A stretch of DNA of 62,983 nucleotides, the filler included, from Globobulimina sp. (taxonomy: Eukaryota), in the NCBI GenBank assembly GCA_003354225.1. It is 55 parts of 55 records of this genome, joined end to end, with 100 filler letters (N's around TTAATTAATTAA, not from the genome) between each part and the next. Parts side by side here need not be neighbours in the genome. Positions count along the whole stretch, not along the records: positions 36,720 to 37,766 come from PIVH01024906.1; 54 more parts are not named here. One strand, given 5' to 3'. The notes under the pieces are model-generated. The model made no database searches. It was not told the origin of the DNA and saw nothing but the letters and a program-made list of their open reading frames with translations. Positions 1 to 62,983 of this stretch are shown here, piece by piece. Numbering within the stretch: the stretch's first letter is position 1; each line of letters starts with the position of its first letter. Both the position numbers and the translations under genes were made by a program.

Positions 1-242
1 TCACATTTTGACCACTAGGACGTTGACTTGCGGAGGATTTCCGAGGCTCCACCCCTTTTTTACGATAGTGCCAACTATAGCCGTCAAATTGGGGTTTAAT
101 TCTATATGTGATTAAGCGTGTAAATTAAATGGTTGAAGCTGTTTCGCATTTTGGCCGCTAGGGCCCGACTTGTGTGTATGGGTAAACCTGAGAGGGTTTT
201 GGCAGGGCGGCTTTCCCATATAGGTTTTCTATAGGTTTCTAC

Positions 243-1044
243 ATATTTTGTTAGGTTTCCACACGTTTTTCTATGGTTTTGATATGTTTCTGTTGAACAT
301 TGGAAAAGTTGTTCGGTGTTAAAATATAGGCGGATTCTTGACTATCTGCTGGGCTTATACTAACACCTTTATCATTATAACACGTCACGGTTTGATAAAA
401 TAGCTTTATTTATACTATATATGGTATTTGAAATTTTTTGCAAAATGTTATTATTTCCATCATATCGGTGAATTTAGCAAAATCAATATGCACAACAGCT
501 CTGGGTTTTCATTTCCAGAAGCCGCTGTTCAGATTGATCTGAGAGATAGTGTAACCAATCTGTTTTATATATTCTCGTCAATTATGAAACATAAACAAAA
601 CGGGCCACACAGTTGAGTAATGTTTCATAACTGAACGACCCTAGTTTTACATAAAAAGGTTACATTTGCATTCTCTTTCAGCATCTCTGATCGTTATCGG
701 TTATGTATACACGATTATCGATGCATCGGGTTGAAATAGCTTATAGTTTTACAAAAAAATTGTAGCAAACCTGTACCCTTATTACATTCCTACACCGAAT
801 ATTTTGTTAGGTTTCCACACGTTTTTCTATGGTTTTGATATGTTTCTGTTGAACATTGGAATAGTTGTTCGGTGTTAAAATATGGCCGGATTCTTGACTA
901 TTTTACATAAAAAGGTTGCATTTGCATTCTCTTTCAACATCTCTCTGATCGTTATCGGTTATGTATACATGATTATCGATGCATCGGGTTGAAATAGCTT
1001 ATAGTTTTTGCAGCAAACCTGCACCCTTATTACATTCCTACACC
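243..1044 (+). repeat. Direct duplication A-x-B-A'-B'
   Basis: Block A 243-345 recurs at 799-901; block B 645-796 recurs at 901-1044; the ~300-nt spacer is absent from the second copy. Confidence 0.9.
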
Positions 1045-1048
1045 TTTT

Positions 1049-1148
1049 NNNNNNNNNNNNNNNNNNNNNNNNNNNNNNNNNNNNNNNNNNNNTTAATTAA
1101 TTAANNNNNNNNNNNNNNNNNNNNNNNNNNNNNNNNNNNNNNNNNNNN
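1049..1148. other. Artificial contig linker N44-TTAATTAATTAA-N44 (first of about 54, recurring every ~1147 nt)
   Basis: Identical spacer with stops in all six frames, repeated at regular intervals through the window. Confidence 0.99.
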
Positions 1149-1330
1149 AAAGCCCAAACAAAAATCATTGGTTATTTTAGATACATTTAGATAGTGTACA
1201 TGGAATGTGATATATGCCTATATTTGTTTGATTTTTTCACTGTGAAAACACATTTAGGAGATATCACATTTGATGTATACCGTCAATAAACGTGCTTCAT
1301 TCACCTACATACATTATTATTTGTATACAG

Positions 1331-2196
1331 GTTTAAAAATTCTTTGGCTCAAAGCGCACACTCACTCACATTAACATTTGTATCAAGTTTAGCTGCTTTT
1401 TTTACTGGATTTGTTCCAAATATTCCTGCTATTGACTCATTTTGTGCTTTTATGATATATTCGCTGTTTGGACAATATATGTTTCAATTTCTCATCTTTA
1501 TGCCATTGTATGTTATTGATTACAAGCGATGTACTCTTCAACGTAATTTTTGCCTTTTCTGTATCGAGCACAATGCGGATATATTGGTGCATGATGCGCC
1601 TGTGGCTGTAACTGATGATGAAAATATTGAACTAAAAGAAACTACACAAGCCACGGCTGAGAGCAATGATGAAAACGACGAAAATGATGAAAAATCTGAG
1701 GTTTCAGTTGAATTGAACGGCGAAGAAGATGATTGTATTAGAGTTTCGGCACAAAAGTGGTTTGAACAGATCTTGTTCAAAATTAAAATACATTTGCTTT
1801 GGAAGAACAAAATCGTGGCTGTTATTATTACAATTATAGCTTTTGTTGTCTTTGGATTATCAATTTGGGCGAGCTTGATTATTGAATCTGCGATGAAAGT
1901 GGGACAGTCCCGATTATTAATATTTAAATATGATTCAGAGATGGTTGATTATTATGATACATTGGATATTATGTTTCCAAGCAAATATGTGACTGATTCT
2001 CATTTTATGATACAAAATATTGATATTTCTGACACAAAACGAAGAAATGATGTGTTAAATTATACGATGCAGTTAAATGCTATGGATGAAGATGTAATTA
2101 TTACAGCGGTGGATGAATGGATCACAAACTATGACAATTGGTTACAGACAGTGTATAGTATGAGCATTGATGAGATATTTTATAATGAAGAATTTT
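1331..2196 (+). CDS. Patched/NPC1-family sterol-sensing-domain membrane protein (internal exon, partial)
   Basis: SLTLTFVSSLAAFFTG..IPAIDSFC...QFLIFMPLYVIDYKR resembles SSD helices; acceptor tatacag ends at 1330. Confidence 0.8.
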
Positions 2197-2434
2197 NNNN
2201 NNNNNNNNNNNNNNNNNNNNNNNNNNNNNNNNNNNNNNNNTTAATTAATTAANNNNNNNNNNNNNNNNNNNNNNNNNNNNNNNNNNNNNNNNNNNNCATT
2301 TGCCGACCATCTCCGTCATGTGAGCTCTCCAATTAGTTACAACATTGGTTGTGTCCGGATAATTCTCCACAAATATCTCCGGATTTAACAAAAAATATTC
2401 TTTCTTGACCCATATTCTTTCTCGCTTTCATCTT

Positions 2435-3232
2435 TCATAAATTATTTAGATACTGATAATAATACAATCCAACACAGCAAATATCTTCAAACAATCCATC
2501 TTTATGCAGCCCACCAACATAAATGTCCTCTTTCCCAATAATATAATCTTGCGACTTTACAATACATTGAATTGGAATATTGTTAAGTTTCACACCCAAA
2601 GTATTCTCAAACAAGGGCAACATTTTCATAAACACTTTCTTTATGCCATTATAAACAGCCTTAAATCTATACGGATCTAAATTTGGTATCTCAGACATTG
2701 TACACTCAGTTTCATTCACTTCAAATCGCGTCGCAATCCATTTATGATAATTATAGGCTTTGTCCATAAATCCATGTTTATTATTTGCAAATATAGACAA
2801 ATTCTTGGATGGATTAATTAAATCGTGCACTTTACCTCTATTCGCACCATAAAATCGAAAATCGTTCTTAATCGACATTTCCTTCAATTGAAAATTGTTC
2901 ATTTCATGTTGAAATTGTTTTTGTTCGTCAGTTTCTAACAAAGAATCTGAAAATTGTCCTATAATTCGAGGGAATGACACAGCGCGAATTATATTTTCTT
3001 CATAAATTCCACACTCATCATCGCCTTCATCATCATCATAATATGTTGTTTTCATAAAATATACAATTTTTCCTCTGTTTTTTAATTTTCTTCGTGCTTG
3101 AAATGCGTCAAATTCCTCAGCTTTCATAAATTTAGAATTAAATTGTTCAATACGTTTAATGTCATTTGATGAACATAATGAAAATGCATTATACGCTTTT
3201 ATCATTAATGTAAATGGATTATACGCATTCAA
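2435..3232 (-). CDS. DUF4246-like protein (putative 2OG-Fe(II)-type fold), partial
   Basis: VHDLINPS, KWIATRF, IPNLDP, IQCIVK...YVGGLHKDG...ICCVGLYYY follow the DUF4246 motif order. Confidence 0.7.
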   Translation of the reverse strand: MNAYNPFTLMIKAYNAFSLCSSNDIKRIEQFNSKFMKAEEFDAFQARRKLKNRGKIVYFMKTTYYDDDEGDDECGIYEENIIRAVSFPRIIGQFSDSLLETDEQKQFQHEMNNFQLKEMSIKNDFRFYGANRGKVHDLINPSKNLSIFANNKHGFMDKAYNYHKWIATRFEVNETECTMSEIPNLDPYRFKAVYNGIKKVFMKMLPLFENTLGVKLNNIPIQCIVKSQDYIIGKEDIYVGGLHKDGLFEDICCVGLYYYQYLNNL

Positions 3233-4592
3233 TATTTCGCGTTGTACTGTTTTTAAATATTTACACTTCTTTGAATATGTGTGAGAGTGTTTCTGTTTTG
3301 ATTTGAAATAAGAAAACTGGTCGATAGTGGTTTGAAGGAGAACANNNNNNNNNNNNNNNNNNNNNNNNNNNNNNNNNNNNNNNNNNNNTTAATTAATTAA
3401 NNNNNNNNNNNNNNNNNNNNNNNNNNNNNNNNNNNNNNNNNNNNTGACAAAAATTTCAAAATAATTTTCCGATAAAATATGCTTTAAAACTGATCTATTT
3501 CATCTAAAAAGATCAGTTTTGGCTTTAAACTGTTATTTAGAGTGTTATCTAAACAATACTAAGAATTGAGCGATTTTGAAAATACACTCGAAAATTTAGA
3601 GATTTTTTTGTAAGGGTGGGCCAAGCCGAGCCTTGGAAATTGATCTGGTGGGCCGGGCTGGGCCATCCGTTTCAAAGTTATTTCTGGTTGGGCCAAGAAA
3701 GTGAAAAAACGGGATGGGCCAGGCCGCGAAAAATCGGCCCATTCTCATCTCTAATATGCAGTCCACCCAGCAGAGAAGGGCGCGCCTTGGCCAATTTTCA
3801 AGCTAGGTAACATTCATGGAGCAGAATCCATAGACAATTTGACCAAAACAGCTGCAAAAGAAAAATCAGCAAAAAGCTAATTTATAAGCTAAAAACGTGG
3901 ATTGGGACATCTGTTATGTGGGCTGTTATTTTTGGTGTGGGATTGCAGGTGGGGCAGAAAAGGCAGTTCTGGAAAATTTTGAAATTTTCAGGCCAAAAAT
4001 TCGGACTGTTGAAACACCTCCCAAATTTTTCCAAGTGGGTTCCCAGAAAATTCCCAAAATCGCGGCCACCTTCGTAAGCATGGCACGGGATGGGATGAAT
4101 GGATTTCAGATAGGAATGTGGAGAAAAATTAGACTGTACTATAGTTATATAAAAACTAGACCTGAGTGTTCAAGTAAGTACAATAATAATATACATGTGT
4201 TCTCTTTGTAGGTACTACTGTATCACCATCCCCCAATAGCCATGGCACATTATGATGGTGAACTTGTGCTAGATGATCAAGACAGAAGTGATGACCGACC
4301 GACCGAAGAAATGATGATGATGATAAAGACAATAATGAAGATTAAGTTTTATATATTTTGTTTGACAGTCAAATATCGGCTAAATTTGAAAATGAAATTA
4401 ACTAAGAAATGGGTTGAGAAAGGAGTATAAGTCCATGAGTACCTTGAAATTCTTGCAAAAAGCAGTTTAGTGATGAATAGCAGTCTGCGGTTNNNNNNNN
4501 NNNNNNNNNNNNNNNNNNNNNNNNNNNNNNNNNNNNTTAATTAATTAANNNNNNNNNNNNNNNNNNNNNNNNNNNNNNNNNNNNNNNNNNNN

Positions 4593-5640
4593 TTTCAGAT
4601 ATATTTGTATTTCTTCATCATTATATTTGTCAAATGCTTGACACGCAGCATATTGAATGGGTGCAGAGACACAAGTATGTGTCTCTGACGATGCAATGAA
4701 TACTGCGTCAAATAGCCATTGCATTTCCGCCGGAAATATCATAAAACCCAAACGCCAGCCACCAGCTCCCAATGATTTGCTTAAACCATTTGTAATTATT
4801 GTATTGGACGGATATAAATCATACATTGAATAGTAACTGTCATTAGCACTCGTATTATGATATAAATCACCATATATCTCATCTGATAATACATATACAC
4901 CATATTTATTGCAAACCGTTGCTAATTCTGCTAATTCTTCAAATGTATATTTTATACCTGTCGGATTTGACGGTGAGTTAAGAATTAGTAAGCGTTGTGT
5001 CTGTGTATTATGACGTAAATATGTATCTAAATCATTGGGTGATATTTTATACGATGATTGATAGGAAGTGTTGACCCAAACGACCTGCTTACCGAGCATT
5101 TGTGATTGAGGATTGTATGAGACCCAGGACGGTGATGGTAATAATATTTCACAGCTTTTACTGAGTGCTAGTTTCAATAAAAAAAAAGCTTGTTTCGTAC
5201 CAGGTGTTATTATTATCCGTTGTGGTGTGATATCTTTGTTGCTGTTTAATATGTTGCTATTATAATGATTTGAGATTGATTCGCGTAATTTATATAAGCC
5301 TTGTACTGGCAAATAATCTTTGACATCTGCATATTGTATTAGTTTATTTACTAAACATTTTGGAACGGGCATTGGACTTTGACCTAAATATTTATATATG
5401 ACAAATCAGTATTTATCTGAAACAAAATGGGGGTTTATATTATGTACCAAAACCGAATTTGTAGACATTGCGTGCTTCGTATTGTAATAGGTTTTGCATT
5501 TCATTTATACATAATGTTGGACTCATAGCTAAACCATTGAAATTTACATTTGGTTGATTCCAACCATTAAATCCGTTGAATTGGGGTTGTGGATTTGAAG
5601 TATGATGACTGGTAATTTCAACAGGAACAGATGCATATGT
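4593..5640 (-). CDS. PLP-dependent class I/II (aspartate-type) aminotransferase, partial; intron 5384-5447
   Basis: Spliced VYKFGF|GQSPMPVP; PSWVSY, NSPSNPTG, SDEIY, GLSKSLGAGGWRLG (PLP lysine). Confidence 0.92.
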
Positions 5641-5740
5641 NNNNNNNNNNNNNNNNNNNNNNNNNNNNNNNNNNNNNNNNNNNNTTAATTAATTAANNNN
5701 NNNNNNNNNNNNNNNNNNNNNNNNNNNNNNNNNNNNNNNN

Positions 5741-6383
5741 TTGTTGGATTTGATGTTGGATTTTCTGTTGGAAACGTTGTAGGATTTTTTGTCGGAGATT
5801 TTGTAGGAGGCACAGTTGGATATTTTGTAGGGAATTTTGTGGGATATTTTGTAGGAGCACTAGTTGTTGGGGCGGATGTTGTGGTGCAAAATAAAAATTC
5901 ATTGCATGAGGAACCACAGGTTGTGCTTACTATACTTGTATCTGTTGGGGAATCCGCACAACAACATAAATTATGCCAATATATTTTAAATAATTGTGAT
6001 ACACCATCAGTGCCAGTACTATCGAACCGAAATGACGATTCACTACCTCCACCACCCACTGTTCCTGCTTTACATGAGCCTGACATCGATTTAAAAAACA
6101 ATCCTGTTTCTTCGTGTTGAAATTGACGATATGTCGCTCCTTTTGGTGAACTTAAGACTTTAAATGTAACATTTTGGGAATATGACACATTTTGTGATAA
6201 TAAGGAACCGCCAGAAATAGTCATGTATCCGCCAGAAACATCATTGCGTTTAATTGCGACAATATCACCAGCATTTAAATCGTTAAAATCTACATTTATC
6301 AATCCTGCTTCACCACAATTTGCGTAAATCGTATTTATAAATATTAATAATAAAACAGATATTCGCTGTCCGAGGGTTGACAT
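5741..6383 (-). CDS. Secreted protein with Cys-rich region and PTxxPT mucin-like repeats (partial)
   Basis: N-terminal hydrophobic signal; PTKYPTKFPTKYPTVPPTKSPT repeats. Confidence 0.8.
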
Positions 6384-6426
6384 GGTTCAAACAGACAAAA
6401 TATTCTTATAAAAACACTACTAAATA

Positions 6427-6788
6427 ATGGGCGCTATGTTTCCAAGGCCAAGCGATCCCGATAACGGTCAAAACAATGACTTGCAACAATTACCACTTGT
6501 TTACACCTCAAATTACAACATCGGATTTATGAAATTGGAATTATTGCATCCCTTCGATTCACGTAAATATGAAAAAATTTACAACGCACTAATTAAATCA
6601 AGAAGAGTGAACTCGATGCAATTTATTGAACCAACAGAATGTGATCAACATACATTAAAATTAGTTCATACCCAATCATATTTGGACACATTAAAAGATT
6701 CAAATGTCGTAGCAAACCTTGTGGAAGTACCACCAGTCAGTTTTTTACATCATAAATTAGTTCAAAAATATTTATTATCTCCGATGCG
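6427..6788 (+). CDS. HDAC11: Class IV histone deacetylase (HDAC11-like), 5' part
   Basis: LPLVYTSNYNIGFMKLELLHPFDSRKY and VHTQSYL match the HDAC11 N-terminus. Confidence 0.88.
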
Positions 6789-6888
6789 NNNNNNNNNNNN
6801 NNNNNNNNNNNNNNNNNNNNNNNNNNNNNNNNTTAATTAATTAANNNNNNNNNNNNNNNNNNNNNNNNNNNNNNNNNNNNNNNNNNNN

Positions 6889-7936
6889 CAAGGTATTTGG
6901 TCAAAAGTCGATCGCTCAGACTGGGTGCATGCTATGGTTACTGTTGATAAGCCGGACGGTGGAGTTCGCATCACTACAGATTTGTCCCCGCTGAACAAAT
7001 ATGTGATTCCTAGTCGATATCCTCTACCAAACGTCCGCGATTTGTTTCTCAAACTTGGCCACTCAAGGATCCACACAAAACTTGATCTATACAAGGGATA
7101 CTTTAATGGTAAAGTCCATCCAGACAGTCGTTTACTCACAACTACTTTGACTCCAAAAGGTATGTACGCCTACAACAGGTTGCCTATGGGATTAGTGGAT
7201 TCTGCCGCAGTTTTCCACAAAATGATCGCTCAGATGCTTGCCGATTGCCCTGGTTGTGAGCCATACATGGACGACATCATTGTCTATGGAAAAACTCAAG
7301 AGGAACATGACCGTAACCTCCGGATGGTGTTACAAAAACTTCATGATAAGAATTTGCGACTTAACATCAAAAAGTGCATTTTTCGGGCAGCTGAAGTTCC
7401 GTTTCTTGGTCATCTCATCTCACATGAAGGTATCAAGCCCGACCCAAAGAACTTGCAGCCTATTCGTGATTTTGAAACACCTAAAACCTTGAAACAAGTC
7501 CAAAGTTTCTTGGGTATGCTCAATTATTATAGTCCTTTTCTGCCCGATCTCGCAGCGCTCACCGAACCGCTTCGTGCCCTCACTCGCAAGGATATTACAT
7601 TTGTTTGGACTGCTGACTGTTCAAAGGCCTTCGAAACACTGAAGAAGTTAGTCTGCACCGAACTCAAACTCGCCATTTTCGACGCCGATTGCCCTACTTT
7701 TCTTTCAGTAGATGCATCTGATGTTGGCATCGGTGGTGTCCTGTCACAAGTACAGCATGGTCGAGAAATTCCTATTGCGTTTGATCATCATACCTTAGAT
7801 GCCAGAAAACGTGGTATGGCAGTTAACAAAAAAGAGGGTTTTGGCACTGTTTACTTTACAGAATATTGGGAGAAATTTTTACTTGGACATCACTTCACAT
7901 TACGCACTGATCATCAACCATTGATCACCATGCTCA
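6889..7936 (+). mobile_element. Ty3/Gypsy LTR retrotransposon pol fragment (RT + RNase H)
   Basis: KLDLYKGY, RLPMGL, YMDDII, FLGH, VQSFLGMLNYY, VDASDVGIG, RTDHQPL. Confidence 0.95.
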
Positions 7937-8235
7937 NNNNNNNNNNNNNNNNNNNNNNNNNNNNNNNNNNNNNNNNNNNNTTAATTAATTAANNNNNNNN
8001 NNNNNNNNNNNNNNNNNNNNNNNNNNNNNNNNNNNNGCAGAGGTTAATTCAAAACGAACTAATCTTTCGCCTTTTACTAAAGGTTACCGTGGATTGGCCT
8101 CGCGAATGCAATTTATTTCAATTTATGCAAATGAATCTTCTTTGGAAGGTTCACAATATTACCATATCTTTCGCCTTTTGAAAATAAATAAATAAAATAA
8201 AATAAAATAAAAAAACATGATTATAGCTATATTCA

Positions 8236-8832
8236 TCATTTCCAGTGTATAAATTCTGTAAAATGGTGCCATTTCTGGTTCTTGCAAACTAATGTTTTAT
8301 TTTTAAAATCAATGTTTCCTTCGACCCAAATACATGTATCCCAATGTCCAGACAGATGTTTATCATCCTCATCTAAATGGAAATATTCGCCATACGGTTC
8401 GGTCACTAATTTTGAAATTGAATTTGTTTTCGTGTCAAATGTTCCTTGCATTGAATAATACGTTTCTTTTTCTTTCAAATGGCCAGAAATGTTTCCATTT
8501 TCCATATCAAATATTATCTGTCCCTCATAAATGGCGGTCTTATGGTTTGCCGAATTATTTTCGTATCCCGTAAATGAATGTGTCTTTATAAATTTATCAT
8601 CTTTCTGATTTTCAATGTTGTTTGATTGCAGCATATGATCCAATTTCTGCATATGTTTCAACACCAATACTTTCAATTCATTATTTAAAGGATGTGCTAT
8701 CAAAGACATCAAATGTTTACACTCAGATACAGCATTGATAACAGATCCATTGAGCTTCAATGTGCTTTCCTGTCCGTCAAAAGCAATTGGTGTTGGGTAT
8801 ATTCTCTTTGCTTCTTTTTTTTCAGCAGTCAT
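8236..8832 (-). CDS. Hypothetical protein (198 aa)
   Basis: Complete ATG-to-stop ORF with coding-like composition; no motif recognised. Confidence 0.55.
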   Translation of the reverse strand: MTAEKKEAKRIYPTPIAFDGQESTLKLNGSVINAVSECKHLMSLIAHPLNNELKVLVLKHMQKLDHMLQSNNIENQKDDKFIKTHSFTGYENNSANHKTAIYEGQIIFDMENGNISGHLKEKETYYSMQGTFDTKTNSISKLVTEPYGEYFHLDEDDKHLSGHWDTCIWVEGNIDFKNKTLVCKNQKWHHFTEFIHWK

Positions 8833-9203
8833 CCAAATCTAACTGAAAGAGTGAAGCCACTAACAGTAATAATGAATGTCGAACCACCTTTCAATTCAGT
8901 CGTTAGAATAAACAGTTCGTGCACTATTTACAAGCAAATAACAAAGTCATTCCGACCTATTACTATTAAGCACAGGAATGCTCACAAAAGCAGCAAATCA
9001 ACACATACTAAAACGAGTCATTCGTTCTCGCCACGACGTATCGTCAAACATCAAATATTGCGGGATTTATTGAATTCTTTGCTTNNNNNNNNNNNNNNNN
9101 NNNNNNNNNNNNNNNNNNNNNNNNNNNNTTAATTAATTAANNNNNNNNNNNNNNNNNNNNNNNNNNNNNNNNNNNNNNNNNNNNAACAGCGAGAACAATT
9201 ACA

Positions 9204-9900
9204 TTAATAAAACCAAACATCAGAATCCACATTAAGTGAGCCAATATTCCCGCCCATAAAATATAATTCATTGTCATCATCGCCTGCTCCAAACACAGTG
9301 AAATAATCATAAACCGGTCGATGACATATGTTTGCATTTCGATGCGGCCATAATGATAAATATAAACTGCTGCGCTTAAATAGATTTTCTTCCTGTGTGC
9401 CACCTTCAGACCTTTGATTTGTCGCTGCAGCGGGCGCTTCCTGATTGGCCAAATTTAATACAATGGGATTATAGCCGGCTTTCTTCAGTTTAATACCACC
9501 GATAATACAGTCCATATTCATTGTACCTATTTCCATCTGATTGAGATACGGTGCGGCACCATCTGTACATACTGCTTTTGGTGGATTGTTATCACTGTAA
9601 AATGTGCAATGTTCCAATTCGTTTCTGATTTCCATTGGGAAATTATATACATTGGTTATCAAATGGACGGTTTGATGTTGAATTAAATTCTATGTTCGGT
9701 ATTTTGTAAAAATGAAAGAGTATTATAGAGATATTACATACCCACAGTTTTACTCTTTGTGTCCATTGATTATATTTCTTACAATCGACATAAATTGATT
9801 TCCAGATAGCATGTTTATGAGGTATTTGAGCTAATAATTTTAATTCCGACTGTCTCGTCATTACATCGGTTAAAAATTGATAAAAATCGTTTTCATTCAA
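9204..9900 (-). CDS. Microbial-type poly(ADP-ribose) glycohydrolase (TIGR02452/DUF2263-like); intron 9690-9741
   Basis: IVLNLAN...GGTQEENLFKRSSLYLSL contains the PARG QEE signature; a GT-AG intron joins RVKLW|NLIQHQ in frame. Confidence 0.82.
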
Positions 9901-11282
9901 ATTGATACCAAGTTTTTTGAGTATTTTCTTATCGATTTGTGTTTCTAATTTGATTAAATCTTTTTCTATGAAGTAATCGTATAATATATTTTCTAATTTA
10001 TTTCTTTCATCTAATACATGTACAGTGGACTGTGTTGAGTATAGTTTTTAGGCGAAAGTAATAGAAATACCTTTGTCGAATGTAGGCGTTTCGTCAATCA
10101 CTTTATATTCAATGCCATTATCTTCTCTGTGTTTTTGTTTTTGAAATAGAATAACAATTGAATTATTTAACATTTTTTATATAGTATAACTCGTTCTTTT
10201 TTTCATCCAATTCATTTTTTGGTGGAGCCACCNNNNNNNNNNNNNNNNNNNNNNNNNNNNNNNNNNNNNNNNNNNNTTAATTAATTAANNNNNNNNNNNN
10301 NNNNNNNNNNNNNNNNNNNNNNNNNNNNNNNNCCATATCCACCGCAACAACATCATGGCCATATCATCAGAATCTTCGTCAGACAGTGCAGAGAGTGATG
10401 ATTCGTCGGACGACGCAAATAACGCATTTTTTGCTGGCAATGAGGCGATGGATAATAATAACAATGAATTGTCAGAGCATGGCACATATTCATTAAGTTT
10501 GCGTTTTAGTGATTTTGCATTGGTAAATATCTGGTTTTTAATGTGTGTGATTTGTGTGATTTGTGTGCTTAATGTCATTGTTTGTTGTGTTTATCATAAA
10601 AAGAAGACAAATTGTTATTAATTGAATTATTTTTTTTCTTATTATTTCTATTAATTTATTATTTTTTTTTCTGTGTTAAATTGTCATTTAAAAACATTTA
10701 ATTCAACATTTAACTTTTTACCTTTTTGCAAATTAATTGGTACAAAGACAGACGTTCTATTTTAAGGTTTGCCGTCCGTATTTCTGGTTTCTTGCCATAT
10801 CTTATCTTATTTTGCTTTCTTGCAGACAATCGACATAAAATCATATAAAATAAAGTACTGCCTTTCATCAACGGCGCTGATAAAGTTTTCAAAGTGTTTC
10901 TAGTTTGTAAGTTATATACGGTTTGACAGTGTTGTCGGAATTCGAAGTATCTGCATTTTTCATTCATTAATATTTACATTGGTGACAGGTCCATGATTTT
11001 TCACTTTCGTTGTCGTTGGGATTGGATTGGAATATGATTCGAGTAATAATATGTAAATATATAATATAATATACGATGCATTATAATGAGCAAAAAACTG
11101 AAGAAGAACAATTGCTATTACACCAATTGCAAGCGTATGCGACGACATTTGCCAATGAAACTAAACTGTACGTTATATTATCAATATTTTTTACTGTGCA
11201 ATGGCATACCGATTCTTTTTGACATTATGTATGAATAAATGTGCACTTATATTAAATATGGATAATGATCAATAAAATGGAG

Positions 11283-11313
11283 ACGATATGATATGATATG
11301 ATATGATATGATG
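11283..11313 (+). repeat. (GATAT)n microsatellite
   Basis: About five tandem GATAT units. Confidence 0.85.
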
Positions 11314-11582
11314 TCCCAAATGGCACAGTCGAGGGAGGTCATTGTATACCAATTAATTCATAGTCATTCATAGTTTAATTNNNNNNNNNNNNNNNNNNNN
11401 NNNNNNNNNNNNNNNNNNNNNNNNTTAATTAATTAANNNNNNNNNNNNNNNNNNNNNNNNNNNNNNNNNNNNNNNNNNNNAGAATAACACAAAAAAATAA
11501 TTACAATTAAAACGTTTTACATGCAGTACAAAATGGTGGTGGAGGCCTATGGCAATTGGTTTGGGTGATCAATCCATATAAC

Positions 11583-12274
11583 TCAGTCGTTTTTGCATAA
11601 TTCTTGTTTTACATCTGATAGTAATTTAACATTCTTTTCGTCCATTGATTTCCAAAATTTTGTACCTCTGCCCCATGCAATCCCAAATCCCACCCAAAAA
11701 ACAACACATATAATGCCCATTATAACCCCCATAGACACAGGCAATGTGGCGAATGCATTCGCTACGATTCCGATTAACGTACAAATGAGTGTAAGAGCCA
11801 ATAAATAATCCGGTGAATCAATATAATCATAATGAGCCATTACAAATCTTAATAAATCTGCATCGCGTGCTATAAATGCACCTAATAACGCTATTTGATG
11901 GGTGGCGACAGCAACGCATACAACAGCACTGCAAATGGCAATGGTCCAACAAACTGAATATGTACAATGTCAACATTTGTACATGTATAATAGACACATT
12001 TGTTTTTGATATAAACGTAACTAATTGCAATGTATAAACATATTTCTTCAAAATCACCGTCATCCGCCAATGGGGGTGCAATGACAAATGGATATAACAT
12101 GCCAGCTACCAAAGCACCAACAACTCCCATAGTTGCTGCTCTTTCACGTAAACTATTTGATAAGGTACTCACTCCATAATTAATGGCAATTGCTCCATAC
12201 ACCTGATGGTGTGTTTCAACCAATTCATACGCTAATCTTAAGATTTCTTGTTCATCATCAAGTTTATGCAACAT
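11583..12274 (-). CDS. Multi-pass membrane protein, probably one intron (~11955-12021)
   Basis: Two hydrophobic ORFs in different frames joinable through gttacg...ttcag. Confidence 0.55.
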
Positions 12275-13776
12275 CCATCCTTCTTATTTTTCATTGTCTT
12301 TTTCCTCATGGTTTACGATATGTGATGCTAACTCCGCTTGCGTTCCTGCCATTCTTTGCATTCTATGATAAAGTTTTGGGATCGACGATTTAATATATTA
12401 ACACAGCAAAATGGAAGTGGAGAATAAGTCATGTTTTGTCCACACCACAATGTTTGGAATGTATTTACCACACATTTTCATGACTGATTGGGCGAAAGGA
12501 TTGTATCAAAACGACAAGAACGTATTTGNNNNNNNNNNNNNNNNNNNNNNNNNNNNNNNNNNNNNNNNNNNNTTAATTAATTAANNNNNNNNNNNNNNNN
12601 NNNNNNNNNNNNNNNNNNNNNNNNNNNNAAAATCGATGTGATGTGTTTTCCAAAGCGATTTACGGCACATATTTCGATATAATTTATATATTTTACGCTT
12701 GCTCCAAAGTATGAACTGTGATGTTTTAAAATAAAATTACTATTTGTTATGTTTTCTGATGAGTGTGCACGAATAAATGATGACGATGTCGACCGATGGG
12801 GCAACGCCCTGAAATTGGAAACCATACATGACTGCTTGACCCGACTTCTATTTCTAAGATATAGAGAGGTGAATGATCGCACGTGATTACCAAATCGGTT
12901 GATCCCAATTCTACACATTCTATCCATAAAGGACTAAGATTATATTGTAATAGAATAAAACAAGATTATAGTGTGAATTAGTTGAATCTTAAAATGTATA
13001 TATCACTGAGCTTTCGGCTTTCGTAAAGAAGCCATTGTCAAAGTGTTTTAATTGAAGTTATTTAATGTTCAATCACAAAAACTACAACACTCAAAACGAC
13101 ACACAAAAGCAACAAAAAAGTGAAAATATCAAATATATATAAAACACAAACACAACATATAATAATGAATCATATAAAAACGTGATTCTAATTAAATACT
13201 ATTATTTCAAATAAAAAATAAAAAAGTATAAATCCGAAACCAATTGAAATAATATGATAAACACTAAGTTGTCACAATTCAAGAAAAAGATAACAAGTAG
13301 TTATTGTGGGGGCAGTTAGTATCCACAAAGTACTTACGTCCATACCCCCAACAACAAACTGCTATAAATACCAAATCCTATTCATGCGAGCAAATACATA
13401 ATAAAATTATAATTAAAACATCGATGCGAATGACTTGTGTTGAATTTCGTCGTTTGGATCTAATAACTCTTTTTCGATCCAGTTATCCCACTTTGTTTTG
13501 AATGGGATGTGTGGCTCTGGTTCGATCTCAAAATTTAATTCCATCGTATTATTAATATCTAAGTTATTTTCATCGTCAAATAACTGTAACACTTCGTCTC
13601 CATTTTTCACATTATTAAATGTTAAATCTATGTCCAGATTTGTATCATTTATGTGATTAATTATTAGATTTTCATCNNNNNNNNNNNNNNNNNNNNNNNN
13701 NNNNNNNNNNNNNNNNNNNNTTAATTAATTAANNNNNNNNNNNNNNNNNNNNNNNNNNNNNNNNNNNNNNNNNNNN

Positions 13777-14824
13777 TATTATCTTTATATTTACCAGTAA
13801 GAACCATACAAAATATTATTGACAGTGGCATCATAAAAGATTGTGATATTAATCAAGTGTTAACATCAACATTCCGCTATCAACTATATACGGACTTAGA
13901 TCAAATGCGAGAACGTCTAAATCAATTTAAAGAAAGCAACGAATATTTGAAATCATTGCCAGCGCATATAACGACCTATCAAATATGGGATATTATCGTA
14001 TATGACTCATTCAATGATGACGAACAAAAAGAAATGGAGTCGACAAATATATTCGATATGGTCTCAATGGAGGAAATATTAACCTTTTGTTTATTACCGC
14101 AAGCTGAATATTTCACCACTGTACAATCAAAATGTGATGGAATGGTACAAAAAATAAATATATGGACCAAACCTTCGCAACTGAAGCAATATATGGATGA
14201 AATTGTTATGGATGAAAAGAAGGAATTGTTTGAATTTGAATATGCGGCAACAACAACATGGAAGACTGTGTGCCATGGCGTATGGAATAATGTGTCAATG
14301 GATGGACTTATTCGTGATAAATACCAATCTACTTTTAAAAAAGCAAGATATTATGAATGGAGAGCAGATAATATTCCATGTTATGCTGTTGAATTTTGTA
14401 ACTAGTATTATCATGATAATGATAAATTGGTTGGGAATTATTATACAGAGTTAAGAGATATTTTATGTGTTTCTGATTTTGTCGATGGGAATGCAATTAT
14501 GAAGAGATGGTATGCCATTGATATAGAAACGAAAAGTATCAGCACGCGGCTAATGATTATGAATAGTAACCTTTTGTGTGGATTGCTGAACATGGATAAA
14601 ACCATTGTACTAAAAAAAAGGAGTGAGGATATCTCGCAAGAATTGGAAATGATGAATATAGCCGCGGAGAAAAATAGGATGGCCCCGGCAATGGATAATA
14701 GGAAGAAGCATATTGTTATGTATAAGTTTAAGTTTATTGTATTTAAAGGACGGTATAAATTGAAGGATGAAATTAACTCTGAATTGGATGAATTAGAGTG
14801 GCTGGATGCAACTGCGTCAGAGTG
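13777..14824 (+). pseudogene. Hypothetical coding frame interrupted by one in-frame TAG (14403-14405)
   Basis: ORFs 13857-14405 and 14427- are in the same frame: VEFCN*YYHDNDKLVG. Confidence 0.5.
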
Positions 14825-14952
14825 NNNNNNNNNNNNNNNNNNNNNNNNNNNNNNNNNNNNNNNNNNNNTTAATTAATTAANNNNNNNNNNNNNNNNNNNN
14901 NNNNNNNNNNNNNNNNNNNNNNNNTGTTTATTATTATATACAAATTAAAGTA

Positions 14953-15861
14953 TCACTCTGAACCATTTATCTTTGCAACAATAAATCCAATGATGGTGGG
15001 CACAGCGGAAACAGCAGCTGTCCAAAATGCTTTCGCTGTTAACTTATCAAATTTAACCCCAAACACACGGGGCACAATTTCATTATGGTCCTTCAGATGA
15101 GTTAGCAGGATCTGCGATGATTGAATTGCATATTTTTGCTCCAATGATAACTTATCATGTTTCAAAAATTGCATCAAATTCTCATTATGGATGGTACTGC
15201 ATTGCGTTCGAATGGCATCATTTTGTTTTTCCGATTCCCGGTTAAATCTATGTCCATACCATAATAATCTACAAATTTGTAACACAGATAATATGGCTAA
15301 ATAAAACCATGTCGCTAACGCACTGTTGGAAAATAAGCTATTATTGGTTTTCCATTTCAATCCAACCCCACCAAAGATGCAATAAATAGTGCCACTCCAA
15401 CTCGTCAACGCCAATAAAAACAAAGCAAATACGGGAGTCTCTAAGGAAGCAAATAACATCATCCCTTTACGCTTAATAAAATCAGCCAAAGTAATCCATG
15501 ATAATATATTATCGGTGTAATCAAACTGAATATATTCAGAATATGTATTGCGGACAATCAAATTTGAAATGTTTTTTACATTGTCATACTGTCTTCGTAT
15601 TCGATCAATCATCGTTTCCCACAAAACAATAAATGTCCATAACATGATCCACGATGTAACATTTGATACAACGCAATATATTTGACGCAAATACCAATTT
15701 TTGGTTGTATGGCCATGGCTCGTTTCAGCCACGTAAAATGGTTGTTGTTTTTCTTGGAAATTCTCCAGGTTTTGAGCTCCAAAAAAGATCAAAATGGATG
15801 TCGTGAAAAGTATCCATGTTTTAAGATTGACCATTTTGGATTTTCCAGCGCATCTAAACAC
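14953..15861 (-). CDS. Multi-pass membrane protein, C-terminal part
   Basis: 302-aa ORF with several hydrophobic helices. Confidence 0.65.
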   Translation of the reverse strand: MFRCAGKSKMVNLKTWILFTTSILIFFGAQNLENFQEKQQPFYVAETSHGHTTKNWYLRQIYCVVSNVTSWIMLWTFIVLWETMIDRIRRQYDNVKNISNLIVRNTYSEYIQFDYTDNILSWITLADFIKRKGMMLFASLETPVFALFLLALTSWSGTIYCIFGGVGLKWKTNNSLFSNSALATWFYLAILSVLQICRLLWYGHRFNRESEKQNDAIRTQCSTIHNENLMQFLKHDKLSLEQKYAIQSSQILLTHLKDHNEIVPRVFGVKFDKLTAKAFWTAAVSAVPTIIGFIVAKINGSE

Positions 15862-16072
15862 TCTCCGCGATATTAATTCGTGTGTTGGAGTTCTGTGGAT
15901 TTATATTTTAAGTTATTTTATAAATATATAAGGACTACGGAGTGAAAATTGCAATACCTGACTTCCAAGAAANNNNNNNNNNNNNNNNNNNNNNNNNNNN
16001 NNNNNNNNNNNNNNNNTTAATTAATTAANNNNNNNNNNNNNNNNNNNNNNNNNNNNNNNNNNNNNNNNNNNN

Positions 16073-16361
16073 GGCTTGGAAAGTTGTGTCCAAGTTTGTG
16101 CATCCGATCACTGTGGAAAAAATTAAGATTTTGGATGGAAAATACATTGAGACTATGAAGGAATATATTGATTTGGATCAGATACCAAAAGTGTATGGTG
16201 GAACGGGGGAATTGAGTGTAAAATATGGATATACTGCGGATATTGAGGATGATGTGTTGGATGGGTATTATTCTATGAGTGATCCTATAGATTTAGAGAC
16301 TGTGTGGTGTAGAAAAAATAGAAAGAATGTTGTGGAGGAAGGTGAAGCTAAAAACGATTAA
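16073..16361 (+). CDS. CRAL-TRIO/Sec14 lipid-binding protein, C-terminus
   Basis: AWKVVSKFVHPITVEKIKIL...IDLDQIPKVYGG. Confidence 0.88.
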
Positions 16362-17220
16362 TTTGATTTATTTACAATGTTTATGTGTTTGCTATTGGAG
16401 TTTTATAAATTATTTATTTTAAGTTTTAAATAAATCCTGAAAAGACTTTAGGAATTGTGATGATTTGTTTTCCTCAGAAACGCGTTTGTGTTTCTCAGAT
16501 AATTGGTCCTAAACCAAAAGGGATACTATGACAACATATTTTTAATTTAATAGTATTGATAAAAGCAAAGAATATGCGATCAACTTTGATTAAATTCCCA
16601 TTGATATATATTAACATTATCTTTGGCAAATGAAACCATTATATTTTCATTTTTTATAATTATGTAACAATTGAAAGCAACTTGTTCATTATTAAATACT
16701 TTACACATTTTGTCATAGTCTAATTTGGGAAATGAACTCGTTTTTTCAATTTGTTTTTGCCACTTCTTGTTTGTTACAGAATCTACAACTGTTAATATCG
16801 TTGTTTCTGTTTTTCATCAAACTCAGACTCAAATTCCCATTCATGTGCCAATGATTCCTTTGCTTCTTGTGCCATTCTGAAAAAAGTTTAATCCCGATTT
16901 TTTGTCAGCTATCATTCAAAGAATCAAATATACAGCATCTGGTTTATAGAATAGCAGAACAAGAACAAAATACAGCAAACCAAGTCACCAAAACAAGAAT
17001 GACAAAAAAAGACAACTATAAAAAAAATCAAACAAAAAATATACAGATATTAAATTACAGATATTTAATACATCATTTTTTATATATTCCATTTTTATGA
17101 ATTTCTAATATTCCTTTGGCNNNNNNNNNNNNNNNNNNNNNNNNNNNNNNNNNNNNNNNNNNNNTTAATTAATTAANNNNNNNNNNNNNNNNNNNNNNNN
17201 NNNNNNNNNNNNNNNNNNNN

Positions 17221-18267
17221 ATCGGTACTACGATGACGGGCCATCAGCAACGATTATACGATGGTATGATGTAAGCAATGGTTTTACTAACAACATATTA
17301 TATGATTTTGGCTATTATCAGACAAATATTATGGTTGATGAAAATATCAAAATTGGGATACACGGCAATTATCGTTATTTGTATGGGACAGTTAATGATA
17401 TGATTAATATTTCAACCGTTAACCTTGAAGAGGCAGCATATTTTGATAATGAACGTTCAAATATTTTTGCTATATATTATGTTGCCCGGTACAATGGAAA
17501 CCGCAGAGGTAGTATTTTAACAGATATTTCATCTGATTTTTTTTGTGGTTTTAATGACGGGAAAGCTGGAGTATGTTATTGGGGCGGAACCAGATATTCA
17601 GAGTTTGATGAGGATTTGTATGGAAATAAATGGGTATTATCTTCATTTTATACATCATTCAGTGAATATTCAGTAAGCCAATCTGAGGTATTTGAAGAAA
17701 ATATAAATTGGTTTTACACACAAAACGGCGAGAGTTCTTTTGTTAATTTGGAACAACGGAAATCTGATCAATTGAAATTAGCCATTAACGGTGCACTGAA
17801 TAGTGACTGGGCAGTGGCAGAAATAATTGTTATTGAGGATGGCCTATTTCCAGCAGGTGTCACCCCATTTATTCATTCAATGTGTGTCGAGGAATATTTA
17901 TCAGCCAAATATGGAATAAATTCGTTTAAATATAATATTGTCAGTTTCCTGTCATTACTGTTATCGAATTGGTGCATTATACTTTTAACATTGATCGGTG
18001 GCATATTTGTAAATTCATTGTTATTTAAGGGAGTTTTCTGTAAAATTATTATTGATGCAATAGGTCAAATATGCGAGGGATGCTGTTTTTGTTGTACGTG
18101 CTGTTGGTATGGCTGTTGGAACGGTGGTAACGACCTTTGTTGTTTCAAGTGTTGTCACTGTGATTTGGATTGTAGTTGTTGTAATTTGGTAGATGTATCA
18201 ACAATGCTTAGGCATCATCATCTAGGTTTTGTTCATTCAACCTTAACTGATGATGATTGTGATTGTT
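17221..18267 (+). CDS. Membrane protein with lectin/LamG-like ectodomain and very Cys-rich cytoplasmic tail (partial)
   Basis: LAING..SDWAVAEIIV...VEEYLSAKYG, then a TM helix, then CCFCCTCCWYGC. Confidence 0.55.
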
Positions 18268-20661
18268 NNNNNNNNNNNNNNNNNNNNNNNNNNNNNNNNN
18301 NNNNNNNNNNNTTAATTAATTAANNNNNNNNNNNNNNNNNNNNNNNNNNNNNNNNNNNNNNNNNNNNTAAATTTACATATTGACCTTTTTGTAATGCCGC
18401 ATATTGATGATAATGATGTTGTTGTTGTTGAAAGTGAGGTTTTAGACAAAGAAAAACGAAATGAACAAATAACAAAAGTAGAGTCAACATTATTTAATAA
18501 TAACACGAATATTAATAATCATCAACAATATAATAAAAACCCACAAATGCAGTACTCGCAACAAACGGCATATGCGTTGTATCAACAGCAAATAAGAGAT
18601 AATATGAGATATCAGCTACACCAACAAACTAAAGCAAAACTATTGGAACATGATGACGATTTCAAATGTTCACCGCCAAATCTACAAATACAACCAAATG
18701 ATGATGCACCAAAACATTAAATGGATAAAATGTTACTGACAGTATATTTGTTGAGGCATATTTAATTTTGTGAAATGACAATGAATTAATTCCTATTGTT
18801 TTTATTTACTAAGCAAAATCCCGCACTGTTCACGAATTGCAGAGGTCAACCTTGCCATATATTTTCTTGTTGTGTAGTACAACTATTCTAAAACATTTTT
18901 GCTTTTCAATTAGTGCGCAAGGATATCAATAGAGATTTGTCAGAACAAAAAACACAGACAAATGAAATTAAAAATAGTCAACAGCAGAAAAAAAGAGGAA
19001 TAGAAGAAATAATGACTGAGTATAAATCACTGGATTATTGAATACATTTCACACACATTTCAACAAAAAGAGTAAAAATTAAGAAACAAAAGCAAATCAA
19101 CTGTGAAAGCAAAAAGAAAGTAAAGTAATTAAATAGAAATATGACTGCCTTTAATAACTATATACATGATATTAATTGGTTGGATTCTTTGTGGCTTTTA
19201 CTTTTTTTTTATTCGACTTTGGCAATGGTTTATTTTTGGGTATTTGCGGTGGAGCCCGCTTAGGCGAAGCAACTTTACTTTTGCTTCCATGCTTATTTTT
19301 CTTCCTATCGGATTTTGCATTTTTTGACGATTTTGATTTATTTTTTTTAATATCTGAACCTGTTCTACGTTTTACAAACGACGGAGACAAATTGCTCGAT
19401 TCAATACCATCACTNNNNNNNNNNNNNNNNNNNNNNNNNNNNNNNNNNNNNNNNNNNNTTAATTAATTAANNNNNNNNNNNNNNNNNNNNNNNNNNNNNN
19501 NNNNNNNNNNNNNNCGCCGTGAACCGAGTTCTGGAGTGCTCACATTGAATACATTCATACATTACATGAGGTATACTGTTACAGTGGCGGCAGCAGACTT
19601 GTGTTGTTTTGTGTTAACTATTGGGCTTCGAGAATGGAGTACCGAATTTTTGCTGGCCTAACAACCATGCAGTAGAGTAGAGGATGTCCGGGACACCTCA
19701 AAGTCGATTACCACGTCCTAAAAATGCGTGCAAAAGCATCGAAATCGCTTGCCAGCATATAGTTTTATGTTTGACAACCATCCATTAATTTAAATATTTT
19801 CAAAAATAATTTAGTCGCGGCTATAATTTAGTCGCAAAGTTAGTAGCTTAGCAGGTGCTGAGTGGTAATTACCATTATACATAATGTAGTTAACTAGAGC
19901 TACCACATTAGATCGCGCCTATGTTTAGGACCCCTAGTAGTAATTCTGGGTACTGTAGGTACATAAATATTTTCGCATCAAACCATTTATGGCAAGGTTG
20001 AGATCATATCTGCTTAGACTGCACCTGTTGGAGTTACTCCCATATGTGGGGTATCAAATCATCTGGGTGTTCATGTGGTTTCTAGTCCAGTGTCGCATTT
20101 TCGACCAAAAGTTAATGGTGTTGGGAGTGAGGGATACCCACATGTGGTGTAGCAACATCAGTATGCAGTAAAATTACATCATTTACATGTACCAATACAG
20201 TAATTGCCCGTTACTAGGAAAGGTAGAATTTTAGTTGCTACAGCCCGGTAGAGTGGTAAATCGATTTTACAAGTCCATTTTCGTACTGTTGCCCAGTTAA
20301 TAAATAGTGAGGCGATGGCCATTTTTGAGTCGTTGGGACTCCCTTGTCCCACGTTGCTCGTGGTTGCAGCCTAATTGTTTTTTCTCTGGGAAGCATGTAT
20401 TCCATCAATCATGGACGGTTTTTCCCACCTATAGTCGTTACTCAGTGCAGCTAAGTCGCTAATTGGGTATTTTTAGAGGAGTAAATACATTTTTAATTAA
20501 AACCCTATAGTTCATTAGGAATTATTTTAATGCAGGCGCATACCAATTTGCTTTCCCGTCTNNNNNNNNNNNNNNNNNNNNNNNNNNNNNNNNNNNNNNN
20601 NNNNNTTAATTAATTAANNNNNNNNNNNNNNNNNNNNNNNNNNNNNNNNNNNNNNNNNNNN

Positions 20662-21708
20662 TGAGTAATATCCACATTATGACCAAATTGATTTTCAACA
20701 TATCTTTTACTTTCTATTTCAGTCGTAACATACTTTCCTTTTTCACTTTTTTTTGCGTGGCGATATTTGAAAACAAATTGTATTGGATTCGATGATCGAA
20801 TGGATCCGGTCCCGGAATCAAATGTTTTTGCGCCAGAATAACCATCGATTCGTACGGATAAACCAAGTAAATGGTCATTAAATCTTTTTACTTCTTCATA
20901 ATAATCAAAATTAAGAAATGAAATTGCATGTTGGTCATAAGAATAATTCTTCCATTTCATATTTGTAATACATACTGCAAAATCATCATTTTCTGCACCA
21001 AATCTAAATACATTCTCAACTTTAAATAAAATTGTACCAAAATACTTCTCTTTATTATCCATTATAAGCTCAACTGTCGATTCTACGATAGTATGAACTA
21101 ATGAACAATTTCTTATGAAATACATGTTTTGTTTAATTAAACCTCCATCATCAATACATAAAACATGTTTCGCTGTCATTATATACTCGTTTGATAGGAA
21201 CACACCGGTGGCTACGCGCTTGATAACATACTTAGTTTTCTCCTTTTGTTCATCAAACAATTGAGTGATTTGAATAAATACACCAATTCCTTCATGGGTT
21301 TGATAAGATTGATCATTTTGAACTCGATCAGGGTCCAGGCAACTTTGTTTACAATAACCAGTCTTATTTACTTTATCATTTTCCATCTTAATATCACCAT
21401 CATCATCAACCAATGTTTGATCAATATCATCAACACCGCCTCCACCACCACCACAATAATAAATGGACTGTGGATTATGAATTTCTTCCCATTCAACTCG
21501 AGCTCTATCAGTATCCCTAACTTTCAGTGTTAAATTATCCTCTGCAATAATATTATTATTCATTTTTGCGACAATATTAATTATGGCATATTCATTTTCT
21601 TCAAACTCATCTCCCCAATATTTTGTTCCTGACCATTGTGTTGCTGCATCCACATAACCATTCGATTTAAAATTAAATTTATAATCTTCACAAAAACGAT
21701 TCATATCA
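20662..21708 (-). CDS. Trypsin-like serine protease domain protein (partial)
   Basis: ATGVFLSNEYIMTAKHV (catalytic His), DDFAV (Asp); truncated before the Ser motif. Confidence 0.72.
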
Positions 21709-22404
21709 NNNNNNNNNNNNNNNNNNNNNNNNNNNNNNNNNNNNNNNNNNNNTTAATTAATTAANNNNNNNNNNNNNNNNNNNNNNNNNNNNNNNNNNNN
21801 NNNNNNNNATAAACACAAACAGAGACAAAATTAAATTTAAAATAAAGATTTTTGAATCAAAAAAATGGAAAACAATTTATAAAGATATTTCTGTTTTTTT
21901 TTTGAAAAAATGTTATAAACAATTATACGTTGTACGATTTAAACGAATTGACGGTGATTGTTATGAATTTTTAAAAATTAAAAATAAATATTTATTAAAA
22001 TGCGATGTTGTAAATGGTTTAACTGAGCAACAAATTAATGCTTTCACAAAAATGTCCAATAAAAGAGGTAAAGTTATATCTTCACATTGAAAACATGCTC
22101 ATTTTGATGTTTCAATGCTCATTTTTTTGTTGAATATTAATTAGTTTAGTGACCGTAGATTTTTATGTCTGTTTTATGTGTATTCATATTTTTGATTGCT
22201 TGCAATATGTGGTTTCGTTTTTGCCATTTGTGTGATTTTTTTCTCTCACTCGTTTTCACTCGCTTTTGTAGTTTATTAATTTTTGTGTTGGTATTATAAA
22301 ACCTCGAAAACCTTCCATGCAGTTTTATTTGACCAGCAACATTATAGTGCCGCCCCGTTGCTTCTGTAAGTTTTTTCCTAGAGAAAAGTTTTTGATATTA
22401 CATA

Positions 22405-22855
22405 ATGGCGCTGGCAAAGAGGATCGATGCAGTGCTAGCTTCATATTATGAATTTCGAAACACAGAAGGATATTATGACGAAGACGGACTAGGTAAATTT
22501 GGTGAGTGGGTCGAAGATAACGGGTATGATACAGATATGATAGAGGATGAATTAGCCGGCGATGCAGCGGATTGTTCATTATTTGAATATGATGAAGATT
22601 TCCCAACACATTTAAAGGGTGTTTTGCGCTCAGAATTCATGTTCGATCTCTTCAAGAGATGTAAAGAAAATGTATTACGCGCCTCGTCGTGGAACCGTAT
22701 AATCGGTGGATATTTTATTTTTAAATATAAAGCAAAATTAGTTCTTATGAATCCACACGAATTTGCCTTGGTTGCTGCTGAAGATATCATCGACAAAAAC
22801 TATGCTGTCGGAGCGAAACGACATTACATGCAACAAATATGGATTTACAATCACA
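22405..22855 (+). CDS. Hypothetical acidic protein (partial)
   Basis: ATG-initiated ORF with RIDAVLASYY...GLGKF...DEDFP. Confidence 0.6.
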
Positions 22856-24369
22856 NNNNNNNNNNNNNNNNNNNNNNNNNNNNNNNNNNNNNNNNNNNNT
22901 TAATTAATTAANNNNNNNNNNNNNNNNNNNNNNNNNNNNNNNNNNNNNNNNNNNNCGTATTTATCACATAATCAAAAACCAGCTGAAGCAATGCGTCAAA
23001 TACCAAACACTCCATATATTTTAGAGCTATATAATTACCACCAATTACAACCAAAACTATCAACATAGAATTGTTTATTTCAAGAATATTTAGGTTCATT
23101 TTATTATTGTATAATCACATTTTATTATATGTATTTTTTGTTTGTGTTTCTGTTGTATGTGTTTGTATACTCCATATTTTTATATATAAAAAAAAACATA
23201 TTCATTTTTCATAAAATACTAATCAAACAGTTATATAACATGCAAGGATATATATATTATGCTGTGTTATGGAATTCCCATGCTTTTTATGGGTATTTAT
23301 GGGTTTTTCGAATGTTTAACCTCCGAACTTAGTTAGTCATAGTCTAATGCTGCCATTGTTTTATATATTTTTAGTGTGATTGGCTTTGCAACAGCTTCAT
23401 ACTGTATTATTGCCACAATGTATACAAATAAAAATATTTATAAGGGTTATTGGGTAGCTATGCAAATATTTGCAAGGCCGTTGAGAATTAAACATGGCGA
23501 TGATATCAGGATATGGCAAGAAATGCGTAAATTATACGTAAATTATTATATGGTAATTTTGTTTGGTTTATCGAATTGTGTGGTTGTATCCTATGTTGTG
23601 ATTGAATTGATTTGTGTATTAATTGGGTTGTATTGGACATTTGATCCCGGATTACATATTTTTCTCTTCCTACATTCGCCATACTTGTTGCTGGTCTAAT
23701 ATTTACAGGATATGTATTACGCATTTTTGCAATGTGCGCTGGAACAACAAAGGATATGTATGTTACAGGAACAACAAAGAATACGTTGGAAATTGTACAA
23801 GAAAAGTGATGACGATGAAGATAGTTCAAATTTAAAAGAACTACTAAACGATATATTCCAAAAGATAACCCCCCCCCCTGGTCGATAAGTTGTATACATT
23901 TAATTCAATTCTCTGAGAAACGCTTTGCAAATCCAGAAACAGTTTGCTACAGATTTGTCTTGGATTTGTTCTGTGTTTGTTATAACTTTGTGTTGGGTTT
24001 GCNNNNNNNNNNNNNNNNNNNNNNNNNNNNNNNNNNNNNNNNNNNNTTAATTAATTAANNNNNNNNNNNNNNNNNNNNNNNNNNNNNNNNNNNNNNNNNN
24101 NNTGGTTCTATTCAATATGAATCAAACACATATTATGCTCGGATTTTTGTCGATATTAAAGGACATAAATTATTGACTGTACAGCTGAAAAAGTAATCGT
24201 GATGGTTGTTATTTTTTTTTTATTAGTGTCGATCTTTTTAAGGTCTGACCGAACTAAGAGTTTTTGTTTTAAGTTTGAAATTTTCAAAAAAAAATTATAA
24301 ATTAAAGCAGAATGTAAAATTTAAAATTTAATTAATAAATAATCGACATCTTTTTGTCATGTTGATGAA

Positions 24370-24759
24370 TCATTCTTTTTTTCTGCCTAAAATCTGATCA
24401 CGAAATTTTTCAAGAACTGCAACGCATCGACCAATTAATTTCTCATCTTTAACACCTAATTCATTCATTGTTTGAGCAAATAATTCACCGACAACATTAA
24501 AATGATCATCATTTAATCCATTATTTTTTACTAATTCAATATGTGCATCATACATATTTTTTCCATCATAATTATTTGGTCCACCAAATGCATGAATACA
24601 CCATTTTGTTAATTTTAAATGTTGTTCTGACATTTTTGCTTCATCATGATCGGCAAAAAATCTTTTGACACGGTCATCTTTTGATGCTTTGCTTAATAAC
24701 ATTTTTGTTGCTGCTTTTACTGCTTCAGCTCCACCTAATTCTTCTAATAAAGTCGACAT
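24370..24759 (-). CDS. Group I truncated (2/2) hemoglobin, complete
   Basis: LLEELGG, D.RV.RFF, AFGGPNNYDGKNM..AH (proximal His), GLNDDHF. Confidence 0.93.
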   Translation of the reverse strand: MSTLLEELGGAEAVKAATKMLLSKASKDDRVKRFFADHDEAKMSEQHLKLTKWCIHAFGGPNNYDGKNMYDAHIELVKNNGLNDDHFNVVGELFAQTMNELGVKDEKLIGRCVAVLEKFRDQILGRKKE

Positions 24760-26461
24760 TCTGTTTGTTGTCTGAATTGTGTGTTTTGTGGTTTTTTTTG
24801 TGTTTGTGGTTTTTGTAGATTTTTGATTTGTTGGTTTCTGACGATTTTTTGTTTGTTAGTTCTAATTTTAGAGCCTATTTTTAACCATTTTATACCGAAT
24901 ATTGTCATAATTCATCTGCTGCAGCTGGTTAAAACTGTAGTTCATAATTCATAATCCTATATATCACAAATTACCACAATGAGTGGTACTGCAGTTCCCT
25001 GTTTGTTGACTGTGGTACTGCAGTTCCCTGTTAATTACCGCCTCTATGGGCGGTCAGTCGTTTTTTGATAATATGTTGCTGAAATATTTTGTGCATTGCA
25101 ACAAGGGCTGAAAGCATTGAATACCTGATTTAATTTGAATATTATAAAANNNNNNNNNNNNNNNNNNNNNNNNNNNNNNNNNNNNNNNNNNNNTTAATTA
25201 ATTAANNNNNNNNNNNNNNNNNNNNNNNNNNNNNNNNNNNNNNNNNNNNATTACAGAAGTAGTATTAGTAAAAGTGAATTTGCAGAAAGAACATATTGAT
25301 AATCGACATATCGATTCATTACTGATCAATAAGCATTTGGTAACTCGATCTATATATCGTGATCTCCATGTAACAACATCGCTCGTTTATCCTTCTGATG
25401 GAAAAGATAAAATGATTTCAACACAAATCTCTTTTCAACAAATATTTCCAATTTTATCAAATTCATAAGTGTTATTTATTCACATGTCACGAATAATTCT
25501 ACCTATTTAGCTTAGATGACATGATGTCGGTTTACTGTCACAGTTGGAAAATTCAGTAACCCTTCCCAAAATGACATATCAATTTTGAAAATCTTCCTCA
25601 TCACAGCCGAAATAACAATTCATATATGGCCACAGCTTGTAGACGGAAAAAGTTGAAATTCAAAATTATTCTGGTAACTGCGTTTTATTACAAGCTGTGT
25701 TGTATTTCAACAACTAACTTTTAATTCTTAATATCAAGAACAAGATAACTGAAATGAAGAAGAAAACTTGTCTCTCGTTACTCTATAAAAGTTATGACAG
25801 GCTTATCCTTCAATCACTTAAATTGCAATAATTTCTGCTCTTTTTCAAACACTTTTTTCTAATGGTAAGAGAAAACAAATGTGATAACAAAGTGTAATAA
25901 ACATTGGCATAGAATGTAAAGTGCTTTGCACTGATTAAAACTTTATAGCAAATGTTTATAAAGCAGAAGCACGTTGATTATTGCAGAGTAGAACTGAAAT
26001 AATGAATAATGTTGCATGGAATTTATATAAGAGAACTGGAAACATTACTTTAATTTACTCCGAATTTCTTCAAATGTATATTTGCATACTTTGTAACAAT
26101 TTTAAACTGAACCACGAAGTTCGGCACATTATTTTACATCAGGAGGACAACAAAAATTTACAACAAATCGACTAAATCATACTTTGATTGGGTCATTTTT
26201 GTTTATTTTTTCCTGAAACACATTAATGACCTGAAATTATGAATAATATTATTTCCTATTCTCATTAGCCTAGAGAAATGTTGTTATGATTTACATNNNN
26301 NNNNNNNNNNNNNNNNNNNNNNNNNNNNNNNNNNNNNNNNTTAATTAATTAANNNNNNNNNNNNNNNNNNNNNNNNNNNNNNNNNNNNNNNNNNNNGACA
26401 TATACCCAACAAAAGAACCATTAATTGAGAGACAGTTCAAACCAGTTTTGGACGCAAGTAC

Positions 26462-27395
26462 CATTGTTGTGCCGCCGAGTTTAGTTAAGTAAATAACTAA
26501 GTAAAGTTCTAGTTAGTTAGTTACTTACTAACTTTTAACTAAACTGAAATGGGTGGACGCAACTAAATTCAACTTTTAACTAAACTCAATTTTGCCCCAA
26601 TTTACTAAGTAAAACACGAGTTACCTAGTTACGAGTTTAGTTATAAAAATGGTTGATTTTATCATCAATTTAGTTAAAAGTTGGTAATATTCGTGTTTTC
26701 GCGAAGGTTTTGGCCGTGTTAATATCAAAGACACACCAAATTTAATCAAAATATCTAGTTTTTCGGTCATATTTTGATTATTTTATCTGTTTCGGAAGGT
26801 GTAGGTCTCCGTTTTTGTGTAGAGAATTGACATTGTATGTACGTAAGGTCCATATAAACACATGTTGCACAGACTAAGCATGCTTTTGCGAGGCGTGTGC
26901 GTTACATAGTACAGAATTAGCTTTGTTTCCTTATCATTTTTTGTTATTTATGAGTATTTCTAGGTATTACACACGGATACGCGTATCTTTGAGTGCTTCT
27001 GCTTACAACAGAATTGTTTTCTTGTTTAGTATACAGTACGTGAAAAAGCAATTTCTTTGCCTTCTATAATTTTTCTCCAATAATGCACTTCTTAATTTTT
27101 CTACCAGTCGATATCTCTAAGTAAAAAACATTGTTATATGCATCAGTTGTATTGATACTATATTGAAATAACGAATATTAACGAAATTTCAATATGAAAA
27201 CTTGGTAATCAACTAAGTAATTATTGGTATTGTTAACTAAGTAAGTAACTAAGTAACTCGATATTTACTAAGTAACTAACTAAACTGAAAAATAGCATTC
27301 TGAGTTACTAACTAACTTACTAAATTGAAAATTTGATGTCTATAACTAACTTTTAACTAACTAAACTCAAAAAAATTTTCCGCGGCACAATACTG
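26462..27395. mobile_element. Non-autonomous DNA transposon (hAT-like MITE) with subterminal AACTAA(GTAA) repeats
   Basis: Imperfect TIR cattgttgtgccgc / gcggcacaatactg; dense AACTAA motifs at both ends; no clean TSD. Confidence 0.65.
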
Positions 27396-27891
27396 GTCTA
27401 TAAACAAACAAAGTTTTAAACTCGTCCGGGGTAGGTTCGCGTCNNNNNNNNNNNNNNNNNNNNNNNNNNNNNNNNNNNNNNNNNNNNTTAATTAATTAAN
27501 NNNNNNNNNNNNNNNNNNNNNNNNNNNNNNNNNNNNNNNNNNNGAAATCATCAAAAATTGCGATCATTTATTACGGATAGCATACGGCTTACGATATTAC
27601 CAATTATTATGTGGTAAAAACTCGAACTCGAACTCAGAAGCAATATTTATCGAATATAATTTTGTAGCAATGCATATTTAATGTGTTTGTCAGATTATAT
27701 CCATTTACCAAAAAAAACGCAGTAATTAAGACATTACCGAGCCAAAAAGTGCCACTTTACATCGTCTAGAACCAGAAACGAGAAACGAAAAACACTTTTA
27801 CCACCTCTAGAGTTGGTAAAATAGAAACGAAAAAACACACACGATTGGGGAAAACCTTAGGTTTTTCACTGTATAAAAAAGAAAATAAAAT

Positions 27892-27950
27892 GTGATGATT
27901 GGGATTTGAACCCAAATCTTATTAAGATGCTCTCAATGAGCTATCATCAC
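27892..27950 (-). ncRNA. 59-nt tRNA-like cloverleaf with reduced anticodon arm (copy 1)
   Basis: GTGATGA TA GCTC-ATTGA-GAGC ATCTT-AAT-AAGAT TTGGG-TTCAAAT-CCCAA TCATCAC, then A and a T-tract. Confidence 0.7.
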
Positions 27951-27989
27951 TTTATGTATTATGTGTGATTGCGAATTTGCGAGATAATA

Positions 27990-28365
27990 ACCCACCGCCT
28001 CCCAAACGCCACATTCACCGCCTCCCATACGCCCAAATCCAGCGCCTCCCAAAACGCCACTTCCACCGCCTCCCATACGCCCAAAACACCTCCTCTCAAA
28101 CGCCCAAACCACCGCCTCCCAAAGGCACAAATCCACCGCCTCCCATACACCCAAAATCACCGCCTCTCATACGGCCAAATCCCCGCCATAACCACGCCAA
28201 ATCACCGCCCTCATACGCCCAAATCACCGCATATCAAACACACAAATCCCCGCCTCCATACGCACAAATCCCAAACGCACAAATCCCCGCCATAACCACC
28301 GCCATAACAACCGCCAAAACCACCGCCATTACCACGCCAAATCCACCGCCATAACCACCGCCAAT
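27990..28365. repeat. Degenerate GC-rich tandem array (CCACCGCCTCCCA / ACGCCCAAA units)
   Basis: Many variant 20-25 nt units with strong C/A versus G/T strand skew. Confidence 0.85.
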
Positions 28366-29837
28366 CGCACGTATAAACGATCTTTTGATGATCGAATTTG
28401 GATGGAAGTTGAATCCGAAGACTAAGCATCCATTGTTTTTGATGCTGCGACTAAAAAGTTTTGCTTTGAGCTTAAAGTTTTCGATCGTTTGTGTCTTGTT
28501 GGATGGATGGATTATTATAGCTATAATTGATAGGTGTAATGTTTGTATTTGTATTTTTTCCCATGAAAACAATCAAAATCCGAAAACATANNNNNNNNNN
28601 NNNNNNNNNNNNNNNNNNNNNNNNNNNNNNNNNNTTAATTAATTAANNNNNNNNNNNNNNNNNNNNNNNNNNNNNNNNNNNNNNNNNNNNCAAAAATAAA
28701 ATTCAGATCAATCAAATGAAGAGATCTTCTTTTGTTTCGCAAAACTCGCGAAATTGATTGGAATCTGCATCGAAACAGGAAAAGGATATAATTATTTTGA
28801 GTCACATCTAACAATACAATCATGATAAATGATGCATAATAATGACCATAATTATCAATTGCAATAGCTTTTTATTGTTTAAGATCTAATTGTTAGAAGT
28901 CAAGTATTTACTTCAGTTAATTGTCACTAAATGTCACATTGAACCTACCCTAGACCCTAGACCTCATTTGTAATTGCGCACTTGGAGATGATATCCAAGC
29001 TTTAGAGGTTCAGTGTACAGATAACCTGCATTTATCATGTCAACAGAATGGAATTATTTCCTTTCAAATATTACACTGTACCATTATTATAAACAACTGT
29101 GAATCTATTGTTGCACCATCTAAAAGCTTTCAACGCAACGGTGGTGGAATATGCATATTTGATTATAACCAATTAGACAGCATCTGCAGCATTATCAGTG
29201 GCATTATAGTCAGGAAATGGTGCGACCGAGAGGATAGAAAGTCATGAAACACACTTCTTTTCACTTCGGAATATAAAAAACTTCCATATCAGTCAATGGA
29301 TCGTATTGTTTTAAGAACGCATGGGAAACGGTGTTGTATATGAGTTTTTTGGATGCATACAAGAGTGTACGAATGGAGATTACATAAACAAATCAGTGCA
29401 AATATCTTTGAAACGTTTCTATTTATCAGTCACACATTTTATGAGGAATTGTTAAGCATTTTATGCAGTTATTATGGTATACAACACAAAGAAAATAATT
29501 AAAAACAAATCTGACATTGATTTCTGTGTATTTGGTTGTATATGCACTAATATTTGCTCTTTTAAAAGCACTAAGTGGCGAATTACTATTCACCACAATA
29601 TTGGTGCCATGATAGTTGCGTAGTGTTGAAAGGTGGTTAAAACACCCATTTGACACATGCGTGTTGTAACCAAATTAGAAACACGTAGCAGTGACCAGAC
29701 GTCGTTTTGTATACACTGTTGTCACCATACCTATGATNNNNNNNNNNNNNNNNNNNNNNNNNNNNNNNNNNNNNNNNNNNNTTAATTAATTAANNNNNNN
29801 NNNNNNNNNNNNNNNNNNNNNNNNNNNNNNNNNNNNN

Positions 29838-30884
29838 CAGTAATTCAATCCGGATGGTCAATGGCACCGACAGCGGCAGAATCAGCACCATATGGATTTT
29901 ATTGTGGAATTGGAGTATGTTCCACTTACGTAGATAATAGGTTATATATAGTGGCTCCAAGGAAATATTACGAGTTAGGCGGCGCTGCACAATTGCTGAA
30001 AATGCTTATATATGACATGGATGAATCAGTCTCCGCCTTTGTCGCAGAAGCAAATTACGCCCATGAATTCCCAAACAATTATTACGCCGCGGGTCAAAGT
30101 GGCAGTGGTGAATTTGATGTGGTAGCATTAGCGTATCACGCTGGATGCACAACAAATAACCATAGCCACGTGTTTCATTTTAGTTGGGCAGAACTTTTTG
30201 ACAGTTCAGCAGCAAATAGTTTCCAAACCACCTTAGCCTATAACATTAACAATGACTCGTGGTCCTTATTAGCACCAAATCCAAATAAAAAATTTAATTT
30301 TGGCTGCGCCTCTCATCCATCTGGCAAATATATTTATTTATTTGCAGGCACACAGACACAACTCCAATTTGAAAATCAGGGCACCCCAATATTAGAAACA
30401 GACAAATATTATGTTGAGACTGATACGTGGGAGCGGTTGAATTCCACTGCTGCGAATTATCCCGAATCAGTTGGCAGAGAATGTGTGAGAGCCGTGACTG
30501 ATGCCACTAAAAATCAAATATTAATGTTTGGCGGGCTGGCTTATGATATGATAGAGCGCAGGTATCATGAATCAAGAAAAGTCGAGATATTTGACTTAGA
30601 TCATGAAATATTTGTAATTAATGCCGATATTACGGATGATTTATATTTACCCAAACAAGCATCCCGTGCTTCTATTGTTAAAGTAGACAATTTCGCGCCA
30701 AATGGGCAAAATTCAAACCTCACTGCCGATACAATAGTTATATTTGGCGGCGGTAACGAGAATTCCTATACCAATTATATTCAATTTGTGAGTGTATTGA
30801 CTGACCGCGAATTCTACCGCGATGCTGAGCTGGTTATTGAAGGACAGGATCCTGATAATTTTGAGATATCCAAGTATGCATTCG
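29838..30884 (+). CDS. Kelch-repeat protein (partial)
   Basis: IYLFAG, ILMFGG, IVIFGGG blades with Y.....D.W spacing. Confidence 0.8.
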
Positions 30885-31094
30885 NNNNNNNNNNNNNNNN
30901 NNNNNNNNNNNNNNNNNNNNNNNNNNNNTTAATTAATTAANNNNNNNNNNNNNNNNNNNNNNNNNNNNNNNNNNNNNNNNNNNNTGAACGTGCGCGGTCG
31001 CGATTTGAATCACAGATTGTATCTATATGTAAAAATAATATAATTAATAAAATTAATATAATCATCAATGAGACCAGGGATGAAGGCATAAATC

Positions 31095-32031
31095 ATGTTC
31101 TACAATTCTCACAAGATAAACACCAAATTGCATAAAAATATTTGTTTAATCATCCCGATAATAATGATATTATCAATGTGCATCTGGATTGGTGTAAAGC
31201 TCACTCATACATCCATCGAAAACAAATCCAACTTAATAAAACCATCTATATACAGATGCACAGCAAACAACAAACTCTCTTACCCACAAAATGTATTTGT
31301 GCCAGTACACGATGGCTGTCCTCTATCAGAGGATGAATTACATTCAAATATAGTATATACCTCACAAGAGGCAACCAGCACTGAATGCAATTATATAGAA
31401 CACACATTCAATGATATTAAATGTATTGGCAATGAACAGCAAACACAGGATGTTATAAATAATGGTAAAATGAATGAACATCGCTATTTGGATCGATCAA
31501 ATGCCGGAGATTGTTCTGAAATAACTGGGATGTGGGATACAGCCTCGTTATCTGAACAGAAATGTTATTTTATATTAGGTATAAATCATATGTTGGGCAT
31601 AAAAAATGGAAATAATAATAAGAAACAAAATGGTGTTTTCCTTGATTGGGGCACCGGATGTTCGCACCAAATATTTTGGTTATATCAATATTTTGGTTTT
31701 TTGGGATTTGGATTAGATTTAATTGATGCAAACAAACAGTACGCAATGGAATATTTTGGATATGACAATGTGGAGGGACCAGTTGTTGGATATTGCAGCG
31801 GAGATGCAACGGATTTAAGCTATATTGACGATAATATGTTTGATCATATTATAGCAATCGGTGCTGTTTTACATTTACCAAAAGATGAACAATGTAAATT
31901 AGTGACACAACATTTTATACGGATTGTTAAATATGGCGGTAAAATATGGATTGGATGGAACCGGCATGAAGGAGATATGAGTAGATATAAATGGAATGAA
32001 TGTTTGAATAATTACGAACAAAGTACATTTG
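31095..32031 (+). CDS. Membrane-anchored class I SAM-dependent methyltransferase (partial)
   Basis: N-terminal TM; FLDWGTGCS, GLDL, GDATDLSYIDDNMFDHI, IVKYGGKI. Confidence 0.82.
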
Positions 32032-32211
32032 NNNNNNNNNNNNNNNNNNNNNNNNNNNNNNNNNNNNNNNNNNNNTTAATTAATTAANNNNNNNNNNNNN
32101 NNNNNNNNNNNNNNNNNNNNNNNNNNNNNNNTTTATACAGACACCAGCATAAAGTTATAACAAATGTATAATCCGAAAGGAAAAAACAATTAAAAACTAT
32201 GATTTTATCAT

Positions 32212-32934
32212 TTATTTTAACCACTCACATTCACTGTTTGCTTTATAAAACTTCTGTCCATCTTTGATAATATCAATATTCTCAAAGTTTAGCCATTGTA
32301 AAAACTCATCACTCATCGTATCAATTGTCCACTTAATATCCATCGATTGAACATCTTTAATTTCATGTTTAATTGATCTAAATTGCCAACATAAAGCAGT
32401 CAATAACTTGGCCAAATAATTGGTACCTTTCCCATTATTGCCATCCGCCCATTGTTTGTCATTCTTGGTATGTTCAACGAAATAAATCGGTATTTCACTC
32501 TCCACATATTCTTGGATTAAGTAATAATATTCTTTAAATTTTAAGCGTAAAACAAAATTCATAATCTCAATTTTATAATTATGCCAATTTCTTCTTCTTT
32601 CATATCGCTTATCATATTCTCCAAATTGCCACTTATTATTCGATATTTTGAATGGTTGACCACCACATTGCTTATATTTATGTGCCAATCCATTGTCCAT
32701 TGTCAATCTCGATTGTCCCGCTCTCGCTGCATCACCGGGCGATAAGCACTGCACAAATAATGCATCGCTTTTATGTTTTGCTTTGGCAGATTGGTACACA
32801 CTTTCTGAGCTCGCAAATTCCACAATATTTGCATCTGCATCTTGTTGCTTCCTATCATCCACATTTAACATTTCATAATGCATTAATGTTTGTTTTGTGC
32901 CGTCATTGGTTGGGATAAGCCGTCGCGTATTCAC
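32212..32934 (-). CDS. NADAR (YbiA/DUF1768) family protein
   Basis: FASSESVYQSAK, SPGDAARAG, RRNW...MNFVLRLKF, VEHTKNDKQWADG..GKGTNYLAKLL. Confidence 0.85.
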   Translation of the reverse strand: MNTRRLIPTNDGTKQTLMHYEMLNVDDRKQQDADANIVEFASSESVYQSAKAKHKSDALFVQCLSPGDAARAGQSRLTMDNGLAHKYKQCGGQPFKISNNKWQFGEYDKRYERRRNWHNYKIEIMNFVLRLKFKEYYYLIQEYVESEIPIYFVEHTKNDKQWADGNNGKGTNYLAKLLTALCWQFRSIKHEIKDVQSMDIKWTIDTMSDEFLQWLNFENIDIIKDGQKFYKANSECEWLK

Positions 32935-33008
32935 TTTAAACGGAGAATAAAATAAATTGGAGAATTGACAGCCAAAAACATGTGTTTTACAGATAAACTT
33001 TAAAAACG

Positions 33009-33178
33009 AATGATTTCCGAAGCCACTTGCCCGCCGTGGGCGATTTGCTCGAGTTGGAGTCCGTTCAGTTGCTTGTGGCGCAATACACGCGCCCGTTGGC
33101 TCTGGAGGCGCTACGCGGGGCGCTCGACGCCTTTCGCCGCGAGCCGCCGCCCGACGCGGCGCCCTCGGCCGAGGAGGT
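33009..33178 (+). CDS. selA: Bacterial L-seryl-tRNA(Sec) selenium transferase N-terminal fragment (GC-rich segment)
   Basis: FRSHLPAVGDLL...YTRPLALEALRGALDAFR resembles the SelA N-terminal domain; abrupt GC shift. Confidence 0.6.
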
Positions 33179-33278
33179 NNNNNNNNNNNNNNNNNNNNNN
33201 NNNNNNNNNNNNNNNNNNNNNNTTAATTAATTAANNNNNNNNNNNNNNNNNNNNNNNNNNNNNNNNNNNNNNNNNNNN

Positions 33279-34325
33279 AATGTCATTTTGATGAGTATCC
33301 AAAGTGAACACAGTTGTATTTGCAATTGATTTGTTATTGCAATCGAACGGTGCGGATAAGCCAGGCACTTCTTGCACGGTCCATTTATATTTTGTTACTT
33401 GATCCAGGCCGGGACTACATTCATAAAATATAAATTCGTTAACTTTGCCCAATACAGGGATCAGTGGCTGAGTCTGTAGACATTGGTCAATTGGAAAGGG
33501 ATAATTGTCTCCAAATAACCAATCATTGTCAATAATAAATCTCGAGCTCCATGAAATTGGCGAAGGCGTTACAGATGTCGGCTGAGCTGTGGTTGGGTTT
33601 GGTGTTTGAATGGTTGGTGATGGCGTTTTATTCATTGTGGCCCCATCAACTGTACACGATTCGAGCTCAGAATATAGGAACATTGTAATCGATAAAATGA
33701 CATCCTTATATATCAACGTACAGCTTTCGTTTGAATAACTACCAGCAAAATATGCAGCTGTTGCACATAACGCGCTGTCATTATATCTGTTAAAATTGCC
33801 ATTATATGCATCGGTGCATGAGGTTCTGTGTATATATTAACATGAAATATGTCACAAAAGAGTTGTTTTAAAGTGCAAAGATTGAATATTAACTGTAAGG
33901 AAGCTGTATCCACACAAAAACATCCGGTCACGGTTGGTATTGTGAGGAATATTGATGGCTCGTCACATGGCGGTGTGTTGCTGGTAGTTCGCCATAGATT
34001 GTGGAATATATAGTTATCAGTTCCAGTGCAGTTAAAATTGCCTTTATTGCACGAGGTGGCGATGGAGTCATTGAATGTCGCTGTTATAAGTCCATTGGTA
34101 TTTGCGTTGCAATTATCTGCAGTGGTTTCATTCCATATTTTTCTATATACTTCAGATCCATCATTTGAACATTCATATCTTGTGTATCGATGGAAAGAAG
34201 ATTCAAAGCAGACATCAATTGGGAATGGTAATAGTTTAAATATCTCATTGTCATCATCCATTACGTAACGTGTATTTGGTGGCACTGCATAGGTCTGCTG
34301 TTATTCAATTGTATGAGACGATGTT
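33279..34325 (-). CDS. Secreted/surface protein with a repeated Cys domain and PT linker (fragmentary, probably spliced)
   Basis: PFPIDVC...YECS and PFPIDQC...YECS repeats separated by PSPT..PT. Confidence 0.6.
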
Positions 34326-34425
34326 NNNNNNNNNNNNNNNNNNNNNNNNNNNNNNNNNNNNNNNNNNNNTTAATTAATTAANNNNNNNNNNNNNNNNNNN
34401 NNNNNNNNNNNNNNNNNNNNNNNNN

Positions 34426-34958
34426 TCCCATTTGGTCATCGCCAGATGGCCTGCTAGCAATTACCTTGGACACAGGTGAAAAGATCAAAGTTGCCATTGA
34501 AACCAAGTGGCCCTGTTATGGGTGGAAAACCATCTCCAGCAAAGGCCATTCCATGGAGGCACTATGTCCAAGTATGTTATATTTATTATTTTAAGTAACA
34601 CTAGGAACACATTCATTTTAAGGTTATGCTGGAAATGGCGGCCTTGAATTCAGACAGTGGGCTATATGTCAGTTGGACCCCGATTGGATCCACCATTTAC
34701 AAAATACCACGACAAAAGCTATTTGAAAATCGGCTGGTAGAATACCTGAATAACTTTGCCAGCGCAGCTATTGCCAAATGTCCTTTCCAACAGAGGGACA
34801 ATTGCCAGGAAACCCTGGCTCAATCGCTGACCGATGAAGTGCAAGACATGGCCAAAAAGGTGCAAATGTCGCAGCGTTTGGTCAGTTGCATTGACCAAAC
34901 TGCGATGCAAGCCACTGCACCTATTGTGGTTAAAATCGACAGCCTCAGTCGGACATGA
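34426..34958 (+). pseudogene. YqaJ/lambda-exonuclease-like PD-(D/E)xK nuclease; intron 34572-34622; apparent +1 frameshift near 34520
   Basis: SSPDGLL...IETKWP, then HYVQ|VMLEM...YVSWTP. Confidence 0.68.
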
Positions 34959-35572
34959 AGGAGTCAGTTTGACAGAGTCAATATGTTAATTTTAGGATTT
35001 TCCTTTTAAACTACCCCATCATGATGCATTTCTAACCTTCCATTATTGTACCACATATGTAGTAGTAATGGTACTTGTTCTTTACTTAGTTTTTGCTGTA
35101 CCTCATTAGACTAATGATTTTCTTCACGTTATTTAATTGATTCTGATTTATTGTGATTCTGTCTACCCGTCGCCCTATGGATCGCCACCATGTTGAAGGA
35201 TTACATTTATTAGGTGAAATAAAGTTTTTTTTGAGAAATTGTGTTGTGTGCCATGCCTTAAATACAATAAGATACATATTTGATCGTTTAATTTGACAAA
35301 AAACTACAAAAAGTTCTTCCGCCGAGGTTCGAACCGCGGCTGGACCATAACGGGCACATCGGACGTTGCTCAAAAGTCTTCGATAATTCTATCCAAGGTG
35401 AGGTTCGGCCATTTTCCAGTCATTTCAGGACTGTATCAATGAATTTTGAAATGTAATTGGTCAAAAAATGGCNNNNNNNNNNNNNNNNNNNNNNNNNNNN
35501 NNNNNNNNNNNNNNNNTTAATTAATTAANNNNNNNNNNNNNNNNNNNNNNNNNNNNNNNNNNNNNNNNNNNN

Positions 35573-36619
35573 TGTTATTTTGTCGGTGTTTCTGTCGTTT
35601 TCAATGGATTTTATCCATTGCTTCATCATTTGTTGATCAATTGCTTTGGATCCGCCCTTTCCCGGATTTTGCCTCTTTTGCGCTATTTGGTAGTTGTGGA
35701 GGTTGGGCATCGCGGCTTTTGTTATATTGATTATTATGTTGCATTTCAGTGCGAAATCTCTCAATCCGTGCTTATGTGAATGGACTGCGGTCCATCCAAA
35801 GTTTTGTTTACATGCTTTGTTCCATATCATATAATCGATTATATTGCCTTCGTCGAAAGCTGTTATTGGCTTATCGTGGATTTTGGAATATATCATCCAA
35901 TATTTCTCGATCGAATTGTATTGTTGATTGGTGTTCTTTGCGTGTCTGTATTGCCAATTGATTTGTCTTTGTTTGGCGAATTCTAATTGGGTCAGTTTAC
36001 GCGGCCTAAAGTTGCCGTTTGGTCGAACCTGTTTTTTGTTGATTTTGTTAGTTAGTTTTTAGGTGAAAGTGAAAAAACTTCTTTGTCAATGTTCCAAAGG
36101 CGTTATATTTTTAAATAGTGATTATATCGCAAAAAAAGAAAAACATTCAACAATTACATTTTTGTTTGCCATTTTTATTTGATATCCAACGGTTATATGG
36201 TTGTTGTTGTTTGCAAGTTGTTTGATTCTCGCAATTGCAATTTATTCCTCTCGTTTTTGTTGTTCCCATTCGTTTTCTGGCCTCTTTGTATATTCTGAGA
36301 CCTTCATTGGATGCTATCCTTGCCTCTTCCGAGTGATTTATGAGATTCCATGATTTATCACATGTTTCCAAAGCGTTTCTATATCCTCGCGATAGTCCGT
36401 CAGCCCTTGGATTTGCTAACGTTGATATCCATTTTATCCATATATAAAAACAGTATGCATTGCATAATACGCATATTCTCCTCAATAATTCTTGCAAGTC
36501 TTTTCTATAGAAACATGCAGATTTCTTAGCGACTATGGCACAAACTGCGGCGTTGTCGCATAATAACAATAATGCTTTGCCATTCCATTCCTTTGCGGTT
36601 ATTTTCAACATGACATAGA
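35573..36619 (-). mobile_element. DIRS/Ngaro-type retrotransposon: RNase H end followed by a possible tyrosine-recombinase N-terminus
   Basis: LLCDNAAV...KWIST..NPRADGLSRG; downstream ORF 35573-35896 lies where the YR is expected. Confidence 0.75.
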
Positions 36620-36719
36620 NNNNNNNNNNNNNNNNNNNNNNNNNNNNNNNNNNNNNNNNNNNNTTAATTAATTAANNNNNNNNNNNNNNNNNNNNNNNNN
36701 NNNNNNNNNNNNNNNNNNN

Positions 36720-36913
36720 CCTCATCTATCGATATATTATTTATTTATTATGGTAAATATGGCGGCGACGAAGTCGCCTCATCGATCGATATTATTTATA
36801 TCTATGGATATAACATTTATTTGGTATCTATGGGCGGCGACGAAGTCGCCTCATCGATGGATGGTATTACATTTATTGGTATGTAAGGGCGGCGACGAAG
36901 TCGCCTCATCGAT
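36720..36913 (+). repeat. Three identical 26-nt palindromic repeats (plus a partial one) with AT-rich variable spacers
   Basis: GGCGGCGACGAAGTCGCCTCATCGAT at 36761, 36833 and 36888; spacers 46 and 29 nt. Confidence 0.9.
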
Positions 36914-36933
36914 GGATATTAAATGATTTTTTT

Positions 36934-36992
36934 GTGATGATAGCTCATTGAGCATCTTTAAATAAGATTTGGGTCCAAATCCCAATCATCGC
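36934..36992 (+). ncRNA. 59-nt tRNA-like cloverleaf with reduced anticodon arm (copy 2)
   Basis: GTGATGA TA GCTC-ATT-GAGC ATCTT-TAAAT-AAGAT TTGGG-TCCAAAT-CCCAA TCATCGC, then A and a T-tract. Confidence 0.7.
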
Positions 36993-37649
36993 ATTTTTTT
37001 TAATATTTTTTTTATTCCCATAATTGATTACATTTTTTTGTTTTATATAATGTTTTGTGTTTTTTGTTTCTTTTATGAATATGTACCCCACTAAGTGGGG
37101 TAAAAGGTTCAAAAGGAGTGGAGTAATTCCACTTTTACTGCGTTTTTTTGGGTAAAAATATTACAACAATTCTGTCACATTTTCGCGAGAAACACCAACA
37201 TAAACAACAAAGTTGCCAATCCGAGTTATTGATACAAAAAACCAAATATTAATTCCATAGATTCCACAGGACTTATTGAAGTAACTGCTATTGAACAATC
37301 ACCAAATATATATTGTTGAGATTGCAGCTCATCAATTGAATAAATATCACCTTCATTCAATGCAAACTGCCACCAATATACGATTCTTTTTGCGATTAAT
37401 AACTCTGTGAATATTCGCGATAATCTATACCTTTTAGCAATGAACCAACATTACACAAAATGAACATGTATTAGGGGGGCAACAGAGTTGCATTGCGGGG
37501 CGATAGACTCAGAGGCAAGATAGGCACAGATGCAGGAGACCAGGGTCCAAGAGGCACGGTTACAAGACGAATGGTAGCATTCCTTATATTGACTATTTTT
37601 TTTGTTAGAAAAATTGAAAAAAAATTTTAGAAAAAAAAATTTTGAAAAA

Positions 37650-37766
37650 AAAATTTCTTAGTGAAAAACTTTTTAGTGAAAACTTTGAAAAACTTCTTAG
37701 TGAACAATTTCTTAGTGAAAAAAATTCTTAGTGAAAATTTTCTTACTTAAAAACTTTCTTAGTGAA
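37650..37766 (+). repeat. Minisatellite (TTCTTAGTGAAAA)n
   Basis: About 7 degenerate units running to the contig end. Confidence 0.85.
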
Positions 37767-37866
37767 NNNNNNNNNNNNNNNNNNNNNNNNNNNNNNNNNN
37801 NNNNNNNNNNTTAATTAATTAANNNNNNNNNNNNNNNNNNNNNNNNNNNNNNNNNNNNNNNNNNNN

Positions 37867-38913
37867 GCTTTATTGCCGCACACGACACACACATCGAACG
37901 AGGGCCATAGTGGTACTCTCCACACTCCATCCGTCCATTTGTGAATCTCCTGACAGGACAAACACGTAAACTCCTTATCGTCGCTATACGCAGAGGGCAA
38001 ATTCGGTGGTTGCACCTTGTATAATTTCAACTGATGCTGCGGATTTAACAGTTTATTGTACGACTTTACCGTCGTTGAGGTGCGTATACTGCGAGAACCA
38101 GCCGAATATACACTGCTATCGGCATCAGGGTCGAAGTCAATGCCTATCAATGTCTTATAGTGTTCTTGCTTTTTATTGGCGCGGGGCCCACGCCGTGGTT
38201 TACCAATATTATCCTGGCCGAAATCACTGTCGCCAGGCAACGGCGAATGTTCGTCATCGCCGTCACGTCCACTCGCCTGCCGCTTTGCTTTTGCTTTTGT
38301 TTTAAGTTTTTTAGTGCGCTTTTTCTTGCTCTGCCCCTTCGGTAGAAACGCATCATCGATCCCCATCCCCTGGATGACCGATTTCCGTTTCTCAATTTCC
38401 TGTGCTTTATTGCGTGATTTGTGTTGTTTGGGTGGGCCAATGCTGTGATCGCTATCCATGTTGTTCACCACATCTTGTCCGTATACATTAACCCCTAATA
38501 AGTTATGATCATAATCTTGTTTATCGTCGTCCAAATCATCATCGCCGCCATTGAACGAGACCTCGATCTGCGTATCGGGGCCAACATGGCCTATCTGTGT
38601 GATGGAGGGCCGTCTGCGCGGGTTACTAATACGCGGATTATGTTGGATTTCATCCTTGGATGAATGTGAATTGTCACTATGAGACTCCTCATCATCATCT
38701 TCATCGTCACTATGATACTCCTTTTTGACTGGGAATGGATCATAGCTCGGCGTTTCCGACGCATCGTTCAATATGTTACCCAATACAGACACTTGCGGTT
38801 GATGCGGTTGCACCGTATTCAACGCTTTAAACGATTTAAACGAACGGGGCGGGAACATACGATGCGGCAAATCGCGTGGTATTAGCTGTATTAATTCCAC
38901 TTTGCGGATATTT
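37867..38913 (-). CDS. Low-complexity protein with ZZ-like zinc-finger segment (partial)
   Basis: Long open frame; FTCLSC...FDVCVVC. Confidence 0.6.
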
Positions 38914-39013
38914 NNNNNNNNNNNNNNNNNNNNNNNNNNNNNNNNNNNNNNNNNNNNTTAATTAATTAANNNNNNNNNNNNNNNNNNNNNNNNNNNNNNN
39001 NNNNNNNNNNNNN

Positions 39014-40060
39014 AGTTTCCGTGTAATGGGCGCCAACATCGTATGGATGTATCTCGGGGATGCCGCGTCTTTGCCGCCTTTAATGCGACTGCCAAACATA
39101 CCATTTGGCTGCAATAAGTTTATATTATTGCTGCCCACGTAATCCTGCGCCATGCCAATGATGGTTTGGTACAACGAGGCTTCGCCGTGATGATATGCGG
39201 ACTTTTCACTCACATAACCTCCCAATTGGGCCACACGGAGCTCTTTTTTTAAGTTATTTTTCAAGAAACAACAATATAAAATCTTCCGTTGGCCTGGCTT
39301 CAATCCATCGTAAATACTCGGCACACTGCGGCCTAAATCATTGACGGAGAACAATATCAATTCCTTGTCAATGAAATTCTTGTACGACACTTTCCGTCTG
39401 TATCGTACATGCGTGCCTTCTTCGTAATTACTGATCCAATCCTTCCGCGCATCCGCCTTATCCTTGGAAAAGGCCTTCAAGATCGCATTATCGTTCTCAT
39501 TGCCGCATTCTGCCCCGGTTTCCATACTAATGTCATTCTGTATAAAGTTGCCATGTCACTCAAGCATTTTCACTCAAAAACCTCACACTCACAAACCTTA
39601 TCCGTATAATCAAAAGCAATTCTATGCTTGGTCAAATTCTTAAAATGCTCCTTTCCATCCTTCCGCTCCCAGGATCCCAACCCTTTGTAATATTTCACCT
39701 TCCAGCCCTTGCCGTTATTATTCGCCTTCTTCCACTTCTCATACTCTGGCACCGTATAAAACGCCATCTTCCGACTCCCTTTGGTCGCCACCACAATCGG
39801 CGTAATAAACTGCTCCACAAAGGACTCGTTCCCCTGTTTCCCGAACAACTTATTATGAATCAACGACGGCCACTCGCTATGAAACAAGTTGATCATCAAA
39901 CCCTTAATATGCGAGCCGTCATAATCCTGATCTGTCATAATCATCACCTTCCCGTACCTCAACGTGTTAATCGCGTGTTTGTCCGTATACTTTACGCCAT
40001 GCTTCAGCCCCAAAATCTGTTTCAAATTCGTTATCTCCGTATTCTTATTGATTTGCCCCC
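39014..40060 (-). CDS. TOP2: Eukaryotic DNA topoisomerase II (Toprim/WHD region); intron 39538-39596
   Basis: LRYGKVMIMTDQDYDGSHIKGL, YYKGLG, DGLKPGQRK, YHHGEASL, AASPRYI (catalytic Tyr). Confidence 0.97.
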
Positions 40061-40160
40061 NNNNNNNNNNNNNNNNNNNNNNNNNNNNNNNNNNNNNNNN
40101 NNNNTTAATTAATTAANNNNNNNNNNNNNNNNNNNNNNNNNNNNNNNNNNNNNNNNNNNN

Positions 40161-40445
40161 AAACCCTCCGCCAATATGGACGAAATAAAATCAGATATGT
40201 GGGGCGCTGCTGTCGCGAGCGGAGCTATTTATGCTGCAGCGTCAAACAAAGTCAAAAAAAATATCGTAGCAGTTGTTGGCCTTGTTGAAAATATGCCATC
40301 TGGTAGCGCTTGCAAACCAGGAGACATAGTAACTTCTCTTTCTGGGCAAACTATCGAAATATTAAACACAGACGCTGAGGGGAGAGTTGTTTTAGCAGAC
40401 CTTTTGTGGCACGCTCAAAAAAGTTATAAGCCAAAAACTAAAATA
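40161..40445 (+). CDS. pepA: M17 leucyl aminopeptidase fragment, bacterial-like
   Basis: [30 protein letters not shown]; similarity stops abruptly near 40445. Confidence 0.85.
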
Positions 40446-41307
40446 ACCGACCCAAATTTCGCACACCTACTCTATATTTCCGTTTCAGCCCTCTAGGATA
40501 TAGAGTGAAAGAGGGTTTGTGCACGTCTGGCACTTGTATGTTTATAAGCAATTTCTTATGGATCTGGGCCTATTTTATGGCTTTACATATTCCTTCATAA
40601 TGCTTGAAATCCGCATTTTGTTTAATTTACCATTATTCCCTCTGGTCGTCTTTAACAAATTAAGCAAACAATGCAAAAACAACGCAAACAAAAAATTAAA
40701 AACATTAACTAATTGCATCCACATTGGCCATTTCTCCAAATATGAAATATCAAAACGATCCGTAATAATTCGCTGTAATTTTTGCTGTTTCCATGCGCTG
40801 TCTTGAATAATTGGGCCATGTTTTGTCGATTGTTTGTTTTGTTGTAAATGCGCGGTCATTAAATTAAATAAAAACTGCATATTTGTCGTACGTTACTGTA
40901 CTTATACAATTTGTCATAACTTAAATTCTAAGTACTCACACCTTCTTTTTTAAAAATTCGCGAATTTGATGTATGGTAAATGGAATATTTGTGGTATCAA
41001 ATGAAATATCATCAAAATAGTTGGCGGTAAATGTCAATGTTTGATTGTATAAATATTTGGTGGTAGTTTCAGGAGCAATATGGAGCCAAAAGTTTTGTAA
41101 ACGAATGTATTTTGATACATTGGCCTTTGTTACACGACCTTCGTTTATACCAATATCAAATTTATGTTGCATGATTTCATTTGCTTTTGATAACATTGTA
41201 TCAAATANNNNNNNNNNNNNNNNNNNNNNNNNNNNNNNNNNNNNNNNNNNNTTAATTAATTAANNNNNNNNNNNNNNNNNNNNNNNNNNNNNNNNNNNNN
41301 NNNNNNN

Positions 41308-41788
41308 AATAGCTGCTTCACCACCCATTGAATGACCCGCGATAAAAAATTTTGTGCCAATTTTATTATAAACGGGAGATGTTCGATTCTTACTTGACGC
41401 CACCAAAAAATCTAATAAATAACGTGCATCTGTAGCTAATGTAGTCGCTGATGCCAACAAACTTTCTTCCGAAGCTGGTACCGCAACCACGTATCCTTGT
41501 ATATTTTATATATTTTATTTTATATATTGTATATATTTGATTTCGTAATATACCATGCGGAACCATATTGTCATATACATAGTTGTACCATCTCACTCGA
41601 CCTTCCCAACCGTGCGTAAAGATAACCACTGGATATGGACCACCTGACATAGGAAACGATACTCCAATCGGGATCTCATGCGTCGGTCTTGCTGGATCAA
41701 AGATTGTTGTTGTCCAATTTGCATCGAATGGTCCGGAATGCACTGCTGATAATGTAGCTAATATACATAAAATGTGTTCCATTGTCAC
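41308..41788 (-). CDS. Secreted chlorophyllase/cutinase-like alpha/beta hydrolase (partial); intron 41496-41553
   Basis: Signal peptide; GPYPVVIFTHGW; spliced HGYVVAVP; IAGHSMGG nucleophile elbow. Confidence 0.78.
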
Positions 41789-42044
41789 TGTGTAAAGTTT
41801 TCTACTTACTAAATTTTACTTATTTCTAAAAACTGTATAATAATGGCTGCATGTTGACGAATTTAAATCTGACGTTCTAAACCCAATCTGGAATTACTGA
41901 TAGAACAAGGATTATATTTTTCAACAGATGGCTCTTTCCACAGAAACGGTACGATTTTGTGACCTTTTGTAAACAAAAAGGAACGAACAAGTAAACACAG
42001 TCAACACAAACGAAATCATAGTCAACAGAAACATGGTATTATTT

Positions 42045-42354
42045 ATTCGCTTCAATCTGTGCACCACTACCAAAGGTGATTGAACTTATTAATTTCTACT
42101 GATATTTATCTCTCCCACCAAAGTCTCAAATCTATCCGGAAATGACATAATAAAATCATAATGTAATATTATCTCTGATGGATCTGGCAAATAACACAGG
42201 TTCTTGTGATATATATCCAATTTGTTTGTGTACTGTGTAGCCATTTCAAATCATATTCTTTCAACTCAATTCCGTCCACGGTTATTGCGCCTGAAATTGA
42301 ACCATAAAATCTAATAATAACTGCATGTACGATGGTTGACTTACCGCCGCCTGA
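42045..42354 (-). pseudogene. Degraded ABCB nucleotide-binding domain
   Basis: GGGKSTIV, ITVDGIELKEYDLKWL, IGYISQEPVLFARSIRDNI, FETLVGE, VVHRL, with frameshifts and deletions. Confidence 0.8.
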
Positions 42355-42684
42355 NNNNNNNNNNNNNNNNNNNNNNNNNNNNNNNNNNNNNNNNNNNNTT
42401 AATTAATTAANNNNNNNNNNNNNNNNNNNNNNNNNNNNNNNNNNNNNNNNNNNNATAGTTACAAATTAGTCCCCTATAACACAACAGTAAACATACAACA
42501 TTCCCCTAAAATACAATAGACAATGTTCAGTCTCCCAAAGTAAAATAGGTGTGGGGCGTCAGGTTTTAAGCAGGTGTGTCAATTTTGAGTCCCCCCGATT
42601 CTGAAAACTACTGGATTTAGCGATAGTGCCATAAGTAACTAAGTACCTATTATTAATAAAAGTATTAGTTGACAATATTTTCAG

Positions 42685-43064
42685 ACAAATCCGTTGGCAC
42701 ATTGATACGTTTGTGCGACAAATATCAATGCAAGCAGCTCAGAAAATGGCTCGAAAAATATACAAGAGAAAACGCAGTGGGAATAAAGGGAGATTTGGTA
42801 GCTGACTGGTTCACGAGCTCATTTTTGCACCAAATGCCAAAAGAAATAACGGATTTGCTAATGACTTACGCCGCTTGTCTCCCCTTAGAATGTTTACAAA
42901 AGCAACGTGATCGCATGGGAGTGGAAATGTATATCAAATTGCTGGAGGCAAAATATCAGCTCGCCATGAAACATATACCTGAACCCGACTATGAATGCTT
43001 GTGCGGAGGGGATTGGTGTTTCTGCCACATGGAGGACTACAGTAACATATTTGAGATAGAATAG
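42685..43064 (+). CDS. Terminal exon of a BTB/POZ-like protein
   Basis: Acceptor ttttcag; LIRLCDKYQCKQLRKWLE resembles the final BTB helices. Confidence 0.5.
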
Positions 43065-44921
43065 CGCTTGATTGTTGTTAAATAACGTTGTCATGTATGC
43101 ATGTTTGTTGAAATGTTGTAGATAGGGTTGATTTGTTCGCAGTGATTTGATCTCGCCCATTTTTTTCTAAATAAAGTAAAAACATATCTATATTACCGTA
43201 AACGACTCCTACACTTTGGACACCTACACCTACAGACACCTAGGCTCACACCACAAAGAAGGTTAAATCAAATGTACCTACTTATTTGAGAACATATAAG
43301 TCCCTAAGTGTCAGCAACAGAAATAATCATATGGGAATAAATCTACAATTTCTAAGAAATTGTTATGTCAACTGAGAAACGCTCAAGGACAACTTGTTGG
43401 TCCAGTAAACCAAAGACATGGAAGCAGTTTTTTAGGAGCAACATTTTCGAGTCCTATTTGTCCTATTACCTACTAACATCATACAGCATAGGTGTAGTTG
43501 GNNNNNNNNNNNNNNNNNNNNNNNNNNNNNNNNNNNNNNNNNNNNTTAATTAATTAANNNNNNNNNNNNNNNNNNNNNNNNNNNNNNNNNNNNNNNNNNN
43601 NTGATAAAGTTACAATTCTGCCCTGGACATTTATTACTGTACATACATTATCCATTTCTGTTTTAACAGATTCTGATAACAGTTTTACTGATGTACTTAG
43701 TAAATTTAATGTATATGGTACTGTACATACATACCTAGGCATATTATATAAACTCTCAGTATCCCTACCATCATAATACATACCTTTTTGAACAATTGGG
43801 GTATTTCTGGACTGTTTGGCTGTCTCACCATAACCAATTTGACCTGTACCAACAAATAGTCCATCATTTTGTCCATCCAAACTGTCACAATCGGGCGTCG
43901 TTTCCAAGGCGCCAGCGCCGTTTCCATTACATACATTTGGTACCAGTTTTACCCTAAAATTGCTTATTAAGACACAATTATTTACACAATATATATGATT
44001 AATGTTTACCATACTTTTACTACTTACTATACCTTTCTTGTTTCGCCCTGATAGAAAAAATAACACTTCTTGTCTGCCATTTTGGTCCTTGTCTTGTTCA
44101 TTCATATTCAAATCTTCTTGATATTCAATTCTGTTCTGAAATAGCGAAAATACAGTAATAATACCATAAAATATGAATATTTATAATATAAAATACTCAA
44201 AGACAAAGATTGCTTTCGAATTCCTTTTTTGATCAATAGTCCTGTCGGTGACTGAACTATCGTCCTTCTGGAAAGCAATAATATGGTGGAATATATGGCT
44301 ACGATAGGTATTAGCAAGAGGCGATCGCTGCCACCACTGATATGCCCTATTGTGCTATGCAATATCAATGAACAAATGTGGACGATCTCATCATACAAGC
44401 TGAATAGTATTATTAGTGTTTATTATAATATAAAATAGTAGGCCACTAAACAGCACGTACGGGAATAAGAATGAACGTTATATAAACCAGCAGCAAGCTC
44501 AAGTCAAGTTAAGATATCGATCTGTCGAGAAGCGACAGCAGAGACATGTCTAACGGTCTAGAAACAAAACAAACAGCAAAACCGGTCCTGGCATTTACCA
44601 AGCATGTTGTATGCACGACAGCGCAGTATAGAGATGTTAAAAACCAANNNNNNNNNNNNNNNNNNNNNNNNNNNNNNNNNNNNNNNNNNNNTTAATTAAT
44701 TAANNNNNNNNNNNNNNNNNNNNNNNNNNNNNNNNNNNNNNNNNNNNAAAAATACAATTAACAATGTACCCACTAATCAATGGTGAAGAAATGATTCTTT
44801 TCTCTTGCAATGAGTTAAAGGAAGGAGTATGTGTTAGTAAGGATGATATTGATAGTGGTCGTATGAGTCGAGATCGAGTATGTGAATACTTAGCTAAAGT
44901 TATACTTGAGAAAGAAGGAGA

Positions 44922-45149
44922 ATGATTATGAATGAATATTGCCGTAATGTCAGCAAGTCTGTTGTAGCGACTGGTTGTAAAGGTAAGCTGATAAAGTGTG
45001 CTGCTGCTTTGCTCTGTGATCGGTTGAGTGATATTGATGAAGATTACCCGAAGCGATTTCCAAAACATGTTTTGCATACAATAGAAGAGCATAACGAGCG
45101 GTTGCGGCTAATTGCTATTGAATTACGTCAAATTGCTGATGCCGTATAA
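44922..45149 (+). CDS. Small hypothetical protein (cassette 1)
   Basis: Shine-Dalgarno AAGGAG; stop TAA within GTATAAC. Confidence 0.7.
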   Translation: MIMNEYCRNVSKSVVATGCKGKLIKCAAALLCDRLSDIDEDYPKRFPKHVLHTIEEHNERLRLIAIELRQIADAV

Positions 45150-45248
45150 CGCTTTTAATAAGCTGACCGCCACTGAACTTGAAGAGAAAAACACATAACC
45201 TCTCCGGTTCAGCTTAATTATCTTATCATGTGATTTGGAGGCAATAAG

Positions 45249-45521
45249 GTGCTACCTTACGGAATTAAAAAACATATGTCAGGAATACATCCCCATAATG
45301 AGTGCGGTATCTGTTGTGGTAAACCGCCTTTAACCAAAACCCCGGCAAGAGCCAAGAATAAAAAAATTGCAGAAGCAGAATTAAATGACTTCCTCCAAGG
45401 CGAGGATCTTACCTGTAAGGATTGCGCTCATATTGATTTTGACGTAATCACAGAGAAAGATTTTTGTCAATTCAGCAAAGAGTTAAAACCATGTTCAAAA
45501 TACCATTATTTTGATTACTGA
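45249..45521 (+). CDS. Small Cys-rich hypothetical protein (cassette 2)
   Basis: Shine-Dalgarno GGAGG then GTG; CxxC pairs. Confidence 0.7.
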   Translation: MLPYGIKKHMSGIHPHNECGICCGKPPLTKTPARAKNKKIAEAELNDFLQGEDLTCKDCAHIDFDVITEKDFCQFSKELKPCSKYHYFDY

Positions 45522-45593
45522 CGGCCTAATAAATGGCGGGCGGTTTTTCCGTCCAATTAATTTACTTGTTCTCTTTTTATTTGAGGCCTGAAT

Positions 45594-45776
45594 ATGGAAA
45601 ATACAGAGAAGCACACAGAAACAATAGTGTGTCCATCTTGCTCGAAGATACAGGCAGCAGAAGTATTACACACCTTGCCGTGGGATTCTTACGTGCATGA
45701 ATGCGAAAGGTGTAACTATATCATAATGGAAAGCGAGTGGGAAGTTATTGCGAGCGGGTGTGAAAATAAAAAATAG
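45594..45776 (+). CDS. Small zinc-ribbon protein (cassette 3)
   Basis: Shine-Dalgarno GAGG; CPSC...CERC. Confidence 0.72.
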   Translation: MENTEKHTETIVCPSCSKIQAAEVLHTLPWDSYVHECERCNYIIMESEWEVIASGCENKK

Positions 45777-46108
45777 AACGCCAGCCTTAACTTNNNNNNN
45801 NNNNNNNNNNNNNNNNNNNNNNNNNNNNNNNNNNNNNTTAATTAATTAANNNNNNNNNNNNNNNNNNNNNNNNNNNNNNNNNNNNNNNNNNNNATCCCCT
45901 TTAAAAAAAAAAAAAAAAAAGTGGTCATATTGAAAAAGTGGTCATAGCGTCTGCATCTTATCCGATACACCACTGTACTTCAACCAATGCTTGCCGTTGT
46001 TGTAGCGGTAGCCGTCGCTGATGCCACTGCAGAGGAGATCTTGCTCGATGTCATTGAGCTCCTGTATAGACTGAATCAAGCGCAACAAAAAAGATTAAAT
46101 AAAATAAA

Positions 46109-46939
46109 TTAGAAGTGTTTCTTAAAGCACTTTTTCAAAATCACATCCAGCGCTGGTTCACAAACCGTCGCTGCATTGTCCATCTGGACATCTTCGATAT
46201 CTGTTTGGAACTTCTTTAAGTCGAAGCGCGACAAAGCATCCGCAGTAAGGTTATCCTTACCTTTGATGTGGATGATGAACGGATGAAATCCGTTCTGGTT
46301 CGCGCAGTCCGCGATGATTCTTATCAGCCACATAACGTCATCTCTCTCGAAGCTGCAGCTGCGCTTGGCGATGCTGTAGACGCATGCCTCGTTGTCGCAC
46401 CAAAAGGTCACGGCCTTACCGGACCAATTCTTGCCCCAGATCAGGCAGGCTGTGGCAATCGCGCACATTTCCTTCCAAAATATATCTGGCTTCTTCGGAT
46501 CTCTGAAGAATGCCTTGTTGACATGGTCGGTCCAGCGGAACCGGAACCAGTTCCCGTTCTTATTCCATCCTCCCATGCCTATGCCGGTTGACGCGTCGGT
46601 GAGCACATGAATGTCTCCTCTATCTCTTGCGCGCAAAATATCGACAAATTTGATGCCGCGCGAGCCCAATAGGATCTGGTTCCTCCACCAAATCAGGTCC
46701 TTGCGAAATTTGTAAACATCCACGTGATGCTTCAGGTAAGGAACCTTGGCCGCTACCTTCTCCATTCTTCTCACGAAGGCTGGTCCTGCATAGATGCAGA
46801 CCGAAGCCCAGCGGAGCTTGCCTACCAGGGATAGCAACTCCTTCTTTAGGACGCTCTTCCTGCCGAGGAAGTCGTCAATCTCGTCCAACATCACGCGCAG
46901 CTTGATTTCGGGGATGAAGACCATTTGTCTGACGGTGTC
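46109..46939 (-). mobile_element. DIRS/Ngaro-type retrotransposon RT-connection + RNase H
   Basis: LLSLVGKLRW, TDASTGIGMGG, EMCAI, WCDNEA, DNLTADALSR. Confidence 0.88.
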
Positions 46940-47039
46940 NNNNNNNNNNNNNNNNNNNNNNNNNNNNNNNNNNNNNNNNNNNNTTAATTAATTAANNNNN
47001 NNNNNNNNNNNNNNNNNNNNNNNNNNNNNNNNNNNNNNN

Positions 47040-48085
47040 TCAATTGGTGAACCCGTTGCATTTCCAGTTGGATTGCTAAACATGGTCAATGGTTATTGCT
47101 TCGCGTCAGTTAATGCCATTGCAGCGTGTGGTTATTTACGATCATTTGTTGAAACCTTATCGTCAGATCTCAATGAACAAGAATTAGGAAATTCAGTTTG
47201 GTTTGGAATGGAATTTTCAGACACAAGTATGGTGTCTATTAATATTGTCGCACCTTTGCTTGTGTTGTTATTTACTTTGTTGATATTATGTGATATAAAA
47301 ATTGGTGCGACGACAATGAATATGATAACAATATGGAATGTCTTATTGTTGCTATTATTCACTGCATCATGCTTATTGATGTGGAATGGTGAATATATCA
47401 GAAATCCATGTGATTACAATCAAGTTTATTCGAATGAATCCTGTCCGTCGGATTCAAATAATTCATGGCTTCCATTTGGATTTGCGGGTGTTATGCAAGC
47501 ATCGCCCATTGCTTTTTGGGCAATCCTCGGTTCTGAACGAGCGGCCCTTGTGGCGGAAGAAAGCATCAATCCGACCAGAGATATTCCGCGAGCTATGTAT
47601 GTAACTTTGTTGCTGGTGTTTGTTTTGTATGAAATGATCCTGCTCGGTTTGTATTGTACTATTATATTTTGATAAAAACATGGCGCATTTTATTTTTTCA
47701 TGCAGGTTTATTTGGAATGGTTCCTTTTTTTAGCTTGGATGAAATAGCTCCTTTGTCGGAAGCCTTCGCAGTTCACAACGAAATAACTTTACAACGGATA
47801 TGTATGCTCCATTGCTGTACATGTCAAATAGTGTCGATATTAATATCCTAAAATAATGTGCATGTACAATAGGTGCGTTTGGTGCTTTTAGTACATTGAG
47901 CATAAATCTATTTGGAACGATTATTGGTGGATCGCGAGTGCCGTATAGGATGAGTTTAGATGGACTATTACCTGCTTTTTTGAATAAAGTTCATCATGAG
48001 ACAAGAACCCCATTTACCTCTGTTTTATTCTATGGAACTGCATCGTTATTTATATCAATGTTTGTCGATTTAAGTGATATATTAT
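47040..48085 (+). CDS. APC-superfamily (cationic amino acid-type) permease, partial, with two introns
   Basis: PFGFAGVMQAS..FWAILGSE...AEESINPTRDIPRA; SRVPYRMSLDGLLP..L.KVH..TRTP. Confidence 0.9.
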
Positions 48086-48185
48086 NNNNNNNNNNNNNNN
48101 NNNNNNNNNNNNNNNNNNNNNNNNNNNNNTTAATTAATTAANNNNNNNNNNNNNNNNNNNNNNNNNNNNNNNNNNNNNNNNNNNN

Positions 48186-49231
48186 TACATTCAAATCTTT
48201 CAATTCCACTGCGCGCGCACAGCCAATTCGCAATAACATGGAATATTGATCATTATAATGACTATGCGATACCACTCGTAATGGATCGCGAAATATATCC
48301 TTACAAAACTTTGTAGCCAGCTTCGAATCCGACGCATTTTTATTCGTTTGGGTGTTGGCCGCATTTTGCTCCGTAACTGACAGTAATAATGCTTGTAAAT
48401 GGTACATGTCGGCAGTTTTAAATAAATCGCAACGTGTTGTGGTTGGAATAGTGGCCGATTTCAATGGGTTTACTCCTAAATTCAATTCCCATTCGCTCAG
48501 ATTTTCCGCGGCTTTCTGCATTTCTCCACGGTCAAAATTGGACAATGACTCAATATAATCAACATTATACCCTCTGATTTCAGACAAGCGATCTAAATTA
48601 TTCTCAAATGTTTTCCTTAATAATCGATATAAAGCATCGTAACTCGACCAATCCTGTGCATCAATACAACATTTTAAGCCCAAATGGGCGATATTATTTA
48701 AAAAGGTCTTGGTGAAAAATGTGAATTCCTCCTCCTCTTTGTCACTATTTGTATCTTCTTGGTCTTTTTTCTCCTCTTCGACGTCATCAATGACCACATC
48801 ATTAATATGTTGCGCCTCAATAATATGCGCTTCTATAAATCTGAAAAATAATTTCATAGCATTTTCAACATTGCCTTTGGCGCTCTCAATCATAGCGTCC
48901 AGCCAAACAAAATCAAAATATGTTGATATTTGCTGTAATCTATTTATTTTAGCCTACGGCCTGATGAATATTGGCGACGTGCCGGGTTTGATTGGAATTC
49001 GGCAATATTTCCATCGCCAAATAAATGATGCGGAGCAAACTCGAATTAGTAAATGGGAAAAACAACGCACTCCAAAATCGGCACAAAAGGTGGAGGGAAC
49101 CACTGTCATTTCAGAGGAGGATATGGAGCAAATATTGGAGAAGAAAGTTGAGACTGATTATGACTTAAATACATTACAGCAAATATCAACATATTTTGAT
49201 TTTGTTTGGCTGGACGCTATGATTGAGAGCG
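48186..49231. other. Fold-back chimeric contig carrying two halves of one hypothetical gene
   Basis: 59-nt inverted repeat 48881-48939 / 49173-49231; the + strand peptide ...WLDAMIES continues on the - strand as AMIESAKGNV. Confidence 0.85.
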
Positions 49232-49410
49232 NNNNNNNNNNNNNNNNNNNNNNNNNNNNNNNNNNNNNNNNNNNNTTAATTAATTAANNNNNNNNNNNNN
49301 NNNNNNNNNNNNNNNNNNNNNNNNNNNNNNNTGTCTTGCGGATTTTAGAGAACACAGCTCCCATGTTCACAGTGAAAGTTTTTGTTCAAAAATTTTATAT
49401 TTTGTGATCA

Positions 49411-50377
49411 TGGCCAGTGAAGAGAAAGTAGACAGACCATTGGTGATATTTCAAATTGGAACATTCCCATGGAATGCGGACGATGAACCCACCTCTGGCT
49501 CAGGCATTTTGCATGAAGCGCATCATCGCACAATCAATGAGATGAATGGATACAAGTCGTATTCAGTGTGGCCATCAATCAAACAAAAGAACGCAAATTT
49601 ATCCTCTAAAGACAGTGATGATGTTCGTATTTATGAGGTCACCAACTTCCCGCGTTTTTATGCTGAGCCAAAATATTCAACGGTGCCAACAGATGTTTTA
49701 GCGCAATATATTGGCAGTTTGGAAGGATTAATCTATGATTTTATGCTTGAAATTGAAAAAAAAGAAGCGAATGGCATCGATTTAATTCTTTGCCACCATC
49801 CGTTCTGGAATGTTATTATGGTATCAAATGTAATGAAAAAGCGAAAGAAAGAAAACCTGAATATTCCACTCATCGCTTCATTTATTCATGGCTCAGTATT
49901 GAAAATATACGAATATGAATTGGATAAGAAAAATAGTGATTATCCATCCTCATTTTATCATCAAATGACTGACTTGAAATTATTTGAGTCAAATACAGCC
50001 ATCACAGGAAATATTGATTTTATTTATAGCATATCAACAGATCCAACAAATCTCTTTTTGAAACTGTTCCCAAAATTCAAACCAAAACATGTGATTTATT
50101 GTACTCCTGGCTATAATCCGTTATTTGAGAGAGTCAACAAATCTGATTTGAATTCGAAATTGAACCCAGTGCTCAATGAATTGAAATTAAAACATATTTC
50201 TGTTCGCGATAATGATGAAAAGGATGAAAAGGATGAAAAGGAACAATTGGGCTCTTTTTATGTTGGATGTGACAAAGAATATAAATATTTGGTGATATTT
50301 GCCGGTTCTTTAGTTGGTGTAAAACGGGTCAATGTTTTACTTTACGCAGCAAGTCTTTATGAAAAACAATTTGGCGA
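49411..50377 (+). CDS. GT4 / GT-B glycosyltransferase (partial)
   Basis: SGSG, LILCHH, FIHGS, VIFAGSLVGVKRVNVLLYAA. Confidence 0.72.
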
Positions 50378-50477
50378 NNNNNNNNNNNNNNNNNNNNNNN
50401 NNNNNNNNNNNNNNNNNNNNNTTAATTAATTAANNNNNNNNNNNNNNNNNNNNNNNNNNNNNNNNNNNNNNNNNNNN

Positions 50478-51435
50478 CGCCGCCTTTCTTATACTTCAAA
50501 TGGTGGCGGACTGTTTCTGTAGCTAAATATATAAATTTGCTCCATATTTTAATGCCTAAATGTGGCGCTTGTATCATATGAACAATGCTGGCTTTAAAGC
50601 CTTCGATGTAGCAGATGTTATCAATGTGTTTGAGTGCGATGGCGGTGGTATCTGCGGTATGGGCAGGTTTGGGGAAATATGCTTGCTCTCTCTTGATGTA
50701 TTGCTGTTGGATGAAGAAGTGATGAATGAAGAGGTGTTGATAGATTTGCTCTCGTCTCTGGTCCATATGTTGGCAGAATTGCTGTATATGATATTCGGCT
50801 TTTTGTTGGAGTAAATAGCATATGTTATCCACATAAATATTAATCTCCGACGCTTTTTTTGGTTGATTGTCTGTATTATTATTGTTGGGATTTATTTTTC
50901 TGTGAACGGTTAATAATATTTGAGATTCTTTGTCGCTGTAATTTGATAAAAAAAAGCGACGAAGAGTGCTGATATTTTGTTTATTTTTATACAGTTTTTG
51001 TATATTAATTAATTTATTGGTGTTTTTCGTTTTTTTGGGATTAATAATATCCCATTCTGTGACAACTAAATTGTTATCAAAGTGTAATGGATATGTGTTT
51101 GTAGTTATTTTTAGTGATTTATTGTCGCTTTTTTGATTGAAAAATTGTTTGTTTTTTTCATAATTTCGGTCGTTTCTGGTAATTATATGATTCATCAATT
51201 TTGAACCGTGCATATTATCAGATTTTGGTTTTTCATCTTGGCGGTTTTGAATTGCTTCCATTAACTTATCATTTGCATCCACCAGTGGTGCTCGCTTACT
51301 TTTATCTCGATTATAATTATTATGATAAATACCTCTACCTCTTCCACGAAATGGTGCTGAACCTCTTCCACGAAATCCTCTATTTCCTCCATCGCCTCTG
51401 CTGCGTCCTGGATAATTATAATTATAACCCTGCAT
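50478..51435 (-). CDS. PIWI/Argonaute-family protein, N-terminal half (RG tail, N domain, L1)
   Basis: RGRGRG repeats; LKITTNTYPL; IEGFKASIV.....L.I...SKFI...ETVRHHL. Confidence 0.72.
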
Positions 51436-51623
51436 CAATACAAACTGACAAGGAACTGGAGTCAAGGGCCGACAAATGCGTTTTTAACAAATCAAAGTTT
51501 TTTTTTTGGGTAAAATTTTACATNNNNNNNNNNNNNNNNNNNNNNNNNNNNNNNNNNNNNNNNNNNNTTAATTAATTAANNNNNNNNNNNNNNNNNNNNN
51601 NNNNNNNNNNNNNNNNNNNNNNN

Positions 51624-52292
51624 AAAATAATTGATTTATCAAATATAAAACTGCAAAAATTGCGGTTAACCAATTTGAAGAAGATCACTTCAATGGAAAT
51701 GATCAAATTACCCCAATTTGTTGGAAATGTAACTGAATTACGTTTGGAATACACCACAATTACAAAAATACATAATTTTACATTCCCAAAACTGAATGAA
51801 TTATATTTTTGTCTGTCGAGAATAACCTCAATCAACAATGTAATATTCCAAACAAATCAGTTGACATTGGATTTGGGAGCAATTTCGGAAATGAATAATG
51901 TGACAATAATGGTCGATGGTGATGCACAAATTACGTATTCATTTTCCATTAATTATATTAGGTCCAAGCCATTGGATTTCAGTCGGTTTAGTTTTCAAAT
52001 TATTAAAAATGATTCATTCTCAACGGTGACGTTGAAATTAGTTTATTTCCAAAGATCATTGAAAGACTTTATTGTACCAAATGGAGTGACAAGTTTGCGG
52101 ATCGGCTGTCTGAGGAACACAGTGATGACATTGTCTATGCCTTGTCATTATCCACAAAGTTTGAAACACATTTATGTTGATAGTGATAGGGTGGCATTAT
52201 CAAAAAAAGATTTGCTAACAATCAAAAGTTGCAATATTACACTATACGGAATCCAAAATAATGCCAATAGAAAAATGTGTGTTGTACAATGA
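51624..52292 (+). CDS. Leucine-rich-repeat-like protein (partial)
   Basis: LTNLKKI, VTELRLEYTTITKI, FPKLNELYF..SRITSI. Confidence 0.6.
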   Translation, partial: KIIDLSNIKLQKLRLTNLKKITSMEMIKLPQFVGNVTELRLEYTTITKIHNFTFPKLNELYFCLSRITSINNVIFQTNQLTLDLGAISEMNNVTIMVDGDAQITYSFSINYIRSKPLDFSRFSFQIIKNDSFSTVTLKLVYFQRSLKDFIVPNGVTSLRIGCLRNTVMTLSMPCHYPQSLKHIYVDSDRVALSKKDLLTIKSCNITLYGIQNNANRKMCVVQ

Positions 52293-53015
52293 CATAAACT
52301 CATTGTATTATGCTATTTGTGCAGAGGTGTTAGATATGATCAGAAAGAATGATATTTATGATATTCTTTATAATCATAATAATGCTGCGTTACATATGCG
52401 AATGGTATCAACTTGTATCAATTTAATTTCATTGATTACAACTATTTAATTTCATTGTACGTACATCATATTGGCTACTACAATAAATACTACTTTCAGC
52501 AATTGCAAATGTGAAAGGTTTAAAAGGAGCGTGCTAAATTTAAACAAGACGACTGAAATGAGTGTGCTAAGTTTTTTCAATCGCAATTTTGCAACGTCTC
52601 TGTCTATCATCGCAACTTCGCACTTTATTTGGCTGTGTTGACCGGGTTTTGGACAGTATATAACCAATTNNNNNNNNNNNNNNNNNNNNNNNNNNNNNNN
52701 NNNNNNNNNNNNNTTAATTAATTAANNNNNNNNNNNNNNNNNNNNNNNNNNNNNNNNNNNNNNNNNNNNTGTTTGTGTCCTGTTTTTTTTGATTGCTTAT
52801 TGTGGTGGGAATTTTACTTTATTTATTACAATATTGCATATTTACTTAAAACGAGCTGCTTTCGATGTATATAATGCAATATAAGAACGAAAATACAAAA
52901 ATTGCTGCTTCATCTTCAGTCAAAAATTTATTACACACCGTCATTTGGCTGTGTTTCAGCTGCCATTATTACAAATTATTTGTAACTCAACAAACAATCA
53001 AAAACAAAATAAATG

Positions 53016-53815
53016 TCATTTGGATATTAATTCTGTAAATGTACCAGTTTCAATAATTTTACCTTCATTTAATACAACAATGTGATGAGCATTTTTTATT
53101 GTCGATATTCTATATCTATGTGCAATAATCAATACAGTTCTATTTTTGAATAACTTTTGTAGTGCATTGTCAATTAATTGTTGAGTATTTGAATCTGCCT
53201 CTAATCCACCAATTGATTCAACAAATATTAATATTTCCGGATTAATCAAAAACGCTCTCGCTATGGCCACTCTTTGTTTTTGTGCATCACTTAAACGAAC
53301 ACCTCCTCCACCAATCAATGTATCATATCCCTTTTTAAATTTTAATATGAATTCATCCGCATTTGCGAGAATAGCTGCATTTATAATATCCGTTTTTGTT
53401 ACATTCAAATCATTAGCACCATACGCTATATTATCAGCAATAGAGCCATCAAATAATATTGGTTGTTGCCTAACAATTGCTATATGATTTTGATGCAATT
53501 CTTTTAAATTAAATTGATTCAAATCCATATCATCAATCAATATGCTTCCATAATCAACGGAGTATAAACCCATTAATAATGAACAAAATGCCGATTTGCA
53601 GGTTTCGTTTAATCCAACCAATGCGGTAATTGTTTCTGGATTTAATGTCAGATTAAATTCATCAAACACCCGCTCATTTTTGCGTGTTGGATTTGAAAAT
53701 CTGATATCTTTAAACTCTATTTTCCCGGAAATATGTGGTGTTGGATGCAGTGATGAAGGATACAATTTATTTTTATTATTATTCATAAAATCTAATACTT
53801 TCAGTGATGATACGA
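53016..53815 (-). CDS. ABCB-type transporter C-terminal NBD with degenerate ATPase motifs
   Basis: GKIEFKDIRF, QQPILFDGSIADNIAYG, QKQRVAIARA, IIAHR. Confidence 0.9.
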
Positions 53816-55061
53816 NNNNNNNNNNNNNNNNNNNNNNNNNNNNNNNNNNNNNNNNNNNNTTAATTAATTAANNNNNNNNNNNNNNNNNNNNNNNNNNNNN
53901 NNNNNNNNNNNNNNNATTTACAAATGGCGGCTATCAGTCTGGCTGTTGGTTGACCAGCGACAATGCATTGCTATATGGTAGCGGACCCAATGGACGGGAA
54001 TAAAGTTGCTATTTATAAGCCAGATGTGAATAAATGGAATACGTTAAACAATGATCCATTCAATGCTTCGTCGTATGCATTGAAAGTTTAACTCATTTCT
54101 ATCCATTGATTGGCACATTGTGCCTATTTAAGCGCGAATATCTGTATATTATAGGCGATGATTATAAATATAAATCGTTGGAGATTTATGATGATAGAAT
54201 AGGTAAATGGATTGCAGTTGGCATCACTGACTCTTCCATACATGCAAAATATGATAAAATACTTGAATTGACAAAATATAAACAGTTTGATGCGTTTTTA
54301 TCTGTTTCATAGCAAAAGTCGTTTGATTTTTGTTTGTTTGATTTTTGTTGATCTGACTATCCTTGCACTTATTCATAAATTTCTTATCCTTGCCAGATAT
54401 TATTGTTTTTCTTATTCATAAATTTCAAAAAAAAAACAAAACAAATTATATAATTATAAAATCAATTTAATACTTTTATGATATTGTCGTAAATGATATT
54501 ATTTGTATTTCAGTTTCTGACTTAGATATTGATAATTGTGGTGATGGTCATGACCTATAAATCCACCACAAAATCAAGGAGATAGACTTATTGTTGGTCG
54601 CCATGCTCATTAACTATTAATTTACAGATAGATTACAAAAGTTTTTTTTTCTTTAATTATCAAAGCGTTCATTGAAGAAATGAACTAAAAGCAAAAACCC
54701 TATTGATATTCAAGTAAGGTTTTGCTACAGTTTTTATTTGTAAAAACAATGGCGTCTGGATTTGCAGAAGGAGGGGATATGGAATGTATGGGATGCTGTT
54801 ATGTTGCTAATGTTCAATATTTCAAGCATTAGCAATAAATTAGGACAAGATTTGGTATCAAAAACATTAAATATTATGGACACATGGCAACGTCCATAAA
54901 CCTCGTACATGAATCGTGATTTTTTATTGTATACTGAGTCTATTTTGGGAGAAAGAATTTCNNNNNNNNNNNNNNNNNNNNNNNNNNNNNNNNNNNNNNN
55001 NNNNNTTAATTAATTAANNNNNNNNNNNNNNNNNNNNNNNNNNNNNNNNNNNNNNNNNNNN

Positions 55062-56107
55062 AAACATACATTGCATGAAAAAGCTCGACAAGTTCAATTT
55101 ACAAATTATAACCGCTACAAAAAAGAAAATACCGATCCAAATACTTTCATTCAAATGGCACATAAACAGACAATGTTTAACCGGGTATTAGCAAACGAGC
55201 AAGAAATAGCGTCCAAAGAATCTATGGATGTGAAATTACGCAGACAACGCACACTAAATTATAAGCTATGGAAGGAAAAAATGGATAAAAAAAAGTGTGC
55301 CTTTGGTGCAACAGTCAGCTCACAAACATTGAATGATCCATATTTGAATGAGAAAATTGAGCAATTATCGGATATTAATCATGGAAACAGAGCGTTTTAT
55401 CAAAAGTTGCAAGATATGCAAGGTAGAAATATGCCGTTGGAAAGTGAGCGTGAACAGGATGTTGAATATATGGATATGAATAATTTGAAAAGCAATGTTG
55501 GACCGACACCCAATGCATATTATAATAATATTAATCCACGTTCACCATTTGGCGGAGATGAAAAGTTGCAATCAATGGGTCGATCGCACAAAAATGAGTC
55601 AAACGCAGCAGAAAAGTATGCAGGGTCAGACCCAGATAATTATGATGAAAATATAGCATATACATATACGGTGCGACAAGAGCGGAAAATAAAGATACAA
55701 AGAACTGTCAACATACAGGCTGGGATTGGTGAGAAACATTATGAAATCAAAGGGGAGCAATCATCGAATCCGGATGCGTATAAATATGAACATGATCGTA
55801 TGCGTCAACGTGTGTATGAGGATTGGAAGCAGAAAGAGAGGGACAATGAGTTTAAAAGGAATAAAGGTGAACCGTTGCAGATTGAGGGTAAAATCGATGA
55901 ACATGCAAATGGGTATACGTGGTGCGAAAATGTTGGGAGTGATTATAATAATCCATATAGAAATGGGATTGATCAAAATCAACAGAAGCGATTGTATGAA
56001 ATGAGAGGTGTTGGCCAGATCAAAGCTAGCAAATCTTATGATGCTTTTAATTTTAATATTGATGCAAATACTAATGCTTCGAATAGTTATTATAATGGAT
56101 TTGCTAA
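55062..56107 (+). CDS. Hypothetical hydrophilic protein (partial)
   Basis: Frame open across the whole contig. Confidence 0.65.
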
Positions 56108-56207
56108 NNNNNNNNNNNNNNNNNNNNNNNNNNNNNNNNNNNNNNNNNNNNTTAATTAATTAANNNNNNNNNNNNNNNNNNNNNNNNNNNNNNNNNNNNN
56201 NNNNNNN

Positions 56208-56345
56208 CCCTGATGGCGTCGCAAAAAGTTTGATCTACAGCGTTCTATGTTTTTGACAGTCACTCGACCTACAAATGTATAGTCGAATCCCTGTCAAAAA
56301 CATAGGCCTTGTAAATCAAACTTTTTGCTTAGCCATCTGGAGATT
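56208..56345. repeat. Long imperfect palindrome (REP/MITE-like bacterial intergenic repeat)
   Basis: gatggc..gcaaaaagtttgat.tac...ctatgtttttgacag / ctgtcaaaaacatag...gtaaatcaaactttttgc..gccatc. Confidence 0.75.
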
Positions 56346-56558
56346 CAAATTGTTTTTAAGCCTATCTAAATTCTAATTGGTAGGTAGTACCTGACCGAAA
56401 ACCGCATATTTGGGCGAAAAATTGCCCATATGCAAGGCGTAAGAAATCTTGAAACCGGAGTGTACTACTGTACATGAGGCCACTCTTAAAATTTAGCAAG
56501 ATTCCGCAGCAACGCAGTAGATGGGTGAGTTTGTGAGCAAAGCTCTTCTACGAACCGT

Positions 56559-57253
56559 TCAAATACTAGCAATAATCTGTTTAGCGGGAATTATCCCTGT
56601 TGCAGCCGCTGAAACAATATTTCCGGCCACACCGGGTCCATCGCCAGCCACATACATCCCTTTTATGGCTGTTTCAAGATGATTGTCAGTCTCAACTTGA
56701 GTAGCAAAAAACTTGATTTCCGGTGCATAAAGCAGGGTTTCATCATTGGATACACCAGGTACAACACAATTTAACGATTCCAATCCTTCGATTAGATTGG
56801 TTAGAATTCGTTCTGGAAGTGCCATGGCGATATCTCCACAGACCACATTTGTCATGGTGGGTTCGATATATCCTTTGTTAACTCGGTTCCAGGTGGATCT
56901 TCTACCGCGTTTCAAGTCCCCGAATCGCTGTAAAATCGGCTTGCCACCACCTATAATTGTGGCAAGTTTCCCAATGGATTCTCCATAGGCCTGGTTATCT
57001 GTAACCGGTTCGGTTAAGACAACCTTAGACAAGAATGCAAAGTTGGTGTTGGCTGATTTTCTGTCAGAATATGCATGCCCATTAACACAGACAAATTCTT
57101 TATAGTTTTCAAGGGAGATAAACCCGCCCTGATTCGTGCAGAACGTTCTGGTTTGATCATCATAAGTATGGGTTTGAATAAAAAAAGTGGGGTCATAAAT
57201 TACATTACATAGATCATCCATAATGTCATTATGAACTTCTACCCGAACGCCAA
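56559..57253 (-). CDS. Bacterial FAD-dependent dehydrogenase (COG2509-like), C-terminal part
   Basis: RTFCTNQGG, VNGH, NTNFA, TLLYAPEIKF, AGDGPGVAGNIVSAAATG; no introns. Confidence 0.88.
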
Positions 57254-58042
57254 NNNNNNNNNNNNNNNNNNNNNNNNNNNNNNNNNNNNNNNNNNNNTTA
57301 ATTAATTAANNNNNNNNNNNNNNNNNNNNNNNNNNNNNNNNNNNNNNNNNNNNTTTGGATTATTTCCCATAAAAATAAGTTCCATTGAGATGGATATCGA
57401 AAAAGTCCTTAAAATAAATAGAAATGTTTTAAATTTGCATACCTAAACATATATAATTATGATTTTCAGCTAATGTGAAATTTCAGGAGAACTATACAAT
57501 GCTATCCAAATAGCAAAAATGTCAACGAATGTGATTTTTCAGTAGAAGTATCAACATAAAATAAGATTAACTACTTTGCAAATAATATATATGTACATGA
57601 TGTACATTTGTGAGTGGTGTCAAACATTTATTATCCGTAATAGTCTGCAAACGAAGATGGCACAAACTATTATTTCAAGTGAGTGTAGATCTTCCCCTTA
57701 ATAAATATAATTTATTTGTCAAACCGTTATGACAGGCTGTGAGTATTCGAGATTACTGCACCATTAATACCTGCATCAAACTAAGAGAGACCTACGAAGT
57801 TTACGATTACATGCATGAAATACGCAAACTAGTCATCACATTTCATCACAACTCATCACCAATTTTATCCACAGCAAAAAGTAGTTAATGACACCTACAC
57901 TTACTGCATAATATTCATTTGATGTTCTTATGTAAAAGTGAGTCAACATGGTGACTCACTTTTACACCTACACCAGAATAATGCTAACTGATGTTCAATC
58001 AACCAATTTGAAACAATATTAATTTAAAATTTACAAAATAAA

Positions 58043-58399
58043 TTATCTTCTTCTGCCTAAGACACTGCCTTTGTCTTTTTTGCCACATTTCTCACCAATA
58101 TGATCATTGACCATGTAACACCATCGACAGATATGATGTTCTCTGCAGAATTGATGTTGATCACTAAACCAACATTTCCCTCTTTCATATTGTTTGCAGA
58201 TAAACCGTACATCTTCAGATCTTCCAAACATATTACCATTGCGATCTGTATCGTACGATTCCATTTTTCGTTTTTGATAACGTTTATATTTCATTACTTG
58301 CGATTGTGTATCAGACTGTGTTTGTGGTTGATGAATATAATCATAATTATCTGACCATTTTTGTTTTTTGATTGGTGGTTCTGATTTGATATTATCTCT
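58043..58399 (-). CDS. Gag-like C-terminal Cys/His zinc finger, as in DIRS/Ngaro ORF1
   Basis: ICKQYERGKC...C..HHIC..C....H....C. Confidence 0.55.
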   Translation of the reverse strand, partial: RDNIKSEPPIKKQKWSDNYDYIHQPQTQSDTQSQVMKYKRYQKRKMESYDTDRNGNMFGRSEDVRFICKQYERGKCWFSDQHQFCREHHICRWCYMVNDHIGEKCGKKDKGSVLGRRR

Positions 58400-59194
58400 N
58401 NNNNNNNNNNNNNNNNNNNNNNNNNNNNNNNNNNNNNNNNNNNTTAATTAATTAANNNNNNNNNNNNNNNNNNNNNNNNNNNNNNNNNNNNNNNNNNNNC
58501 AGATGCGACAAAAAAATACCACGATATTTTTGTTTGCCAAATCTGCCATTTTTTTGATTAGACACGAGCTTTATGTGTGTATCTAACTAATTTTTTCAGT
58601 TTCATCCAATTCCACTCATACATGTCCATAATATGCATCGATTTCTGTCGACTTATACAGATTCCGTTTCTCAAGAACTTTCCTTGCGTTTCCATAGAAT
58701 CCGCGATAAAAAGGCCAACAGAAACCAATGCATTTTTTGGTTAAAAGCTTGGGGGGCTTTTTTTTAATATCGATATTCCCGTTCCTTTTCATCTAAATCC
58801 AATGTGGCTCCATTTATACAATAATACAATTTCAAAATAAAAAGTTATCGCTCCATCAATATAAAAATCCATTATTAGATCCACAGTATCCATTACATGC
58901 GATTGGTAATGATTTTGACCACTTTAGAGCCATTTCAATGGTTCCATGCTCGATTGAGTGGGATCTTCAAGTTTTCTTTTGATGTTTAGAAGAAAAAAGA
59001 TTAATCAAGCTGCTGTTCACCAGCATGGGTCCGTCGATATAACATTGCGATATTTAGCGATTTTGCGAGAATAAATGAAAGCGATTAAATGAAACAAGAT
59101 TGGATTGCCTTGAAAGGAATGATTAAGGATTGTTTTTTTTATATGTACCAGATTCTATTTTTTGAGTTAATGACACACAGGAAATGCACATTAA

Positions 59195-59545
59195 TATAGG
59201 CCATATGATAAATGAGTGGAGAGCAATTTTAGGAATTTGTGAATGGATGGATAAGATAAAGAATCTGATTCTATGCAGTAATGTGTACTCTTAAGCTAAG
59301 CTTAGTATTGTGACACTATAATAACTTTGTGCAAGGATCTAATCATTGTATATTTGTATTGTAAGCAATGGCTGACAACTAAATGGTATAAATGTCAAAT
59401 ATTATACGTTTGTGCAAGGATGTTGATGTTTAGGTGCAAGAAATCCACATAAATAATTGCTGATCATATCCTTTTGAAAAATACATACTATCCAACACAA
59501 ATTACCATCGTAAATTATTTACTCACTTTTATCATATGGCCTATA
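59195..59545. mobile_element. MITE-like element
   Basis: TIR tataggccatatgataaa..tgagt / actca.ttttatcatatggcctata. Confidence 0.6.
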
Positions 59546-59645
59546 NNNNNNNNNNNNNNNNNNNNNNNNNNNNNNNNNNNNNNNNNNNNTTAATTAATTA
59601 ANNNNNNNNNNNNNNNNNNNNNNNNNNNNNNNNNNNNNNNNNNNN

Positions 59646-60096
59646 GTGTTATTTGCTTCAATAATCGTTCCATTCGAAGTAACCATTCTTAAATGAATCA
59701 CAGTGCCCATCCCATGACTTCCTGTCATGATATTCCCCACGAAATTAGACGGCAATGTCATGCTTCAAATGTCATGAAATTTTCATTTATATTCAATTCA
59801 ATGATATTCTTCATATTTACAGACATATTAATCATAAATAATTGTTGCTCGGTTTGTGTATTTTCTTCCATCATATTCGCCCCTGATTTTGAATGCGATT
59901 TGCCTGTGGCACGAATGCTTGAATTTGTGTGTTGTGCCATATTTATTAAATCAATTATTTCTTGTTCTGACGATGGATACAAACATTCTGTTAAATTTGT
60001 TGAATATCTTATAAATCATTGAACCATTTTCGAGTTGACAACAATCCATCAAATGACATAACAATATCGATGCAAACCATAGCCAAACTATCATGT
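59646..60096 (-). pseudogene. FAD-linked oxidase (gulonolactone/arabinonolactone oxidase-like) pseudogene
   Basis: YPSSEQEI...IRATGKSHS, GNIMTGSHG, LRMVTSNG, with frameshifts and deletions. Confidence 0.72.
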
Positions 60097-60188
60097 TTCA
60101 GGGCTGTAAAGTTTAACTATTTAGTATTTATTTCAGACCAAAAAAGACTGAAGTTATGTGAATTAAAGAATATATTTTGTGGTAAGTA

Positions 60189-60366
60189 AGGGGTTGTTCT
60201 TATATTGCGCAATAACAATTGAGACCTAGGACCTAGGTACCATGATATTGCAATTAAGGGTCCCAAGACATGCGCCCACTACGCTCCTTTAAACTAGTCT
60301 ATTGCAATTAAGGATGGCCTAGGTCCTAGGTCCAATAAGTTATTGCGCAATATAAGAACAACCCCT
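60189..60366. mobile_element. 178-bp MITE with long TIRs and TA target duplication
   Basis: aggggttgttcttatattgcgcaataac / gttattgcgcaatataagaacaacccct, flanked by TA on both sides. Confidence 0.85.
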
Positions 60367-60791
60367 TATCCTGGCAGGAGGATGTAGTGATGGATCGGCT
60401 ATTTGGCATTGCATATTGAGTCTGTAACGAAGATCTAAACAAAGTCCTGCATAATTTTATGAAACACATTGCAAGCTGATGCAAAATTATTGCGATTTGT
60501 AACCAAATATTGCAATATCATATTTATTGTAATATTGTTTCGGTTATAATATTGCATAAATGTTAACAATTCTTTACGAAATGCATTATCTTTGCTGTAA
60601 TCATCGTCACAACATATTTGTAAACAATTTAAATTGCATGAAATATGATGTGCGGCTAGCATTTCTATCAATATTTGGATATATTTATTGCNNNNNNNNN
60701 NNNNNNNNNNNNNNNNNNNNNNNNNNNNNNNNNNNTTAATTAATTAANNNNNNNNNNNNNNNNNNNNNNNNNNNNNNNNNNNNNNNNNNNN

Positions 60792-61837
60792 CGCATGTTC
60801 CAGAAAAAAAAGCAATATTATATAATAGTGTGATTTATCAACGAATATGTGAATATCCATCAATTATACAATCGCGAGCCTATTCATTCTTCAATATATT
60901 TGATTTTCGAAAAAGGAACTTACAGTTTGATTTATTAGGTGGTATTCTGTATTATTTAATGGTCTCTTCATTATTTCCGATATGTAATTTGCAGATAAAT
61001 AGTCATATTCAGGTATGCTTTGTATCTGTATTCTGTACATATATTATTTATTTGCGCGACTACTTTAAGGAGCTAACGTGGAGAAACATTTTGTATAAAT
61101 TCTATGAGATATTCATCAATAATACGTTTGAAATATTTGAAATGAGCTATATCTCAGTCACAGTATTTATTTTAGGTTTCTTTGGTTTATATTTTTGGAC
61201 AGAATCGATGTTAAATTATAAATTACGAATAGTTATTTGCAGCATCCATTTGATTGCACATTATATTTCCTCAATGACTGTAATTATTGTGATGGAAATG
61301 ATCATTGAAGCTGCGTTAGAAAATGAATTAATTGGTAAAAAATCACCATATGAGATATTTGAAAGTAATTTCGAGAAAACACATGCTTTGTTACAACATT
61401 TAGATGGAACAATTTTGCCCATTGCGATTTTGACGCCAATTTTAAAAATATTATTTACTGTGACTGACATCACCGGATTTCATGTCTCTTTACGAAAAAT
61501 AATATGTGAGAATAGTATATCTAATTTACCATCGCGTGCCACTCGCTTTGCATATCATATTACTGCATGTTTATTCTATTTTATTTTTGCTGCTCCAGTC
61601 GTCTCATTTATTGTTGGTTTATACTTGTTTTTAATGTCAGCAAAGTGCGGCAAATTCAATGAGGCATTTTCAAGTTTAAGATTGGATACACATAAAAATT
61701 TTGTTAGATTTCATTTAAAAAATGATGGATCATTGCATTGTTTTGTTGTTGGAGTGGATAAAGTGCCACATCGATGGAGACAAGATCCAAAATGGGATGG
61801 TAGAGGGACATTATTATCCATTGCCAATCAGAATCGA
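60792..61837 (+). CDS. Membrane calcineurin-like metallophosphoesterase-family protein, C-terminal region (partial)
   Basis: FRKRNLQFDLLGGILYY, FNEAFSSLRL..HKNFVRFH...G.L....GVDKVP..W. Confidence 0.72.
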
Positions 61838-61937
61838 NNNNNNNNNNNNNNNNNNNNNNNNNNNNNNNNNNNNNNNNNNNNTTAATTAATTAANNNNNNN
61901 NNNNNNNNNNNNNNNNNNNNNNNNNNNNNNNNNNNNN

Positions 61938-62720
61938 ATATTTGCGCATTTTGTTTGGAGGAATGACGAATCACAAAGGTTGGATAAATTGGTTGGATAT
62001 TTGTGTTGTGTGGATTGTTAGGTAAATATTCATAACATTCAAAGTCCGTAATCATTGTTTTAATGTTTTTTTTTAATGTTTTTAGGTGTTATATTTGTAG
62101 CACAGCCATCGTTTATATTTGGTAGAAATGCAACAAATGTCAGTGATGATCATGACATTGGAATAATAATTGGTATTTGTTCCGCAATTTGCGCAGCAAC
62201 GCAATATATCATTGTGAATTATACAAAAACAAATGTGCATTGGCTACAAGTTGAACAACTAACTGCTGCATTATCTACTTTTGTATTATGCCCATTAGGA
62301 CTCATTTCGTTTGCAGCCTATGATTATTTTCATAATGGTGCAGATGGTGCGACGTTTATGATTGGATGGAGTAGTTTGAGTGCAATGAGATGGTTTGAAG
62401 AAATTGGATTAGGTTTGTTAGGATTTTGTGCATTGGCATTGTTGACCAGAGGCTCGCAATTAGATAAACCATCGCGTACTGCCATTTGTTTATATTTAAA
62501 AATACCGTTTGTGTATATTGGGCAATGTATATTGTTCACTCATTCCGTCCCTCATATTTATGTATTTATTGGTATATTTTTAGTTATTTGTAGTGTGATA
62601 ATACCCGCAATACGGAAAGCCAGAAAATCAAATCAAACAGAAAAGCCTTTATATAATACGCAATATGAGGATGAGGAAGCACTTCCATTGAAAACAGATT
62701 ATCCGACAAAATATAGTTGA
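61938..62720 (+). CDS. EamA/DMT (SLC35G-like) transporter, 3' part with an intron
   Basis: GVIFVAQPSFIFG, LLTRGSQL, multiple TM helices; gtaaat...tttag intron. Confidence 0.8.
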
Positions 62721-62983
62721 AAAAATGGATTGTGTTTTTGTCTTATTCTATATACTTATACTTCTTTTGTTTTATCATTGTGTCAATGATTTGTGTACTT
62801 TTTATTTAAAATTTTCCCATACTCTTTATCAATCGATACTGTTTATCGCAAAGCTTTCATAAGTGTGCATGAAAGACAGCAACGATATAGTTATCTGTGA
62901 AAACCTTTCAAGTGAAGTATAATGTCAATAAGATTAAGACCAAACGACTTGAATCTCTCATCACTATTCAAAATATATTATGT

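Follow-up and report, generated by a model that had tools for sequence, protein, structure and literature searches.

A multi-copy family of tRNA-like cores and its carrier repeat unit in the foraminifer Globobulimina

The vertebrate mascRNA and menRNA (MALAT1 and MEN-beta) are small RNAs of ~58-61 nt with a tRNA shape, a stunted anticodon arm and RNase P mimicry (PMC8457004, PMC11693755). Each is found at the 3' end of a pol II lncRNA of single copy, where an ENE triple-helix element precedes it. The foraminifer element described here shares the small tRNA shape and the stunted arm, and the mimicry by prediction. Unlike them, it is multi-copy, has a T-run behind it and has a minisatellite upstream. 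In common with tRNA-derived SINEs and retro-pseudogenes, it has a tRNA-derived head with internal blocks that resemble promoter boxes by eye, dispersal in many copies and decay of the anticodon region. Unlike the SINEs, the family has no body or tail, and a putative terminator stands directly behind the head. Many of its copies also lie inside a larger DNA-level repeat, with a core that is far better kept than the flanks.

Canonical nuclear tRNA genes share the 7-bp acceptor stem, U8, the 4-bp D stem and the 5-bp T stem with its 7-nt loop, whose first and fifth bases (T54 and A58) are fixed. They also share the discriminator A (present in 13/16 copies) and the T-run, a putative terminator. RF00005 scores lie above gathering in part of the family (copy 1 in E-value mode and 4/11 relatives). 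Unlike them, the family has no variable region; its D loop is 3-5 nt long with no GG, its anticodon loops range over 3-11 nt, and positions 55/56 vary. Ordinary tRNA genes exist in the foraminifer Astrammina rara, and PMC3079666 places them outside arrays. The tRNA-like cores of Globobulimina are therefore taken to be extra to such genes.

The tRNA array units of Entamoeba are also of about a kilobase, and in them, too, a tRNA-type gene is accompanied by internal tandem repeats of a complex kind. According to PMC2652664, they contain real decoding tRNA genes in long arrays, whereas the foraminifer gene is a non-decoding mimic. Several foraminifer units abut unique sequence, unlike the Entamoeba arrays, and L004 alone is tandem- or circular-like. 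Non-autonomous DNA elements (inverted-repeat or Helitron/Helentron-like) resemble the unit in boundaries that recur between copies, in subterminal hairpins and internal minisatellites, and in an 8-nt inverted end match that is not significant as an alignment. Unlike them, the unit has no transposase or Rep gene and no CTRR end, and no target duplication was seen. Foraminiferal genomes are barely described. A literature search retrieved no paper pairing foraminifera with a tRNA-like or SINE-type repeat in them.

The window, the whole stretch of DNA analysed here, is 62,983 nt from Globobulimina sp. (GCA_003354225.1). Its 55 pieces, each of ~1047 bp, are separate sequences with N spacers between them. 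Two tRNA-like cores were found in it (Table 1), at the places given by the original prediction, which had counted 59 nt for each where we count 60 with the discriminator A. Copy 2 has a 7-bp acceptor stem with one U-G pair, a 4-bp D stem with a 3-nt loop, a 5-bp anticodon stem with a 5-nt loop and a 5-bp T stem with the loop TCCAAAT. Copy 1 has the same stems, with a D loop of 5 nt, an anticodon loop of 3 nt and the T loop TTCAAAT. The differences are limited to these loops (T loop TCC vs TTC) and the U-G pair in the acceptor stem of copy 2, as had been claimed. Both copies lack nucleotides between the anticodon stem and the T stem, that is, a variable region. Neither carries the anticodon loop of a decoding tRNA (7 nt, U33, purine at position 37). 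With loops of 3 and 5 nt in that arm, no variable region and a D loop without GG, ordinary decoding is excluded for both.

RNA folding gave the same four-arm cloverleaf as the minimum-energy fold of both copies, at -20.1 and -20.6 kcal/mol (z -4.0 and -4.5). None of 200 shuffles folded as well. Exactly two occurrences of the 20-nt T-arm/acceptor word are present in the window, where 0.01 would be expected. The covariance model R1 scored copy 2 at 75.9 bits and copy 1 at 85.5 bits. Run over the whole window with filters off, it found no third copy, and the next forward matches had E values of at least 0.3.

Fourteen further copies were retrieved from 14 other contigs, and the predicted dispersed family is thereby borne out. 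It contains 16 copies on 16 contigs: two from the window, 11 retrieved with a 3'-half pattern and three retrieved with a 5'-half pattern in an independent search. Through their own design, the search patterns determined 22 nt of the core. All relatives are from contigs of one public Globobulimina sequencing project, in agreement with the protist host that had been proposed. Scores with model R1 were 76-95 bits for all copies. The commonest form is 64 nt (9/16 copies), and the range is 60-67 nt. Eight of the nine 64-nt copies have a clean 7-nt anticodon loop. Of the other anticodon loops, four are 6 nt, one is 11 nt, one has a broken closing pair and those of the window copies are 5 and 3 nt. 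The window copies are loop-deleted variants of this multi-copy family. The likeness to mascRNA that the original prediction drew stands for the cloverleaf with its reduced anticodon arm. The stunted state of that arm is a derived one, since 8/16 members have the clean 7-nt loop.

The T-loop triplet is TTC in eight copies, TCC in seven and TCT in one. T54 and A58 are invariant across the family, and T-loop positions 55/56 vary. In canonical tRNAs, these two positions contact G18G19; their variation here would fit a D loop that has no such partner, since all D loops of the family (3-5 nt) are without GG. A T-run (at least four T within 12 nt behind the core) is present in all copies except L001 and L010. 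The cloverleaf is the minimum-energy fold in 6/8 related main-family copies that were folded; L006 and L001 form a three-helix alternative. An A-box-like sequence (TAGCTCAnTGA) in the D arm and a B-box-like sequence (GGTTCAAATCC) in the T arm were matched by eye. The B-box core departs from TTC in 8/16 copies, at positions that matter for promoter strength through TFIIIC binding. L011 also bears a second, unrelated tRNA-like sequence with a 4-nt anticodon loop, which folds as a cloverleaf.

In E-value mode, Rfam model RF00005 matched copy 1 with 44.9 bits (E 4.2e-8), where the gathering score is 29; when the whole window was run in gathering mode, copy 1 went unreported. Copy 2 had no Rfam tRNA match at E <= 10. 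A match to a known tRNA family had been named beforehand as evidence against an undescribed module, and it was obtained for copy 1 and not for copy 2. At gathering, 4/11 related main copies matched RF00005 with 46.5-49.9 bits. Since copy 1 and these relatives match, the element is tRNA-derived and not a separate invention. ARAGORN called neither of the two window copies and one of the 11 copies L001-L011. The idea of a genuine mini-tRNA, whose 7-nt loops would present Ser UGA/CGA, Leu UAA or opal-suppressor UCA as anticodons, was rejected because the copies with 6-nt loops are equally conserved and the body has no variable region and no G18G19. A retroelement-primer role was dropped: a search for a primer-binding-site-like complement to the 3' end of the core with CCA added led back to the core alone, at 3 mismatches.

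Among the 16 copies the stem columns are almost invariant, and the D, anticodon and T loops all vary. Outside the 22 search-fixed columns, 6/27 paired and 17/19 unpaired columns vary (Fisher 1.3e-5), which upholds the earlier claim that variation falls in loops and not in stems. Standard pairs fill 98.3% of pair cells, compared with 33-51% when partners are slid. A compensatory D-stem change from C-G to U-A was found in L002 and L010 (n=1 pair). G-U wobbles (pairs 2:66 and 23:43) are tolerated in the + sense only. Covariation proper, which the prediction had proposed to check, is weak in this family: the single pair changed on both sides is a count reached by 182/500 shuffles, and the paired-cell percentage and the covariation score were each reached by 11/500. 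Most stem columns never vary and carry no covariation information either way.

In five closely related units, core identity is 610/634 (96%), or 390/414 (94%) without the 22 searched positions by arithmetic on pooled totals. Identity in the same units is 477/570 (84%) over 60 nt upstream and 270/333 (81%) over 60 nt downstream, flanks that as a yardstick consist of fast-mutating minisatellite and T-rich low-complexity DNA. The cores of L003, L005 and L009 are identical, with flanks 10-30% different. Core conservation could reflect gene conversion or recent master-copy spread rather than selection.

We give an even chance to the reading that the element is a tRNA-derived, pol-III-type, non-decoding minigene constrained on its fold. 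Pol III would transcribe the core from the internal promoter-like boxes and stop at the T-run; the T8 behind the discriminator of copy 2 may be read as a pol-III-type terminator. The putative ~60-67-nt RNA would fold tRNA-like. Through its acceptor/T-arm helix it would be recognised by RNase P, RNase Z and the CCA-adding enzyme. The predicted RNA could not decode, because the variable region is missing, the D loop is without G18G19 and the anticodon loop measures 3-11 nt. Selection would act on the RNA fold and leave the loops free.

It is unlikely, in our judgement, that the copies are instead a SINE-like or retro-pseudogene tRNA-derived family with no function of its own. Such a family would have spread by a reverse-transcribed pol III transcript or by duplication of the carrier-repeat DNA, and its conservation would be due to youth or gene conversion. 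The core is the sole part that aligns between subfamilies with otherwise non-aligning flanks, and the T-run travels along with it. The loop indels resemble slippage in A/T-rich loops, and the unrelated tRNA-like sequence on L011 suggests that this genome makes such relics repeatedly. The core sits in many contexts. Summed contig depth in run X1 peaks on the invariant half of the core, at 16,890 over 36965-36999 against 148-2,786 in the other covered bins of 36720-37209, which hints at many copies and is not a copy number. However, where whole units were duplicated at the DNA level, core identity remains at 94-100% with flanks at ~81-84%, and three identical cores lie in surroundings that have diverged. 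The core is followed directly by neither a tRNA-unrelated body nor an A-rich or simple-repeat tail. These contigs of 0.7-4.8 kb, on which no copy shows both ends together with an empty site, revealed no target-site duplication. Subfamily B shares 38 nt upstream of the core at 98%, which points to DNA-level copying and not to retroposition.

Many cores are carried by a composite repeat unit of ~1.1-1.2 kb. It contains, in order, a long palindrome, conserved islands, a G-rich minisatellite, a G-N-A hairpin minisatellite, the core, the T-run, a hairpin spacer and a terminal motif. The two window contigs are separate, but both carry this repeat family, upstream of the core as well, and are not unrelated as had been supposed. 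The hairpin minisatellite is directly upstream of the core in 8/16 copies, and TRF found an array of 57 nt x 8.2 in L004. G-rich minisatellites are present in L003, L005, L009, L013 and copy 1. L012 matches the copy 1 contig over 177 nt (542-718) with 88% identity. In L006 and L007, the T-rich stretch behind the core is common with the unit copies L012 and L014; these contigs end soon after.

Table 1. Coordinates of the two tRNA-like cores and of the parts of their carrier units in the window
Feature	Position	Strand	Remarks
tRNA-like core, copy 2	36934-36993	+	60 nt including discriminator A
Upstream minisatellite, copy 2	36720-36925	+	~57-nt units; contig begins inside array
GGCGAC-GAA-GTCGCC hairpin stems in minisatellite units, copy 2	36764-36778, 36836-36850, 36891-36905	+	
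T8 run, copy 2	36994-37001	+	directly behind discriminator; second T8 at 37007-37014
3' spacer of unit, copy 2	37002-37134	+	includes T/G-rich stretch
CCCATAATTGATTACA block in spacer, copy 2	37017-37032	+	
First spacer hairpin, copy 2	37084-37102	+	TACCCCAC-TAA-GTGGGGTA
Second spacer hairpin, copy 2	37115-37133	+	GGAGTGGA-GTAAT-TCCACT
Terminal motif, copy 2	37135-37157	+	TTACTGCG-T7-GGGTAAAA; 3' boundary of unit
tRNA-like core, copy 1	27891-27950	-	60 nt including discriminator A
3' part of unit, copy 1	27704-27890	-	downstream of core
T-rich run, copy 1	27875-27890	-	
TTTTTCGTTTCT sub-repeats, copy 1	27823-27834 and 27781-27792	-	n=2
Downstream hairpin, copy 1	27799-27818	-	
Terminal motif, copy 1	27704-27725	-	TTACTGCG-T8-GGTAAA
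5' part of unit, copy 1	27951-28590	-	minisatellite, then three islands
G-rich minisatellite, copy 1	~27986-28362	-	
Island CGATCATCAAAAGATCG, copy 1 contig	28378-28394	-	common to related loci
Island AAAAACAATGGATGC, copy 1 contig	28426-28440	-	common to related loci
Island TTTCATGGGA, copy 1 contig	28559-28568	-	common to related loci

The sequence downstream of the core had been described as a conserved architecture. Its parts were recovered behind both copies: a T-run, a hairpin and a TTACTGCG-T7/8-GG(G)TAAA motif, which was expected ~140-170 nt downstream and starts 142 and 166 nt after the core. The stretch between core and motif aligns poorly, as the reported divergence implied. The first spacer hairpin pairs with other letters elsewhere, as TACTCCAC/GTGGAGTA in L004 and in a G-T-rich version in L005. 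Homology among copies ends at GGGTAAAA (BLAST ends at Wc2 438, L005 1015 and Wc1 887). Similarity of an X1 contig (record 5, 957 nt) covers 37084-37157 and likewise goes no further than 37157. The architecture is the 3' end of the ~1.2-kb carrier repeat unit and no established RNA-processing signal. A coding reading of the unit was rejected: all three + frames are open through the L004 57-nt array (134, 174 and 176 aa), which makes the open frame a by-product of the repeat. Four such open frames of the unit had no Pfam match at E <= 0.1.

A DNA-level signal is distinctly improbable as the explanation. The core would then belong to single-strand structures or protein sites on a non-autonomous mobile element (inverted-repeat or rolling-circle) or on a tandem element, or would be kept as a TFIIIC-binding or insulator site. 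The unit is dense in palindromes: one of ~160 nt lies in L009 (73-235), and 46/47 stems caught by regex have a G-N-A loop with a complementary closing pair. Mini-hairpins of the d(GCGAAGC) type, with G-N-A loops, are unusually stable in DNA. Folding of the window copies as DNA also gives the cloverleaf, at -10.3 and -12.8 kcal/mol (z -3.3 and -4.7); since RNA and DNA both yield it, folding cannot separate RNA-level from DNA-level hypotheses. The ends of the unit are reproducible, with the 3' boundary GGGTAAAA in three copies and the 5' start TTTTACCC in two. Units abut unique sequence on the 5' side in L009 and L012 and on the 3' side in copy 2, L005 and L014. The two ends of L004 are identical over 119 bases, which is what a tandem or circular 1223-bp unit would give. 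The TTTTACCC and GGGTAAAA ends have an 8-nt inverted match, but its alignment score was reached by 69/500 shuffles, and a terminal inverted repeat was rejected as not significant. The unit end is not of the Helitron-type CTRR, and the core occurs outside the unit in at least four contexts (L001/L008/L011 and L002). Wobbles of T-G or G-T in the + sense only are more in keeping with RNA than with duplex or either-strand DNA. For insulator function the B box would be required, and it is the B box that varies.

The lncRNA-3'-end module of the original prediction, in which RNase P would cut a long pol II repeat transcript at 36933/36934, making an upstream 3' end and releasing a tRNA-like RNA, is very unlikely: the T-run directly behind 14/16 cores is not needed by a pol II processing module and better fits the pol III terminator of an independent minigene. 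The cloverleaf with its stunted anticodon arm does have the mascRNA shape. By reading, several subfamilies with no other relation have a GC-rich hairpin or palindrome 20-40 nt before the core, and such a structure could shield a newly formed 3' end. The L010 copy, without a T-run, is ~450 nt downstream of a Pfam-matched RabGAP-TBC stretch on the same strand. However, there is no conserved upstream A-rich tract and there are no U-rich motifs. Upstream of the cores is a hairpin or a G-rich minisatellite; by inspection the last 20 nt share no A-rich tract, and they are wholly different in the two window copies. Rfam includes a mascRNA-menRNA family. No mascRNA-type family was among the Rfam matches of either window contig at E <= 10.

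A wider extension of the non-decoding minigene reading is speculative and, we think, doubtful. In foraminifera, non-decoding tRNA mimics may form a large family of RNAs that do work in the cell, made or released between the G-N-A-hairpin array and the conserved terminal module. Like mascRNA in vertebrates, these RNAs might punctuate transcripts for RNase P/Z or act as a tRNA-mimic regulator. If so, tRNA mimicry would have been invented independently, and in many copies, in the supergroup Rhizaria, in connection with the spread or expression of a repeat of kilobase scale. The family is abundant and missed by standard tRNA finders, with a clear split between kept stems and free loops. If expressed, it would be a protist counterpart to tRNA-mimic RNAs known only from vertebrates, and a way into the biology of pol III and RNase P in Rhizaria. 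Should it be a mere repeat, model R1 still serves for masking, for flagging misbinned eukaryotic contigs and as a genome-assembly marker.

Cover by run X1, which contains 5% of the sampled words, was almost nil over 37210-37454. Three copies of the family sit in a genome bin labelled 'gammaproteobacterial'. A topoisomerase II fragment, looked up in a protein atlas, was placed no more narrowly than Eukaryota. The host DNA is eukaryotic, with a U5 snRNA in the window and a RabGAP-TBC gene on L010.

Two copies of a tRNA-like cloverleaf core are present in the window. Both are located where the original prediction had placed them, they are equal in length, and they have an identical fold shape; the differences between them, said to fall in loops or to give a G-U wobble, were as it had listed. 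RNA folding gave one common cloverleaf for both (-20.1 and -20.6 kcal/mol; z of -4.0 and -4.5), and 0 of 200 shuffles folded as well. The 20-nt T arm/acceptor word occurs exactly twice in the window, with 0.01 occurrences expected. Each core is followed by a T-run, then by a hairpin, and then by the motif TTACTGCG-T7/8-GG(G)TAAA, which begins 142 nt (copy 2) and 166 nt (copy 1) downstream. As had also been claimed, the intervening sequence has diverged, and it aligns poorly. The anticodon loops are 5 nt (copy 2) and 3 nt (copy 1), and neither copy was called by ARAGORN. In the E-value mode of Rfam, copy 1 matched tRNA RF00005 with 44.9 bits (E of 4.2e-8; gathering score, 29), and copy 2 had no tRNA match at E <= 10. 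We prefer, at about even confidence, to read the core as a minigene of polymerase III type that derives from a tRNA and specifies a non-decoding tRNA mimic; its fold would be constrained, and it often lies within a composite repeat of kilobase size.

Features of the tRNA-like core, its carrier unit, and the surrounding sequence (window positions unless a contig is named)
Feature	Location	Strand	Description
Core copy 1	27891-27950	-	60 nt, discriminator A
Core copy 2	36934-36993	+	60 nt, discriminator A
Core, commonest length			64 nt (among the 16 copies)
Core layout			7-bp acceptor, 2 nt, 4-bp D stem with 5-nt loop, 5-bp anticodon stem
Core layout, 3' half			variable region absent, 5-bp T stem with 7-nt loop, discriminator
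Unit part 1	L009:73-235		long palindrome
Unit part 2			small conserved islands: TTTCATGGGA; AAAAACAATGGATGC; CGATCATCAAA(A/T)GATCG palindrome
Unit part 3			G-rich minisatellite
Unit part 4			~57-nt minisatellite, each unit with a GGCG(A/G)C-GNA-G(T/C)CGCC hairpin
Unit part 5			tRNA-like core
Unit part 6			T-run
Unit part 7			spacer, 1 or 2 sub-repeats TTTTCGTTTCTATTTTAC-hairpin-GTAAA(A/C)G
Unit part 8			second hairpin
Unit part 9			terminal motif
Triloop array	36764-36905		also in L003, L004, L009, L012, L013, L014
U5 snRNA	8034-8151	+	80.4 bits
Retroelement-type open frames	6841-7992; 35525-36671; 46109-46987		reverse transcriptase; RNase H-like and recombinase-like pieces (by eye from translations)
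Other repeat	37455-37766		far end of copy 2 contig; tandem CTTAGTGAAAA-like units
Second tRNA-like element	L011:1061-1127	-	37.7 bits on Rfam tRNA

The window consists of 55 pieces of ~1047 bp each, separated by N44-TTAATTAATTAA-N44 spacers, and is not one genome stretch. Its G+C content is 34.7%. It is eukaryotic, because it contains a U5 snRNA (spliceosomal RNA gene) and many open frames in the standard code, among them a topoisomerase II fragment and genes of retroelements. In gathering mode over the whole window, Rfam reported U5 alone and neither core copy.

Relatives were retrieved from two collections. A 22-nt T-arm/acceptor pattern gave 11 contigs from a metagenome collection, all with one accession prefix. 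A 22-nt 5'-half pattern gave three further short contigs of the same project from a prokaryote genome collection. According to PMC6783311, the records of the 11 are contigs that stayed unbinned and are associated with Globobulimina, a benthic foraminifer whose draft genome is given as 34.25% G+C with an N50 of 1,797 nt. The window is similar in composition and contig size. One of the relative contigs bears a RabGAP-TBC gene, so these contigs are eukaryotic and not bacterial. The three further contigs (L012, L013, and L014, from PIVX01) carry the eukaryotic repeat, and their genome bin bears the label Gammaproteobacteria. They probably come from the host and, as repeat contigs of high coverage, were misbinned.

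A covariance model based on the first 13 copies gave scores of 76 to 95 bits for all 16. A clean 7-nt anticodon loop is found in 8 of the 16 (ATTGAAG in four, ATTAAAT in two, ATCGAAG, and ATTCAAG). Four have a 6-nt loop, one has an 11-nt loop, and one has a broken anticodon closing pair. Since half of the family has 7-nt loops, the mascRNA-shaped stub in the window is a derived form of a small tRNA-like gene, with loop deletions. In the cores of L006 and L001, the ATTGAAG loop is complementary to CTCAAT of the D arm, so their minimum-energy fold is a three-helix form and not the cloverleaf.

The stems hardly vary. Standard pairs make up 98.3% of pair cells, against 33 to 51% with partners slid by 1 to 3 columns. 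Outside the 22 columns fixed by the first search, 6 of 27 paired and 17 of 19 unpaired columns vary (Fisher 1.3e-5). In the three copies retrieved by the 5'-half pattern, the 3' half is intact, with one T-loop change among them. Covariation is thin: one D-stem pair is changed on both sides, in two copies, a count matched by 182 of 500 shuffles (11 of 500 for the covariation score). The T loop reads TTC in eight copies, TCC in seven, and TCT in one, and its first and fifth bases are constant (n = 16). In tRNA, positions 55/56 contact G18G19 of the D loop. The core D loop lacks G18G19; free 55/56 positions therefore fit an RNA that may keep the T-loop fold without the elbow.

Among L003, L004, L005, L009, and copy 2, identity is 96% in the core (610/634), 84% in the 60 nt upstream (477/570), and 81% in the 60 nt downstream (270/333), with sequence pairs that are not independent, so that P values on these totals overstate, and with flanks of fast-changing minisatellite and T-rich DNA. 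By arithmetic on the pairwise totals, core identity without the 22 searched positions is 94% (390/414). Three identical cores lie in flanks that are 10 to 30% different. Across subfamilies, only the core, a few preceding bases, and the T-run can be aligned. Gene conversion is an alternative source of the same core-versus-flank pattern, and we regard as unlikely an inert SINE-like or retro-pseudogene family whose members are alike through it or through youth.

In 14 of 16 copies, a run of at least four T's lies within 12 nt behind the discriminator. Blocks like the A box and B box of tRNA-type promoters were seen by eye in the D and T arms. These signals suggest an independent polymerase III unit of 60 to 67 nt. 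As such a minigene, the core would be transcribed by polymerase III, and its RNA may be processed by RNase P and RNase Z and then receive CCA. A stable small RNA, or cleavage by RNase P, would make the family of greater interest. More doubtful than the inert family, in our view, is a signal that acts at the DNA level, either for a mobile or tandem repeat or as a TFIIIC site; the cloverleaf folds as DNA too. Wobble pairs occur in the plus sense only. The dispersed tRNA-like family of the original prediction stands, but its mascRNA-like 3'-end processing module is very unlikely, given the T-run behind the core, upstream sequence that shows neither an A-rich nor a triple-helix element, and no such match among those listed from Rfam.

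A decoding tRNA was rejected: the core is tRNA-derived, yet it fails the tests for one. Its likeness to mascRNA is in shape only. In the excerpts of PMC2652664, the tRNA/STR array units of Entamoeba likewise combine a tRNA-type gene with complex internal repeats, but the genes there are real tRNAs. The excerpts of PMC3079666, a survey of Astrammina rara, report ordinary tRNA genes, not in arrays. No description of such an element was found in the literature searched on foraminifera (including Reticulomyxa) and tRNA-like, SINE, or repeat elements. The core family is a variant among tRNA-derived repeats and tRNA mimics.

The second tRNA-like element shares a contig with a main-family copy. Its cloverleaf fold has an anticodon loop of 4 nt and a variable region of 5 nt. 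Compared with the main family, both partners are changed in five acceptor/T-stem pairs, and a T-run is absent directly behind the element. It suggests more than one lineage of anticodon-stunted tRNA-likes in the genome.

The predicted downstream architecture is, from the aligned contigs, part of a larger repeat. The parts have a common order in copy 2, L003, L004, L005, L009, L012, L013, and L014, and a diverged form in copy 1. The core lies in quite different surroundings in at least four copies (L001/L008/L011 and L002). Because it is found in differing surroundings without the unit, it is an independent module. The upstream array is missing from L006 and L007, which have a post-core T-rich stretch in common with unit copies L012 and L014; the L006 and L007 contigs end soon after this stretch.

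In one public sequencing run (X1, contigs only), summed depth was 16,890 over 36965-36999, against 148 to 2,786 in the repeat's other covered bins. This peak fits a highly repeated invariant half and is not a copy number. Depth was also high over the other repeat of the copy 2 contig, which is unrelated to the tRNA-like unit.

The ~57-nt minisatellite contains 8.2 units in L004 (TRF). A G-N-A loop with complementary closing letters was found in 46 of 47 regex-caught stems. The triloops, over 6-bp stems, are GAA (21), GCA (18), GGA (6), and GTA (1). The stem versions GGCGAC/GTCGCC and GGCGGC/GCCGCC differ on both sides. Such G-N-A triloops give DNA mini-hairpins of unusual stability.

In copy 2, copy 1, and L005, homology ends at GGGTAAAA, and the match of one X1 contig likewise ends at 37157. 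Homology starts at TTTTACCC in L009 and L004. The unit ends thus give an 8-nt inverted match, which was not significant as an alignment (69/500 shuffles). The two ends of L004 (positions 1-119 and 1224-1342) have the same 119 bases, which is what a tandem or circular unit of 1223 bp would produce. Other unit copies adjoin unique DNA. The 5' end of the unit is a near-perfect ~160-nt palindrome with a GC-rich centre (also L003:1-95), of which L004 retains the outer arms only. L004 also differs in the terminal module, where a ~103-nt linker with a 20-nt direct repeat stands in place of the last ~32 nt.
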